Shown here piece by piece: positions 1-64,000 of a stretch of DNA of 64,000 nucleotides (position 1 is its first letter; every line of letters starts with the position of its first letter). The translations under genes were made by a program, and so were the position numbers. This stretch comes from Vermamoeba vermiformis (Eukaryota), in contig JBEWZL010000300.1 of assembly GCA_045837725.1 (NCBI GenBank), positions 372,001 to 436,000 of the forward strand. Reading direction: 5' to 3'. The notes under the pieces are model-generated. The model ran no database searches. It saw only the letters and a list, made by a program, of their open reading frames with translations, and had not been told where the DNA came from.

Positions 1-2512
1 TTCGAGCGTCACACTAGTCTTGTAGGTAGCCAGTGAGTACGGGTGGCTGCGCAAGAAGTTCTTGTATTCGCGTGAAGCAGCCTCGCGGAGCACGAAGAAT
101 CGAGCATCTTCGAACTGCAAATTGGCCAGTCTCTCGAACGCCTTCTTCACGAGAATGTGTTGCTTGCAATTGTAGCCTTTGACTTCAAGCTAGAATAACA
201 GTTAGATTACCTGCTTATCTACGTGCAGTACTTACAGCTAGACCTTCAACGGTGTTACTGAGGGCGTAGCTGAGGCCTGCGATATCGGCGTCATAAGCGA
301 ATCTAAGCTATTAGTTAATACACGTAGTATTATGATTGCTGTACGTACTCATTCAATGAGTCAGTCAACAGCTTGCAGAACAGCTTGGACATGACGACAG
401 CTGAGGGACTTTCATAAGCGACAGGACTGTTGATCTCAAAGTTCAAAATGGCACGAGGCAATTTGAATGTGGTATCTTGTTTGAACCACAGCTTCATCTT
501 GTTGTCACTGCGCAATAAAATGGGCACGGGCGATGAGAACTTCTCGGTGGCTTGTTTAATAGTGAAGTCATCAGGAATGAACGGGTTAGGTGCGGGTAAG
601 TGCAAGTCCTTCTCAAGCGGTGCGTTCAACCATTGCTACAAAGATGTTAGGAAACAATGCTTCAACGATGCTACCAATATTTACCTTGATTTCTTCGTCG
701 GTGATAGCCTCCTCGCTGTAATTGACCTTGTACCATCGCTCTTCTTTATCAGTCTTGCCTTCAAACTTGGTCGAGATGATGGACACACGCAAGTTCTCGG
801 GGGTGAAGTAACCGAGAGTTTGGTGGATCAACTCGGGGTCATAGTCCTCGTTCAAATGATCGCCAGCCAAGATGTATTTCTCGGGATAAACTTGCATGTT
901 TTGAGCAACAGTAGGCAAGTATCTAAAGGGCTCTTCCTTGTCCTTGAATCTGAAACCCATTTCAGCTAATTGACGGATCTGCACGGAAGTTAGTTTCAGC
1001 GTTAAACAGCCATATTAATATCACGTACTTCTCCGAACAATTGCTCAGTGACACCTTCTTTTTTGATCAAAGAAATGTATTGGAACACAATAGCGATAAT
1101 GTCGTTCACGTGCTCTTCACCTTCAGGAGTGAGGGCAACGTTGATTTTGAACAGCGCAAAGTCGCTTTCACTGGTGGTAGGGCCGGCAACGAGAGCTGTG
1201 GCCCAGCCTTTGTTCTTCAAAATCGACAAAATTGAACCTGGACCCTCGTGACCAGTCAAGTGCGACAAGTAGTGCGCTGGCTTCTTGGTGTACAAAGAGT
1301 GTTGTCCGGGGATTGGCCAGCACAAGTCGAGACTGCGCAAGTCTTGCACGGGCACAACACTGAATCTCTTTCTCAACTCGGTTTGAGTGAAGGGCTTGCC
1401 ATTGAACTTGGGCAGTGTCACGTGCTTGTTCTTGACACCGCTGAACATGTCACGTGCCCATTTTTCCAATTGGTCTAAAGGCTCTCGGCCCAAAATGCAC
1501 AACTTCATAATGTTGCTCGAGTAATAGGTCTCGTGGAACTTCAACAATTGTTCGCGAATATCACTACGAGACTTTAAGGTCTCCAAACTGCCCGTGCCAA
1601 ACTTGGAGTACGGGTGTTCTTTGCTGGCAGTCGAGTGCATCAATTGATCCTCGCGCCACAAGTCACTTTGAAGGTTCTTGCTGTGCTCTGTAGAGACGAA
1701 TTAGCCGCATCTTATTAATTTTCCGTGACGTACCGCTGTCAACAGCATTCATCTCGCGCTCAGTAGCAGATTCAGTGAATAAGGGCGCTACGAAGAACTG
1801 GGCAAATCTTGACAGATCTGCGATTAGTATGCGGTCAGACACGGTAAAGATTTTACAGTACCTGTCAAGAGCTCCTTCTAATTGATTGGCATTAATTTCA
1901 AAATAGTAGTTCGTGTCTTCTGCAGCAGTAAAAGCGTTGGATTGACCACCGTGCTAAGCAGTAAAGTTCAGTTTGTGGAGTTAATTAATGAAATACCACG
2001 GTTGTGGCTAATTACCTCATTAATGAAATCGCCGTATTCAGATTCGTTAGGATACTTCTCTGTGCCCAAAAATAACATGTGCTCTGTTCGAATTGCGCCA
2101 TGAATAAAATGAAATTCAAAAAAAATATTGGAAAATAATTATTTAAATGGCATTGCACTGAAATAATGACTCGTAGCAAATTTTGAAGATCGTTATATTA
2201 CCCAAAAAATGTGCCAGACCCGGAACTTCCTCTGGGTCGAAAAAGCTACCAACATGAACATCCATTGAAGCGCCAGCCTATAAAGCATTAGAAATAAATA
2301 GAAAATTGTAGTAACAAGAAAATCCGTTCTGATTTTACCTTTTCAGAAGCTGGATCTGAGATTAGCATAACCTGCATCTCATTTTCAAGACGGATCACGC
2401 GATACAAGCGGTCGTCGCTCTCAGGGACTAATAGCGCAGTATTTGCAGAGGCCATTGGGAGCAATGTTGTGAGGTACAGCAGAAGTAATATGAAATAACA
2501 CGTCTGTTGCAT
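1..2512 (-). CDS. IDE: Insulin-degrading enzyme/insulysin (M16A metallopeptidase), multi-exon, 3' end runs off the window
   Basis: Spliced exons give D.RLYRVIRLENEMQVMLISD, inverted zinc motif LAHFL|EHMLFLGTEKYP, GSNAFT, HPYSKFGTGSLETL, HLTGHEGPGS and LWFKQDTTFKLP. In-frame ATGs at 2512 and 2455. Confidence 0.95.
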
Positions 2513-2772
2513 CAACAACTCAAAGTTGAAAAATAGTTTAGAAGGAAATCTCAACAAAAGATTTGCCCCAACAAAGGCCTGACTTTCTCAGTGCCTATGC
2601 CTATTGTAACACTCACTTAAGTAATGTTGAGAGCTAATGCCATAAGATTATCACGGTCAGAATACGCCACCTTTTACAAAAAAGGTTTTTATTGCAGAGC
2701 TAAAACCAAAATAAATGCCAATAATCTAACACAATAGTCGTTCAACCAAGATATATAAGCTCGGTAGCACTA

Positions 2773-3739
2773 TTATTTCTTAGCGTCCTTCAAACGATCG
2801 GCAACGTTGTTCCAGTTGACAACATTCCAAATAGCCTTCAAGTAGTCAGGTCTGACGTTCTTGTATTGCAAGTAGTAGGCGTGCTAACATATCATTAGTA
2901 CCTCACGTACGAGCGCACAACTGTCGCACTTACCTCCCACACGTCGAAGCCCAAGAGGGGCACCAAGTTGTGAGTGGCCAACAAAGGATCTTGGTTGGGG
3001 CAAGCAGCGATGGCCAAGCGACCAGTGTCCTTGCTGTAGCCTAACCAGCCCCAGCCCGAGCCTTGGACAGCAACGCAGGCATTGGTCATGCGCTCAACGA
3101 GCTTCTCGTACGAGCCAAAGTCCTTTTCAATGGCTGTCAACAATTCACCAGTAGGTTTGCCGCCACCACCATTCTTCGGTGAAGCCAAGTTAGTCCAGAA
3201 AATTGAGTGGTTAACATGACCTCCACCTGTGAATTTAATAGTTAGATATGCAAGGGAAACTCGGAGATATTGAGCCAGAAAAATTCCGAAAGCAGATGCG
3301 CAAAGAAAAGAATCGTGATATTTACCATTGAATTTAATGGCACTTTGGAGGGCAATCATTTGTTGCACGTCGCGTTTTCTCTCGGCATCGGCGTATTTTT
3401 CAAGGGCAACATTCAGGTTGGTGACATAAGCCTTGTGGTGTTTCTCGTGGTGAATCTTCATAATTTCACCGCTAATAAAAGGCTCGAGGGCACCGTAGTC
3501 ATAAGGCATATCGGGGAGAGTGTAAGTCTAATTATCAAAATTAAATAAAATAATTTACAAAAATAGAAAATTTTTCAATATTATCTGGTGCTGGTCAATA
3601 CCTGAGGAGGGGCAGTAGAAAATTTAGCAGTCAAAGGGTCTTCATAAAGGCTAAGACCCAAGGCGCTGTTTGTGGTAGCCTTGGTGGACTTGGTTGCGCG
3701 CTTGGCGACGGCACGTGCGGCTTTAGCAAGGTGCGACAT
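2773..3739 (-). CDS. SOD2: Manganese superoxide dismutase with mitochondrial presequence, 4 exons
   Basis: [57 protein letters not shown]; basic Ala/Lys/Arg-rich N-terminus. Confidence 0.96.
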
Positions 3740-4049
3740 AGTATGTTCTACTGTTGATTTGATAACTGACACTAAAGAAACAATAAATTCTGCAAGCTGC
3801 ACAATGAATGACGACACGTGTTTTGAGATCCAAACAAAAATTCACCGGTGCAAAATTCACAGCCCACCCAAAACCAGCACGCTTTGTACTCTAACTAGGG
3901 TTACGGGTATCGCTAGTTGCTGCAACGATAAGTGGCTGTTATTGCCAGCAAGAAAACAAACCTTGTGCACACGAGCTATTAAAACAAAATTTAATTATCG
4001 AACAAGCTAATACACATGCATAGCAGTGAATATATCAATAACCGCAGTC

Positions 4050-7000
4050 TTATTTGTTAGCAGCAGTTTCGCGGACGACGTAGTTGAGAACACCACCGTG
4101 CTGTTATTGAACAATTAGTATTATGAACACTTTGTATTAATATCTCTATCACTTACGTTGTAGTAGATGACTTCGGATTCAGTGTCAATGCGCAACAAGG
4201 CTTCGAATTCACTAATCTTGCCACCAGTGACCTTAACCTTGACCATAGAGTTGGGCTTGATCTTGTCAGCTGGGCCCAAGTCGAAGGAGAATTTTTCTTT
4301 GCCAGTCAAGCCAAGAGAGTCGGCGCTTTGACCTTCCTTGAACTCAAGAGGGATGATGCCGAAGAGCACCAAGTTGGAGCGGTGAATACGCTCGAAGGAT
4401 TGAGCAATGACAGCCTTAACGTTGAGCAAAGCAGTACCCTTAGCAGCCCAGTCACGAGATGAGCCAGAGCCGTATTGTTCACCAGCCAAGATCACGAGAG
4501 GAGTGTTGTTTTGGATGTACTTGTCAGCAGCATCGAAGACAGACATAGTTTCACCAGTGGGGTGGTAGATAGTAACGGGACCAGGCTTGCCAATAAGCTT
4601 GTTCATCAAGCGAATGTTGGCGAAGGTACCACGAGCCATAACCTCGAAGTTACCACGGCGAGAACCGTAGCTGTTGAAGTCCTTGCGAGTGACACCGCGG
4701 TCAGTCAAGTACTTGGCAGCAGCTGAGTCCTTGGCGATGTTACCAGCAGGGGAGATGTGATCGGTAGTGACGGAGTCACCAAGATTCAACAAGCAAGGAG
4801 CGTTCTCGAGCTTGGTGAAGGCGACAGGGTTGGGCTTCATACCCTCGAAGAAAGGAGGACGCTTGATGTAAGTGGAGGATTTGTCCCAAGGATAGAGTTG
4901 CTCGCTGGAGGCCTTGAGAGCGTTCCATTGAGGAGTACCGTTGGTGACACTGGAGTAAACAGTGGTGAAGAACTCCTTGAGGACAGACTTGTTGACGACC
5001 TCAGCAATCTCGTCGTTAGAGGGCCAGATGTCCTTCAAGTAGACGTCCTTGCCGTCCTTGCCCTTGCCAATAGGCTCGGTCTCGAAGTCAATATCGACCT
5101 TGCCAGCCAAAGCGTAAGCAACGACCAAAGGAGGGCTAGCCAAGTAGTTAGCCTTGATGTTGGGGTGAATACGGCCTTCGAAATTTCTGTTGCCGGACAA
5201 GACACCGCTGACAACGAGGTCGTTCTTCTCGATGGCATTGACGATGGGGTCAGGGAGAGGACCAGAGTTACCAATGCAGGTAGTGCAACCGTAACCAACA
5301 ATGTTGAAGCCAATCTTTTCCATGTAAGGCAACAAACCACTCTTCTCGAGGTAGTTGGTGACAGTGACGGAACCAGGAGCGCAAGAGGTCTTGACGAAAG
5401 GAGCAACATTCAAACCCTTCTCGACGGCCTTCTTGGCAACCAAACCAGCACCGATCATGACGCTAGGGTTGCTAGTGTTAGTGCAAGAAGTGATGGCAGC
5501 CAAAACGACAGAGCCGTGGTGAAGTTTGAACTTTTGACCCTTGTATTCGGCTTCGACAGTCTTTTGACGTTGTTCAGCAGGGAGACCAAAGCCCTTGAAG
5601 TTGTTTTGAGGGTTGTTCAAAGCAGTGAGGAAATCAGTCTTCATCTTGCTAAGAGGAACGTAGTCGTGAGGTCTCTTGGGACCAGCCATAGCGGGAACAA
5701 GAGAGCTCAAATCAAGTTCAACGACGTCAGTGAACTTGGGATCAGCAGCGGCGTCTTGGTAGTTTCTGAAGAGACCTTGGGCCTTGAGGTAAGCTTCGGT
5801 CCAAGAGATGTGTTCAGCCTTGCGGCCAGTCATGCGCATGTAGTTGAGAGTTTGCTCGTCAACAGGGAAGTAGCAGATGGTGGCACCCATTTCAGGAGAC
5901 ATGTTAGAGATAGTGGCACGATCGGTAATGGACAAGCTGGAGATACCAGGGCCGTAGAATTCAACGAACTTGTCGACGACACCCTTCTTACGCAAAACGT
6001 TGGTGATAGCCAACACAAGATCGGTGGAAGTGACGTGAGAAGGAAGCTTGCCGGTCAACTTGAAACCAATGACCTCAGGGAGGACCATGGAAATGGGTTG
6101 ATCCATCATAACAGCTTCGGCTTCAATACCACCAACACCCCAGCCGACACTAATTCAACAGTGTTAATAAATTTGAATACAATATGAACCTAAGCACCGT
6201 GCACTTACACTCCTAAACCGTTGACCATCGGAGTGTGAGAGTCAGTACCGACGACTGAGTCGGGGTACAAGAGGCCGTCCTTGTTGAAGACAACGCGAGC
6301 CAAGTATTCCAAGTTGACTTGGTGAACAATACCAGCGCCAGGAGGAACAATGGTAAGGTTCTTGAATGCGTTGGCACCCCACTTCAAGAAGCGGAAACGT
6401 TCTTCGTTACGTTCCATTTCGAGATCGAGGTTCTTTTGAAGAGCATCCTTGGTGCCATATTCATCGACTTGGACACTGTGGTCGATAACCAAATCGACGG
6501 GGACACGAGGGTTGATCTTAGCGGGATCACCGCCCAAGTCCTTGAGAGAGTCTCTCATGGCAGCGAGATCGACAACGGCGGGGACACCAGTGAAGTCCTG
6601 GAAAAAGGTTAAATATTGGCTAATTAGCGTAGAGAGGCTGATAACGTACTTGCAAAATGACACGAGCAGGCTTGAATTGAATCTCGGTTTGGTTGGTGTG
6701 GGTTTTAGCTGATCGGAAAACACGTGAGATCAAATGTTACACAAAATCACAATTTATGAGAGGTGGTCTTATATTCGCTATTAATTCATTACAGCGGATT
6801 TCATAAAACGTGCTCACTTAAATTAAATTTATTACTTTTTGCAATATCTTTCGTAAACGAATGAATTAGTTTCCCGCGACAACGCGCATCGAGAGGTATC
6901 TGTGGCGCCTCCTTACCCAGGATAGGTGCCACGATAAGAAACGAGCACGAAAGATTAAAAGCGGGGCACAGTTAATTCACCGCTAATTTAATAAATTTAG

Positions 7001-7779
7001 TTAAATTAAGCAAATTTTTTAAATTTAGATCCGCTACTTTCGGCGACTCGTTCTCGGGCCACCAAGTACCCTTGACTTCCGCTCTTGCAGAAGTTTAGTG
7101 CACTTGGTGGCTTCTATTTATATATAGCAGTGCTTCATCTAAAAGAGGCAAGCAGACCGAGAGCGGAAAATTGTAAAATTAGCTTAATATTTAAAAAAAT
7201 TAGTTAAATTATTAATTTAAGGGAACTGAGCACGTTTTGTGAAATTCGCTGTAAAATGACGCTTACCCCAATCCAAAATGTTTTCGACATCCTTAGTGCG
7301 AACCTTCAAATTGTCGCAGTTTCGAACAGCGGATTCAAGCAAAATTCGGATAGAGTATGGGAGCTTCTCTGTAAAATTTAGCATGATTAATATAGTGCTT
7401 CACGTTATCGCGAAAACAAACCGAGTTCTTAAATAAGAATTATCAGATTCTCATTAATATCTCGTGTCTCTAGGCCTAATATTTTTGTGGCTACAATTTG
7501 CTAAAATTTTCATATAAATATTAACTTAAAGCTGCAAGTACTTCATATTGGAAGGCCTTACAAAATTTTAATTTTTTTTGCAAACAATATTTTGTATTTT
7601 AAATTACCTAAGCGGCTATCCTTCAAGTCCTTCAAGCTGTAGTAGTCGAGCTCTTTGCCACCAACATTGACCTTCTTTTTGAGGTTATTGAAAGGGTTGG
7701 TCGCGTACAGTCTTGCGGCAAGACCAGAGCGCGAAGCACCAAACTGTTTAACAGATTTGCTGGCTACAGCTCGCAACAT
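4050..7779 (-). CDS. Aconitate hydratase, AcnA/IRP1-type, with N-terminal mitochondrial-type presequence
   Basis: [79 protein letters not shown]-terminus [25 protein letters not shown]. Confidence 0.96.
6792..7251. mobile_element. Non-autonomous Tc1/mariner-like MITE in aconitase intron 2
   Basis: 25-bp terminal inverted repeats at 6792-6816 (CAGCGGATTTCATAAAACGTGCTCA) and 7227-7251, 23/25 identical, each flanked by TA; no ORF inside. Confidence 0.65.
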
Positions 7780-7997
7780 TCTTTATCAGTGCTGTTCGGT
7801 ATAAAATTTAAAAGATGAACTAAAAAGAGCCGCTCGGACAAATTTGGGTTTACTGGCTAGTTTTCTTGGGCCAAATAATCGCGGACAAAATTACGGTCAA
7901 AAATTGAACTCACGATCCAAGTCCCGAGTTTTTACCCGTCACTGAGTTTGCTGTGACATTCCGAAGGTAGCAACGAGAGTACTGTTCTTATACAATC

Positions 7998-10010
7998 ATG
8001 CTCCTTCGTTCTATTGGTAAATGCCTGCTATCAAGAAGCAAGAAGGCTAATCTGTTGTCTCAAATCCCTCTGAATTCGGTAAAAAAATCAAAATATTCTA
8101 GTATTCGTATATTTTGGATCTATGATATACAAATCGAGTATCAAAAATGTAAAATTAATTTTTAACGCTCTACAGGGTCTGGTTTCTCGACCAGTTGTGC
8201 GATCTGGACTTTTATTGAACACCTCGACCAGCAATAAATCTGCAAACCCATCAGTATCAACACGATCATTTCATTTATGCGCGACAGCATTTTCTAAGCG
8301 AACAAATATTGATAGAAGCGAACGAGAGGATGTCGAGCATGTCAAACCTGTCGAGTACGCGTTAAATGATAGCAAAACGCCGCGTTACTAATATTAAATC
8401 AGTTTTGGAAAGCCCGTGCAACGAGTGGCAAAGATCATAGCAAGTTACGGACAGTGCACCAAGGCACAGGCTGAAGTGTTGATAGAACAGGTACCTTTTA
8501 ATGAGTACACTAGGTAATTGGCTGGTTCTAATTGCATCGTCAGGGCCGAGTAAAAGTAAACGGAGAGGTTATAAAAGAAATACCAACAAAAGTTCCTATT
8601 GACAGCAAGATCTACGTGGATGATACTTTGGTACGTAGTGCTCTTCGTTCAATAGTTGTTGCTGACATTGCGTTCAGCTGAAAAAACCCAGACCACGCGT
8701 GTTTATTCATTACAAGAAGAAGATGTTCTTGGCCAAATTAAGTTTCGAGCCAGATCCAAAAGGACGACGAAATTTGTTTGCTGTCTTACAAGCAATGGGC
8801 GTGCCTAGCGTTGTTCCTATTGTATGTACCTGTACTTTAATTTTTATTACGATGCTAACCGTTGTTAGGACACATTAGATTACTCGTCTGAAGGCATCAT
8901 GTTGCTAACAAACGACAGTATGTACAAGGCACTGCTAGCCAAGACAGCAAAGGAGAATTGGCAGTGCTTGTACAAGTTAAAAGTATTGGGCGAGGTACGA
9001 TCATTGCTAGTGGAGCCTCTAACTGCGTGGACTAATTAGTGTTATTAAGGTTACCGAAAAATTTATTATGAAGTCACAGGACAAGTTGACGTATCAGGGA
9101 GAGAGGTTGCCAGGCATTAATATTAAAGTGGAAGAGCCGCCTAACGAGAAAGAGTCATCGTACACTTGGCTGACCGTTACAGCACCGGCCTCAGGTGAGT
9201 AGATAACGCACGAGAAAAAAATGACTGACTAACTTGTGTTCAGTCTCGCACGTGGCTCTCAAGGACCACTTCAAGCGCCACAACATTTTAGTGAGCAGGT
9301 TGATGCGATTGACATATGGCCCGTACTCCTTGGACAACATTAATGCTGGTGACGTGCACGAAGTACCAATCAAAGTAATCGAGAAAAACATTATCAAAGA
9401 AGGAGAAGAATTGCCAATGATTGACAATTTGACTGAAGTTGGACCAAAGAAGCGAAAGCTAACACGCAGAGAAACAAAGTTGAAGAACAAGGGTCTGTTG
9501 GATGCGCAAGAGATCAGAGAACGAACAAGATTAAGAAGCGACAATAAAGCTAAGGAGGAGACTGATGACGTGGCTGAAGAGGATGTACTGGACGAAGAGG
9601 ACTTTGAAGACGACATTGAGGACGACGAGGTTGAAGAAGTCAAGCCGCGCAAGAGTGTGGACAGGCAGAGAGACAGCAACAAGCAATTCACTCAACCAAA
9701 GAAAGCGAATGCCTTTGATAGGAACAAGCCTTTGAAAGGTCGGTTTGTGAGCACCAAGCCCTGGGAGAAGAACAGTCCAAAGAATGCTAGTCGACGACGT
9801 GATGAGGATGAAGACAATAATGAACGAGACGATGATGAAGTGTTTGAGAAGAAGGCACCTCGTCCCAGCAGAGTAAAATCAAGTTACAAACCCAGGGGTC
9901 AATTTAGCGGAGAGAGGAAGTCGTTCAAAGGAGGTCGTCAAGAGTACAAGAACAAAAAATTCAGCGGTGGTTCAAAGAAGAGAACTGCGCCACGAGAAGA
10001 CGATGATTAA
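7998..10010 (+). CDS. RsuA/RluB-family pseudouridine synthase (S4 plus catalytic domain), probably mitochondrial, long acidic/basic tail
   Basis: VQRVAKIIASYGQCTKAQAEVLIEQ|GRVKVNG (S4), GTLDYSSEGIMLLTND (GRLD-like motif, catalytic Asp kept), VSRLMRLTYGPYSL; presequence-like N-terminus. Confidence 0.85.
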
Positions 10011-10047
10011 ATAAAACATCGGTGTTATAATACATTTAATTGTCTAG

Positions 10048-10630
10048 TTATTTTTGTATTTCTTGTCGCGATTTTTCGTTCTGTCATTCTTCTTATTTTT
10101 GTTTCCTTTCAAGTACATGTGCGGATGCTCCTTTAGCACGGTAATCAACGGCCAATCTTTCGCTTCCCACGGCTCAGATGCTAGCTTCTCAACAATAGCT
10201 ACACTTCGATGCTTGCCTGAGTGGCACCCGAGGCCTATCTTGAGTTCGTTGTCGCCTGCCGGATCTTTAGTTACTCAAAGCAATTAATTGTTATCTTACC
10301 ATCATAATTATCTAGAATTTCTTGTATAAGAGCTTTCACTGTCGTATAGTATTCTTGAATTTGAGGAAGAGAAAATAACTGTTCTTGAAGATCGAGATCC
10401 AGCCCTGTCATATCTTTCAATCTTTTTCCTTCTACTTCAGGGTGTGGTAATTTTCTTAGATTAAAATTTTGATACGTATCGTCTGGCAACCCGTGTTTGT
10501 GGCCGAATGAGACAAATGTCAACGTTAATTCCTGCTCTTCAGTTGATGCCTCCATATGATTTGGGTTAATGATTTCGTCCGATAAATCATCGTTTTCATC
10601 AAAGTCTGGTTCGTTGTGTTCGTGCTCCAT
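10048..10630 (-). CDS. RapZ C-terminal-domain-like protein, 2 exons (35-nt intron 10265-10299)
   Basis: FVSFGHKHGLP, NLRKLPHP, MTGLD, IGLGCHSGKHRSVAIVE match RapZ C-domain motifs (SFGFKYG, LPNP, LTGLD, IGCTGGKHRSV). Confidence 0.8.
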
Positions 10631-10688
10631 GGGTTCAGAGATAATTAGTTTTTTGTCTTTTCGAATTTGAATTCAGCAAGACACCACC

Positions 10689-11988
10689 ATGGCGATTACT
10701 ATGCTAGATATTATTGACGACTTGAAATCAAGGTATTGAAACTATTCTTTTAGTATATTGGGCTAACGTATGTATTTTAGTCGATATTTTCAAATTTGGA
10801 CTGTTTTATGGGTTGGTGGATTTATCTCAATATTTATTGGCGTTGTATATTTAGGTACGGTATATACTATTGTTATTTTCTCGAATATTAATTGTTTTGG
10901 ATATTTAGGAGCAAGATCGGAAGTTGCAAAGCGAGAGCCGACTTGGCGAGTTTGGATTGAAAATGCCAATGAAATTCAATACCCAGATTTTCAATTTGAA
11001 ATGTTGTCAGACTCGGTGAACAACTTCCAGATCACTACGTGCAGGTAAGCGGATCTTGAGAATCTTTTCATGAAATGTAACCCTTGAATTTCTGTAGCAC
11101 TGCAGACGAGAAAACAATAGATTTAGGAGATTGTGGCGACGGAAGACCCACTACTAAGTGTGTTAAGGTAATTTTCTAATTTTCGAAAATTTATTTGCAC
11201 AAAGTGAAGTAGCTTTCGCCAATATTACATGCTGTCGCGTTTTTATTAGTAATTATATTATTATTCGAATATTTATTATTTTCTAGCTGTAAAAATTTTT
11301 GACACGATGAAAAGTTCCAAGACATTTCACGCTTGTGTTACACGTGCTTAACGATTTGACAATACAGTCCGTCAACGCTGGTCAACGCTACGCTAGCGCT
11401 ACATCTAACAAATTGTCGTGCTTGTTGGAGTGGACAGGACCCAAGCAGAATACCTCGAACGACAACTTAATGTTGTTCAAAATAGTTGGCAACGTACGGA
11501 ATAGTTCATCCGCGTTATGAAGGCTCTTAATAATAAGTATTACTTGATAGGTCCAAAAGCCTTCACTTCAAGCTTACATCAGTGCCAGTGACAACGTGTA
11601 AGTCTAATTGCCTTTTATGGTTAGATCTCGCTCTGACGTTCAATCGAACAGATTATTGGTGCTCAACAAACAAGTCAGCACTGACAAGAGCCTGCAAAGA
11701 ACAGTTGACTACAACATTAATGTCATCTACGCGACGTCAGTGCAAGACACAGGCGTGGTGAGTGCCTCGATCATCTTCGACTCGTTCAGCATCTATCACA
11801 TGGCTGAATATGACTTTTACACTGGCTGGATGACTTTTGCGGACTTTGGCGGCGTGATAATTCTCGTGACAATTATCCACTCCGTCGTCATGTTCTTCGT
11901 CTCGTGCTGCATTGACAAGAACTCTAAAGTGCTCGCTTCGGTGCACAAAGACAGCACTTATCAGAGCGTGGGCCAAGAAGGCTTTTAA
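10689..11988 (+). CDS. Two-TM membrane protein with extracellular loop, DEG/ENaC- or PAC-like
   Basis: TM1 FQIWTVLWVGGFISIFIGVVYLG, post-TM1 PTWRVWIENANEIQYP, pre-TM2 IIFDSFSIYHMAEYDFYTGWMTFADFGG, then TM2. Confidence 0.55.
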
Positions 11989-12220
11989 ACGAGAATTGTT
12001 GTGCGCTGATAGAGTTTGTGAATACTGAGTATCCCCATTTAATAAATGTGTTAAATTACCAATTAGTACTGGAGTCGTATTGAATTAAATGCCTTGCTTA
12101 AATCATTAAGCATGCTTGTTGTACTAGTTGAATACGGTGTTTTTGGGCTAGGAGAAACTGTTAGGTTTTTGTTCGTAAAATTGTCGGGTTCATTTGTTCT
12201 TTATGTAAATATTATACACC

Positions 12221-15200
12221 ATGGCAGATCGGGCAAGTGTTGCTGCGAGAGGAAGACCAAATACGTCAGTAGATCTGAGCAATACGCCAAAGAAAATTGA
12301 TCTGGCAAATGTTGCTTTGACTGCTCGAGACACGGAGTTAATTGATAAAATTGCATCACTATGTGCAGATAGACCTCTTCCGAGCCATGTAAGTTCAATT
12401 ATTTGTTAATTGTCAGTAACAAATTATTCTGTTAATGAAAAAAATTATCTCAATTAGCCATGGCACCCATTCGCTTATATTTTCGTACCACATTATATTA
12501 TAGATAATATTCTATTTTTAAAAATATTTAACACGTTAATCAGATCCCAGCAGACGAGTTTGCTAAACCTGTCGAAAATGCCAACAAATTAATTGAAACA
12601 GCCAAGGATTTTTACCACTGGTTCGATAGCGTAAATACAAAACTCAATGATCACGTTGAAAAGGACAAATATGAGTAAGAACGGCGTTGTTTCAAGTTAC
12701 GTATGTTAACTCTTAGATCTGCAGGCTATATTTGGAGCAATTAAATGGATACAAGTCGCTATGTGATAACTTAATTGCTGAGATCGATTTTGCCTTGAAA
12801 TATTTGAAGGAGGTTGAAGAGAAGTATTCGACGTCCTCGCGCAAGACAGGCGAGTTACATTCAGCCTGCGAAGGTCTGCTGCACGAAGAGGTAATTACAA
12901 CAGCGTACTTATTGTTAGTGCGGCCTTAACACTTATTCTTAATAGAAACAACTGCGGTTTTATGCAGATGATCTTCGTGAAAAGCTAAAGTACTTCAATG
13001 AACTGGAGAGCTTGTCAAAGAAGTTCAACAGTCCTTCACTCTCCGTGCAAGACGAGCACTTCTTGCCACTACTGCGCAAACTAGACGAGTGCATTGATTT
13101 CATTCAAAAGAACGTATGTGCAGGGTCTAATGGTGTGCTGTGTTTGACACGATATTTTTCAGCCTGGCTTCAAAGAATCAGAGGTCTATCTTCTCAAATA
13201 CAGACAGCTTCAAGGCCGAGGTCTGACATTAGTGCGTAACTATGTGATCAATTCGTTCAAAGACACCGCCAGTCACGTGCTCGCACAGTTAAAAGTACGT
13301 CTATTGAACGTTCCTGACAGAGCTAATAATATTTTTTTAAGGCACAAAAAGACGCCACATCACTTATATTCTATGTTGATTTCAAACTCGTGGCACCCAA
13401 AGTCAAGCCACTTTGCACGGAGATTGAAAACAGATCTGGTCAACGAGAGTAAGTCAACGTTTAAGTACGCTCATCAGCAAGTGCTAATAGTCACAGATAT
13501 GCTGCGTTATTATCTGACTGTCACACGGTATACTTTCAACAACGACGCTTGTTGCTGCAAGATCTAGTCTACAAAAATCTGCTATCAGTTTCTACGAGCA
13601 GTACTGACCTTACCGCAGCTGTATGTAAATATACTGTATTATTATTATATACTTAATCGCTTTAGATTCGAGATGGGTGCTCTTACTTGTTAAACATCTG
13701 TCAATTAGAGCACGATCTGTTCTGTCAATTCTTCACAGCGACATCAACGGGTCTAAGGTAAGTGAGCGATGTATTAATGACAACTCTAACGTGTTGTTAG
13801 AATGTTACTCGAAGGATTTTCAACGACACTTTACGACAATGTACGGCCAGTAATCATTCGCTGCTCGTCACTCGACATTTTGTGCAATCTTGTAAATATA
13901 TTGAAGAAAGAGATATTGGAAGGTAACAAATATATTGATAGTATTACTGAGTGGCTAACCAATGATGCCAATGCAGAGCAAATTCTTCCTAAAGGCGAGT
14001 CACTCGTGGCCTTCAAACCAGTGGTGACGCGGTTGATTGAAGACGTCCAAGAACGACTCATATTCGTGGCACAGACTTACATGCGCGATAAAATCACTGA
14101 TTATGTTCCAAAACCTGCGGACCTCAACTATCCAGATAAATTAATTGAAGGTAAGCGTTGTTACATCAATGCGATCCAGATCTAATAGAGCCATTTCTAG
14201 CGAAAAAAGGTCCAGTAACTCCGCAAGAAGGCACTACAAGTGCCGAAAATGGTGCTTCAGAACAAGTTCCAACGGATCCAGCGCCTCCACAGACCAGCAC
14301 TCAAGCCCTCACCGAAGTCGGCAAAGAGTTCTATGCAACGTGGTACCCGACATTAGAACACACGCTGAAATTATTGTTCAAGCTATACTACACTGTTGAC
14401 GTAAGTATTACATCAAGACAGAACTGGGATCTCGTTCCCAAAATAGATCCAGTCCGGATTCGTTAGCCCAAACAATTGGCAGATCCGATGCTATTTATCC
14501 AAAATGGAATTGAGATGACGATAAGCTCTATGGTTGAAAATTCATGAAAAATCATATTGAGCCAATTTTGTATTCGTACTGTCTGATCATTGATTCCTCT
14601 TTTATTTTTTTTGATCCGCTTTCTAACTGGCTTATTTAGATCGACACTTTCAACGGGCTTGCGCAAGAGATGGTGTCAGCTTGCACACGTTCTTTATGCA
14701 ACGCAAGTCAATTAATAGAAAAGCAGAAGGTACGCACAGATAGCGATCTAGATTCGTGACTTATCTGTTATTATTCCAGAGCAAATTCGACGCGCAATTA
14801 TTCTTAGTGAAATATTTGACGACACTGAGTGACCAGCTGCTACCGTTTGACATCAACTTCTCGATGAAAGAAAAAACACTCGATTTCTCTTCGCTCATGG
14901 GTACGGATCTACACTACGTTTTAGTTATTATAACCATTACTTTCCAGGCAAGGTTCGTTCGCTGATCAATAGTGGAGTGAGTTTGAGCAGCTTGAACCCT
15001 CGTCGCACATTGTACAACTTTTACAGCTTCGTGTACAGTGCCACACCACAGCTCAAGACAATGACGCACGACTTGCGTGTTGTAAGTACACAACTACTTC
15101 ATATTAATATATCGCCCTAATGTCACATAATAGGACATGGAACAACTGTTAAAGGAGACATTGGAGCTCTTTATCGTGACTGTCACTCGTCAGCTGATTG

Positions 15201-15702
15201 ACGACTTGCTCAACTTCCTCACGCAAGTAAGTATTCGCTAACGAGCAATAATATGACGACTAACACACATTAGGCAACGCTGTTCACCAATGCCAAGAAG
15301 GGCTATTTGAATCGCGACCACGAGACCAGCTCCATGTCCAACGTGTCCATGAAGTACTTGAAGGACGAGAGCTATGCCACGCCCGACAAGTTGAACGAGC
15401 TGATGCGCAAGACAATGCAGTCCTTGACCGAACAACTGCCCCTGATTGTCAACAAATTGGTCGTTTACATTGACAACGTCAAGACACGTGAGGCCATTTA
15501 CGGAGCGATCAAGGTATGTACTATATTCATTATAACTAGTATACTAATATTACTTTAGGACAATATTGCTACGGCATTCACGAAGTTCAACAACGTCATT
15601 ACGGAGGAATTTTCGTCCGAGGACAGAGCTCACGTGACTTTAATGAGCCTCGTTGATGTTCATCGTTCACTCGATTCAGCAATGAGCGACGCGTTGAAAT
15701 AA
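12221..15702 (+). CDS. COG3: Conserved oligomeric Golgi complex subunit 3 (Sec34), many exons
   Basis: FYHWF, LHSACEGLLHEE, KLKYFNELE, LYDNVRPVII, DVQERLIFVAQTY, DLNYPDKL, WYPTLEHTLKLL. Confidence 0.92.
14511..14589 (+). ncRNA. Intronic box C/D snoRNA, snR51/SNORD41-like (LSU rRNA Um guide)
   Basis: Box C-like ATGACGA 14515-14521, box D CTGA 14583-14586, short terminal stem TGA/TCA. Guide TTTGTATTCGTACTG (14567-14581) is complementary to conserved LSU rRNA CAGUACGAAUACA. Lies in a ~240-nt COG3 intron. Confidence 0.75.
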
Positions 15703-15843
15703 ACGATGTACAGTTTATTGGCTTAGTTTGGTACGTTTTTTGCTTATGGATTGCGGATCCAAATTTCCGTGTAATTTCAAAGCGATAGTAATCCACCAAA
15801 AACAATCTCTATTACTTATGCAATACCACACTTCAATTAAAAA

Positions 15844-17680
15844 ATGAAACGAAGCAACGTAGATACGACTATACAGGAAGAAAGCCGCAAGAAGCGCAGA
15901 GTAGATGCTGACGATCCGCTCGATCCGTTTGGCTCACTCCCAGATGAAATTCTTGACATTGTATTCCAAAATTGCCCTCAACAGGACCATTCGAAATGGT
16001 TGACTGTGTACGTAATATTCGTATTTCCTTACATTAACGGAAAAATTTTGCAATGTCATAAACAGATTTGGTTATGGTAGTAATTGTTAATAGCACTAAT
16101 CCAATCTAAAGATTTTTAATTTCATTTTGCAATTAATCAAATTTGTTCAGAACGAAATTTCGTCTTATTAATTGGATCTCAACTCCAGGTTTGGTGCCGT
16201 GTGCAATCGATGGCGCAGAATGTCCAAACAATATATAGGCGTGCTTGAAGTGAAGAAACCCTCTGCTTATATCCTCTCAGAGGTCATCCCTTCATTGCCA
16301 AACGTCTTCTCTTTGAGGCTGAAGCAACCGCTGCCCAACGACCTCAGTACGCGATCTAACTTGCCTAATCGAAGCCTTTTACTAATTATGATACCATTAA
16401 TAGCTTCGCTTACAACTATACGCAACCTGACTGCATTAGACTTCAAATGTCCGCACAAAGTAACGGATCAACTCCCCGAAGAGCTGGGGCACAGCTTTGA
16501 GCTGATTGGTCAGTTAACTCAGCTCATAGAACTAAACCTGAACGGACCAATGGGCGACGAGAACATATCGCGCTTGTCTTCACTCGTAAATCTGCAACAG
16601 TTGTGGCTGGGAGACAGCGATTCTTTGACCGAGGAGTCCGTGCAGGTGTTGCGACACTTCACTGCACTGCATTGGCTCGACATGCCCTGGGAGTGGAATG
16701 TCGGTCCTACGCTCGCGAGCTTGACCAAGTTACAGCACCTTCATGCTCGCGGCGGTGAAGGCGTCAACACGTTGGAGGACTTGGAGGGCCTAGTCAACCT
16801 GCGGGACGTGGAGCTGGGTGAAGTTGAGCCAGCACACTTGGGCCACATTGGTGCCTGGACCAATCTGGAGTCGCTGTCCCTGAACTCGGTGCGCGCGCAC
16901 GACAGCATCACGCGCTGGACTTCGTTGAAAAAGCTCAAGTGGCTCGAGCTGAGTTACTCGGAGATCACTCCGCAGTTGTTGCGCACAGTGATCAACTGCA
17001 CTAATCTGCACTCAATTTACTTCGAAGAGGGCTTGTGGCTCGATTGGCACTTTGTGGAAGAAGATCTGCTGGCAAATATTTCACGCTTGACCAAGCTGTA
17101 CGCCTTGGGTGATCTCAAGCACCATCCTGTGTTCGACAGTCCGATCTCGCGCCTGCCAGATTCATTGACCCAACTGGAAATTGTCTCGGACAACGGACAA
17201 ATGCGTGAACAATTCTTTGCCAACATTCATCACTTGACCAATTTGAAGTCCCTCAGATTCAGCTACACGCAAGGAGGCAAGAACGCGCTCAACAGTGCCA
17301 TTATTGAGGGTTTGTCTTGCCTGACAGCGCTGGAAGAGTTGATTATTGGCAACGAGCGATACAATGACGAGTTTTATCCGATTTACCGCGAGATGGTCCG
17401 AATGACCGGACCCAATGCTGCAGTGTTCCTCGAACAATATGCCAATCACACGAGCTCATTCCCGAACGTTTCATTCGCTGCATTCTCATCCCTGACTAAT
17501 TTGCGTGACCTTAGAGTGGATCTGGATCCGTTCTTTGAGACGCAAGTGCTGGCACTCACAACCCTGACCAAGCTCACTAACGTTAAATTTGGCAAGTACT
17601 TCACGACCACTGACTTCCATCAATTGCTAGCCAAGGCAAAGGAGCAACAAGCCGAGGAATTTGTGATGGAAGACGACTAG
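15844..17680 (+). CDS. F-box/leucine-rich repeat protein
   Basis: NLS-like RKKRR, F-box LPDEILDIVFQNC...|FGAVCNRWR, many LxxLxxLxL repeats. Confidence 0.88.
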
Positions 17681-17727
17681 ATTCAAGGGATTTGTTGTGA
17701 CATGTAAATAACTGACTATTCATTTTA

Positions 17728-20521
17728 TTACAACACCATTTCATAGACTTTCCTGGTCCTGGTCGCCACAAAGTATTTGTCGTACAAGTAGCTGTGATAG
17801 TAGGTCCCTTGTATGGCCTCAGGAGCCAGCAACACGCGGTCCCACAGCATCGTGTTGAGGTCAAATGTCATAATTGAGGCGTGTGGCACCGAGCACAGTG
17901 TCATACGCTGATTGAAAATGTCTAGGGCCAGCGATGAGCCCTCTGTCGTATTGATCATTGGAATGGATTGCGCGGGGTAGCGAATGTCAAAGTAGCACAG
18001 CGAGTGTTTGAGCACGCACAACACGTGATGCTCGTTGACCATGTGAAAGTTGGTCAATTGAGCGGGGACTTCCATCGTGCACACAGTTTGCAGCGCGTCG
18101 TCTAATAGGAGAATCTTCGGGTCCTGGTAGAGTGACGGGCAAGCGAGTATCGTAGACGGGTTAAAGTAATTGCTTTCAGCATTTGACACCGTAAAATCTA
18201 ACTTGCCCACAACTTGTTCTGTTTGCAGATCCACTACATTCAGATCTGCAATCAAATCGACATTAGATCGAAATAACTAAAGGTACCACGAGTACTTACT
18301 GGGTCCAAATACAAAGTGACTTTTGTCGCGCGCGAAACGAATACTAGGAATGAAATCGTTGGTCGGCAGTGTCATGCAGCGAGTGGGTTCAGCACTGCCC
18401 AAGACGCCAATCTCAATCTGAAGCGGAATATTGTACCCCGGGGGTGAGCGGAGGACTAGTGCTGTGACCGAGTCGTGCGTTGAATCGAGCACCAAGGGAT
18501 AAGTCAATCCGTTCAATGGCGCGAACTGGCCACCGATCGGATCAAACTCTTCGTGCCAGTGAGTGGCGACGAGACGATTGGCTTGGTTGAGAAGGACCCA
18601 TTGCTTGTGCACCGCCAGACTATTCCTAACAAAATCGCGTTTTTCAACCAATCTACCGGCACGCCACGACACATGTGTCCTGTCACGTGATCAGCACAAT
18701 AAGTCAACATTCCAATGACTTGCAATATGAAATAACTACCTAGCACTTGTCAGCAGTGTTGACTTCCAGTCGTTGCGAGTACTGTCTGGCTTGAATTGCA
18801 TTTGCTTAGCGAGAAAATACTGTTGCCAGAGAGCGGATCCGTGAGCCAAAATTTGGTTGATCGATTTTGTAGTTAACAATAGTGCTAAAACGTCATCAGC
18901 ACGAAGATATCGGGCAATTAATAGTAACAATTCAGTGGGTAATTGATCGATCGGAAACTTTGGCCGTTCACTGAACCGTGTTTTTGCTGAATCTCTTTTC
19001 CATTCTAGGCAATTAATTAGTACGGAAGAGAGTAATTATAAAGTGAATTAGTTACGCTGTCTCAAGACTTTGAGAGATGCGGCATCCTCGCCGAGATGAT
19101 GCTGAAGAAAGTAAGCACCGATGAATGGATTCAGAGTGTGCAAGTTGTCGATGGCTAATGTAGTCGTGAACCTGTAGTCTTTTTTCAATGCTTTCTCCAC
19201 TGCCATTATGAGACCTAATGACGAGTTAACAATAAGATCTACGTTAAATGAAAATTGAAACTTACTCCTGCTCATGTAATTGTCCTTAATAGCACTGCTC
19301 AAATTTAAATCTAATTCTTCTTCGCTACAATAATAGTATTAGCCATAAATCCACCCTTAGAAGTGCAAATTAGGCAAATTTTGATTTCTAAACAGTCGTA
19401 CTTCAGTGACAACAATACGCGAGCTCGTTCTTCTTCGGTTAAGACGTTTGCAAACGCTCTGGTGGCTATATATGGTATTAATAGCCGGTCCTTTTCCAGT
19501 TCTGCAATGAATTGAGGTTAGTTTCTGGATCTACCGATAAATTCAGCGTGTTCCTACTCACTTTCAAAGGCTTCTTTAGTTCTCAATACACTAAATTCCT
19601 CGCCTTTGCCATTCTCCAAACAATATATCAATAGGCATGTATTATTCTTATCGCGTTCAGTGTAGCCAATGAGGGGATGTAATTCAACGATGAATTTTAA
19701 GCTCGGTATGTACCGATACGACAGGCGTTCCTTTAACAATTGAGCCAATGTAGATTCATCTTATACTACGTCAGTATAGAGGACTACAGTAGTGATGAAC
19801 GTACTCTGAGAATTTTTTAGGGGCACATCTGCTCCGATCCGAACCAACAATATGAATGCCAGCTCATTGCCGTAGTCATTCGCAATACCGAAACATCCCT
19901 TTTCTTGTGCTTTTCGATAGAAATTCAATCTTTGTTGCAATTCGAGAGGCAACTGCTCGTTTCTAACTTTTGGGTCCCTCACATGAGAAGTGCTATGGAG
20001 GAGACAAATAGTATGACCTAAAATGACCTCATTAGACGGACGTTGATATATTGCAATCCTCCTACAGAAAATTTGGTTCCAATAAACGCTTGGAACAACG
20101 CAGGGATTCTGATCTGAATATTTTCTTAACTGGAAATCAACTCCAACCCATGCGAAGTATACTAACAGGTTTGCAGTATTCCAGTAATCATTATGTATAG
20201 CCTGATTAGTGATTAGTAGGGTCCGTCAGGCGATTTTCGAAACGAAAAAATCTTACCCACTCCAGCAGATTCATTCCCTGACTATCCAAAGAATAAAGGC
20301 AGCGATATCTATCACTTCTGGGAAGTTCTACCAAAACATTGTACAATTTTTTGGGATCGTTGGTACTAGCAGCTGATCTTAAATTTGATATTGTTGGATC
20401 CGAGATGTTCATCTGAATAATGAATTAGTGACAATTAAATATTATATCGGGTATTATTAGGAAATTTTTAAGATAGTGAATACTAATTGACACTTGCTTG
20501 CTTTCTATCAAACAAGGACAT
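17728..20521 (-). CDS. F-box protein with ankyrin-like N-terminal region and beta-rich C-terminus; exon structure partly uncertain
   Basis: DSQGMNLLEW..IHNDYWNTANLL ankyrin-like, F-box IDQLPTELLLLIARYL...LWQQYF. ATG 20521 needs a GC-AG intron (20413-20497); otherwise the start is 20412. Confidence 0.6.
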
Positions 20522-21030
20522 GGTTGCATTATTTCTGTTGGTTGTTTCAACTAATATTGTTTATATTATGAGAGAATTCCCAAAATAAGCGTCCGGTGTG
20601 CAACGTATTGTGCGTTCAGTCCAAGTTTTAACCGTATTTTAGATTTTTAGTTTCTTTCTTTGTTTAATTTCACAAACTTTTACCCCTCTAGACCGCTCAA
20701 TTTGCGGTGTCTCCACCCTAATTCGGGGGTGTAGAACACCGTGGAGCGTTTGAATTTAAGGTTGGTGTGTATCTATGCCCATAAAATCAATAATTTAGAT
20801 CAATCCAATTTTTTTCCACGAACGGATCGCGAACATCGATAGTGCGTTTGATTTCGCACTATATACTGACACATAATATGTAAAAATATGTATTACTTTG
20901 AGGGCCTCTAATGTTTGCCGTTCAAATGTTAGAACCCAAAAAATTTTTATCAAACTGAACGCACAATATCAATCTTGCAAAATTAATGCCACCAACAATT
21001 ATTTTATTTAGTTTCGTCACGAGATCTCAC

Positions 21031-24000
21031 TTATTTGTGTCTGTTGGTACGAGTCAACATCTGCACACCATCAGAAATGATCTTCCAGTTAATGTTCAAG
21101 TTGTTGTTCGGAGCACGCAAAGGAGGCTCAATGAAGCCGCACTGGATCAAGTACGAGAAGTAGGTCAACAAGACGTTGTCAATCTCCGGGAAGACAGCGT
21201 TCTTGCGAGCCTCGTGCAAGTTTCTGTTGTCAGTCTTGGGTCTGTTTTGCAAGCCATCAGCCCAGCTCTCAGTGAAGAACGTGACCATCGAGCTCAATGC
21301 ATTGTCGTTCTCAGCGGCAGCAGTGGCTTGGACCAGCTTCTGTCTCCAAGCAGCGTAATCGATCAACTCGACGTTGTAGCCGAATGCGTGCATTGAAGTG
21401 AAGAGCTTGTTGAACGAGTAGAGGTTGCTGTTGACCACGTTGAAGGACTTGTTGAGGGCTGAAGCATCAAACGCGCAGTTGGTGATGGACTCGGTTACGA
21501 AATCCACGGGGCTCATGTCCAAAGTGGCAGCGCGCAAGTCAGGAGCAGCACCCAATTGAATGCAGCCCTTGATCAAGCGGCAAATGAAGTCGTCAGTGTT
21601 CCAGATGCCATTGACAGTGTCACCAGAGACGTAGCCAGGACGGTAAATCGACACTGGAATGCCGCGGGCACGAGCAGCCAAGACGAGTTTCTCAGCGACC
21701 CACTTGGTTTGCGGGTAGCCACCGCTGAGACCAAGAGGGTTCGTAGTGAAAGGATCATCTTCGTACACAGTCTTCAAGTTCTGGTGATAGTCGCTCTCGT
21801 AGACACTCGTGGTGGACACGTAGTGCACGGGCTTCAAGCGAGTCTTAGAGGCCAATTTCAATACAGCAAGTGTGCCCAAGACGTTGGTGGCCTTGAGTCT
21901 GTCGTAAGGCTGCAGCCAATGGACATAAGCACCGTTGTGCACGATCAAATCAATCTTCGAAGCAAGATCAGCGAACACAGCGGGAGTGAGGCCCAACAAT
22001 TCCTTGGCCAAGTCTCCAGGCAAAGCGACGATGTGAGGCTCGTACCAATCCTCCCAGAGCAAGTGGCCTTGGAGATTGTTCTTCAAGCGGACCATGGCCT
22101 CTTCTTCGTTGACAGCGCGGACGAGGCAGTACACCTTGAACGCAGAGTCCTTGGTGTCCTTGACACGTGCCAAAAGATCGCGCAACAAAAAGGCACCCAA
22201 GAAGCCAGTGCCACCAGTCAACAAGATGTTGTTGAAAGTAGTGTTGATCGGTGCAATGTTGCTGGGAAGAGTGAGCTCGGGGTCCTTCAACAAAGTAGCA
22301 ACTTCACTTTCCAAGAATTGAGCTTGAGTCTCACGCTCTTTCTTTTGCAAATCTTCGTCTTCAATAGGCTTGCCTTGCTTGACACGTTCAATAGCACGAG
22401 CCATGCTGGTGACAGTAGGAGCCCTAAAAATGTCACAAGTTAATCATTGCTTCAAGCAATTTTTGATTGTACTTACTTGAAGAGCAATTGCATGGGCAAT
22501 TCAGTTTGGAATTCATTGCGGATCTCGAAAGTCAAGCGAGTAGCGAGCAAAGAGTGGCCACCCAACTCGAAGAAACTTTCATCGGGGTTAGTGACTTCCA
22601 CGCCCAAGACCTTGGACCACAATTGGATCAGAGACTGTTCTTGCTCGGTCAACGGTCTCAATGACTTGTTGCCAGTGCCGTCGTTGAGGTCGCTGTTGCC
22701 CTTTTGGGGAGCAGGCAGGCCAGGACGATTGATCTTGCCGTTAGGTGTCAAAGGCATAGTTTGCAGCACTACAATGTGCACGGGGACCATGTAATGTGGC
22801 AATTTGCCGGCCAAGAACTGCTTGAGCTCCTTGCACAATGAAGGAATGTCAATCGAGCTGACCTTGTTGCCGTCTCTGTCGAATTCAGTGGGCACAATGT
22901 ACGAGACCAGTTGTTTGTCGCCAGGCTTGTCTTCACGCACAATAGTGACGTTTTCTTTGACAGTCGGGTGCTTGCTGAGCACGGCGTTGATTTCACCGAG
23001 TTCAATTCTGAAGCCACGGATCTTAACTTGATCGTCAGCACGACCCATGCACTCAAGGGAACCGTCAGAAGCGTAACGACCCAAGTCACCAGTGCGGTAC
23101 ATGCGATCGCCAGGGATGTTGGTGAAAGGATTTTGCAAGAACTTGGCCTTAGTTTGTTCCTCCAAGGCAATGTAGCCGCGAGCCAAATGGTGGCTGCGCA
23201 CGTAGATTTCAGCGGCTTCACCGACACCAGCCAATTTGCCGCGAGAGTTGAGGATCAGCAAATCAACGTCCTGCATACCAACACCAACAGGAATGACTTC
23301 CTTCATGTCCTTCAAGAGCTCGTCGCCAGGCACAACAAAGTAACCGACAGAGCGCTGAGTTTCAGTTGAGCCGTACATGTTGATGCAGCGGACATTCGGG
23401 CACAAGCGGCGCAAACGATACACGTCACGCTTGATCAAAAGATCTCCGACGAAGAAAGCGTTCTTCAAGCTGTCAATGGTGAACGAAGGGTTGTCCACAG
23501 TCGTCAAGAGTTGACCGAGAGCAGGAGTCATGCACGTCACATTGATCTCGTTCTCTTTCATCCACTCAGCAAGACGACCAGGTTCGTTGATAGTTTCTTG
23601 CGAGGGAATGTAAACAGGAGCGCCAAAGAAGAGCGGAGTAAAAATATCACGTTGAAGAGGATCGTGAGCAATACCAGAGCACATTGAGAAGCGATCATCA
23701 GGACCAAACTCGAAGCGTTGTGACATCCAAGGATAGAAGTGCGTCAATGACACGTGACGACCCATGACACCCTTGGGGATACCAGTCGAACCAGAAGTGA
23801 ATGTTACGACAGCCAGTGAGTCAGGACCAACTTCGACGTTGGGGTAAGTCTCAGGAGATTGAGCGAGAGGATTGGCGGCGTCATTGGCCAGCTCGTCAAC
23901 AGCAGGGAGGGAGAGCTGAAGGAGCAAGTTCAACGAGGTCAAGTACTCTAGCAAATCAGCGGGCAAAGATCCAGCAGCACCAATACCAACCCAACCACGA

Positions 24001-27000
24001 GGTTTAGCAATGTCAAGGCATTGTTGAATGCGTTCAGTGGGGTAGATCGGGTCCATCATGGTATAAGCGGCACCAGCCTTGAGGATACCCATAATAGCAA
24101 CGACTACTGGAGGGCTTCTGTGGCCGTAGATGGCAATCACATCCTCAGGCTTGATACCACAGCTGATCAAATAGTTGGAGAGCTTGTTGGTCCATTTCTC
24201 CAACACACCGTAAGTAATCGGCTTGTTTTGGTAAACAACAGCGACACGATCAGGATTGGCACGAGCATTGCGTGAGAAGTGATCGTAGATAGCTCCACGC
24301 CAAGTGCCGTCGATGGGCTTCTCAGGCACAGGCAACACACCCTTGGCACGTTCAGTAACGAGAGTGTAGTTGACAATGTTCTCGGAGGGATTGGCAAGAA
24401 TTTGAGTGAGCAACAACTCGAGTTGAGAGTGCAACTCTTCCATTCTCACAGCGAAGAACAACTTCTTGTTGTAGAGCAATTCAATCTTGATCGGTTCGTC
24501 ATCGCGTTCACCACCGCTGATAGTCACGGTCAGATCCAAAGGAGACTTCTCTTCTTGCAAAGTCACCGCTTCGACGTTCACAGCTTGAGAAGCAAACTCG
24601 CCGTTGAATCTCTCGGGCAAGGGGGTCTTTTCGAGTTCAGTAGCCAAGTTAATTTGCACTTGAGAGATAGGGGCGTGCGCAATACGAGGACCGCCTTCTT
24701 CTTTGCCATAGAGCTCCTCCAAGACTCGTTCAAAGGGAACATCACGGTGAGCAAGAGCTTGTTCGAAAGTTTGTTGGACTTGTTCGAGCAATTGTTGGAA
24801 GCTGAGGTTATCAGCGACCGGAGTGCGCAACACCAATTGATTGGCAAAAGTGCCCAAGAGTTGTCTGTACATGGCCATAGTGCGGCCGGAGAACTTGGTG
24901 GTGACGATGATGTCTTCTTCGAGTGTAAAGCGGTACAAGATGATCTTGAAGGCAGTCAAAAGGGAGATGAACAAGCCGTTCCAGTTGTTGCTGTCAGAAC
25001 TGATGCGTTCGCTGAACTTGCGAAGCTTTTGAGTCAACTCGAGCGGCAATTGACGCACGGACTTGACACAGTCGAATCCTTGAACAGGAGGACGAGGATA
25101 ATCGATGGGCAATTGCAACACGTGCAAGCTGCCGTTCAACTTCTCCTTCCAGTAGTGGATTTGAGCTTGTTCCCAAGTCTCTTCGTCAGTCGGTGACATT
25201 TCATCGCCAGCCCAAGAGTGAGTCAACCAGCGAGAGTAGTCCCAGTGCGAGTAATCGCCGTATTGAAGGGCGTGATGGCCAGCACCAGCAGCGGTCTTGC
25301 CGAAGAGCTTCTCAACGAACAAAGAGAGCGATTGTTCGTCAGCAATGATTTGGTGCATGACTACCAACACGACAGAGGCGCTGGAAGTCTGGCACAAGAC
25401 AATACGAATGAGCGGCAAGCGTTCAATGTTGAAGGGAGTGGCAATGTGGTGCATGAGCAAGGCTTGGAACTCAGCAGTTTGAGTCTCGTGCGTGCTTTGA
25501 ACTTGACTCACGACCGATGACATGTCTACAGTGGTGTGCACTGTTTGCATCAAACGTTGCTTCTCAGCATTGAACTCGAATGTGGTGCGCAAGATCTCGC
25601 TTTCACTGAGCAACTGAGAGACAACAGCGCTCAATTGAGTCAACGAGACTTGCTTGTCAAGCTTGACGGCCTTGGCAATGTTGTACGCCGAAGTGTCAAC
25701 TTGATGCAACTTCCACAATCGTTCTTGGTGCCAAGTGCAATGAAGCTCAGGATGTTGAGAACGCGACAAAGGCACAGGGCTGATAGTAGCAATTTTTTCG
25801 AGGAAAAGTCCTTCGACGCGAGTCCACACATCATTACGGGGTTGACCTAACAAGACAAAGTCAAAATGTATTCAATAATATTGCAAAGTAGTACTACTCA
25901 CCGATAGTCAACAAATGGGGCAATAATTGTTTGCTAAAATCTTTGCTGCTTTCGGTAGGTAACAAGCTAGGCAAAGTGGGAATAGCAATCAGATCCAAAG
26001 GTCTTGGTTTGTCCAAAACTCTCAACGTGGGCTTATCGAAGGTCGTAGGTTGATGATAAATAGGCAACGGGTTCTTAGGGTTTTGGTAATCGCAACTAAC
26101 GTCGACAACGACGCTCAATTGACGACCAGCACTGCGGATCAATTCTTCGGTTAAGAAAGGCGAACGGACTTGTTGATCCAGCTTGATGGCGTTCAAAAGA
26201 ATATCAAACTGCAAGAGTTCAGCGTAAGGTCCCTCGACAGCAGTTTGTTCTCTGGTCCATTTAGTCACAGGCAAGCCCAATTGTTCGGCCAAAGAGATAG
26301 CGCCTCGACCGACGATACCCTAGCACCTCGTTAATAAGAGCAATATGAATATGAATGTAATATAGGCATACATTAGCACCAATGATAACGATATTGGGAG
26401 TGCGGCGAGAGAAGGTAACAGCGGTATTGAGCAAGGCTTTCAAGTGCTCGAGGAGAGGCAAGTTCTCGAATTGACGAATCATATCCGAAGGGATTTGAAT
26501 GCTTTTCTCCATCAATTCTTGTCTAAAATAATTATTAGAGCCTGATTCAATTATAGCGAATTTCAGGATCCCGTACCTGCACCAAGCCAAAACTCCTGCA
26601 GCCATGCCAGTGTAACCGGCGATGTTACCGAATGAAGCAAGACGATGTCCTTGCTCATTGACAATGTATTCAATGTCCAACAGAGCACCGCCACCTGATG
26701 ATTCAACGGATTAGCAATGTGAGTCAAAATAAACAAATGGACACGAAATTGGGACCGGTATTAAAATGCGGGTATTGGGTGTCACAATATTAATTAACGA
26801 TATTTTAATGAGCTAAATGCTATTTCCGATTTTTAGAATTTTTTGGCGGTTTTTTTTTACCTTGCAAGAAGCGAGTCAGCAGATCTCGCCAGCCAAATTG
26901 GTTCTTGAATGCGTGGCCAAAGTAGATATGACGGTGATTCAAGGGGAAGGTGCCAGCAAGAGGTCCCAGGCCCTAACACAGCTGTCAGTTGCTGGATCGA

Positions 27001-27415
27001 CACCACGGAACGGTCTCAAAGTTGTCTGGTGGACTTATATTGCTATAAGTAATTCAAAAAATGATTGCATACCAAAATAACAGTCTCAAGAGGGGCTTCA
27101 TTCATCCAGGTGTTTGGTTCAGCCAAAGTGCAGCTGCAAAACGCGAGTTAGATGAGCTTGGAAACAACAAGATCCCACATTTAAATTTAAAACTTACCCG
27201 ACTTTTTGGTATTGATCATCGCTAAAGGTTCGTTGACCAGACTTTTCAACGGTAACTAAGTTAAACTAGATCAGATCCGGGCTGGCAGTTATCAAAGCGG
27301 CTGATTGCTTACCCTTAACACCTTGTTGAACGAGCTTTTCAGCGTCCTCAGGAGTCAGCGGCGTTCTCCTCTCGTTGGGATTCGTTTCAGCGCGTAACCA
27401 GAAGTGGGTTGTCAT
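21031..27415 (-). CDS. Fusion protein: saccharopine-dehydrogenase (Lys1)-like domain + condensation + adenylation + thiolation + reductase (Lys2-type L-2-aminoadipate reductase), roughly 1950 aa
   Basis: N-term WLRAETNPNERRTPLTP, HIYFGHAFKNQ.GW, DIEYIV.E.GHRLASFG, DVSCD, LPSLLP.ESS.DFS. Spliced in frame through intron 25847-25901 into VWTRVEGLF and on to the C domain. A domain FTSGSTGIPKGVMGRH, SGIAHDPLQRDIFTPLF, NMYGSTETQR; T FFELGGHSLLA; R LLTGGTGFLG, GYPQTKWVAE. Confidence 0.9.
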
Positions 27416-27572
27416 TATTGATTAATCGACGTCGTTGCCTACGTGATTCGAAGCTCCGTAAATAGTCAAAAAGAAATAGCTCATGTACTGCGTGTGTTCC
27501 TCTCAAGGAAAACAAACTACAACTTACAAAAATATCTGTTTCTTTTTTTGCCGCTTCAAATTTCAGCGAAAT

Positions 27573-27591
27573 CACGTGCTGACTCCACGTG
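27573..27591. promoter_or_regulatory. Composite E-box / TGACTC / E-box upstream of the Lys1-Lys2 fusion
   Basis: CACGTG-C-TGACTC-CACGTG about 160 bp upstream of ATG 27415. Confidence 0.4.
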
Positions 27592-27668
27592 CCTCAAGAT
27601 AGCCAACGAAGGTAATATTTAATATTAATAGCCACTCCATTTACAAGCCGTTGAGATGATAATTTTAT

Positions 27669-28187
27669 TTAATCCAAGTTATTATTATTTACAGAATTGA
27701 AATTTTGTTCGCGTTGCAGAATGGTTCTAATCGTGTCATTACGCACTATTTTCGTCTCAAATACTTCACGAGCCATAGCCCCGCACTCGTATTCAGGCAC
27801 TACCCTGGTTATGTACAGTGTCACGTTAGCAATAAAATCCAACGTGGCATTGAAGTGTTGCCGCAGTTGGGCCAGTTTGAGCGCCGCAGGAGCCAGCTCG
27901 CACGGCTGTGCATGTTGAAATTCCTGAATAAAATCTGCCGCAACTTGATCAAAGTGTTCTTCTAGGACTAGTTTAAGGGCTTCGTTGAGTTGCCGGCTAT
28001 GGTTGTGGAGAGCTATGTTATAGCAGTGTCGGAAGTGTTCTTCGTACGAGCAATGCAATGTTTCGTCGTAGCTCTGCGTCAAGCTTGCTTTTACAGCGCT
28101 GATGACCACGGCTATAGCCTCCTCTGCATTAAAAGTCGAAGGTCTGTAAGGTTTCGTACTAATACTTATTCTTTGTTGCTGTTGCAT
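27669..28187 (-). CDS. Stand-alone cullin N-terminal repeat-like protein (172 aa, intronless)
   Basis: CSYEEHFRHCYNIALHNHSRQLNEALKLVLEEHF resembles cullin-3 [25 protein letters not shown]..HL; stop after first repeat. Confidence 0.7.
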   Translation of the reverse strand: MQQQQRISISTKPYRPSTFNAEEAIAVVISAVKASLTQSYDETLHCSYEEHFRHCYNIALHNHSRQLNEALKLVLEEHFDQVAADFIQEFQHAQPCELAPAALKLAQLRQHFNATLDFIANVTLYITRVVPEYECGAMAREVFETKIVRNDTIRTILQREQNFNSVNNNNLD

Positions 28188-28490
28188 GTTGTTCTGTGAT
28201 AGAAGGGTGTTAGACAAAAGATCTCGAGATGTAACTTGCTATCGGTCCACTAAAAAAATAGGAAATGTCAAGCTCTGGTTTTTTTGAGACTTCTGCGGAA
28301 AAACTTAGAATAAGTAATCTAGATTAACATTCAAACTACTGCATGTATTGTCCAATTGCTCTTTTCTGTCGGGTTGTTTAATTAACCGGTTTACCGCCAG
28401 TGTTCCAATTAATTTAAATTATTATCCAGAGTTTGTGCTATAAATTACCGATAATTTGTTGCGCTATGTTCTCCTCTATTAATATTAATT

Positions 28491-28750
28491 TTAATATTTC
28501 GTTTTAATTATTTCATTCTTTAAAATTTTCTCGTTGAATACCAGTTGCGCCATTACGGCACAATCATGCTCGGGGACAATTTTACTAAAATGGATGGTAA
28601 TGGTTGCAATCATATCCACGGATGCAGTAAATTGTTGCTCTATCCTCAAGACTGCTGCGCCGCTGTAACTTCGCACGATTGCGCAATAGTGTCGGTAATT
28701 ATAACATTCTCTAATTTTTCGCAGTGCTCTTCTACAACAAAAAGCCGCGA
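28491..28750 (-). pseudogene. Frameshifted partial paralog of the cullin-NTD gene
   Basis: One frame gives FVVEEHCEKL...AQSCEVTAA (cf. LVLEEHFDQV...AQPCELAPAA). A second frame gives QQFTASVDMIATITIHFSKIVPEHDCAVMA.LVF (cf. QHFNATLDFIANVTLYITRVVPEYECGAMA.EVF). Shift near 28660. Confidence 0.7.
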
Positions 28751-29001
28751 CTACAATTTTTAACGCCCAACAGCCACACGTGTCCTCAAAGCGACCATGC
28801 ACTTGCATTTTGGCGAGACTCTGAAAAAATAAGTGGTGTCAATGCACTACTTCAGCTCTCGTGCAGTCCACTCCTTGTTTTCTTGTCGTCACCTCCGCCG
28901 AAATTTCAAGCTCTGAAAACCTTCGTGCACAATTTCGCCATTAACACAAAGAAAGCAATAGCGGTTGCAACAATTAATATGTGCTCGTATCAATTTATAC
29001 T

Positions 29002-32000
29002 ATGAACCCACAAACGAGGCCATTGCCTGCAACCAATAAACAGCCGCCGAACACGCCACCAAAAGGATGGGCAAAGGCGAGCATTAATGGCAATAATTCA
29101 CCTAATGGCGCTAGTCCTACAATATCCAGGGCTCTACCTAAACAGCCTAATCAAAATCAACAGACGCCGAGCCCTACACCAGCACCTCCAAAGGGATTAG
29201 CTAAATCCACCGCTGTGCCAATTCCAAACAGACCACGAGGAGTTCAAACAACAGCACAATTGCCAAATTCATTACCTAGCGCAAGTGAGCTAAGAAATGG
29301 CGTTAACAGAAATGTAGGTTTAGACTTTCGAGATCAAGCAAAATATTCTGCAGTATTTTTCAATCAATTATATTTTGAATATTTTTTGCTCGTAAATACC
29401 AATATTATCTTCTATATACTGCAGGTAAATTTTTGATTAATTTTTTTGATTGATTTTGTCGCATTTCGATATTACTATAAATAGAAACCACCTCAATCAG
29501 TTTAAATAGGACTAATAATCATACCTAATTAGATACCCTCACCTCCTGCTCGAAAAGGTTTGAGCAACTCTTCGAGCTCCATCCCGATCTCAGTATCTTC
29601 GAGCCCTAAAGTTAACAGCCTTGGTAATTCTCCGATGAATTCTCCGCCAGCCAATAGTCCTGTAAATCAAATGAGCTCGCCTAGTCCTGTTAAACGAGCT
29701 ATTTCTGGTCCAAAACAACAAAACAACGGATCTCGACCCACATCTCCCACACCAAAAGTGACAATCAGAAGTGGCCCTAATAGCAATGCCAATAGTGCTA
29801 ACAATTCACCTGCTGTATCCCCACGGCGGAACAATGAGCCGGATGAGGCTTGGCGCGAGTCCAGAGGCAAAGTCATTCGTGAACTCGTCGAGACTGAGCA
29901 GATCTTTCACTCTTTTACTCAAATTTTGATTAATGTAAGTCCATAATATTCAGATTGATATTGTTGAACGATAATTGTTTGATCAATAATTGGAAATTGA
30001 TCGGCAGACTCACATTTCAATTTAATTCATTGCTTGACTTTGACATATTGGTGATAATTATACAAATGTTCATATTATTATAGTTACTAATAATATTATA
30101 GCGCTTTTTGATTCCATTGAGAAATAGTGACAAGATTGTCGGATCTGGCGAGACACTGAAGTTATTCGGAAATATTGAAATGGTGGCAGCCGTTAGTATA
30201 GACGTACGTGGAATATACGTATTAGTATTTGATCTAATAATATCATCATAGATGTATAATGAATTACAAAAGAGAATTGCGGATCCGATTGAAATGTCAA
30301 AAGTTGGCGAGGTTTTTTCGCTAAAAGTAAGACTTTATGTCATATAATTATACTAAGGTACTTATACTAACAATTATAATTAGGCAAAAGAAATATCATC
30401 GATTTATAAAGCCTATTGCGTGGGTCATAAAGAAGCAGTCGAATTATTTCAAAAATTAAAGAAAAACAAAGCATTTTCAGCATTCTTAGAAGTAAGTTAA
30501 TATGAATATTAGTAGTAAATACTATATATCGCATACTATATTGTAGTACTGTGCTAACTGAAATATTTTTAGGAAGCTTTTGAAGATCCGTCCTGCAAGA
30601 GGCTATTACTGACCGATTTCTTAATTATGCCCGTGCAGCGCGTTTGTAAATATCCATTATTATTAGACGTAAGTAATGCTCCCTTCATATCACAACTATT
30701 AACCGGATGCGACCCCAGTACACGAAACTTTATTCGTTCTTAAATGCGTAAAATTTCAATATTATTATTGCGTTCAACTAAGTAACGCAATTACTATTAT
30801 TAGAAAATTATCGAAAATACGCCGAAGAGTCACCCAGATCACGCGGCAATGCAACAAGGTTTTGAAACAATTAACAGCTTGTTGCAAGTGGTCAATGAGT
30901 CTGCTAAAGAGGCTGAAATGCTCACTGAAATATTGCGTGTAGAATCAAAGATTAGTGATATCCCTGAGGTACGTACTGGCCCAGATCTGGCTTTCCAAAA
31001 AAGGAAAATTTTTGTAACGGCTTATCCGCGGCTATCTCTTTCATCAAATACGAATTATAGCGATATAATAACTATATCTAGCGATATTAACGCATATTTT
31101 GGCATTTAGAATTTAAAACTAGCGGTTCCAGGTCGAACACTAGTGCGCGAGGCAAAATGGACTAAGATCTCAAAGAGCAATGTGCAAGAGCGCCAGTTCT
31201 TCATGTTCTCGGACATGCTAGTCTACGCCAAGTTGAATTTAATGAAGAAAGAGTCTTATGAATATAAAGGCGTTTGTCCTTTTTACACTTGCGAGTTCGT
31301 GGATCACGCGGATTCAGGTAACACTTTTCAATTCCTTATCAAATAATAACCCTATAACGCCATGATATATTTCCATGGAATTATCCGTGTTGATGCTAAT
31401 ACTACTTAATTTGTAGGTGACGTCAAAAATGCGATTGCAATTATTCGCAAGGACTCGTCGCAAAAGAAGTACATTATTTACACAAAAGACCCGCAACAAA
31501 AGAAAGACTGGCTCGCACTGCTGCAAGAGGCTGTTAAGAATTTGAATGGCAAAAATAATGCCGGCAATGTTAATGCTAAAAATAACGACAGTAAGTCACG
31601 TGCACGGATTAATCTTTGCAATTATTTATTGCCGATAAATTAACGACAATATTTGCAGGCAATAATCCGTTGTTGAAGCGAACGATGAGTAGTTTAACGA
31701 GCCATAAAGACCGCATCACAATGGTCCAGATTGAAGATCGAATTAGCGGCTGGAAGGCACGTGATCGAGTTAATTCTTATTTCTATATTTAGTAACCGAC
31801 ATTGCCTTATTTAGAACGACAACGCCGTGCGAACCTATATTGATGAAGGACCAATTGGGGTGATGAAAGAGGGGTCCTCGAGTGTGGATCAGCGCTACTT
31901 GTTCCTGTTCAACGACATTGTGCTGCTCGCCAAACAAGTGCGCAAATTATCGACCAAGAACCCATTTCAATTTGTCAAGGCCTACGAAGTCAAATCGAAT

Positions 32001-32784
32001 CTGGTCATACAAGACCTCGCTGATACTGAAGGTACGGATCCAACACTTTCATACGATAATATATTGTATAATACTGACGTCTTGATTATAGACGTAGAGA
32101 ATGCCTTTGTGACAGTGTCGATGAAAGACAAAGAAAAATTTGTTTGTGTTTGCAAAGATTACGAGGACAAAGTCAAGTGGTACAAATATCTTGCGGGTAT
32201 GTGCTTAGTATTTTAATTTAATTGCTGCCCTATCAATATTGTGATTGTTAATGAGATAATCCACGAATGAATGATTTTGACACCTTGTTTGACACGTGTC
32301 ACTTAACACTAATTTCACTGAACCTTTAGGAGCTGATGCACCACCAATGATGCCGCGACCCCTCGTCTCGCGAGCACCAAAACTGCAAATAGAACAACAA
32401 TTGATGCGCAAGGAGTCGAGGAACATTAACAAAATCCCATCACCTCGCGGCGACGACAAGGACAAAGACAAAAAAACAATTGTCGTGTCACCGCGCGACA
32501 AAATTACGCGCAAAGAGAGCAAAAAGATCGAAGTGGAAGATGACGACGGTGACTCGCGCATTGTGATTGAAGGATTTGAAGCTCCGCCGTGGGACCCGGA
32601 CTCCATGTACAACGAGTGCCACGACTGCAAGAAACCATTCACGACCACCAATCGCAGACATCATTGCAGAAATTGTGGCAAAGTCTTCTGCAACACATGT
32701 ACAGCTAAACGAACTTTACTGCCGCGGTTTGGATTCACAAAGAAAAAAGTTCGTGTTTGTGAAAAATGCTTCTTAGTGCATTGA
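29002..32784 (+). CDS. FGD-like RhoGEF: Pro/Ser-rich N-terminus, DH, PH, PH, FYVE
   Basis: RGKVIRELVETEQ, FLIMPVQRVCKYPLLL, VNE, ERQFFMFSDMLVY, QRYLFLFNDIVLL, WDPD...CHDC..F...RRHHCRNCGKVFC..C...RVCEKC. Confidence 0.93.
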
Positions 32785-32911
32785 AAAATCTGTCAATAAA
32801 CCACTTGTATTATTAGGCCTGCCTTATACTGATTCTTTGAATTTTGCGAACCACATCCAGATCCAGGTTGGAGGCACTCATATATAAATAGGAGTTTACT
32901 AAGCACATTGT

Positions 32912-34090
32912 TTAGAAGAACTTTCGTTGAGGCTTGGCAGCAACAGCAGGTTTCTTAGGCTGAGCGGCCAACAACATGTCATAGGCGGGCTGTTGGATCT
33001 GTTCAACACTGCACTTGATCATCATTTCAATCTCTTTCTCGCAGCCCTTCAATTCACCGTTCTTGCCTGCCACGCACTTCTTGACGGCGTCAGTTTGGTT
33101 CTTGCACACAATCGGCACCACGCAGGCCTGTTGTTTAATGTCCGCGGCCACTGTTTGTTGGTGCTGAGGACCAAAGCGCATCATTTTTTGTTGCAATTCA
33201 CCGGCTTCTTTGCCGCAGTGTTGTTGCAGTGCGATCAAACCGGGCGGGAAATTATCGGAGAATTTCTTGGATTCTTTTTGGACTTGACCGAACATTGCTA
33301 AAAAAGGAAATAATACATGTTAAAAGCCGTATTTATGCATAAAAATTAATATTAAGTGCTAATAGTGTATCTATGTGTATTGTACTAGATAATATTACCT
33401 TCCATTTGATTGTGGCAAGTATTAAACATTTCTAAAGTGTCTTTGTTCTCATCCAAACACTTGACAACTGCGTCACCATAAGCCTTGTTGTTAGTCTTGT
33501 CGCAAACACAAAGTCCGAATTCTAAGTATTTTTCAACTGCACGAGGATCATTTTCGCCTATAATAAAGTCAATGAGATCCAGCTGAAAATTTTTCAGATG
33601 CAACGACGGATCTTCGATAAGATTGAGTTCTATTTAACTTACCATATTTTTCAGCGATAGCCTCGGCTTCACTACCAACGTACATGCACTCAGCGAAGGC
33701 CATTGTGCCAGTACCCTTCTCCTTGAAATATTTCTTTGCATACTACGAAGATCTGCGTTAGTAAAATTCACAATAAATTTATAGTTATTTTATTTACATA
33801 TACGAGTATCGGGTATGATAATATAGGCCAAAACAATAATTACTAATCATAAAAATAATTTTGGAAAAAGTGATCTACGTTTAATTTTGAAGGAAATAAT
33901 GATCGTGGTAAGGAATAATATGCACAAAATATGGTAATAATATTTTCAAAATTATTTCATTAGTCACGAGACGTAGTATATAGATCAAGAGAGTGACGAA
34001 AAATATTTCGAATCCCTGAGCACTTACAGGGACAAAGAAGGACTCCTTCTCTTCTTTCAAAATCTTAGTAAATAGTGGCAAATTGTCCAT
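32912..34090 (-). CDS. Cysteine-rich protein with C-terminal twin CX9C (CHCH-like) motif
   Basis: CKNQTDAVKKC and CEKEIEMMIKC are both CX9C; spliced from 4 exons. Confidence 0.55.
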
Positions 34091-34318
34091 GGTGTCTGTT
34101 GTGTTGATTATGCTCTAAAACAAAATAATCGAAATGAAGTCACGATCCACTTTGACCAACGAACTCACTCGGCATAATTACACGAATCATGACTTCGATT
34201 GTATGCCACATTATATTAGTTTATAAAAAAGCATTGTAAGGATATTCTTTTCTGATAGAAGATTGGAATTGTTTGGCCTGATCTAGATGTCATTTTGAAA
34301 GTGGCTTAACAGGTTTAT

Positions 34319-35651
34319 TTAATGAGTTTTCTGGGTAAAAATGTACAAATCTCCCAATCTATCAGTACCGTCAAATCCACCGTGAATCACAACGCCGTTG
34401 AGAATGGAAGTTGAAGCGATCCACCCGCGTGCAGTGGGCCATTGACCGGGCGCGTCTTGTGGCACTTGAGTCCAGATACCAGTGCGAGTATCATAGATGA
34501 ATGCGTCTTGCCAGTACTCACTAGGACATACAACTGTTAAGACTAGTCGTTGCGGTAGTGTTCAAAAAACCACGTGACATACCCGGCACCCAAGTGACCT
34601 TGTTTCGACGGCTCTTTTTCACCACCAAAAACAAAAATTTCATGTTCATTCAAAGGACAAGCACAGTGCTATTAAAAGAGTATTAGAGTCAATTATGGAC
34701 TGTGAGAAAAATACTGGAGTACGTACAACGCTGCGCGGTTGAGGAGCAGTTCCAGCAAGTTGCACTTCGGTCCATTGATTCTGAGTCAAGTCGTATTTAT
34801 GCACGTCTCCGAGCTCTCGACCACTGAAGCCAAACAAGACAAACAGCGCGTTGGTAGTCGAGACCAGTTGCGGACCACCGCGCTCCGAAGGCGGATTAGC
34901 CGCACGCAACTCTTCCCACGTCTAAACGAGATATCAATTAGTATAGTGCTCAAACAGTATGTGCGTAGCTCGTGAGTGATCTATAATTAGGTGCTCTAAA
35001 ACAAGAATTTCATGAACGGATAAATGCGTATTTGTGCGTACTTTGCTGCGTAAGTCGAAGCGCCACAGATCGTTGTATCTGCCCTTCACAGGCTTGCACC
35101 CGCCAAACAAATAGAGGTACAGTGAGTTCGGAGGCGAAGTCATCACGTGATAGCTGCGCGGAGGAGGGATCTGACCCACCATTGCGACTTCCTCCCACGT
35201 GTTCGTTGAAGTATGGAAAATCCACATATCTTCTAGCTCTAGGATAGCAATAGATTAATTTTCGGGTTTAAATCACGAAGTTCCACGTGGCAAGAAATTT
35301 AATAGCCCGAAGATCTGTTTGTAAAACTTGACCAGAGCTATAATGCCGGATTACTATTTAATCTATATTTTATGAAATATTACCTGTTTTATCCGTGGTT
35401 CTGCCGGCATAAAAAACGATGTCGGTGCCAACAACAGTGGCGGAGTGGGCCAATCTGGCTTTAGGAGGAACGCCATGAGTTTGCACTTCATTCCATGAAT
35501 CAGTGGCAATGTTATAAGCCCACAGACTATTGTCGATAGTCTCTCGGGGCACGTGTTCACCTCCAAAAACGTAAATCTGGCCACCAACTTGTGACACGGT
35601 ATGGGAGCTGCGTCCCAAAGGCGCATTAACGTTTGAAGCCTTCTTCCACAT
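34319..35651 (-). CDS. Kelch-repeat beta-propeller protein (nitrile-specifier-like)
   Basis: GRSSHT..VG..IYVFGGE, ARLAHS, PRSYH, LYLFGGC, RGGPQL, FVFGGE, VIHGGFDG. Confidence 0.88.
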
Positions 35652-36149
35652 TATTATTTAATGATAGTGCGTATTCGTGAATAATCCAGAATCTGTAGCT
35701 TGAAACTCCGAAGCAACTTGATCAGATGAGATCTGAGGCCAGCTGTTGACTCGTCGGGTTAGTACGAAATATCTACAATAAAACCTGATGCGGAGCCATG
35801 CCACAGCTACACCAGGGCTCAACCAGGGTAGTCTGAATTTGGGTGCCCTGGTGGAGGAACGATTTTTTCTTCCAAGCGCAAAAAGATGAACCTAATGCTA
35901 CACGAAACCATAATGTTCCATACTGCAATGTCTGAGGTCAGAGGTAATTTTTAGGCCATTCGCTTGACCTCGATGCAAGCTTTGTCCGGGTAACGGCCCG
36001 ACCATTAAAGATTTGAATATTCTGTGCTCCTTATTGATATTGATTGACACTAAATTAATCCATTTTATATTTTAATATTCATAGTACTCAAATTGTAATT
36101 ATTTAAAAATCCAAATTTATTTCCGATCTCGTACAACGGCTAGTCTGTT

Positions 36150-36854
36150 TTACCATTCAGAAACAGCGGAAGCTTTCTTCCACGAAGGTCTGTTCGAAAC
36201 CTCGGACCACCAGCGCATAAAGTTCTTGTGTTTGCCATACAAATCTGCGTACTGAGGGAGAGCTCCAAGAACGAGGTTGGTGTAAGGCAAGTAGACAATA
36301 TCTGCGTACGAACAGCATTAAAGACCCGTCTAATATCGTATATTGTAGGAAATTGAATACTTACCAGCGACAGTGAAGTGATCGCCAGCGAGGAACTTGG
36401 ATTTAGCCAAGCGAGCGTCGAGAACAACAAGAGCTTGTTCCAAGCGCTTCTCGGCATCCTTGACCTTGGCTTCGTCGCTAGGGAAACCTTTCATTTTGGC
36501 GAAGAGGAGTTGAACGGCAAGATCTTCCGCAGCGTTGTAATAGGATTGCTCAACAGAGATCCATTGCTCGATAACTCCGCGAGCCTTAGCGTCGGCAGGG
36601 TAGAGAGTACTAGTCGTATCATAAGCTGAGGCAATGTAGCGAGCAATGGCACGAGATTCGTAGATTTGGTAGTCGCCATCTTGAAGCACTGGAACTTTAC
36701 CAAACGGCTGCTTGTTGGCAATATAGTCAGGGGTCTTCATTTGCTCCATGCCAACGGTCTCGAATTCGTAAGGCAAGCCAATCTCTTCGAGCGTGGTCAA
36801 TACACGACGAGTGCAGGTGGATCCGCGCAAACCAAAGACTTTAAGTTGAGCCAT
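36150..36854 (-). CDS. Glutathione S-transferase, phi-like
   Basis: STCTRRVL, QPFGKVPVLQDGDYQIYESRAIARY, LDARL.KSKFLAGDHFTVA|DIVYLP. Confidence 0.93.
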
Positions 36855-36953
36855 GTTAGCTTAGTGGTGAGTAGTGGTGTTGTAGATAGAGGTGAGTAGT
36901 TGAATGAACTGTTTGATGAATCGGTAGAGTGCTATTTATGGATAAAATAACAA

Positions 36954-37013
36954 TCTTCTAGCATTCTTAATTTATCTTCTAGCATTCTTCTACCACTTTC
37001 TAGGATTCTTCTA
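36954..37013. repeat. Short imperfect TCTTCTAGCATTCTT repeats in GST upstream region
   Basis: TCTTCTAGCATTCTT twice plus TTCTAGGATTCTT, followed by CACGTG at 37015-37020. Confidence 0.55.
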
Positions 37014-37578
37014 CCACGTGACTTTTAACCGTTGGATGTGCACGACAACTTGGACCTCAGAAGGTAATCGTATTATCTTATGGACTATGAAGGTGCTAAT
37101 ATGACGAACAGGAAGCTCCGTACTGGAACGAAGTCAATTTGCCGGATTTGGAAGAAATTTCAAGGTCTCAAAGTTCCTGATGCTTCCTTTCGCACAAGTC
37201 ACGTGCTACTTTAGCTAACGAGAAGGTAGGACCTCATTCCATTATTTTGAACAGGCCACGACGGAGTTTTAATTTGCTCCGTTGTTTGAGCAACAGACAG
37301 ATCTTTTGCAACCTTTATAATAGTGCGCTACAAGATATTTGCGTTACTACATATCGTACGCGGTATACAATATACATGGCACTGACTAATCAGAACGTCA
37401 AGCTTGAGATCTTTACGGAAATCAATCCTCAAGTGCTTAACACCATCGAGAGTGTATCCCAATCAAGTGTCTATTATTGACTATTGGAGGGGCATTATTC
37501 CACTACTAATCGCAAGGTTATGCGTTGCATTAATTGATTTATTTACAAGTATTTACATTATCTGAATCGAATCATAAT

Positions 37579-37959
37579 TTAAGCAGCGTAGGTGGGCGTA
37601 GGGCCAGGAGTATTAACTACAACTACTTGATTTTGCTCCAATTTGGCAATTTCTTGCTTTTTGTCTTGAATATCGTCGTATTTCGAAGCTGCGCGAGTAC
37701 CGAAGACGGCGGCAACGACAACGGCGGGGATCAGGCCCAATGGCAGCCAGAAATAGCAAGCAGTAGTGGCAGCAATAACGACGTGCTTCTTGTACTTCTT
37801 TTTGTCCTTTTTGAGACCTGTTTTCAGCTCTTTTAATCGTGCAGTACGCGCTTGATCCGGACTAAGGGGTTGACCATGTTGATTGACGTAGAGTGGTGTT
37901 TGAGTCTGAGTGTAGATGACTTGAGTAGTCACGGGCATAGGAGTCACTTGGGCGTTCAT
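37579..37959 (-). CDS. Small hypothetical membrane protein (126 aa)
   Basis: Intronless ORF, basic stretch followed by hydrophobic hairpin VVIAATTACYFWLPLGLIPAVVVAAVFG; TATA-like sequence upstream. Confidence 0.7.
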   Translation of the reverse strand: MNAQVTPMPVTTQVIYTQTQTPLYVNQHGQPLSPDQARTARLKELKTGLKKDKKKYKKHVVIAATTACYFWLPLGLIPAVVVAAVFGTRAASKYDDIQDKKQEIAKLEQNQVVVVNTPGPTPTYAA

Positions 37960-38440
37960 CGTTGTGGGTGGATTTGTACCGGATTCGCTGAGTAGAGTTC
38001 TTTTGTATTGTACAGCTTTGTCAGTAATTGAATGACGAATGTGAATCTAAATTGCTTATATATCCTCGTTTCGTAGGTTTCAATTTTGCGATTTTTAATT
38101 TTCGTACCCTACTTTTTTTGGTTATGAATAAAAACGAAAATTGGAAAAATTACTGTACCTACTGCATGGGATATACCGGATAATTACCTCTACTTTGATA
38201 CATATTCAAATGCTGCGACTGTTCAATGGTGTGCAAACATGAAAAACCGTACCATGGGATCTGCTAGCAGCGTCAGTGCCGCGCGGAACCCCGTACTACT
38301 CTGTAACGTCTGTAGTTCGAACGACTGTAAAAAATAAATTTATCAGTACTATTTTAATGCTGCGGAGTCCTAGTGTTCGCTGAAAATGACTGGCTGTCAA
38401 TTTGTCGTTTTTTTCCCAACAAAGCAACACCAGTCATAGA

Positions 38441-39013
38441 ATGGAACAACGCGCATTCTTGAAAATAGTACCACTGGGCAGTGGTGGTGTTGGCAAGACA
38501 TCTATATGCATTAGATTACGCGATGATGTGTTTTCTGCGGACTACGATCCAACAATCGAAGAAAATTACAGAAAGCAGTTTGTTATTGACGATGAGACTG
38601 TAGTTCCAGAATTTTTCGATGTAGTAGGACAAGAAGAATTTGTTACCATATTAAATGAGTGGATTAGAGAAGCAGATGGAATATTTTTGATTTATTCAAT
38701 TACTTCACTCGCTAGCTTTGCAGAAATTCAGGAAAAATATTACAATATGATATTGAGGGTCAAAGAAGATGCAAAAGTGCCTATAGTGCTCATTGGAAAT
38801 AAATGCGATCTCGAAAATCAAAGAGGCGTTACACGAGAAATGGGCGAAGAATTAGCGAAGAAATATGGCATACCATTTTTTGAAACGAGCGCTAAGACCA
38901 GCATCAATGTTTTTGAGAGTTTGACAGCGCTAGTCAGAGGGATTCGTAGGATCAAATACCCGTCACCTTCAAATCAGAATAAGAAGAAGAAGAGCGAATG
39001 TAAATTATCTTAA
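38441..39013 (+). CDS. Ras-family small GTPase (intronless)
   Basis: GSGGVGKT, YDPTIEENY, DVVGQEEF, NKCD, ETSAK, polybasic tail and CaaX CKLS. Confidence 0.92.
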   Translation: MEQRAFLKIVPLGSGGVGKTSICIRLRDDVFSADYDPTIEENYRKQFVIDDETVVPEFFDVVGQEEFVTILNEWIREADGIFLIYSITSLASFAEIQEKYYNMILRVKEDAKVPIVLIGNKCDLENQRGVTREMGEELAKKYGIPFFETSAKTSINVFESLTALVRGIRRIKYPSPSNQNKKKKSECKLS

Positions 39014-39523
39014 TGCAGGTAAGCTTAATTGTAAATTATTTCTGTTCGAACAGCAATTTCTCAACCGATCAAAGAGCAGCTCAAGGACAGGTAGACAACG
39101 GATTTTAGCAAAGAATTCACAAGAGACATTCTTCATGCCCTCTAGGTCCACCAAATTAACCTCGTCAGTATGGCGCGGACTAGTACAATAGTCACTATTG
39201 AAAATTGGTCTTGATTGATTGGTTCTACAAACTGAACAGTAGACGAGAAAATAGTCTAAAACGAAGAATATTAGCTGTAAGTTATAAAGAGTTGAAATAT
39301 TACTTCGTGTAACGTGCTGCTGAAATTCTTTATTTGGATCAATCTGAGCCTTTCGCCAAATTAAGCAAGTAGGTACGAGGACTATAGTTATATCGACAAG
39401 TCGAGCTGATTTGCTGTTAAAGAGTACCACTCACTCGTAATCTCGCGTTAATCTGGGCTAAGAAGCGTCGTGCACAAATTTTAACTAATTTTTATTGTTT
39501 GTCCGTCCATTCATACTAGTCAT

Positions 39524-40091
39524 ATGGCAGATAATAAGATACACTTAAGGTTTGTATTGCTCGGTGGTGCGCCGAAAACAGGGCGACTGACTCTTGTACT
39601 TCGTTACATCCACCACCGTTACGTTAAGAATTACGAACCAACGATAGACGACGTTTATAAAAAGACATATACACTAGGCGATAAACAATACAGTCTTGAG
39701 ATGATATTACCGCATGATCACGAGCAGTATCATGCACTACGCGAAATGCAGATTAGAAGTGGCGACGGATTTTTGTTAGTCTATTCAGTGGACTCCAAAG
39801 AAAGTTTTTCTAATATTCCATTATTATACGAAGAGATTTATCGATACAGAGAGGATAAAGTCCCGATTGTAATTGTTGGAGCTAAATCCGATAAGTTTCG
39901 CTGCGACAGAGTTTCTGAAGAACAAGGCCAAGAAGTGGCGCAGATTAAATGTTCGACACATAGAAGCGAGCTCCAAACACGATGTTAATGTGGCTGAATG
40001 CTTTGTGGCGTTAATAATGGAATTTGAACGGATGGAGGCTCTGAAGCAAGCAAATACGAAGAAAACTAAAGGCAGGTGTATTATATGTTGA
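39524..40091 (+). pseudogene. Degenerate Ras-like paralog with one frameshift near 39940 (pseudogene or sequence error)
   Basis: YEPTIDDVY, GDGFLLVYSV, then second frame HIEASSK..VNVAECF...KKTKGRCIIC; G1, G3 and G4 degenerate. Confidence 0.75.
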
Positions 40092-40320
40092 TAAATTAAA
40101 TTATTGTAATATTGAAGAATTGAAATCAACAGATCAAGACCAACATCCAGCCCGTTTTAATTCTTATTCGATTCTTTGAGAATAATATGCCATTCCGAGA
40201 CAATTATTATAATACCAAGAACCATAATGCCTCGTCATCGTATTATGTGAGCTCATTCGTGCAAAAATACTTTTGTGCCGCGTCACGTTTCATTAACATT
40301 TCCCACACAACAAGAACACC

Positions 40321-41704
40321 ATGAGAGTTGGCCGCACTTATCGAGTACCGCGCGGCTCTTCTGATTGCAATAATGCCTTTGTGACAGTAGTAGTAACGGC
40401 CTTGCTGCTAATACTCGGATCTGTTTGGATTGCAAAAGAGGTCGAACAGGTCAGATTTCAAACGGCGCATGCAGAGGTCTCGGAGAAAGTGTACCCGCTT
40501 CAAGGAGAACATGATGCATCGTCTTATTACGAAGGTAGACTTGTTTACGTTAATTCCACGTCACCTGTATTGCCCGTACCTCCGCCAATGGATGTCGACT
40601 TCAATTTACGTGTAAGTGCTTGTATAATTTTTTTAACGTTAGTAGGGTCACTGCACATTAATTCGTGGCCTATAAAATACGCGTATTCTTTTGCTATATT
40701 TTTTTAAAAATTAAAGAATAACTATTCACGAAAGAATTAAATTTAGGAATTCTACCCTAGTCACCAATAACAAGCATTAACCATACTTCATTTATTAGTT
40801 TCCAGCTGGTGTTCGTATTCAACGATCAACAGAATATTGTCAATGGCAAGAGATTTCACACGAAGAGGAAGACGACGAAGGCAACAGATTCAGAACTTAC
40901 ACTTATGTCTTGGGCTGGCACAGCACTACTATTCCTTCGATCTTCTTCGATCAGCCATTCGCGCACAACAATCCGCAACGAGATCCCGCGCCAGCCAGGG
41001 ATTGGGTAGCAGATGCGGCCAAGATGGGCAGCTTAACATTGGACAAATCGTTGTTGCAATACGCTGATCCTTTAGATGCCGTCGACTTTGCTGTAAACAG
41101 CCCAGCGTTGCAGCAATTCTCACAAAGTGTGGCCGCGCGTCAACACGACTTTAAGTACATCGGCCAGGGTTATTTTTACAGCCCGTACAAATCCGATGCC
41201 ACTGAATGGCTGCGCATTGCAGGCATGGCGCTGGAAGGCTCGTTGTTAGACTATCAAATCGGCGACCTGTTCAAGCGCTGCACACCCGGTGACGTGCGTG
41301 TCTCGTACTCGCAAGTCGCGCTGCCCACGGCCTCAGTGATCGCCGAGTATTATCCTGGCGGCAGATTAGGACTGCACAAGACACAAAGCAATTACGAGCT
41401 CGGCATCGTGCACAAAGGTCTGATGACAACCAAGCAGTTGTTTGAATACCGCTTGTTGCAAAACTTTTGGTCTTCGTTCTGGTGGCGCCTTATCTGCCTC
41501 GCTGTGTTCACGGGATATCTTTATATTCTCGCCAACCGCAAGTTCTGGGTCACACTCTTCACTGTCGTCGCAGGCATGGGCGTTGTCGCAGCAGTAGTGC
41601 GCATCATATTTGGTGTGTCAGCCACCAAGCCCATTGGTCTCGTTGTCCTCGCCGCTGCCACTTTGTTCTTGATGCACGGCAAACCAGTGCTCAAACGAGA
41701 GTAA
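40321..41704 (+). CDS. TMEM43/LUMA-like (DUF1625) membrane protein
   Basis: N-terminal TM, EGRLVYV, RSTEYCQWQE...TYTYVLGWHST.I.S..F..P..HNNP, PGDVRVSYS, C-terminal TMs. Confidence 0.8.
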
Positions 41705-41818
41705 TCGCTGTATCATGTACATAATAGTAATTTAATAAAACAAATGTTTATTCAAGCGAATGTGCTACGTGTCAGAATCGGTGTTCAGCACGTCAAGTTC
41801 GCATTACAGCTTTGATTG

Positions 41819-42728
41819 CTATGCCAATAAGGGCTCAATGTCCGCTGCAATTGAGTTGGGGTTGGCACCTGAGCCGTATCGCTTGACAGGTGTGCCGTTC
41901 TTGTCAACAAGGAACTGCAAAAACATGGTCAAAACATCGTCGAGCAACTTTTTCACTGTCTTTGTACTCACTTTTTCGAAGTTCCACTTGATGTCTCCGG
42001 GCAGTTTATTCTTCAAGAATGAGAAAAACAACTTTTTCTTATTCTTCAAGTACGTGTACACTGGTGAAGTGTTGGGACCGTTGACGTCAATCTAGCGCAC
42101 AGGTCAGGAACGTGATGAACTACTATTCTTATCTCTTACCTTGTCCAGAACGGGGAAAGTGACCTTGCGAGCAGAGCAAAAGCTTTCAATCTCTTGATTG
42201 GTGCCGGGCTCTTGCTTGCCAAACTAAGAGGAATAAAATGGGTCAGAAGGGATCCGTGAAAGTTTGTAAATTACTGGGGCGTACTTGGTTGCAAGGGAAA
42301 GCAAGGATTTCCAAGCCTCTGTCCTTGTACTTGGCGTACAATTGAGGCAATTCTTCGTAGTTTCCTGGTAAAGTTTAAGACGGTAAGAAGGATGTGGTAT
42401 CAAAATGCGGAATGAAAAGGAATTGTCAGAATACCGTTGAAATATCATTAACCACAATATATTAACGATATTCGTATGGTTCTGATAGAAAACGAAATAC
42501 TCCGAAGATTTTTTCCGAGGTCGCGCGATCGTGCATTAATAAAAAGAAATACTCACCAGCAGTGTAACCGCACTTGCTTGCGACATTAACAATGAGTGTG
42601 ACCTTATTTAAAATTGTTAGGAATATTTTTAAAAATTATCCAAGCTGGATCCGTACTTTGCCCTTGAACTTTGAAAAGTCAACTTCATGGCCCTTAATAT
42701 CCTTAGCTTTCAAATCGAAGAATGACAT
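41819..42728 (-). CDS. Glutathione peroxidase, Cys-type
   Basis: [10 protein letters not shown] (TGC codon, not TGA), [27 protein letters not shown]. Confidence 0.95.
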
Positions 42729-42993
42729 GGCTCTAGTCGTATAGTTGCGAGGTCGTACTGCGTATGTGGCTCTGATTAGCTGTCGTGAAAACATTTGCCC
42801 GACTTTTGAATTTGAACAACTTTGTGCGGGTCATCACGTGCGACCAGCTGATCCAAAAAAAAATAAGCCTCAAAACATCCTTGAAGACCATTATAGATAA
42901 TTGCACAAACCTTGAAAAGAAAACGTTGCGTACTTGCAGTTAAATTGCACGAGCTCAACGACTGTAAGATTCGAAATTGAAGTAACAGTTAAA

Positions 42994-43856
42994 ATGTTGG
43001 CAGCAATTAAGAATGCATTTTCGTCGTTGACTGGTAGCACGCAAAAATCACCACATTTATTAATGGTAAGTTAGAGCGTTTTTAAACGAAATTTACTTCC
43101 GAAATTTGTTCCCTGAATCCAAAGACCCCCTTGATTTCTGCTTTGTAAATTACCAATAGTCTTATAAATTATAGTATCAAGTACTTGAATTTTCATATTA
43201 AAATCGCACGACGTACAAGCAAAAATTCAAATATTCTGTTTTCAGATGGGACTGGATGCCGCAGGCAAGACCACGATGATGTACAAATTCAGAGAATACG
43301 AAATACTGCACTATCCGCGCTTTGCAACCGAATCAGCAAAAGTACTCGGTACTGAGATCTTTAGCTTCGATCCTCTTCCTGTTCGTGAAGGCGCGACGGA
43401 TCCCCACTCAATAGCAGTAAGCCTAGTATTCAGAAAATTGTTACAATTGTTATTAACGATACTAATTAGAAACGAGAGTTCGTTAAAAGTGAAGTAGCAA
43501 AAGCAGATGCGCTAGTTTGGGTAATAGATTCGACAGACCAAGAGCGATTCGACGAAAGCAAGTTTGAATTGGAAAGAATACTCAACTTAAAGGCATCTGC
43601 TACTATCCCTATATTAATCTTGGCGAACAAGCAAGATCTACCGAATTTTGTACCGGTCGAGCAGATTAGCAACAGATTCAACTTGCAGGCACTTAAAAAT
43701 CCTTGGAATATATTCCCAACCATGGCTAATTCAGGCGAAAATCTTTACGAAGCATTTGAGTGGCTGTTGTTGACATTAAAAGATCAAGGATTTAAGATAC
43801 ATCATGCACTCGAACCAGTGGTAAGGGCCAATTGCGAGATTAAGCCAAATTCATAG
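42994..43856 (+). CDS. Atypical Arf-like GTPase
   Basis: GLDAAGKTT, LVWVIDSTDQER, LANKQDLP, SGENLYEAFEWL; no Gly2 and no WDVGGQ motif. Confidence 0.82.
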
Positions 43857-43960
43857 TGTGTATATGTAAAATAATAAATAAATAAGGTTTATGAGCTAAT
43901 TACAAGGGACTACCACCGTCTTAAGATGGCAGATCCTGGATTTAAATAATTCTCCAAATT

Positions 43961-46900
43961 TTAGATCTCGTTGTTCATCTTCTTATTGAATAAATCAACA
44001 TAGACCTTCTTCGGCGAGTCTTTAGTAGGCAATTGAACCTTCATCTTGGTCAGTTCGCGCTTGAGATCGTTTTTGTTCATTTTTTCCGGATCAATGCGCG
44101 CTTTCTTCGCTTGAGGCTTGTCTTCATCTTCATTATCCTCATCATCATCGCGTTTTCTATAATTATAATAGTTGTTAGATCATACTCAAAGACTATCAGA
44201 GTTATAACGTACCTCTTTCGGCTGGATGCAGCAGCGCTCTTGGTTGGGGCAGGAGGCTTTTCAGGCGTGTCTCCAACAATATCAAACGAGCCTTTCTTGC
44301 TAACTAAGAGCTTGTGCTTGGGTTTAGGAGCCGCTTTGCGACCTGATAACGCACAAAAAGTTAGATCCGCTCGTGTCAAAAGTGTCATAATGTCACAACG
44401 TACCTTTAGCCTTGACAGGTCTGTCAGTGTCAGAGCCATTCTCTTTGTTCTCCTTGTTGTTAGTGCTAGCCACAGATCGGTCATCTTGCGACATGTCTTC
44501 AACGTCGTTGTCGAACATGAAGATCTCGGGCTTTTCAACTTCCATCTCGACTTCAGTAGCGTTAGTGTTGCTCTCAGCTTGAGCTTTGCGTTTCTTCGAA
44601 GCAGTTGAAGCTGCTGGCGTCTTCGTGGCCTTGGCGGCATCTTCGAAGGAAAACTTGGATGCCGTCATCTGAGCCTCCGCGAGCTTAGCTTTGAGCTCCT
44701 TAATCTCTTCTTCTAACTGACGGCTAGCATCTTGTGCTTTGACTTTAGCGTTAGATGCAACAAGGATCTCTTTGTCAGCTTGAATCAGTCGATTTCTGAA
44801 GCTGTCAGCGTCAGTCGCGAGTTGTTTTTGCAGAGTTTTGACTTCTTGTTGCAACTGCTCGACTTGTTTGTCTGCACGACTTTTCTCTTTCTCCAAAGCA
44901 TCACTCTTCTTTTGCAGGTCAGCAGTCAATTCCTTGACTTGTCTCGCGAGCTGAGTGTTGGTCTCTTTTTCAGCCTTCAAATTAGCCTCGTGTGTTTGAC
45001 GCTCTTTTTGAGTCAAGTTCGAGTTGCTCTTCAAGCTTTCAGTCAAATCTTCGACGCGTTTTTCAAGCGCAGACTTCTCTTGCGATGATTTTTTCAATTG
45101 ATCCTTGACACGCTCGAGCTCACCAGCCAAGTTATTTTTCTCTTGCTCAACGACACGCGCCTTCTTTTGCAAGTCAGTGCTCGTAGCCTCGTGGCCTTTA
45201 GTCTCTTTCTCCAATCTGTCGCGCAACTCCTTGATCTCCTGAGTGAGTCTCTGGTTCTCTTTTTCAGCGTGTTGCAATGATCTGTGACGCTCTTGTGACT
45301 CGTTCTGCACATGTTTCACGTGGTCTTCTTTCATTCTAATTTCTTCTTTCAACGTCTTGACTTGTGTCTTGTATCCTTCCTCAGTAGCTAAACGTAATCA
45401 TTAGTATCAATATAAAGACAAATCATTGCAGTCAGTACTTACACTTCAATTGTTTAGCTGCTTCGTCGAGTTGGCCGCGAGTCTTGTTCAATTCACCTTC
45501 TAATCTCGTCTTTTCTTTCTCCAAGTTTTGACTGCGCTCTTTCTCGCGCAACTTTTCACCGGCCTCACGTTGTGCCTCAAGTTCATATTTATGTGCCCTC
45601 TCTTTGGCCTGATGTACTTCTTGTTGCGAGGCTTCAAATCGCTTGACAGCCTCTTCAGTCCTCTTGCGCTCTTGCTCTATTTTAACGGTGTTGTTCTCGT
45701 TCAACTGATCCACGAACTGCGTGAGAGATTGAGGCAAGTAATTGGTTTGGAACTGATTCAAGACCGCCAATTTGTTAGCGCCCTTGCTGCCCTTATTAAA
45801 CTCAGAAGCGATCAGTTTCCACGAGGCAATCAAGTCGTGCGAGGTTTGGAACTGCTTTGCCTTGAGCTTGGCCTCCACGTGCTTGTCGTACAGTGCCTGC
45901 AACAATTGCGCGTTGAATTTTTCCGATTGTCTGTCGTTGGCTTCACTGAACAACTTGAACACCTCATCGAGAGATTGCTGCAAATAGATTAGTATCACTA
46001 TGTTTGGTAATACTAGCGATCTCTAATCTTACCTCGAGTTTTGGTCTGAATTGGGTCTTGACATCGCCCAAGGCATTGTCTTCAAAGTGACTCACTGCAG
46101 CACGACGCAGTTCAGCCTCCAACTTCTTGAGCTCAACTTCGTCAATCGGAATGCGCTTCTCGAGCTCTTGCAACTTGGATTTGTAGCCATTGACTGACTC
46201 TTCCAAGGCAGACTGGCTCTCAAGACGAGCAACACTAGCAAGTTAAAAAACGTCAGTAATACTGTCACCCTGTTGACACGTGTCAAACACTAACCTGTCC
46301 CAAGCTGAATGAATTGTAGGCACGCCACCACCGTTGATGCTTTCGAGGTACTTGGTCATCAACATCACGAAGCCTAAGCTGTTAGTTAATACGGTTGTGT
46401 TATTAATGTACTAGTATCGTACCTTTGCCATCGATGCTGCGGCCGAGAATTTTCTTGGTTGGTGTCTCTTCAAAGATTTTATCCTTCACTCTGTCCATCT
46501 GAGTTCTGAACTCTGGACGCAACTTGTTATAAGGTGTTTTGTCGATTCGTTGCAAGTCCGACTCGTCGACGACGGGGCGTACTAAAGTGACGCAATCTCT
46601 GTTCGCAAACATCGTTCTCAACTTGCGTCGAATTTCGTTTTTAGTCTCCTGATGAGGTCTAATAAAATAAATTATGTTAGAAATGAAAGCAAGTTTTGAA
46701 AAATCTATTCGCGCGTTCGTAGGAGCTAAATATACCTGTCTTGTAAGGCATTTTCTAAATATTGAGTCGAAGTAATGGGTCTACCGGATTCGTCTTCGAG
46801 TTTTAACGAAAAGTCTCGCAAGAGCCATAAAAAGCCCGGGAAATAATCTGATAATTCTCTTTCGCTAGTCTTATTGCCTAAAAATTACGTTAGACTTTAC

Positions 46901-47647
46901 TCTTACGATTGAATGAATTCGCGCCATTTTTTGAATTGAATTTGTATTGAAAATCTCGATAGATTCGATGTGATACGTACTATTAGACTTGACTTGGATA
47001 TTCTGCGTTAAGTTGGCTACGAGAGATAACTTATCAAGGGCATGCTCATGTAAGAAGCAGTTAAAGAAAAATGGTGGATCTTGGATCGAAGTTAAATTAA
47101 ACAGAATAGTATTAAAAGGATATCAATCATGCCCATGCTGTTGTAAATAAAGTATGAACTTAATAGCAACGTCAAAGAGAAGATTTTGGCGTCGTAAGTC
47201 TGATCTTGTTGAATGGATCCAATTCCTTCCGTGTCAATCAGAATGTAATATATTTTCTTGCCATTCTTCGTTGTTTCGATAGGTCTACCCCACGTATAAA
47301 TTCCTATTATAGTCGTAAATATAAAAGGAACAGAGGGATCTAGAAAAAATTTATTTTACCTTTCGTGCACGGATTTACTGTTGGACCAATTGCAAAACCC
47401 TCTTGTTTGCCCAACAATCTATTTAATACGTAGCTTTTGCCGGTACTGCAATAATATTTAATTATTTTTGAATTAATTTTCATTTATTCTTACGGATTGC
47501 AACTTACCGATAGAGACCAGCGACACCAATGACACCGATTTCACCTTTAATAGATGAGATCATTTGCGCTGCTTGCTCGCCAAGCACGAATTTGCCATTC
47601 TGCAACGTGATGAGTGGCAGTGCTTCTTCCGTAGGTTGCTTGCTCAT
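43961..47647 (-). CDS. Guanylate-binding protein (GBP) GTPase with long coiled coil, NLS-like tail and C-terminal LEM-like/HeH domain
   Basis: VAGLYR|TGKSYVLNRL, PCTKG|I, LIDTEG, YFIYNSMGMID, FLWLLRDF; heptad-rich middle; C-terminus DPEKMNKNDLKRELTKMKVQLPTKDSPKKVYVDLF. Confidence 0.9.
47050..47123 (-). other. U12-type AT-AC spliceosomal intron (74 nt) in the GBP gene
   Basis: 5' site ATATCCTTTT, branch TTCTTTAAC, 3' end TAC; removal restores MG-M-I-D-E-H-A-L-D-K-L in frame. Confidence 0.92.
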
Positions 47648-47887
47648 CGTATTTCTTTGTTTTGCCTAATATGCGAGAGCCTATCGTTCTTCTTACCTGT
47701 ATAAAATATAAACTATAGAACTGTGACGCAGCAGAACCACGTAGGCCCGTTCCCGCGCACAAAAAAGTGCCCAAATTGAAAACTCGCTGAAAAGTTACCG
47801 TTTTTTCATCAAGTGACGTGTTTCTTATTTTGCTGGGCTCGCTGAATCATACTTATCACCTTATAGTAATACAATACAAGCATTGAA

Positions 47888-49977
47888 ATGACGGAGAAAG
47901 GTACGCGAAGCAAATGGTTGAAAAGCTTTTCCTTACTAATTCTTTCTTTGTTAATCCGCAGATCCATACGCAGCGATTGATGTTACGTATCCTAATTAAC
48001 AGAATATATTTATAATATTTTTGCAAGCTTAGATTTAATGAAAGCTCCATTCAATTCGAATTATTATTTTCTTTAATTTTTTATTTCAGTTTCAACAATC
48101 GCGTTGTCGCCGCGAAGGGCTCATTTATCGAATTTAAAGTCGGAGATGAAGTTATCCCTGGTTATAGAGTTAAAGACAAAAGCAATAATTTCATGTCGCC
48201 TCGCAAGGTAAGATCTGTCAAATGTTCAAATTAAATCCGAACCTCGATTAGTTTAATTCTTCGATGGGCGAGCAATTATTTTCAGTCGTTTACGAAATAT
48301 TAAATAGCATAATGTCAACCCTATATCACGAAAGGAATTATTTCGATCCCGATCGCGTGTTTGCTACACTGCTTAGTTCTTATGTAGCATTTACTAATCA
48401 TTTAAACTATGCAGCTATTGCTCACAGACAAGAGCAACAAGATGCTCGTACTTACACCCGACAAGAAGAACGTCTTGACGCGCATTGACACGGAGACAGG
48501 CAAGACACTCGATGAAGTCAAGATGCGCTTGCACGCAGAGCTCGACGAGCCCATCAACACCGTGACGCACTCAGAGAAGTTCAGTCAACTGCTCTCACAG
48601 CCTGTTGTTGAACTCGCTGGTACTTCACGCAACACTGTGTTCGATATGACTTGGGATCCGCGAGAAAAAACCGACGACGTTATTATTGGCGCTGATAACA
48701 GGTAACCCATGCTCTTTTATTATCATTCGCCCGAGCAAAAAATTACGGTTGAAAAAATAATTCCAAAGCTTATTGAGCGGATGCGACTATAGCCGTTGCG
48801 GATGTGGATTCGGCGATGTGTTTTGTTTACGCATGATCCTCGTACATTTGGGCTCGCAAGTAGTGACCCGAACACGATGTTGCAGTCGCTCTCGGGCACG
48901 ACCACACTAACAAGAATGCACCGCTTCCCGTCCGATCAGCGAAGTTAAGCTTGTTCAGGCCTTCTTAGTACTGGGGTAGGAGACTACCTGGGAATCGGAG
49001 GTGTTGTGCTCTTTTCTTTTTTTACTTTTTGCTTACTTGTTCCTTGTGCTAATGTTCGCTTTCGCTAATCGATCAACCTTTTTTTGTCCCACCGGATGCG
49101 CATCTGATCTTTTTATGTTAGGTACACCAAGGCCGCAAAGGGCTTCAACTTTACTGCAGTTGCCACGACAGGAGAGGTAATAGCCATATTAGTACTTTTG
49201 ATTGATTTAATTTAACGTTTCAAAAGGGCAACGTTATCACCGCAGACACAGACGGTCACATCCGCTTGTTCCAGAAATCGAAGATGAAGAGGCCAAAGAA
49301 CGTTTTGAATCAACTTGCTGGTATGTATTATATTAGTTGCATGCCTCCTCTCGTGGGTTTTACTTACATTTTACTAAGATCCAATCGTTGGTGTTGATGT
49401 CTCGAAGGACGGTGAATGGGCTGTGTGGACTACAAAAGAGTACTTGGCCGTAGCTAAGCTCTCTTTCCAAGACAAGAACGCTGAGATGGTCTCTGGATTC
49501 GAGAAAGTCTTCTCTGAAAAGGTACGTTCGTCGTCTCACATCCGATCTTCGCTGGAACTGATTCTAACCCTTTATGTAGCCTGAAGCATTGATCTTACGC
49601 ATCCCTGAAGATGATTTAGAGGAATTCAACATTCAAGACGTCAATTTTACTCCTGCTCGCTTCGACAACGGCCCGTACGCGGGATCAGGTGTTATCGAGC
49701 AAGAAATCGTTACTTCAACTGGCCCTTACATTGTGCGATGGAAGTTCCGTCAAGTCAAGATGGACTACAACAAGGAACGACTGCAAGATGGCAAAGCTGT
49801 AAGCACAATTGCGGACATCTGCTAACCTTCAACAACTTTTACTAACGTTATTCTTATTAGCGTCCTACTATCTACAAGCAACGTAGCGACGTCGTCGATA
49901 AGGCCTTCGAATATGGTCAAAACAACCTCGTGGCCGCTTTACCCGAAGAATTCAATACCCTGCACTTGGGCGATTAA
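47888..49977 (+). CDS. VID27/CYPRO4-like WD-propeller protein, multi-exon
   Basis: FMSPRK|LLL, RIDTETGK, WDPR, NFTAVATTGEG.V...D.DGHIRLF, DPIVGVDVSKDGEW, FTPARFD, EQEIVTSTGPYIV.W.F. Confidence 0.85.
47987..48089 (+). other. Probable U12-type GT-AG intron in the VID27-like gene
   Basis: Donor GTATCCTAA, branch-like TTCTTTAAT at 48069-48077 close to the AG; splicing gives YAAIDVTFNNRVV in frame. Confidence 0.55.
48894..49012 (+). rRNA. 5S rRNA gene inside a VID27-like intron
   Basis: 119 nt; terminal helix GGGCACGAC/GTTGTGCTC, CCCGTCCGATC, GAAGTTAAGC, TTAGTACT, TGGGAA; followed by Pol III oligo-T. Confidence 0.95.
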
Positions 49978-50267
49978 GAGCACAACTCCATAGCTGTTGT
50001 TCAGTATTAATTTACTGAGCAACATATGCTAGACTCGTCCGCTGTAATGTTTAATAGGAAGTATATTTATTGATCACTCTGTAATAAAGGAAATTTAATC
50101 ATATTAATAAGTACGTGCAGCACGCTGATCTAGATCTTTCAATGACAGTTTTATTTACACCAATGATAGTTAAAAACATCTAAAACTATATTTCTAAAAG
50201 CACAAAATCAATATTACCAAGCACCAGAAGGCTTTGTTGGTAACTCTTCGCATCCGTTACAAGCACG

Positions 50268-51607
50268 TTAGATGTGCTCCAAGTTTGCAACAGCGTACAA
50301 GTGGTTCTCGCGGAAGGCGAAGATTTCGCGGAAAGCGATGCTCATGCTGATATAGATGAGAGGATAAGTGACCAAGAGACCAACGCCCAAAGCCAAAGCA
50401 CCAGCGACGAGCAACAAGAAGCAGATAAAAAAGAAGCCAAGAATGCCGCAGAATCGCTTGTGGAGCACTTTGCCGCTGACAAACATAGATTCGGTCAAAG
50501 ACAAGCCCAAAGTACGGTATTCAATGTAGACCGGGATGGTGAAGCTGAACGGATTTAGCTTAGTACAAGTCGTAACGATGCCACTATAGACCAACGCGTA
50601 TTATGAAATTCACTTACGATAAGACAACAAGGAAATAGAAACCAGGGACAACTAATGCGATGAATCCAGCGGCAACGATTAAGCTGGTCAAGATGCTCAA
50701 AAGGATCATGTGGAGACTGTACTTCAAGTTCTATCGTAGAAATTAGATTAGTTCGCATTACAATATATGAAGTAATGGTATTATACGTACGATGAACAAA
50801 TGAGAGAAGTTTTTGAAGTTAAGAACCACGCGGGAAGGGCGCAAAGTGTCATTCACGGCAGCAATCAAGCTGTAGCCCATAAGAGCAGTAATAATACCAC
50901 CGAAGTAAGGGATAAATGAAATACCCTATAGAATAATCGTTAAAGACATAAGTCAAGCAAATTTGAAATTTGGATCAGTTGCTTTGGAAAAAACGAAAAA
51001 TTTGAATATTTTACTTCATTAACTGTAATACTTACGATACTAATAAGAGTCCACAGAATAAATACGGCATAATTTTTCTTATAAATATCCCAAGCTTCTG
51101 ACACCCAGGCGCTGATGTCCACGGTGTATTCTCGCTAGATGCGCAACGCAATTAGTGAATATTCCATAAATTGTAAAACACATCATAAAGATACTATGTG
51201 CACGTAGGATAATTACTTACATCGTATAATCTTTCTTTGATGCTTCGATCCAGCATTAAAGTTGGAGTATGAGATTCAAGCAAATCAGAGTCATCAGGAG
51301 CAGGAGTAACGTAAGCCGCTTGTTGAGGAATAGTATTAGGTACAACATTATGAGCCATAGGCGGCGCTACAGCCATCACTGGGGATTGAGGAGGATGTTG
51401 CACGACATATCCGGTGGTCTGTGGTGCCATCATTGGTTGAGGTTGTTGCTGCACGACATAAGGTGGTGGTACCATGCCTGGTTGCATCATTATCGGCTGA
51501 GGCACTCCTTGGGGAGGGTACATCTGTTGCTGGTTCGGATCAACGGCACCAGGAACCGGGTAAAAGAATTGCGGAGGGTATTGAGGTGGTTGTTGGTTAG
51601 GATCCAT
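50268..51607 (-). CDS. Multi-pass membrane protein with Pro/Gln-rich N-terminus
   Basis: PQ-rich N-terminus including PPPY, DISAWVSEAWDIYKKN, several hydrophobic helices over multiple exons. Confidence 0.75.
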
Positions 51608-51873
51608 AATTAATTATGCTAGTGTTTGTTTGTGTTAGTCACTAGTGGCACGACAAAAATAATGAATTTGTTGAACGATTTGTTATCTTACGCCTTTCAT
51701 GAAGGGAAATACTCCGGACACAAATGGACTTACTGTTGAAGAAAAATGCCAATAATATGAGCAATGCTACCGAGGGACTATTGCTGCATATTAAATTTCT
51801 TCGCGATTAATACTCGAGAGCTCGGACAAAATTTAAGAAATGGCTGATTGGATCGATTGCCTATGCTAGTGTT

Positions 51874-54800
51874 TTACTTTTTTTCTTTACACGAAGAACA
51901 TATGAGCTGTATCATCTTGGCATACAACTCATCTGTTTGGCTCTGCATGGCAATGAAGTCTCGTTGCAACTGACGCATCGAAGTCACGTACTGGGCTAGC
52001 TTTTGGTTCTTTTGTTTGTCTTTCTCAAACTCTTTTTGTAACGTCGTTAACTTGGCTATTATATTGGACTCATCTGTGATCTTAGTCACAAACTGATCGC
52101 ACAGCTCTAGCACAACTTCGCTCAGACCTGAAGCACTTAACTCCAGATCTGCAAGTAAAAAATTAGCTACAGGAAATGTGCTTAATATTGTCATCGATAT
52201 GTACCTTCAGGCAAAGAGGAGCACAGAACTTGCAGGGCCAATAACAGCTCTTCTTCAGACTTCGCTTTGAGTTCGACTTCAGTGGTCATTGTGTGCATCG
52301 TAGTTGTCGCTGATATGTTGCTCTTTTCACTCATCCATGTCGACTCCTTTGCAGTTCATTAGCACGTGCCTCACAGATATATGGTCGATTTACTACTTAC
52401 GTTGCATTGTTTGAGCTTCAATTTGTGTTTGAGAACGTCAAACAGCATGTGATCCACTGCTTGAGTTTTACTTTCAACTGCCACACTGCAGCTGTATGCT
52501 GTAGGCAGTGATTAGGTACTTATTCAATATGAATGTATGCTCATTCTTACGTTGGTTAGGCATTTTTTGTAACGTGAACAGATCTTCAGGTTTCAGTTTG
52601 ACCGTTGACAGGTGTTCAAATGCACGTTGTTGGCCAAGCAGAAATTGAGCAGTAATATTTACAGATATTTCTGAACTTGATTGTGCTGGGATTTCTTCCA
52701 AATACAACGTGCCGTTCAGTTGACTCTTGGCGTTGGGTTGAATATTTACAGCAAAAGTTGTTGAACGTGTTGAAGTAGAAGAATGCAAAATTAATTGGCA
52801 ATCATTAATAGGTGACCTGTATATAAGGTTAATAAGGTATTAATAATATATATCGGCAAGGGCTGGTCACTTACTTTGACGCGTTTGTTACATCCAGACT
52901 GAAATGCAACGAAAGTTTGTTTTCCAAGAACTCTGAGCTGCAATTCAGTTCGTTAATGTGAATACATTTCGTGCTCTCAGCGTCAGTATTGTTTGTCTGC
53001 TGTACGCTTGTCATGATTTGTTCGAGCAAGTTGCATGCTTGAACAAAGGTCTCTTTCTTGTCTTTGATGCGTTGTTCCATTACTGATAAATTTTCCGAGG
53101 CTATTCTTAGTCTCGATTGCAGCGAATGAGAGACCGATAACAGCGTGCTGCGCGACGAATCTGCTGATCCAGGTCAATAATAATCATACGAATAATTTGC
53201 TTATTGTTGGTACCTTGAGGGCCGGTTTGAACAATGTTATCTTTGAAGTTGCTATATTCATTAGGTCCGTCGATAAAAATGAACGGAAACAGCGTTTTGA
53301 ACCGTGAATCCGTCGCGTCTTTCTTGAACACGATCAAGATCTGCTCTGAGAATGAGTTTGTAAAGTCATCGACGGCCATAAGCGCTGTCTTTGAATATTC
53401 TTTGACTACTGCGAATGATTTTTTCGATATTAGCGACACTTTGCCGTCTTTGCTTTGTACCGCGATCAGCTGTTCACCGGCAGAATTTCTCAGAAATGAT
53501 CTAAGGCAATATTTGTTATTAAAATGATAAATATAAGTTATGTACGTACATTTTGTTCGGTTTAGACCCGAGTGCCACTGAATTTTTCAACCGTCCTTGT
53601 TCGATCAACATGACGGATCCGTTCTCGGTGCCAGCAAGAGTGAATTCTTGTCCTAATGTATCCCAATATGTATGGGCTATGCAACACGTGTGAAGATACA
53701 GCGAAGGTATCAGTGTGCTCGGTACTGATGTGGCTTCTTTTTCGAGCGGCAAAAGGAACAAGTGCCACGGATCCAACAAGTTCTCCGTCCTATTAGTTGA
53801 TACTATTAATAGTCGAAAATATGTATATATAGCATATATATAAGCTACCTTTGATTGAAGAGCGTATTGAGCGTACTCGACTTCAGTAGACCGGATCTGT
53901 TAACTGTTTCCCAAAAGGCACTTTTCGGGTCTTGTTGATCAACATCCATATCATCACTACTAGTATTCATATTGGTGTTATTATTATTAGTGTTGTTATT
54001 GTTGTTGCGATGGCCGTTAGATCTGCGTGATTTGTTGGTTGATTTGGCCGCTGTTAATTTACACGCAAATAATAGCTGCGGTACGCTCGTGTGACTATCA
54101 TATAGGCCTATATCAATTATATTCATATGCTTGCTCGATACTTTGTCACTTTTGACTGTTTCAAGCGGATCTAATGTGAACTGTTCCCAGATGGTGGTTG
54201 CTGGATCGCGTTGGATCACGTGCACGAGTCCTTGTTTGCGATTGATAGAATATATAACAGGTCCGTCGAATATTTTAACATCTGATAATGATATTAATAT
54301 TATTAGAAGGATAACTCAACTAATTTTCGGATAACTTAACTGAATTTATTGGATAAGTCATCCGACCAAATTTCACGACTGAAATTAGCAGTGATCAATT
54401 TTATTCTTTTATATCATAATAATGGAGCCTATCAAAATTCAAAACTACAAGTTTATGAAAGAATCGCTCAAGAGTCGGATCGGTACACCTGTGTTAGATC
54501 TGATCCGTGATTACTTTGTGCGATCAATGAAGGACAATGAGCACATTGTGTTTCATGGTCGTATATCAAACAACAAAGTAATAACCCTATTTTTGTTTTG
54601 GATGGTCGAGTATCAGTCTGAATTCGTTCTTGGTAAGTTAAGAACGCATCCAATTCTAAATATAAATTATACTGACAAGTATAATTCAGAGAAGCTTTAT
54701 AATTACCCTCATTCGCACATGAACAAGTTGATTGAGAAGATGGTCCTTTATCTTGACACATTTTCAAATGAAATTGTCAATTTTAATTCTTTCGCAGATC

Positions 54801-56663
54801 GAGATCAGTATCGCCGAACTCACACGTATGGAATTCCCAAAACGCCCAGTGATCTTGCAAAGACAACCCTAGTAATAGATGCCAAGGATTTTCTGGTTGA
54901 AAAGAGACGAGGAGACTCAAAGCATGGAGATCAAGGTTTTTGGAGCGAAAAAAATGAGGCGTGGAGTAAGTACTTCACTTTGAATAAATATAGTAATACA
55001 ACAATACTATTTATAGATTAATTATATATCATCGAATCCTATCTCACCTTTGCTCTTTCATAGGTATGAAAGTTACTTTCGTCGCGGATCTCCGGAAGGA
55101 CTTTTTGTTTGTCAGCAAAGCAAAGCCTGCTTCGCATCATGATATTTATAGATTGCGAGAAGCAATGCCTTTAATCTCCCCCCATTTGTCTCCTGGTGAT
55201 GTCATCGTGCTCGACAAAGGCTACACTGGTGTCGCCAACGACAAATTCACTGGCACGTGGCTCACAAAGCGCAAGCATAAAAAGAATGTGGCATTCACAG
55301 AAGAAGACAAGCTCATCAATAGTAATATTGAGACTGTTAGGCGCCCAATTGAAGATCAGATTGGAGAAATCAGCAGAATTTTCAGCATGTTTTTGCACAA
55401 GTATCGCCACGAACGCAAATGGTTCACTAACATTGTTCGATTTGCTGCTGCTGTCACGAATTTAATAAGACAGCACAAGCACGATCCCACACACTTTCCT
55501 ACCGAGTGGGCAGGCCCGATCGCTAAGATACCAAAGCACAAAAGCAATGATCAATCAGTAAGTTAAGGTTGTGCGAATTTTTGCTTGGTGGCAAGGGTGT
55601 TGATGACTCAAACATGTGATTATATATTAAGAACATATCTTATTCGTTCTTTTCAAGCGCTGAATTGCGCGCTTCTTGCACACTTAGCGGAGCATTGATC
55701 AAATATCTAACGAAATTTCTTAAAAGTTCACTGCATCAAAGCTAGAGCTCGCTGACAACAGCGACTATTCCAGCTCAAGTAATTCTTCTGTTGAAGAAGA
55801 GGAGAGCGATCATAAAGAGACAACAGAAGTGATACCTCCTGCGCCACTAAAGAGGAAGCGAGGTCGCAAGATCTCGTCTAAAAATTCCAACCGAAAGAAA
55901 CAAAGAACGAAGTAGTTTCAAATTTGATTAATGGTTGCATAATAGATTAGGCTCATAATAATTATAGTATTAATAAAGATTAAAGCTGTAATTGAAGCGA
56001 AATAAATCACTGCTAGAAATTTGGTCGGATGACTTAGCCGATCAGCCAAGACATCCTTCTTATTAATTATGAATAAATTGAACTTGTACGCGTACCGCAA
56101 TTTTCTACTTTAAATTCGCCAACAGGAATATCAAATATGGTTGACAGCCTTCCTTCATGGTCATATGATATTAATGTATAGTAAGAAGTACTTTCTATTT
56201 TTTGTAGTATGAGCGCCACGGCCGTGTGCCTAGAATTTACAGGTTAAACTAGATCCGGCACTGAGTGCTATTAATTGGCTCTACCTTGCTTTGTCCTCGT
56301 TAAATACATATTCTGATGCTAATAGTGCGAGTTGTGTCGCATTTTTATTCTCTACAGAAAAAGAACTTAATCAAAAAGTTGCATCCCGAATTAAAAATTC
56401 CAAAAAAATCCAAAAATAATACTAACGACATATATATAACATATTAAACCGTTTAAATTATATTCAAGTGTTTTCATTGCGTAGGAGAGGTACTTACGTT
56501 GGTGTTTGAATGCTGACAGTTTATCGAAGCTCGTCTTATCCTCTGTAATTGTGTACGTGGCAAAGCGTAATAAATTATTTTCTTTTGATACGCGAAGCAG
56601 TCTTCCTTCAGCAACAAAGCCGATCGTTCTCGATCCAACCTTCCCGCTCGTTTCTTGCTCCAT
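51874..56663 (-). CDS. FANCB: Fanconi anaemia group B-like protein (one intron hosts a transposon)
   Basis: DVKIFDGPVIY, LIPSLY and KKSFAVVKEYSKTALMAVDDFTNSFSEQILIVFK resemble FANCB LRVLNGPLIL, IPPAY and [34 protein letters not shown]. Confidence 0.7.
54351..56039 (+). mobile_element. DNA transposon, PIF/Harbinger-ISL2EU (IS5-like DDE_Tnp_4) type
   Basis: 24-bp TIRs GGATAAGTCATCCGACCAAATTTC (54351-54374) and 56016-56039, one mismatch; encloses a transposase gene; sits in host intron 54282-56095. Confidence 0.88.
54422..55915 (+). CDS. DDE transposase, 3 predicted exons (54422-54965, 55064-55557, 55727-55915)
   Basis: LVIDAKDF, FWSEK, PASHHD, VLDKGY, N..IETVRRPIEDQIG catalytic motifs. Third exon adds an acidic patch and KRKRGRK; without the second intron the ORF ends at 55566. 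Confidence 0.85.
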
Positions 56664-56839
56664 TTAATAATACTCTCTTCTTGTCATAGTCGCTTCATTA
56701 TTGCTTGTGTTTTTTGTATCTTATTTATTTATAATAGATCCTAATTTGTCCAGGGCAGAAATTATCCGTTTTCGTTTTTCCAACACGAAAGTCAAAAAGA
56801 TTCCATTCTATATTATTTAAATAGTGACAACAGTTCATT

Positions 56840-58149
56840 ATGTTACGAACTATTAGTCTTGTTTCGCGCTCATTGGTCAAGAAGACCAAGGCACCTTCGA
56901 CATCTATTTTGTTGAAGAGACGCTATGGCACTGAGAAGGGCAAAGAAATGGCTGATTATGGTGCTAGCCACCTTAGCCCTGGTATTGGAAAAATTAGTTC
57001 TGTTGTCATGAAGAAGGGACAAGGTGAGTAGAATCAGCAATAAATAACCAATAGAAATTATTTTCGGATTTACAAAGCTTCCAGAAAGAGGCAGCAGCGA
57101 TAAATATTTAATAATTTAATAACGTGTAATTTTTTGCGCAGTTATCTAATTCTCCAAATATTGTTTAGGCTCGTGGATCTGGGATGTTGACAACAACAAG
57201 TACCTCGACTTCACTTGTGGTATTGCCGTCACAAACACTGGTAATTATTATTCGCATGCACGTTTAGTTCAATTTTAACCGTATATCCAGGCCACTGCCA
57301 TCCCAAAGTTGTTAAAGCCGCTCAAGAACAAGTCGGCAATTTGATCCACGGTCAAGTACGTGTTGATATTTTAAATATACGGTATTACAAGATCTTAATA
57401 TGGACGACTCTAGGTTAACATTGGCTATCACGAGCCCATGCTCACTTTGATGCAAAAACTCTTCACTATCTTGCCCAAGAAGCTCGACAGATTGTTCTTC
57501 GCGAACAGGTAACATCACGCGACGAGTAATTGTAGTGACTATACGCATAACCGTTGGATTATAGTGGCGCAGAAGCGATTGAGAATGCAATCAAGTTGGC
57601 GCGTCACCACACCAAGAGACAGAACGTCATTGTATTCAACGGTGGTTTCCACGGCCGAACATTTGGTAAGCAGTTGCTCCTCTATTCGTGCGCTCGTAAT
57701 GGAATGGCCCGGGAGCCGAGCAAACAAGGTCGGGTACGCGTACGGTCTTTGGTGACCTGCTCACGTGCTCCCCGTCGAGCCAATCAACCAACGGGTTCGT
57801 GGTGCACTTGGTAGCACGTCCGCTTAGCATGCGGGAGGTACGGGGATCGAAACCCTGCGAATCCAATTTCTTTTTTGTTTTTTGCCTCGTGGCGTGGCAA
57901 CGCTGCCCGGGTTCTCCGGTTTGCGTTATGGTTGGCAGCGAGTACGCTGGCCGAATTGACATTCTGGTTCCCTTTCGTGGATCCAGCAATACAGCTATTT
58001 TTGTGCTGCATACTACGTCGGTGTTGTTTTGATCTGACAAACTCGCTTCACGCACGGTTTCGCGCTCGCCTCGAGTGTGCAACTCGCTCATTTTGACGAC
58101 CTGATTTGGCTCGGGAGTTCGATCAATCATCAAAGCGAAGTGGCGCAGT

Positions 58150-58180
<31 letters not shown>

Positions 58181-59298
58181 CCAGGATCGAAACCTGGCTT
58201 CGCTAATCTTTTTTTGCTTCTTTACCCCTTTGTTTTGCTTACTCGCACTAATCCGACAACTTTTTAGGAACTATGTCCTTGACCACTAGCAAGACCATCT
58301 ACCGTGCTGGTTTTGGCCCATTAATGTCTGGCGTTCACACCACTCCTTTCCCTCACTGCTCCGCGTGCAAGATCAAGTCTGCGATGAACAAGCAAGCCGA
58401 CAAAGAGTTCTGCTGCGGCAAGTACGAAGAAGAGATCGAGAACTTACTCAAGATGCAAACCGCTCCTTCCGAAACTGCTGCTATTCTCGTGGAACCTGTT
58501 CAAGGTGAAGGTGGTTATGTCCCTGCTCCTAAAGGTACGAACAACCTGCCGTTCTCGTAGTCTCAAAAACTAACGGCGATTTAGCTTTCATGAAATATTT
58601 GCGCCAAGTCTGTGACAAGCACGGAATTATGTTGATCATCGACGAAGTTCAAACAGGTACTATTACCACCTAATTGTTTGTTGTATCTCACACGACGTGC
58701 TAGGTTTTGGCCGTACTGGTAAATTCTTCGCCATTGAGCACTACGACATTGTGCCCGACATCATGGTCATTGCTAAGGGTCTGGCCTCGGGCTTCCCCTT
58801 GTCTGCTATTGCCAGCACCACTGAGATCATGAAGAGCACACCTCCTGGCTCAATGGGAGGCACTTACGCCGGTAATGCTGTCGCCTGTGCTGCTGCCTCA
58901 GCGACCATCGACGTCATGAAGGACGAGAAGTTGTTGGACAACACCAATGCTCGTGGCAAGGAATTGACTGACGGACTGAAGGAGATTCAAAAGAACCACC
59001 CTGAGTACAACATCGTTGAGGTTCGAGGCTACGGCTTGATGATCGGTGTTGAGTTCGATCACCACAAAGTACCTTACGGCACCGCCAGCAAGTACGTTTG
59101 TTTCAAATCTTCTTAAATGTTACTGACTATTATTCAAGGATCATTCAACACTGCGTTAAGAACGGAATGCTGTTATTGAGCACTGGTGCTTTTGAGACGT
59201 TGCGCTTCATTCCTCCCTTGACCGTTACCAAGGACGAGATCCAAACCGGTTTGAACATCTTTAAGACTGCTTTGAAGGAAGCTTTTGCTAGCAAGTAA
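56840..59298 (+). CDS. Class III PLP aminotransferase, 4-aminobutyrate aminotransferase-like, mitochondrial presequence
   Basis: [79 protein letters not shown]. Confidence 0.92.
57793..57865 (+). tRNA. tRNA-Ala(AGC), intronic
   Basis: Full cloverleaf, G3:U70 pair, anticodon AGC, T-loop ATCGAAA, downstream oligo-T. Confidence 0.95.
58134..58205 (+). tRNA. Initiator tRNA-Met(CAT), intronic
   Basis: A1:U72, three G:C pairs in anticodon stem, anticodon CAT, A54/A60 T-loop ATCGAAA, downstream oligo-T. Confidence 0.95.
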
Positions 59299-59697
59299 TC
59301 TTTATGTATCCACTAATAAACAGATTGGTTACCTTTAGCTCGAACTTAGTTCAAATCCGTGCCGAGCATTCCGCAGTTAGGTTCCGCAGGTACTAATTGC
59401 AACGAACTTGATTATTAAAATACAGGCTTATGTTTAACTGTATTCTAGAAGTGCCAACGAAAAAGAATTAGTGCGGCATCCGCACCATTGGTCCAAGATC
59501 ATATTTTCGAGTGCAACCGGTTGCTAAGTCTTTTAGGGTGCGACTTGCCTTTATTTTCGTGACGGCCTCCGAAATCGTTTTTGTTCCCATTTTTCGTTAA
59601 AGCGAAGAGTCCTTAGAAAAGTTGGATCCTGTTTGGCACAAAAATCCGGTACAATTTTTTTTGCATTTGTACTATAGCAACGAAACTATCCACACCA

Positions 59698-62600
59698 ATG
59701 GGTTTATTCAAAGGCCTCTTGTTAGCTTCCTTGCTTGTTGTACAAGTGCTCGGAAACGCTGCGAACGCAGATCCCTGCAGCTTTGAATTTGGTACAAAGA
59801 TCTTTGAAGTCGAAGAGTAAGTCCAACGACTGTACGTAATTCTAATATTTTACTTACATTTATTGGTAGAATATTGAACTGCTACAACAGCATTCCAGCT
59901 GTTTCAACGAGAATGGAATCCACGATCTCATCTCTTCGCGAGTTGATTCAAACCTACTCATTCACTGACATCGCAATGTCAAATATCGCTCCTTACAACG
60001 TCAATGTAAGATCGTTTATAATTCTAAAAAAAATAAGAATTGAATTAAACAATTTTTCAAAGGTTGATCTGGCAGCGGAACTCGATCAAATCTCTCAAAC
60101 AAATTACACCGGAGACTACGCCTTTCATATGGGTATGATCCACGATTTCAAGGCATTGTAGGTATCTGGAATTGCTCACCTATATTTTTTATCAGCTCTC
60201 TCTCGCTTGTTCAACAAATTGAACGATGCTCACACAATGTACTATGCTCCTACTCCTTATAGAGAGTGCTTTGGTGTCAAGGCATTTGCGTTGTCTCCTA
60301 GCAGTGTTTTGGGGAAAGATGAGGATGCGCGGATCAACTTGATCAAAAATCGTAAGTTTGAATTTTTACCACAAACGTTATTAACGATTCAATAAAGCTC
60401 TTGGCGCAACTATTAAGTGGAACTGGCCAATTAACCCAGCTGACTATTCTGGTCGGGTGATGGCAATCAACGGTCAAGATCCTCGTGATTATTTGATGGT
60501 ACGAACATGCTTCATATACGAAATTCATTACTAATGCTTGGTTCAGAAATACTCCGATCACGTTGGCACATACAAGGACCAAATTGTTCGCTTCAACCAC
60601 TTGTTCGATTTGGTTGGCTGGGGTGCGATCGACCCCTTCACCTTCCCCGTGAGCGACATTCCCAAAGAAATCATCACAGTGCACACAGCTGACGGCGAGG
60701 TGAACGTGACCGTGCCCGTCAAGATGTTCTGCCGAAAAATGAGCTACAACAACACTCAGGACTTCATCAAACAGATCGACACTCCTCCTAGCCACAACAA
60801 GCGTGCCATTGAAATGCCCAATCTCACTCCTGACTTGCGCAAAGAGCGTATTCGTCGCATTCAAGGCGCCATTGAACCTGCTCGCACGATCCAAGTTGAC
60901 AGCGAGATGGAACAGTTGAGCATTGTTGACCGAATTGCGTTGGCTGCGAACAGATTCCACGCCAAGCGTAGCACTCACGGTGCTGGCTCGTTGCAACTCA
61001 TCAAGTCCGTTGCCGATAATTCGATGCACTTGTTTATCTACATAGACGAGAGTAAGTATCACACGTGCCACCGTTCTTGCGCTCGGGTACTAACACGATT
61101 TTGTCTCTCAAGGAAACAATGTTGTGCCTGTTCTCAAGGTCGTTTCATTTGCTCCCGAGACTGAAGATGACCAAAACGCATGGGTCAATCTTGCTCTTAA
61201 CTTCAACACCGCGCTGCACAATTTCAACTGGACTTACGCTATTGTTGACGTCAACAAGAACGGGTACGAAGAGCACATATGTTTTTTGAACAAGTACTGA
61301 TGTCTTTTGTTCTTGATTTAGAGGTGGTATCATCTGCTTTACTTTGTTGCTACAATCGTTGATGGACAAGAGAATTGCCAGCGGTAAGCGATTAACACGA
61401 GATCATTACGTACATCAAACCTAACATGAATGCAGTTGACGTGCACCATGCCGACGTGTTGTGGACCCCTTACAACATGCGCAAGTCCCCGATGTTCGCT
61501 AACATCTACAACAAGGGCATCAAAGAGATGGATGATGACTACTTGGACATGCAGACTGGCGAGTTTGATACCCCCAAGGCATACTACAACGCCGAGACTC
61601 ACAACATCTCGCTGCCTAACGGTGTCAAATCGGATCTAACCAAGTTCACGTAAGTGTTCAAGATCCGGATCTACTTAGCACATTTCAATATTAACGAGCT
61701 CTTAATAGCTACTTCCCTGGCTCTTGCAAACAATTCATCGCTCCACTATTGTCTCTTGTCAAGGCTTGGCCCACAAACATTATCGTCACTACTGACGGCA
61801 GCTGCGGCAGTGCATGCGCTGCATTCATGGCGAAGATGACCACGCTCGGCAGCGCGAAGATTGTTGCTCTTGGCGGTGACACAAAGTTCTCGAATACTGT
61901 TGTGCGTAGCGCAGACTTTTTGAATGTCTTTTGACCCACTAATCTCGATTATTATTTTCTACAGATGATGCGCACGGCTTCGTTCCCTGGAGGCAACGTT
62001 GTGTCGTGGAGCGACATGTCAATCTTTACTAAGCTCACAACGCCCTTCCTCACTTCTGCGAGTAAGATCTTGACGCGTGCCATGAACAGTATTGACCTAG
62101 CTATTATTACTAGTTGCTCGCTTCAACTGGCATCAAGCGTTCCATTCAGCTTCGTTCGACGAGTATCCGTTGGAGTACAACTACGGTGCCTTTGCACCCA
62201 CGCACGGATTGAGATCGTGGAAGATGGTCATGAACGACGATCCTGCAACTGACGCGGGTGTTGCTAATCTAATTAACACCTACGAATCTGTGATTTCTCT
62301 CTGGGGCGATGTAAGTGCCTGCGATTGGTACGTCAAGTAGAGTTAAATTAATCTCTGTGTCTATAGTACAACCAGACTTTCCCTGACTCCACCCCCACTC
62401 CTTCTGCGTACCCTCCCTGGCGCGGGCCTTCCCATAGCCCGAGCTCATCCACTGAAGGTCCCTCCGGCTCCACTGGCACCACTTACGTCGCTCTTTGGGG
62501 TACGAACAATTGTGACGTGATGTCTTGACAGGTGTCATTATCATCAAAAAGGTGTAAACACCTTGTCGCCGAATGATTTTGCGACTAACCTTAAAAGGAA

Positions 62601-62794
62601 AAATTTATGACACGTGTCATTCGATATGAATTAACGTGTTACTAATACTGCTTATTTACACAGTCGTGGTACTCGTCGCTATCGCCGCGGTGATTGCATT
62701 GATTATGGCTATTGTGTTCGGTGTCAAGTACGCACAAATGAAGAAGTTGGTTGGTGACGAGAGCAGAGCTCGCTTGCTTCCTTATGTTAATTAA
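59698..62794 (+). CDS. Secreted/type I membrane S41-family peptidase
   Basis: Signal peptide, LFNKLNDAHT.Y, VDVNKNG|GG, IIVTTDGSCGSACA..M, KIVALGG, Pro/Ser linker, C-terminal TM. Confidence 0.8.
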
Positions 62795-62919
62795 GACTTG
62801 TCTCTTCAGGTGTGTTATTTTCATTATTGACTTTTGATAAACTTCAAAAATTTTAAACCCGAAGATTCGACTAGACTTTTTGATTTTACAACTGTACAAT
62901 TTACTGGCAATCGATTATA

Positions 62920-63440
62920 TTACAATTTACGTTCGTAGTTTTCGCCATATAGAACGCTTGATACTCGAATTTTTGATGCTTCATTGCGTTCTCGTTGGAT
63001 GGATTTGCCAGTCGAACCTTTGTTTTTCTGAGTATGTGTTCTAACGCGAAAACTGCCAGTACCCGAAAAAAAAGTTCTTTTTTGGATTTTGTTGTGTTTT
63101 TCAGCGATATACTGGTTTGGGGGACTTGCCGATCGCTGAATCCAAGCTGGAAAACCGGTTGGATCAGGATTGACGCGTGGAATTTTAGAGTGCAATGTGT
63201 AGGTAGAGGAAATGTATGGCGTTCTATTAGAGGTGCTTCTATTGCTTAATATTTTTTTCGCGTGTTGGATTCTGCGCCCGGCCCTGTATGCAGCAATAAA
63301 TGAGTTTATTTTTCAATTAAATATTTCAATTAAACGATGTACCTTCCATTTTTCTTTTTCTTGTGGTCTTTCTTCATTATTATTGGTGTTTGCCATTTTA
63401 CTTTGCCCGCGCGAGCTAAGCGGCCCATTATCCACCTCAT
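62920..63440 (-). CDS. Ribosomal protein eS30-like protein with ~100-aa C-terminal extension (153 aa; intron 63284-63342)
   Basis: MRWIMGRLARAGKVKWQTPIIMKKDHKKKKNGR|AGRRIQH versus eS30 GSLARAGKVRGQTPKV...KKKKTGRAKRRMQY. Confidence 0.7.
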
Positions 63441-63710
63441 TTCGTTGAATGGGATTTAGTTTGTGGTTTTTTCTATCTACACTTGCACTAGAAATGATCT
63501 TTTTGCCCTTCTGATTTTTTACTCAGATCATCCGCGAGCAATTTTGTGACATGATGTCATGAATATTGGGTACGCACTAATGATTACTCTATGCTTATTG
63601 GTAGTTGGTAGTACAATGTTGAAGGAGAAAAAACTAGATCAACCGCGAGAATTCGCATTTACAGTTTATAATTTACATTAGTCCGAGTTCATAATCCTCA
63701 ACAAATAGCT

Positions 63711-64000
63711 TTACAGCTCTAGTTCGTAGTCTTCACCATATAGAGCAGCTGCGACTTTAATTCGTGAGGCTTGATTACGTTCTAGTTGGATGGATTTGCC
63801 AGTCGAACCTTTGTTCTTCTGGGTGTGCGTTCTGATGCGAAATCTATGCCCCGACGCGGTAGTAATAGCTTTTGTGATATATTTTGTCGTGCTTAATATC
63901 AGGAGTTTCGTTGGTTGGACCAGCCAATACCTGAATCCATTTTTTGTAACTGGTCACGTGGAGCCGGGCTCTATACTGTTTGCAATGAAGCGAGGATTTT
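63711..64000 (-). pseudogene. Tandem paralog of the eS30-like gene C-terminal part, frameshifted; 5' end outside the window
   Basis: RIRTHTQKNKGSTGKSIQLERNQAS..YGEDYE is nearly identical to the neighbour; upstream homology (KWIQ...KHDKI) lies in another frame. Confidence 0.65.

Follow-up and report, generated by a model that had tools for sequence, protein, structure and literature searches.

Why does a saccharopine dehydrogenase-like (Lys1-like) domain that is fused to an α-aminoadipate reductase carry different residues at the catalytic and cofactor positions of yeast Lys1, and what could such a domain do? The question is raised by a gene of Vermamoeba vermiformis within a 64,000-nucleotide stretch of DNA, hereafter the window. 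An earlier note, made from the letters of the window, had offered two explanations: a pseudoenzyme that binds lysine or saccharopine and gives feedback control of the reductase, or a domain with new NADP(H)-linked chemistry that acts on the unstable semialdehyde/P6C product. The present analysis bears out part of that interpretation. The loss of K77, E78 and D319 and the change of the cofactor position D227 to threonine followed by arginine are confirmed by alignments and family counts. Both explanations survive, but the evidence leans to new NADP(H)-linked chemistry, and the lysine-sensor version is probably weakened. Literature searches found no paper on the Lys1-like/Lys2 fusion or its active-site variant.

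Gene structure and the reductase partner

The gene occupies window positions 27415–21031 on the reverse strand, comprises nine exons and encodes a 1927-residue protein (Table 1). The Lys1-like domain is followed by a full-length condensation domain that lacks a motif histidine and by the adenylation (A), carrier (T) and thioester reductase (R) domains of α-aminoadipate reductase (Lys2). All eight introns are of the GT..AG type, and the reading frame contains no internal stop. Three proteins of identical length (P0335, P0339 and P0342; 1927 residues each) lie on contigs of 5945, 5978 and 5925 bases, respectively. These contigs are evidently intronless because a 1927-residue protein fills only 5.9 kb. 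The three proteins match the window model without gaps at 1827, 1826 and 1825 of the 1927 residues (94.8% identity), and all eight junctions are colinear, including the segment ...VVLGLGPLAG. Such full-length intronless contigs in a close relative speak for expression. Intron 3, which directly precedes the GLGP codons, lies where the earlier note had placed it. That note had allowed for a different splicing of this intron that would give back the Lys-Glu pair of yeast Lys1. Alternative splicing does not restore the pair, since the intronless relatives also read GLGP, and in-frame read-through of the retained intron runs into a stop codon.

Table 1. Coordinates of the fused gene and its diagnostic codons in the window
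Feature	Position	Strand	Basis
Lys1-like (AlaDh_PNT fold) domain, residues 1–341, 7 exons	25902..27415	-	
Exons of the Lys1-like domain	27415-27313, 27255-27198, 27133-27073, 26972-26861, 26694-26577, 26522-26372, 26319-25902	-	
Intron 3, 100 nt, GTATGC..TGTTAG, immediately 5' of the GLGP codons	26973..27072	-	Junction matches intronless P0335, P0339, P0342
Codons G75-L76-G77-P78 (GLGP), counterpart of yeast G75-L76-K77-E78	26961..26972	-	Alignment
Codons T223-R224, counterpart of yeast D227-I228, end of Rossmann strand β2	26250..26255	-	Alignment
Codons A245-I246-K247 (NAIKL), counterpart of yeast C249-I250-Y251	26178..26186	-	Alignment
Codons P315-T316 (IPTLP), counterpart of yeast D319-H320	25974..25979	-	Alignment
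Exon 8: full-length condensation-type domain, adenylation domain, start of carrier domain	22477..25846	-	Pfam and TIGR03443
Exon 9: end of carrier domain and thioester reductase (R) domain	21031..22423	-	PF07993, TIGR01746, TIGR03443
Stop codon	21031-21033	-	

The reductase portion was characterized by profile searches. Exon 8 matches the Pfam families PF00668 (193.5 bits; profile positions 8–452 of 456), PF00501 (217.7 bits), PF13193 and PF00550, and exon 9 matches PF07993 (234.3 bits) and TIGR01746 (330.9 bits). The Lys2 model TIGR03443 scores 775.3 on exon 8 and 328.6 on exon 9 (sum of 1103.9), whereas its curated cut-off of 1030.1 applies to full-length proteins. Whole relatives score 1036.1 (P0005), 1089.3 (P0003) and 1025.7 (P0002), so the family sits on the cut-off. 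The A-T-R order, the thioester reductase domain and the carrier serine (GGHS) are all present, and the R-domain GxxGxxG and YxxxK motifs are seen in the translation. When all of exon 8 was used in a word-based search, bacterial NRPS modules dominated the matches. The A-T region alone was informative; it is 52–55% identical to Euglenozoan LYS2-type proteins. The pocket motif SGIAHDPLQRD, which we take to mark aminoadipate specificity, is common to all 28 R-domain-containing Lys2-like matches, including one from Euglena gracilis and a transcript annotated as K00143/LYS2, and is missing from 90 of the 92 bacterial NRPS matches. Judged by its domain profiles and pocket motif, the fusion partner appears to be a real α-aminoadipate reductase.

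The partner has the order C-A-T-R, with a full but histidine-less C domain, and is not a plain fungal-type Lys2. Fungal and Euglenozoan Lys2 (TIGR03443; EC 1.2.1.31/95) resembles the window protein in that the ADA-A-T-R model is matched end to end, at or near the cut-off, and in the SGIAHDPLQRD motif. It differs in the absence of a Lys1-like domain and in the condensation-type domain, of which the fungal, Euglena and Planoprotostelium forms contain only the C-terminal half. The C3 motif of the window domain reads MHQIIADEQS and lacks the second histidine of HHxxxDG. The same histidine is missing in all 10 sequences that cover the site, namely the window protein, P0005, P0192, P0389, P0396 and P0356 (fused or partial) and four diplonemid sequences. 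Without this histidine, the condensation-type domain would be non-catalytic and would probably support adenylation, as the N-terminal domain does in fungal Lys2.

Fold and active-site residues of the Lys1-like domain

The exons of the Lys1-like domain were aligned individually by HMMER to yeast Lys1 chains, using the numbering of 3ugk, which is native. Pfam searches detected AlaDh_PNT_N in exon 1 (26.6 bits) and AlaDh_PNT_C in exon 7 (21.2 bits), both slightly below the cut-off because the exons were scanned one by one. An AF2 model of P0335 residues 1–363, which are 95% identical to the window domain, was obtained with a pLDDT of 93.7 and a pTM of 0.91. In Foldseek comparisons with six yeast Lys1 entries, the model reached TM values of 0.88–0.91 and thus displays the two-domain AlaDh_PNT fold. 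The A1 profile scores 478–480 bits on yeast Lys1 (EC 1.5.1.7; PDB 2q99, 2qrj/k/l, 3ugk, 3uh1 and 3uha), to which the window domain is ∼38% identical. Unlike the window domain, which is joined to an NRPS-like reductase, yeast Lys1 stands alone. Alignment and modelling had both been proposed in the earlier note; the Lys1 fold is recovered in the model of P0335, and the residue replacements stand.

KWTR takes the place of KWDI at the end of strand β2, which therefore lacks the acidic Asp227, and IPTLP takes the place of IDHLP, without Asp319. GLGP replaces GLKE and lacks both Lys77 and Glu78. The loop after GL is two residues shorter than that after residue 78 of yeast Lys1, so the register is ambiguous and HMMER sets P78 on P80, but GLGPLAGTF contains no lysine or glutamate in any register. 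E230, C249 and Y251 are replaced as well. On the other hand, R18, H96, K99, E122 and R131 are retained as R17, H94, K97, E120 and R129, together with the glycine loop and the DVSxD and NPxPIY motifs. In yeast SDH, K77 and H96 are, on our assumption, the acid–base pair, and D227 presumably binds the NAD ribose; an acidic residue that ends β2 is typical of NAD preference in Rossmann folds. We further take E78 and D319 to belong to the lysine side of the active site in yeast and R18 and R131 to hold the carboxylates of oxoglutarate. The acid–base role of Lys77 was reportedly established for the yeast enzyme by Kumar et al. in 2012.

The replaced positions are highly conserved outside the fused proteins. 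In non-fused relatives, position 77 is lysine in 131 of 135 sequences, position 78 is glutamate in 125 of 135, position 319 is aspartate in 191 of 205 and position 227 is aspartate in 160 of 199. Given these counts, the losses at the four positions are far from chance. K77 and D319 are conserved from yeast Lys1 to human LKR. Position 320 is histidine in 123 and asparagine in 69 of the 205 non-fused sequences; H320 is therefore not invariant across the family, and its loss means little. The human NADPH-dependent LKR was considered as a positive control for the 227–228 pattern and was rejected because the alignment around residue 227 is unreliable.

The clade of fused proteins

Fourteen fused sequences form a single clade (SH-aLRT 98), with lineages that include Phalansterium, Rigifila and Paulinella. 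The stem branch of the clade measures 0.8 substitutions per site and is the longest inner branch of the first tree. The aligned residues show that the changes are not peculiar to the window gene but characterize a whole clade, with at least 14 fused lineages. Proline is found at position 319 in 20 of 21 fused sequences and arginine at position 228 in 19 of 20. Position 249 is alanine in all 20, and position 251 is lysine, arginine or histidine in 19 of 20, in contrast to leucine, tyrosine or phenylalanine in most other sequences. Position 77 is covered by 13 fused sequences and is arginine in seven and glycine in five, with K77G in the subclade of the window protein; three of the seven K77R sequences also carry E78D. 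Position 78 varies among proline, alanine, valine and aspartate. The retained residues are R18 (9/9), R131 (16/16), K99 (15/16), E122 (15/16) and H96 (14/16), and the exceptions include H96 to tyrosine in P0004, E122 to alanine in P0192 and K99 to threonine in the Paulinella protein. G199, G202, G205 and G207 are invariant in A1. Twelve of the 14 fused sequences display the glycine loop; P0396 and P0348 have a deletion in this loop and an aspartate at position 207.

The extent of the change was measured by a column comparison between 12 fused lineages and 202 other sequences over 299 columns, in which a column was regarded as conserved at ≥80% in the other sequences. Fifty-two of the 58 conserved columns are kept in the fused lineages, and six (K77, E78, A134, D227, E230 and D319) are systematically replaced. 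The window protein is 55–68% identical to P0005, P0002 and P0003 in the Lys1-like domain, compared with 64–66% in the A domain, ∼50% in the R domain and 26–39% in the C domain. Relative to P0335, 330 of 345 residues of the Lys1-like domain and 510 of 526 residues of the A domain are identical. These identities place the Lys1-like domain under purifying selection comparable to that of the A domain. This conservation, combined with the replacement of only 6 of 58 conserved columns, suggests a functional shift rather than decay.

The cofactor change also occurs outside the clade. Threonine, glycine or serine at position 227 followed by arginine is found in free-standing sequences that keep K77, E78, H96 and D319 (such as P0307, P0283, P0225 and P0244), and the pattern thus appears to be a working cofactor variant in the family. 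Proline at position 319 was seen in none of the examined free-standing sequences of at least 250 residues. Structural look-alikes in the ESM Atlas all belonged to ordinary clusters, namely those of saccharopine dehydrogenase, alanine dehydrogenase and carboxyethyl-ornithine synthase. The best-scoring named free-standing matches are bacterial (Colwellia, ∼51%). A bacterial origin of the domain was nevertheless set aside, since the trees group the fused clade with a weakly supported set that holds eukaryote-type sequences; no origin is claimed.

Lys1-type domains are found in other multifunctional lysine-pathway proteins, such as AASS (LKR/LOR; PDB 8dda and 8e8t-v) and the Lys9::Lys1 or Lys1::Lys9 fusions P0204, P0215 and P0198. 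The LKR domain, which is NADPH-linked, resembles the window domain in fold (TM 0.70–0.79). Unlike the window domain, however, AASS LKR and the three fusions keep the catalytic lysine, histidine and aspartate. Their partner is a Lys9-type domain (Sacchrp_dh_NADP/Sacchrp_dh_C), whereas that of the window domain is an adenylating reductase; a Pfam scan found Sacchrp_dh_NADP and Sacchrp_dh_C in P0198, P0204 and P0215 but not in the window gene. A similar architecture outside the 14-member clade is that of an 'aminoadipate-semialdehyde dehydrogenase' of Planoprotostelium fungivorum (P0462, NCBI; 1767 residues), in which a Lys1-like domain also precedes a Lys2-type A-T-R. In contrast to the window protein, P0462 keeps K77, E78, D227 and D319, has asparagine at positions 96 and 320 and possesses no more of the C domain than its C-terminal half.

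Possible functions of the Lys1-like domain

The residue pattern predicts that the Lys1-like domain is probably not a canonical NAD-dependent, lysine-forming saccharopine dehydrogenase. In our preferred reading, to which we assign a probability of about 0.5, it is a folded and constrained Lys1 derivative in which the active site and the pocket for the cofactor have been remodelled, and it most likely acts as an NADP(H) oxidoreductase beside the α-aminoadipate reductase step. The lean to NADP(H)-linked chemistry derives from the A domain-like conservation, the restriction of the replacements to six conserved columns, the retained glycine loop and the occurrence of the threonine/glycine-arginine pattern in intact relatives. 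A preference for NADP(H) is suggested by the loss of the acidic β2 residue and the gain of arginine at position 228 and of lysine or arginine at position 251. The pairing of C249 with C205 in the yeast enzyme would place the latter residue close to the glycine loop. With the Lys77/Asp319 acid–base machinery gone, the substrate may be one for which the enzyme does not have to catalyse carbinolamine chemistry on a ketone any more. As a guess, the Lys1-like domain could receive what the R domain releases, unstable aminoadipate semialdehyde or P6C (the cyclic imine of this aldehyde), and use NADPH to reduce an imine formed from an aldehyde.

The scheme is most appealing in a Lys9-like form. Glutamate would be held by the retained R18 and R131, and its imine with the semialdehyde would be reduced to saccharopine; in a variant, P6C would be reduced to pipecolate. 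That the domain is an NADPH reductase that replaces Lys9 in this manner is doubtful. If true, one polypeptide would run from aminoadipate through the semialdehyde to saccharopine and channel the unstable aldehyde, the Lys1 scaffold would be re-registered onto the other C–N bond of saccharopine, and Amoebozoa, CRuMs and Rhizaria would share a variant α-aminoadipate pathway.

Several observations run counter to an oxidoreductase. K77 and D319 are near-invariant in non-fused relatives, and the loss of both could simply abolish catalysis. Position 77 is not fixed and position 78 is variable, which looks more like relaxed constraint at the former catalytic position than like a new catalytic residue. 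H96, E122 and K99 are each lost in single members, and two members have the glycine-loop deletion.

A non-catalytic pseudoenzyme that folds, binds a ligand and regulates, stabilizes or scaffolds the reductase, for example by feedback or redox sensing, is a possible, although less probable, explanation. It would account for the disappearance of two residues conserved from yeast to human, for the variability at positions 77 and 78 and for the loss of H96 in one member, and a binding domain would also be strongly conserved. Moreover, the adjoining C domain would itself be a non-catalytic relic kept for a supporting role, and fungal aminoadipate reductases are reportedly inhibited by lysine. Candidate ligands are NADPH, a dicarboxylate (aminoadipate, 2-oxoglutarate or saccharopine) and lysine. 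The lysine-sensor version is weakened because the lost E78 and D319 presumably belong to the lysine side, while the kept arginines presumably contact the oxoglutarate carboxylates. A pseudoenzyme also does not readily explain a directed change of the cofactor pocket (threonine or glycine plus arginine at 227–228, and lysine or arginine at 251, in 19 of 20 fused sequences), the presence of the 227–228 pattern in catalytically intact relatives or the narrowness of the replacements.

It is quite improbable that the domain still forms lysine as an NADP-switched saccharopine dehydrogenase, in which H96 alone, R77 or K/R251 would replace K77 and D319. The fused protein would then join the α-aminoadipate reductase step with the last step of the pathway. 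The five retained residues, the conservative K77R substitution in 7 of 13 fused sequences, three of them with E78D, and the residual activity of yeast K77 mutants are compatible with such an enzyme. The Planoprotostelium fusion, with K77, E78, D227 and D319 in place, likewise favours it and suggests that the ancestral fusion may have linked a functional Lys1 to Lys2. However, D319P is nearly universal in the fused proteins and foreign to the examined free-standing ones, the window subclade carries K77G, arginine is a poor general base and the two joined steps are not consecutive. Finally, an error in the gene model or its splicing, or a pseudogene in decay, is extremely unlikely: the K77 position sits exactly at an exon start and automated predictions of relatives are often truncated near it (P0002 and P0004), but the ungapped match to three intronless relatives and the recurrence of the signature in 14 lineages oppose a modelling error, and the open frame, canonical introns and strong conservation rule out a pseudogene.

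The NADP(H) oxidoreductase remains our preferred reading, and the fusion has implications beyond it. The α-aminoadipate pathway is usually assigned to fungi, with its reductase taken as a hallmark of that group. In the proteins described above, a Lys2-type reductase with two extra domains spans several protist supergroups, and one of these domains is a version of the enzyme that completes the pathway, in which catalytic and cofactor residues have been replaced narrowly, conservedly and throughout the clade. A domain match alone should therefore not confer the label 'saccharopine dehydrogenase' or a complete lysine pathway. Residues 77, 78, 227, 228, 249, 251, 319 and 320 provide a compact set for a mutational study of Lys1/LKR specificity. 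If the domain is regulatory, an end-pathway enzyme would have been co-opted as a sensor that acts on an enzyme upstream. If it is catalytic, it would represent a natural re-aiming of an amino-acid dehydrogenase scaffold at a new imine and, through the fusion, a step that may channel a reactive aldehyde.

Gene model and domain order

All introns of the fused gene are bounded by GT and AG and are 52–166 nt long. Scored exon by exon against TIGR03443, the Lys2 equivalog (curated cut-off of 1030.1), the gene yields 775.3 bits for exon 8 from its residue 232 on and 328.6 bits for exon 9, and whole relatives score 1036.1, 1089.3 and 1025.7. These scores and the exon domain matches in the table identify the protein as a Lys1-like domain followed by condensation (C), adenylation (A), carrier (T) and thioester-reductase (R) domains with an aminoadipate-reductase core. 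Existing automatic labels for such proteins are 'L-aminoadipate-semialdehyde dehydrogenase' or 'saccharopine dehydrogenase'.

Features of the fused gene and of the surrounding window
Feature	Position	Strand	Evidence or remark
Fused Lys1-like/Lys2 gene	27415-21031	minus	Gene model, nine exons, 1927 residues
AlaDh_PNT-type domain	exons 1-7	minus	Pfam/NCBIfam exon scans
Condensation-type domain, full	within exon 8, 22477-25846	minus	PF00668, 193.5 bits, profile positions 8-452 of 456, exon scan; model residues about 365-800
Adenylation domain			PF00501, 217.7 bits, exon scan
Carrier domain	between adenylation and thioester-reductase domains		Exon scan
Thioester-reductase domain			PF07993, 234.3 bits, exon scan
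ORF directly upstream of fused gene	27669-28238	minus	Pfam: no match
Second ORF upstream of fused gene	28491-28838	minus	
Ras-family small GTPase ORF	38390-39013	+	Pfam
Second, neighbouring Ras-family small GTPase ORF	39485-39988	+	Judged by eye
DDE_Tnp_4 (Harbinger/PIF-type) transposase-domain ORFs	54395-55566	+	PF13359
Class-III aminotransferase domain ORF fragment	58616-59116	+	PF00202, 146.6 bits; about 31 kb from fused gene
Aconitase-family gene	4121-6729	minus	PF00330/PF00694
Fe/Mn superoxide dismutase, intron-split	2895-3527	minus	
M16 peptidase fragment	1002-1700	minus	

Three collected relatives of 1927 aa each, P0335, P0339 and P0342, align with the model without gaps (1827, 1826 and 1825 of 1927 residues identical, respectively), and all eight exon junctions are colinear. 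Their contigs of 5945, 5978 and 5925 bases are too short for introns. The earlier note had allowed that different splicing of intron 26973-27072 might restore the Lys-Glu pair of yeast Lys1; all three relatives read ...VVLGLGPLAG across this junction, contrary to such a restoration. Given these gapless matches, an artefact in the form of a wrong model, a wrong splice or a decaying pseudogene is hardly credible. The two ORFs upstream of the fused gene are alike by eye (…VPEYECGAMAREVFETKIV… versus …VPEHDCAVMAQLVFNEKIL…) and may constitute a small local gene family.

LYS2-type proteins from Euglenozoa share 52–55% identity with the A-T region; they come from Euglena gracilis, Entosiphon and the diplonemids Namystynia, Rhynchopus, Diplonema japonicum and Lacrimia. 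According to PMC7052976, diplonemids have kept a complete amino-acid biosynthesis gene set. The pocket motif SGIAHDPLQRD is found in 30 of 120 sequences, comprising all 28 R-domain Lys2-like proteins and two bacterial NRPS. The diplonemid proteins (1495–1577 aa) have a C-A-T-R order with a full C domain but lack the Lys1-like domain. In the Euglena protein, A-T-R is preceded by the C domain's C-terminal half only. Fungal-type reductases also contain only this half, unlike the window protein with its full-length C domain, and in the fused Planoprotostelium protein the half domain lies between the Lys1-like domain and A-T-R. The second His of the HHxxxDG (C3) motif is absent in 10/10 rows covering it, which makes the C domain non-catalytic and probably a support domain. 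The N-terminal domain of fungal Lys2 is believed to play such a role. In the window protein, the C3 segment reads MHQIIADEQS.

Replaced and retained residues in the fused family

Alignments to yeast Lys1 chains from the PDB were made exon by exon and recovered the residue changes proposed in the earlier note. In exon 7, KWTR replaces yeast KWDI (D227) and IPTLP replaces IDHLP (D319/H320). The Lys-Glu pair of yeast GLKE is gone, and the corresponding segment GLGPLAGTF contains neither Lys nor Glu; the loop following GL lacks two residues relative to yeast, which makes it ambiguous in which register GLGP aligns with GLKE. The equivalents described as kept are in place, with R17 on R18 (exon 1), H94 and K97 on H96 and K99 (exon 4), and, by alignment coordinates, E120 and R129 on E122 and R131 (exon 5). 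Additional replacements are K13 to N, R204 to I, I228 to R, C249 to A and Y251 to K.

Relatives were collected using exon 7 (66 matches among 935 candidates; in a second search, the best 150 of 646 matches at E up to 0.001) and the A-T region. The Lys1-like domain is carried by 232 of 467 collected sequences, 29 of which are at least 600 aa long. Fused records with a named source are from Phalansterium solitarium (P0005), Rigifila ramosa (P0188), Paulinella micropora (P0247) and Planoprotostelium fungivorum (P0462).

Residues at six positions (yeast numbering) in 21 rows that are fused or partly fused (counting near-duplicates) and in the remaining rows
Position	Fused rows	Other rows
77	G in 5, R in 7, K in 1	K 131/135
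227	T, G, R or S 19/20	D 160/199
228	R 19/20	R 35/203
249	A 20/20	C 158/210
251	K, R or H 19/20	L, Y or F 176/210
319	P 20/21	D 191/205

The single exception among the fused rows is Planoprotostelium every time. P319 appears in five other rows; all are fragments no longer than 233 aa, and four of them are exon-level pieces of the fused gene family. R18 (9/9), R131 (16/16), K99 (15/16), E122 (15/16) and H96 (14/16; Y in P0004 and N in Planoprotostelium) are kept in the fused rows. As judged from the aligned rows, the altered residues are a family trait of the fused proteins and not of the window gene alone. The 14 derived-pattern sequences form one clade (SH-aLRT 98) in a 61-row tree, with Planoprotostelium outside it and not firmly placed. 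An earlier 61-row tree, built after six fragments were dropped, united the five fused rows then known with a support of 100 on a stem of 0.8 substitutions per site. The Planoprotostelium protein is fused and keeps K77, E78, D227 and D319, while positions 96 and 320 are both N. Its fusion may be an earlier state or may have arisen independently.

Other fusions are found in the family. The Lys1 part is C-terminal in five Lys9::Lys1 proteins of 824–957 aa (P0204, P0215, P0224, P0251 and P0271), and a 750-aa protein has the order Lys1::Lys9 (P0198); all have canonical catalytic residues. Pfam confirmation covers P0204, P0215 and P0198 only.

Fold and cofactor pocket of the Lys1-like domain

The Lys1-like domain of the window protein is 55–68% identical to those of the relatives P0005, P0002 and P0003, compared with 64–66% for the A domain, about 50% for the R domain and 26–39% for the C domain, which evolves fastest. 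The Lys1-like domain is conserved as much as the A domain and far more than the C domain. Against P0335, identities are 330/345 positions in the Lys1-like domain and 510/526 in the A domain. An AlphaFold model of P0335 residues 1–363 (pLDDT 93.7, pTM 0.91) superposes on six yeast Lys1 entries with TM values of 0.88–0.91, followed by the human AASS LKR domain (0.70–0.79) and alanine dehydrogenases.

Columns were compared between 12 fused lineages and 202 other sequences over 299 positions, leaving out eighteen fragments, near-duplicates and Planoprotostelium. Where the other sequences are at least 80% conserved, the fused group retains 52 columns and shows systematic replacement in only six (K77, E78, A134, D227, E230 and D319). 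The glycine loop is kept, with G199, G202, G205 and G207 invariant in alignment A1; exceptions are P0396 and P0348, which have D at 207 and a one-residue gap. On sequence grounds, replacements this narrow and clade-wide, in a scaffold that is otherwise intact and constrained, point to a shift in function and not to its loss. A non-catalytic regulatory or scaffolding domain is possible but less likely.

In the fused rows, strand β2 ends in T, S, G or R instead of an acidic residue, and Arg comes next. In Rossmann folds, loss of this acid together with a following Arg generally favours NADP(H), and the fused Lys1-like domain is thus predicted to favour NADP(H). Free-standing relatives in which K77, E78, H96 and D319 are intact (for example, P0307, P0283, P0225 and P0244) show the same 227-228 changes, which are therefore a working family variant and not the mark of a dead site. 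Among about 200 non-fused Lys1-like sequences, some 35 have T/G followed by R at 227-228 while their catalytic residues are complete. They are presumably lysine-forming enzymes linked to NADP, and the change of cofactor presumably arose repeatedly in the family. Two further changes, A249 and a cationic residue at position 251, are specific to the fused rows. Yeast C249 probably lies beside C205 of the glycine loop, as a C249-C205 disulfide in the yeast enzyme would imply, and residue 251 probably also faces the dinucleotide phosphates. The structure matches include a yeast Lys1 C205S mutant entry.

Candidate functions of the fused domain

K77 and H96 are said, in the title of a 2012 paper by Kumar et al., to be the acid-base pair of yeast saccharopine dehydrogenase. 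In human LKR, the catalytic K, H and D are preserved. K77 and D319 are missing from the fused clade, in which H96 is kept. That the fused enzyme still forms lysine is unlikely. R18 and R131, which are kept, presumably hold the carboxylates of the oxoglutarate/glutamyl part in the yeast enzyme. No literature on a Lys1-like/Lys2 fusion or its altered site was found in a search that left most subscription journals and about 1.7 million PMC manuscripts outside.

We favour, with a probability of about 0.5, a catalytic, re-tooled and NADP(H)-linked Lys1-like domain as a class. The domain would still bind a dicarboxylate and NADP(H) but would not need the machinery of carbinolamine chemistry on a ketone. 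The R domain would release aminoadipate semialdehyde, which cyclises to P6C. Because fusions usually join neighbouring pathway steps, it is most economical to propose that the domain reduces an imine derived from the aldehyde. The glutamate-semialdehyde imine could be converted to saccharopine, as in the step of Lys9, which uses NADPH, or P6C could be reduced to pipecolate. Alternatively, the domain may catalyse the step preceding the reductase, the reductive amination of 2-oxoadipate to aminoadipate.

Follow-up and report, generated by a model that had tools for sequence, protein, structure and literature searches.

The common view of GBPs is that of defence GTPases that coat membranes or pathogens, and a C-terminal CaaX lipid anchor is found in many of them. 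A gene in the 64,000-nucleotide stretch of Vermamoeba vermiformis DNA analysed here, which we call the window, raises the question of what a GBP does when its chain ends in something else. A first-pass annotation, made from the DNA letters, had read this gene as a GBP GTPase fused to a long coiled coil and a LEM-like domain, and had proposed that the product is a chromatin-binding, lamina-like scaffold at the nuclear envelope. Is the gene real, what kind of domain closes it, and where would such a protein act?

The coding region runs on the minus strand from the ATG at 47647-47645 to the stop codon at 43963-43961, exactly the span proposed at first, and is interrupted by 11 introns, ten of the GT-AG type and one of the AT-AC type (Table 1). 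The joined exons give 2979 nt in frame and without stops, encoding 992 aa. A spliced contig from X1, a run from a close relative, confirms seven of the 11 junctions; introns 10 and 11 lie outside the coverage of the X1 spliced contigs. P0001, a relative's 989-aa protein from a 3.9-kb contig, is identical to the window protein in 885 of 992 columns (89.2%) and aligns without gaps at all 11 junctions; it is continuous across those of introns 10 and 11 and ends in the same tail. The 74 bases of the AT-AC intron, intron 3, are skipped in the X1 contig, and P0001 is continuous over this junction as well. We take intron 3 to be U12-type, going by the U12 consensus. Three raw RNA runs labelled as this species (X18-X20) yielded 5, 2, and 4 reads, respectively, which is too few to infer expression or splicing in those samples. 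The GBP gene is confirmed as a real, spliced eukaryotic gene. The TMEM43/LUMA-like gene that had been placed about 2 kb away is also real; it lies 2260 bp from the GBP stop codon, with two genes in between, and a link between it and the GBP gene is not supported. The segments 41819-42091 and 42636-42830, glutathione-peroxidase-like by eye, had no Pfam match at E<=0.01.

Table 1. Positions of the GBP gene, its parts, and the TMEM43 gene in the window.
Feature	Position	Strand	Remarks
Whole coding region	43961..47647	minus	12 exons, 992 aa
Exons 1-6	47647-47508, 47445-47360, 47303-47124, 47049-46981, 46877-46736, 46658-46423	minus	
Exons 7-12	46373-46295, 46234-46033, 45977-45443, 45387-44404, 44342-44213, 44156-43961	minus	
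Intron 3, AT-AC	47050..47123	minus	donor ATATCCTT; TTCTTTAAC 10 nt upstream of AC
GBP large-GTPase domain, residues 18-275	46451..47596	minus	exons 1-6; PF02263
GBP C-terminal helical domain, residues 278-574	45335..46444	minus	PF02841
Coiled-coil-like extension past the GBP fold, residues 575-800	44657..45334	minus	heptad periodicity, composition
Low-complexity linker, residues 801-944	44108..44656	minus	basic NLS-like clusters and acidic runs
KKRK at residue 821	44596-44585	minus	NLS-like cluster
RKRKR at residue 926	44220-44150	minus	spans intron 11
KKAR at residue 945	44107-44096	minus	immediately before the C-terminal domain
C-terminal LEM-like/HeH domain, residues 947-989	43973..44101	minus	in the last exon; PF08198
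TMEM43 gene	40799-41701	plus	PF07787, E 3.2e-31

By homology, the encoded protein is a GBP, a large GTPase of the dynamin superfamily, and its intact G motifs predict that it is GTPase-competent. Exons 2, 3, 5, and 6 match PF02263 above the Pfam cutoff (E 2e-5 to 6e-12) and exon 8 matches PF02841, also above cutoff (E 1.6e-5). The corresponding matches of P0001 have E 9.8e-63 (PF02263, residues 18-275) and E 1.1e-25 (PF02841, residues 278-574). The G motifs are complete, with G1 as GLYRTGKS at residue 44, G2 as TKGI at 74, G3 as DTEG at 99, and G4 as LLRD at 177; together with the four matching exons they bear out the G domain of the first-pass annotation. The alignment with human GBP2 (7e58, E 6.7e-59) extends from residue 11 to 573-575, with the G motifs matched. 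The window protein shares with the animal interferon-inducible GBPs (human GBP1/2/5) both the G domain and the entire helical domain, including all four G motifs and the P-loop Arg. It differs from them in lacking a CaaX and in having about 415 residues more at its C-terminus, which comprise the coiled coil, the linker, and the HeH domain, and its target would be DNA or chromatin instead of the membranes that animal GBPs act on.

The first part of this addition is a heptad-periodic helix of about 225 residues after the GBP helical domain. The several hundred residues of heptads noted at first are borne out by a hydrophobic 3.5-residue periodicity with z 3.4-9.8 in 56-aa windows starting at residues 477-729, with the exception of the one at 673 (z 0.8). 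Residues 561-800 have at most one Pro or Gly per 40 aa, E/K/Q/R/L make up 50-62% of the extension, and its Pfam matches are to coiled-coil families only, every one of them below cutoff. The basic clusters of the earlier reading are present too, two within the linker and one next to the terminal domain, and from their composition we regard them as putative nuclear-import signals. No transmembrane segment is predicted, the top 19-residue Kyte-Doolittle mean being 1.22 and located within the G domain. There is no CaaX either, as had been claimed together with the quoted C-terminal string, which is present; no Cys stands at position -4. The idea of a lamina-like scaffold found no support. The protein is not a lamin, because its match to the Filament family (PF00038) reaches 13 bits where the cutoff is 40, and because a CaaX is lacking; a lamin-tail match is absent as well, and identity with lamins or intermediate filaments was rejected.

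We assign the C-terminal tail by homology: it is a LEM-like/HeH domain, of the DNA-binding kind rather than a BAF-binding LEM. The last exon alone scored 29.9 bits against PF08198 (E 4.6e-7), which exceeds the gathering cutoff of 28.6 by a small margin; the 48-aa C-terminal piece scored 31 bits, and full-length P0001 scored 22 bits, under that cutoff. The single tail sequence matched the LAP2 LEM-like domain in the PDB weakly (1h9e, E 0.022). A profile of 20 family sequences matched 1h9e with E 2.3e-12 and 1gjj with E 4.9e-11, and the LAP2 LEM-like domain was its sole significant match among the solved chains searched, followed by weaker matches to THO1 (SAP, E 0.064) and CDNF (E 0.37-0.45). 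When the 20 family tails were compared with Pfam at E<=1, 17 matched PF08198 (best 1.9e-12), 9 matched HeH PF12949 (best 3e-8), and 5 matched SAP, while PF03020, the true BAF-binding LEM, was absent from the 14 families matched. Likewise, the LEM domain of LAP2, the second domain in 1gjj, reached at most 2.5 bits from either the single sequence or the family profile. The earlier reading therefore stands on this point, because the C-terminus matches LEM-like/HeH profiles, and the LAP2 LEM-like sequence that it had quoted agrees with 1h9e as aligned. The LEM-like domain reportedly binds DNA directly and independently of BAF, a finding ascribed to Cai et al. in 2001. Two further candidates were discarded. 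The top PDB match, the CLEC4M neck repeats (3jqh, E 8.5e-4), was rejected as spurious because it sums six repeat matches, each with an independent E>=59, and a possible second HeH at 31410-31640 (tail HMM E 0.043) was identified, from Pfam matches under the threshold, as a piece of a PH domain.

The tail resembles the LEM-like domain of LAP2/thymopoietin (1h9e, 1gjj; PF08198) and the HeH domains of Heh1, Heh2, Src1, Lem2, and MAN1 (PF12949), which are helix-extension-helix domains of about 40 residues. The AF2 model of the 48-aa piece (pLDDT 79.6) has helices at 12-21 and 33-46, separated by an 11-residue extension that carries a conserved LP, and the tail shares with the LAP2 LEM-like/HeH domains the pattern DP..L(T/K)...LK.EL.....V.LP.....K..YV.LY. 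Two Lys positions and one Tyr position are near-invariant in the tail alignment. The LAP2 and HeH proteins, which are integral to the inner nuclear membrane or soluble isoforms of such proteins, carry the domain at the N-terminus, whereas the window gene places it at the C-terminal end of a soluble GTPase without a predicted transmembrane segment, an MSC domain (no Pfam match in the window protein or P0001), or a second, true LEM domain. Membership in the transmembrane/MSC family of the MAN1/Src1 type was rejected on the missing transmembrane segment and MSC; the domain alone is common to both. SAP domains (THO1, Ku70, PIAS, SAF-A; PF02037) have the two-helix superfold that is predicted for the tail and are among the best structural neighbours of the tail (Z 4.0-5.9). 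Its neighbours as a whole are SAP, LEM, and LAP2 domains (VIA Z 3.9-6.4, all below the tool's caution level of 8, and none statistically significant), and the best ESM Atlas match, a SAP cluster at 0.86, serves as a lead only. In sequence, however, the tail profile is far nearer to LEM-like domains than to SAP (E 2.3e-12 versus 0.064 for THO1), and the conserved LP and the second helix K..Y(V/I).L(Y/F) are LEM-like/HeH features.

Foldseek searches of the PDB with both tail models gave no match at E<=1e-3, and the top neighbours below that significance were the C-terminal domains of MANF and CDNF (TMq 0.70-0.72). The tail could accordingly be imagined as a protein- or RNA-binding SAP-like module that docks a chaperone or a nucleoporin, in the way the C-terminal SAP-like domain of MANF/CDNF docks BiP. 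SAP-like folds can bind proteins as well, and a profile of plant tails (see below) has its best PDB match in the C-terminal domain of CDNF, which binds BiP (E 4.2e-4). MANF and CDNF carry a CXXC motif, though, which is missing from the tail, and the amoebozoan profile is significant for the LAP2 LEM-like domain only, with CDNF at 0.37-0.45. Moreover, LEM-like and HeH domains are described as binding DNA directly in organisms without BAF (PMC11816917). We consider a docking function of this kind distinctly improbable.

We then looked at how the GBP plus LEM-like architecture is distributed, a search that the first-pass annotation had suggested. The tail lies within 35 aa of the C-terminus in 29 of the best 150 GBP representatives and a CaaX end is present in 21 of them, tail and CaaX being alternative C-terminal ends. 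Among the named carriers of the tail we counted six amoebozoans, a malawimonad, four green or streptophyte algae, and a lycophyte. The window gene is not alone in having this architecture, which is conserved in Amoebozoa, a malawimonad, and green plants. A word-based search with the 62-aa tail of the lycophyte was uninformative, its own paralogue being the sole match. In a FastTree phylogeny of 135 rows, the tail-bearing GBPs did not form one clade and CaaX forms were interspersed among them; the tail label needs at least seven changes, and branches with good support force three of these. One group is amoebozoan (19 rows, of which 18 have the tail; SH 92) and another is plant (16 rows, of which 14 have it; SH 100). 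The two stand apart from each other within a 54-row clade (SH 93), which includes 6 CaaX forms and 13 others as well. As the tail-bearing GBPs are not monophyletic in this tree, it does not establish common ancestry of the architecture with plants.

These data bear on two other explanations. The last exon might be foreign to the GBP transcript, or its likeness to LAP2 might be due to chance, given that the X1 spliced contigs do not cover introns 10 and 11 and that the single-sequence PDB match is weak. P0001, however, continues across the two junctions and has this tail at its end, the tail sits at the extreme C-terminus of GBPs from many taxa among the 29 representatives, and the profile matches have E 2.3e-12 (LAP2 LEM-like) and 1.3e-12 (plant tail), which makes an artefact very improbable. 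Alternatively, the protein could be a cytoplasmic GBP of cell-autonomous defence whose tail seizes foreign DNA, such as that of viral factories or lysed bacteria, so that the polymer would coat nucleic acid instead of membrane. In animals, GBPs serve in defence (PMC8565484); the window protein has an intact G domain, and in the family tail and CaaX alternate as ends, in 29 and 21 of the best 150 representatives. Yet three basic NLS-like clusters adjoin the tail, and the plant GBPL1/3 clade, the sole studied proteins with a homologous tail, is nuclear (PMC12489281). Nor is there a sign of inducibility or of rapid evolution; identity to P0001 is 95.4% in the G domain and 91.7% in the tail (85.3% in the coiled coil). 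A cytoplasmic defence role is therefore improbable in our view.

The plant proteins give the closest parallel, and a stronger one than the first-pass annotation had claimed. An HMM seeded with amoebozoan tails matched the C-termini of 118 of 119 land-plant GBPL-type proteins at iE<=10 and of 104 at iE<0.01, and the plant-tail and amoebozoan-tail profiles aligned by hhalign over 49 columns with 97.8% probability (E 1.3e-12). The plant sequences examined are homologues of Arabidopsis GBPL3, one of which is annotated as GBPL3 (Hibiscus). Judged by these profiles, land-plant GBPL3-type proteins end in a domain that is homologous to the window tail and has apparently been overlooked until now. It has diverged, with the LP motif missing and a longer extension, and in Pfam the plant tails had sub-threshold matches only (SAP in 6 of 10, HeH in 2 of 10), whereas the window tail passes PF08198. 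The GBPL1/3 clade is described as having GBP, GBP_C, a coiled-coil/IDR extension, and an NLS in about 1000-1100 aa, without CaaX or transmembrane segment (PMC12489281). The window protein, at 992 aa, has this architecture, its NLS being assigned by basic clusters only. It is near in size to Arabidopsis GBPL3 and tomato SlGBP1/2 (1000-1100 aa), likewise lacks a CaaX, and has the same order of parts, from G domain and GBP_C to the coiled-coil/disordered extension and NLS-like clusters; orthology between the two was not recovered by the tree.

GBPL3 has been located to the nuclear basket and the lamina, and it also binds chromatin (PMC9629626, PMC12489281); this binding has been attributed to 'SMC-like' coiled-coil regions in the same papers. 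Their accessible text does not mention a C-terminal domain of GBPL3. A search of literature listings, outside whose scope lay the primary papers of Huang et al. 2021 and Reimann et al. 2023, found nothing that links GBPs or GBPL3 to SAP, HeH, or LEM-like domains. The domain evidence (PF08198 and the LAP2 profile match) would also suit a nucleoplasmic chromatin or transcription factor, whose tail binds DNA or RNA and whose GBP part and coiled coil drive condensates on genes, with no role at the envelope. Such a factor has precedents in the GBPL defence condensates that bind promoters in the nucleoplasm and in the nucleoplasmic GBPL3 of pollen (PMC12489281); SAP-type domains are also common in nucleoplasmic proteins, and the fold neighbours of the tail include THO1, hnRNP-U-like, Hcc-1, and PIAS. 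On the other hand, most GBPL3 at endogenous levels is found at the pore and the inner nuclear envelope (PMC12489281), and the nearest solved relative of the tail by sequence comes from LAP2, which is a protein of the envelope. For an amoebozoan protein neither of these points decides the matter, and we hold a purely nucleoplasmic factor to be fairly unlikely.

The most likely role, to which we give a probability of roughly 60%, is that of a nuclear GBP tethered to DNA or chromatin and working like plant GBPL3. In this protein the CaaX lipid anchor of many other GBPs is replaced by the coiled-coil-like helix of about 225 residues, the disordered NLS-like linker, and the terminal LEM-like/HeH domain. 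The basic clusters would carry the protein into the nucleus, the HeH domain would contact DNA or chromatin directly, with BAF not needed, and the GBP G domain and the coiled coil would drive nucleotide-regulated self-association. The outcome would be a multivalent, GTP-tunable tether between chromatin and structures of the nuclear periphery, in the manner of GBPL3. For the window protein we infer that it is imported into the nucleus, binds DNA directly, oligomerises when driven by GTP, and has a place at the nuclear envelope.

In the window gene and in 29 of the best 150 representatives, a module of DNA-binding type sits exactly where other GBPs carry CaaX. Outside animals and fungi, few types of protein carry LEM-like/HeH domains, and a soluble GTPase now joins them; the idea of a nuclear GBP is extended past plants to Amoebozoa and a malawimonad. 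The work on plant GBPL3 showed a role at the nuclear envelope and on chromatin and left the mode of chromatin contact open (PMC9629626, PMC12489281); the homologous end module gives a direct hypothesis for this contact, which could be tested by a single deletion. More tentatively, and with considerable doubt on our part, there may be a widespread and possibly ancient eukaryotic lineage of 'nuclear GBPs', whose DNA-binding HeH/LEM-like domain would take the role that the CaaX anchor has in membrane-targeted GBPs. Rather than on membranes, these GTPases would polymerise on chromatin at the nuclear periphery, for instance while the envelope re-forms. If so, the unexplained chromatin binding of GBPL3 would be due to an overlooked C-terminal domain and not to its 'SMC-like' coiled coils.

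Open reading frames (table 11) on the minus strand between 47647 and 43961 are present as fragments only, as is typical of a spliced eukaryotic gene. The model built from the window sequence has 12 exons and an in-frame coding sequence of 2979 nt, encoding a GBP-family protein of 992 aa, and its start (47647) and stop (43961) are exactly those in the first-pass annotation. Ten introns are GT-AG introns and intron 3 is an AT-AC intron, which we take to be U12-type because its donor and the box upstream of its acceptor match the U12 consensus. The protein of a relative, P0001 (989 aa, from a 3.9-kb contig), is 89.2% identical to the window's protein (885 of 992 columns) and aligns without gaps at all 11 exon junctions. 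A 993-nt contig from X1, a public run of a close relative, is 95-99% identical to the window and has 7 of the 11 predicted introns removed, the AT-AC intron among them; hence, a minor spliceosome appears to be present in the organism. From three raw RNA runs labelled as the same species, only 5, 2 and 4 reads were obtained, which were uninformative for the gene model. The window contains a single GBP locus and a single significant match to its C-terminal domain.

Features of the GBP protein and its gene neighbourhood (nucleotide positions in the window unless residues are stated)
Feature	Position	Strand	Details
Intron 3 of GBP gene (AT-AC)	47123-47050	-	donor ATATCCTT; TTCTTTAAC 10 nt upstream of AC acceptor
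Low-complexity linker	residues 801-944		KKRK at 821, RKRKR at 926, acidic runs
KKAR	residue 945		immediately before C-terminal domain
Arf-family small GTPase gene	43189-43856	+	PF00025, E 1.9e-23, last exon
Gene between TMEM43 and Arf genes	41819-42830	-	two pieces, no Pfam match at E<=0.01
TMEM43/LUMA-family gene	40799-41701, perhaps upstream exon near 40297-40707	+	PF07787, E 3.2e-31
Adjacent Ras-family small GTPase genes (two)	38390-39013, 39485-39988	+	PF00071, E 1.2e-45, 3e-27
Glutathione S-transferase gene	36330-36860	-	GST_N E 4.7e-16; GST_C 5.4e-5

The TMEM43/LUMA-like gene that had been noticed about 2 kb away is indeed present, with 2260 bp separating it from the stop codon of the GBP gene; this proximity may be due to chance. 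Between the two lie one minus-strand gene, resembling glutathione peroxidase by eye (a WNFEKFLV-type motif), and one Arf-family gene, which runs convergently to the GBP gene, its last open frame ending 105 bp from the GBP stop.

Exons 2, 3, 5 and 6 each singly passed the Pfam threshold for GBP (PF02263), and exon 8 was above that for GBP_C (PF02841). In P0001, GBP was matched at residues 18-275 (E 9.8e-63) and GBP_C at 278-574 (E 1.1e-25), and human GBP2 aligned over residues 11-573 (E 6.7e-59). Since the motifs GLYRTGKS, TKGI, DTEG and LLRD are all retained in the window's protein, nothing in its sequence argues for a dead GTPase. Residues ~477-800, from which Pro and Gly are almost missing, have a hydrophobic 3.5-residue periodicity (z 3.4-9.8 versus shuffles, with a single scoring window at z 0.8), and ~225 residues of this periodic helix extend past the GBP fold. 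Pfam matched the extension with coiled-coil families only, always below threshold. The protein lacks a CaaX end, position -4 not being Cys, and none of its hydrophobic stretches reaches transmembrane strength, the 19-residue hydropathy mean peaking at 1.22 within the G domain. With 13 bits for Filament against a cutoff of 40, a lamin identity is ruled out, and the description of the protein as a lamina-like scaffold went beyond the evidence.

The C-terminal domain, or tail, spans residues 947-989. The last exon by itself matches PF08198, the LEM-like domain of LAP2/thymopoietin (E 4.6e-7; 29.9 bits, gathering score 28.6; profile positions 6-45 of 48), and a 48-aa tail piece scored 31 bits. Searched as a single sequence against PDB sequences, the tail found the LAP2 LEM-like domain 1h9e (E 0.022), and the LAP2 residues given in the first-pass annotation are present in 1h9e as aligned. 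The neck repeats of CLEC4M, ranked above 1h9e, were discarded as their score sums repeat matches that are each insignificant. A profile of 20 amoebozoan tails (A1) matched 1h9e at E 2.3e-12 and the second LAP2 structure, 1gjj, at 4.9e-11, followed by the THO1 SAP domain at 0.064. Scanned singly at E<=1, the same tails matched PF08198 in 17 of 20 cases (best 1.9e-12), HeH (PF12949) in 9 (best 3e-8) and SAP in 5; the true LEM family PF03020 is missing from the 14 families matched, and the LEM domain of LAP2 within 1gjj reached at most 2.5 bits against the tail and the A1 profile. AlphaFold modelled an 11-residue extension with one helix on either side; the pLDDT was 73 for the sequence alone and 79.6 when A1 was supplied. 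Structure searches with the model of this small domain gave no significant match (VIA Z <=6.4), the neighbours being mostly SAP domains, the emerin LEM domain and LAP2 (1gjj Z 4.5, 1h9e Z 3.9; identity 32% each). On this evidence we assign the tail to the LEM-like/HeH domains, probably with the SAP/LEM superfold, and not to the BAF-binding LEM domains.

A HMMER scan of 1.84 billion representatives with P0001 gave 6141 matches (E<=1e-3); the 150 best of these (P0003-P0152) were used. Local phmmer and hmmsearch located the same motif at the end of many of them: with a combined HMM, 29 of these best 150 GBP representatives carry the tail no more than 35 residues from the C-terminus (iE<0.01), 26 of the 29 having belonged to the training set of that HMM, and 21 have a CaaX-like Cys at -4 instead. 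These two alternative ends, HeH/SAP-like or CaaX-like, suggest that anchoring to DNA and anchoring to lipid were swapped within one GTPase family. Among the 30 proteins covered by taxon look-up, tail carriers belong to Amoebozoa (Clastostelium, Flabellula, Cochliopodium, Rhizamoeba, Phalansterium, Arcella), the malawimonad Gefionella, green algae (a pedinophyte, Astrephomene), streptophyte algae (Mesotaenium, Spirogloea) and the lycophyte Diphasiastrum; carriers beyond these taxa are environmental records. Dictyostelium lacks the tail; according to PMC8565484, its sole GBP has a signal peptide and ends in a transmembrane segment. FastTree (135 rows, after removal of 22 short rows) placed the window's protein within an amoebozoan group (SH 92) in which 18 of 19 rows have the tail, and the organism is therefore probably an amoebozoan.

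A search with the lycophyte protein resulted in 860 matches at E<=1e-30, the best 120 of which are land-plant proteins, mostly of ~1065 aa (range 1008-1097), one annotated GUANYLATE-BINDING PROTEIN-LIKE 3. An HMM seeded with amoebozoan tails matched the C-terminus in 118 of 119 land-plant proteins (query excluded) at iE<=10 and in 104 at iE<0.01. The last ~45 residues of the land-plant GBPL3-type proteins (P0177-P0294) form a strongly conserved C-terminal domain, whose Pfam matches were all sub-threshold (SAP in 6 of 10 tails, HeH in 2 of 10), which may be the reason that it lacks annotation. Comparing A1 with a profile of 16 plant and algal tails (A2) gave a probability of 97.8% (E 1.3e-12, 49 columns). 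Judged by profile similarity, the land-plant GBPL3-type tail and the LEM-like tail of amoebozoans are homologous, the plant sequences compared being homologues of Arabidopsis GBPL3. Tail-bearing GBPs were not recovered as a single clade in the 135-row tree, where no fewer than 7 changes of the tail label are needed and well-supported branches force 3 of these. The 16-row plant group, with SH 100, is split from the amoebozoan group by CaaX and other forms, and both lie inside a 54-row clade (SH 93). A single ancient fusion followed by losses and repeated fusion are both possible origins of the tail.

Excerpts of PMC9629626 and PMC12489281 present the GBPL3 extension as made up of coiled coil, IDR and NLS. 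They locate GBPL3 at the inner nuclear envelope, pore basket, lamina and pericentromeric chromatin, and give it a part in post-mitotic envelope reformation; the latter, a 2025 review, credits chromatin binding to 'SMC-like domains', and these excerpts make no mention of SAP, HeH or LEM-like domains. In organisms without BAF, according to a review of Dictyostelium nuclear-envelope proteins (PMC11816917), DNA is bound directly by LEM-like or HeH domains. The best-supported reading of the window's protein is that of a nuclear, GBPL3-like GBP held on DNA or chromatin via its HeH tail. The protein would be imported into the nucleus, the tail would contact DNA or chromatin directly, the G domain and coiled coil would drive self-association or oligomerisation, and, as for GBPL3, association with the nuclear envelope is predicted. 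No literature linking GBPs or GBPL3 with LEM, SAP, HeH or LEM-like domains was found in a search excluding Huang et al. 2021 and Reimann et al. 2023. We see in the window's protein a putative nuclear GBP that resembles GBPL3 and bears an explicit LEM-like tail of DNA-binding type.
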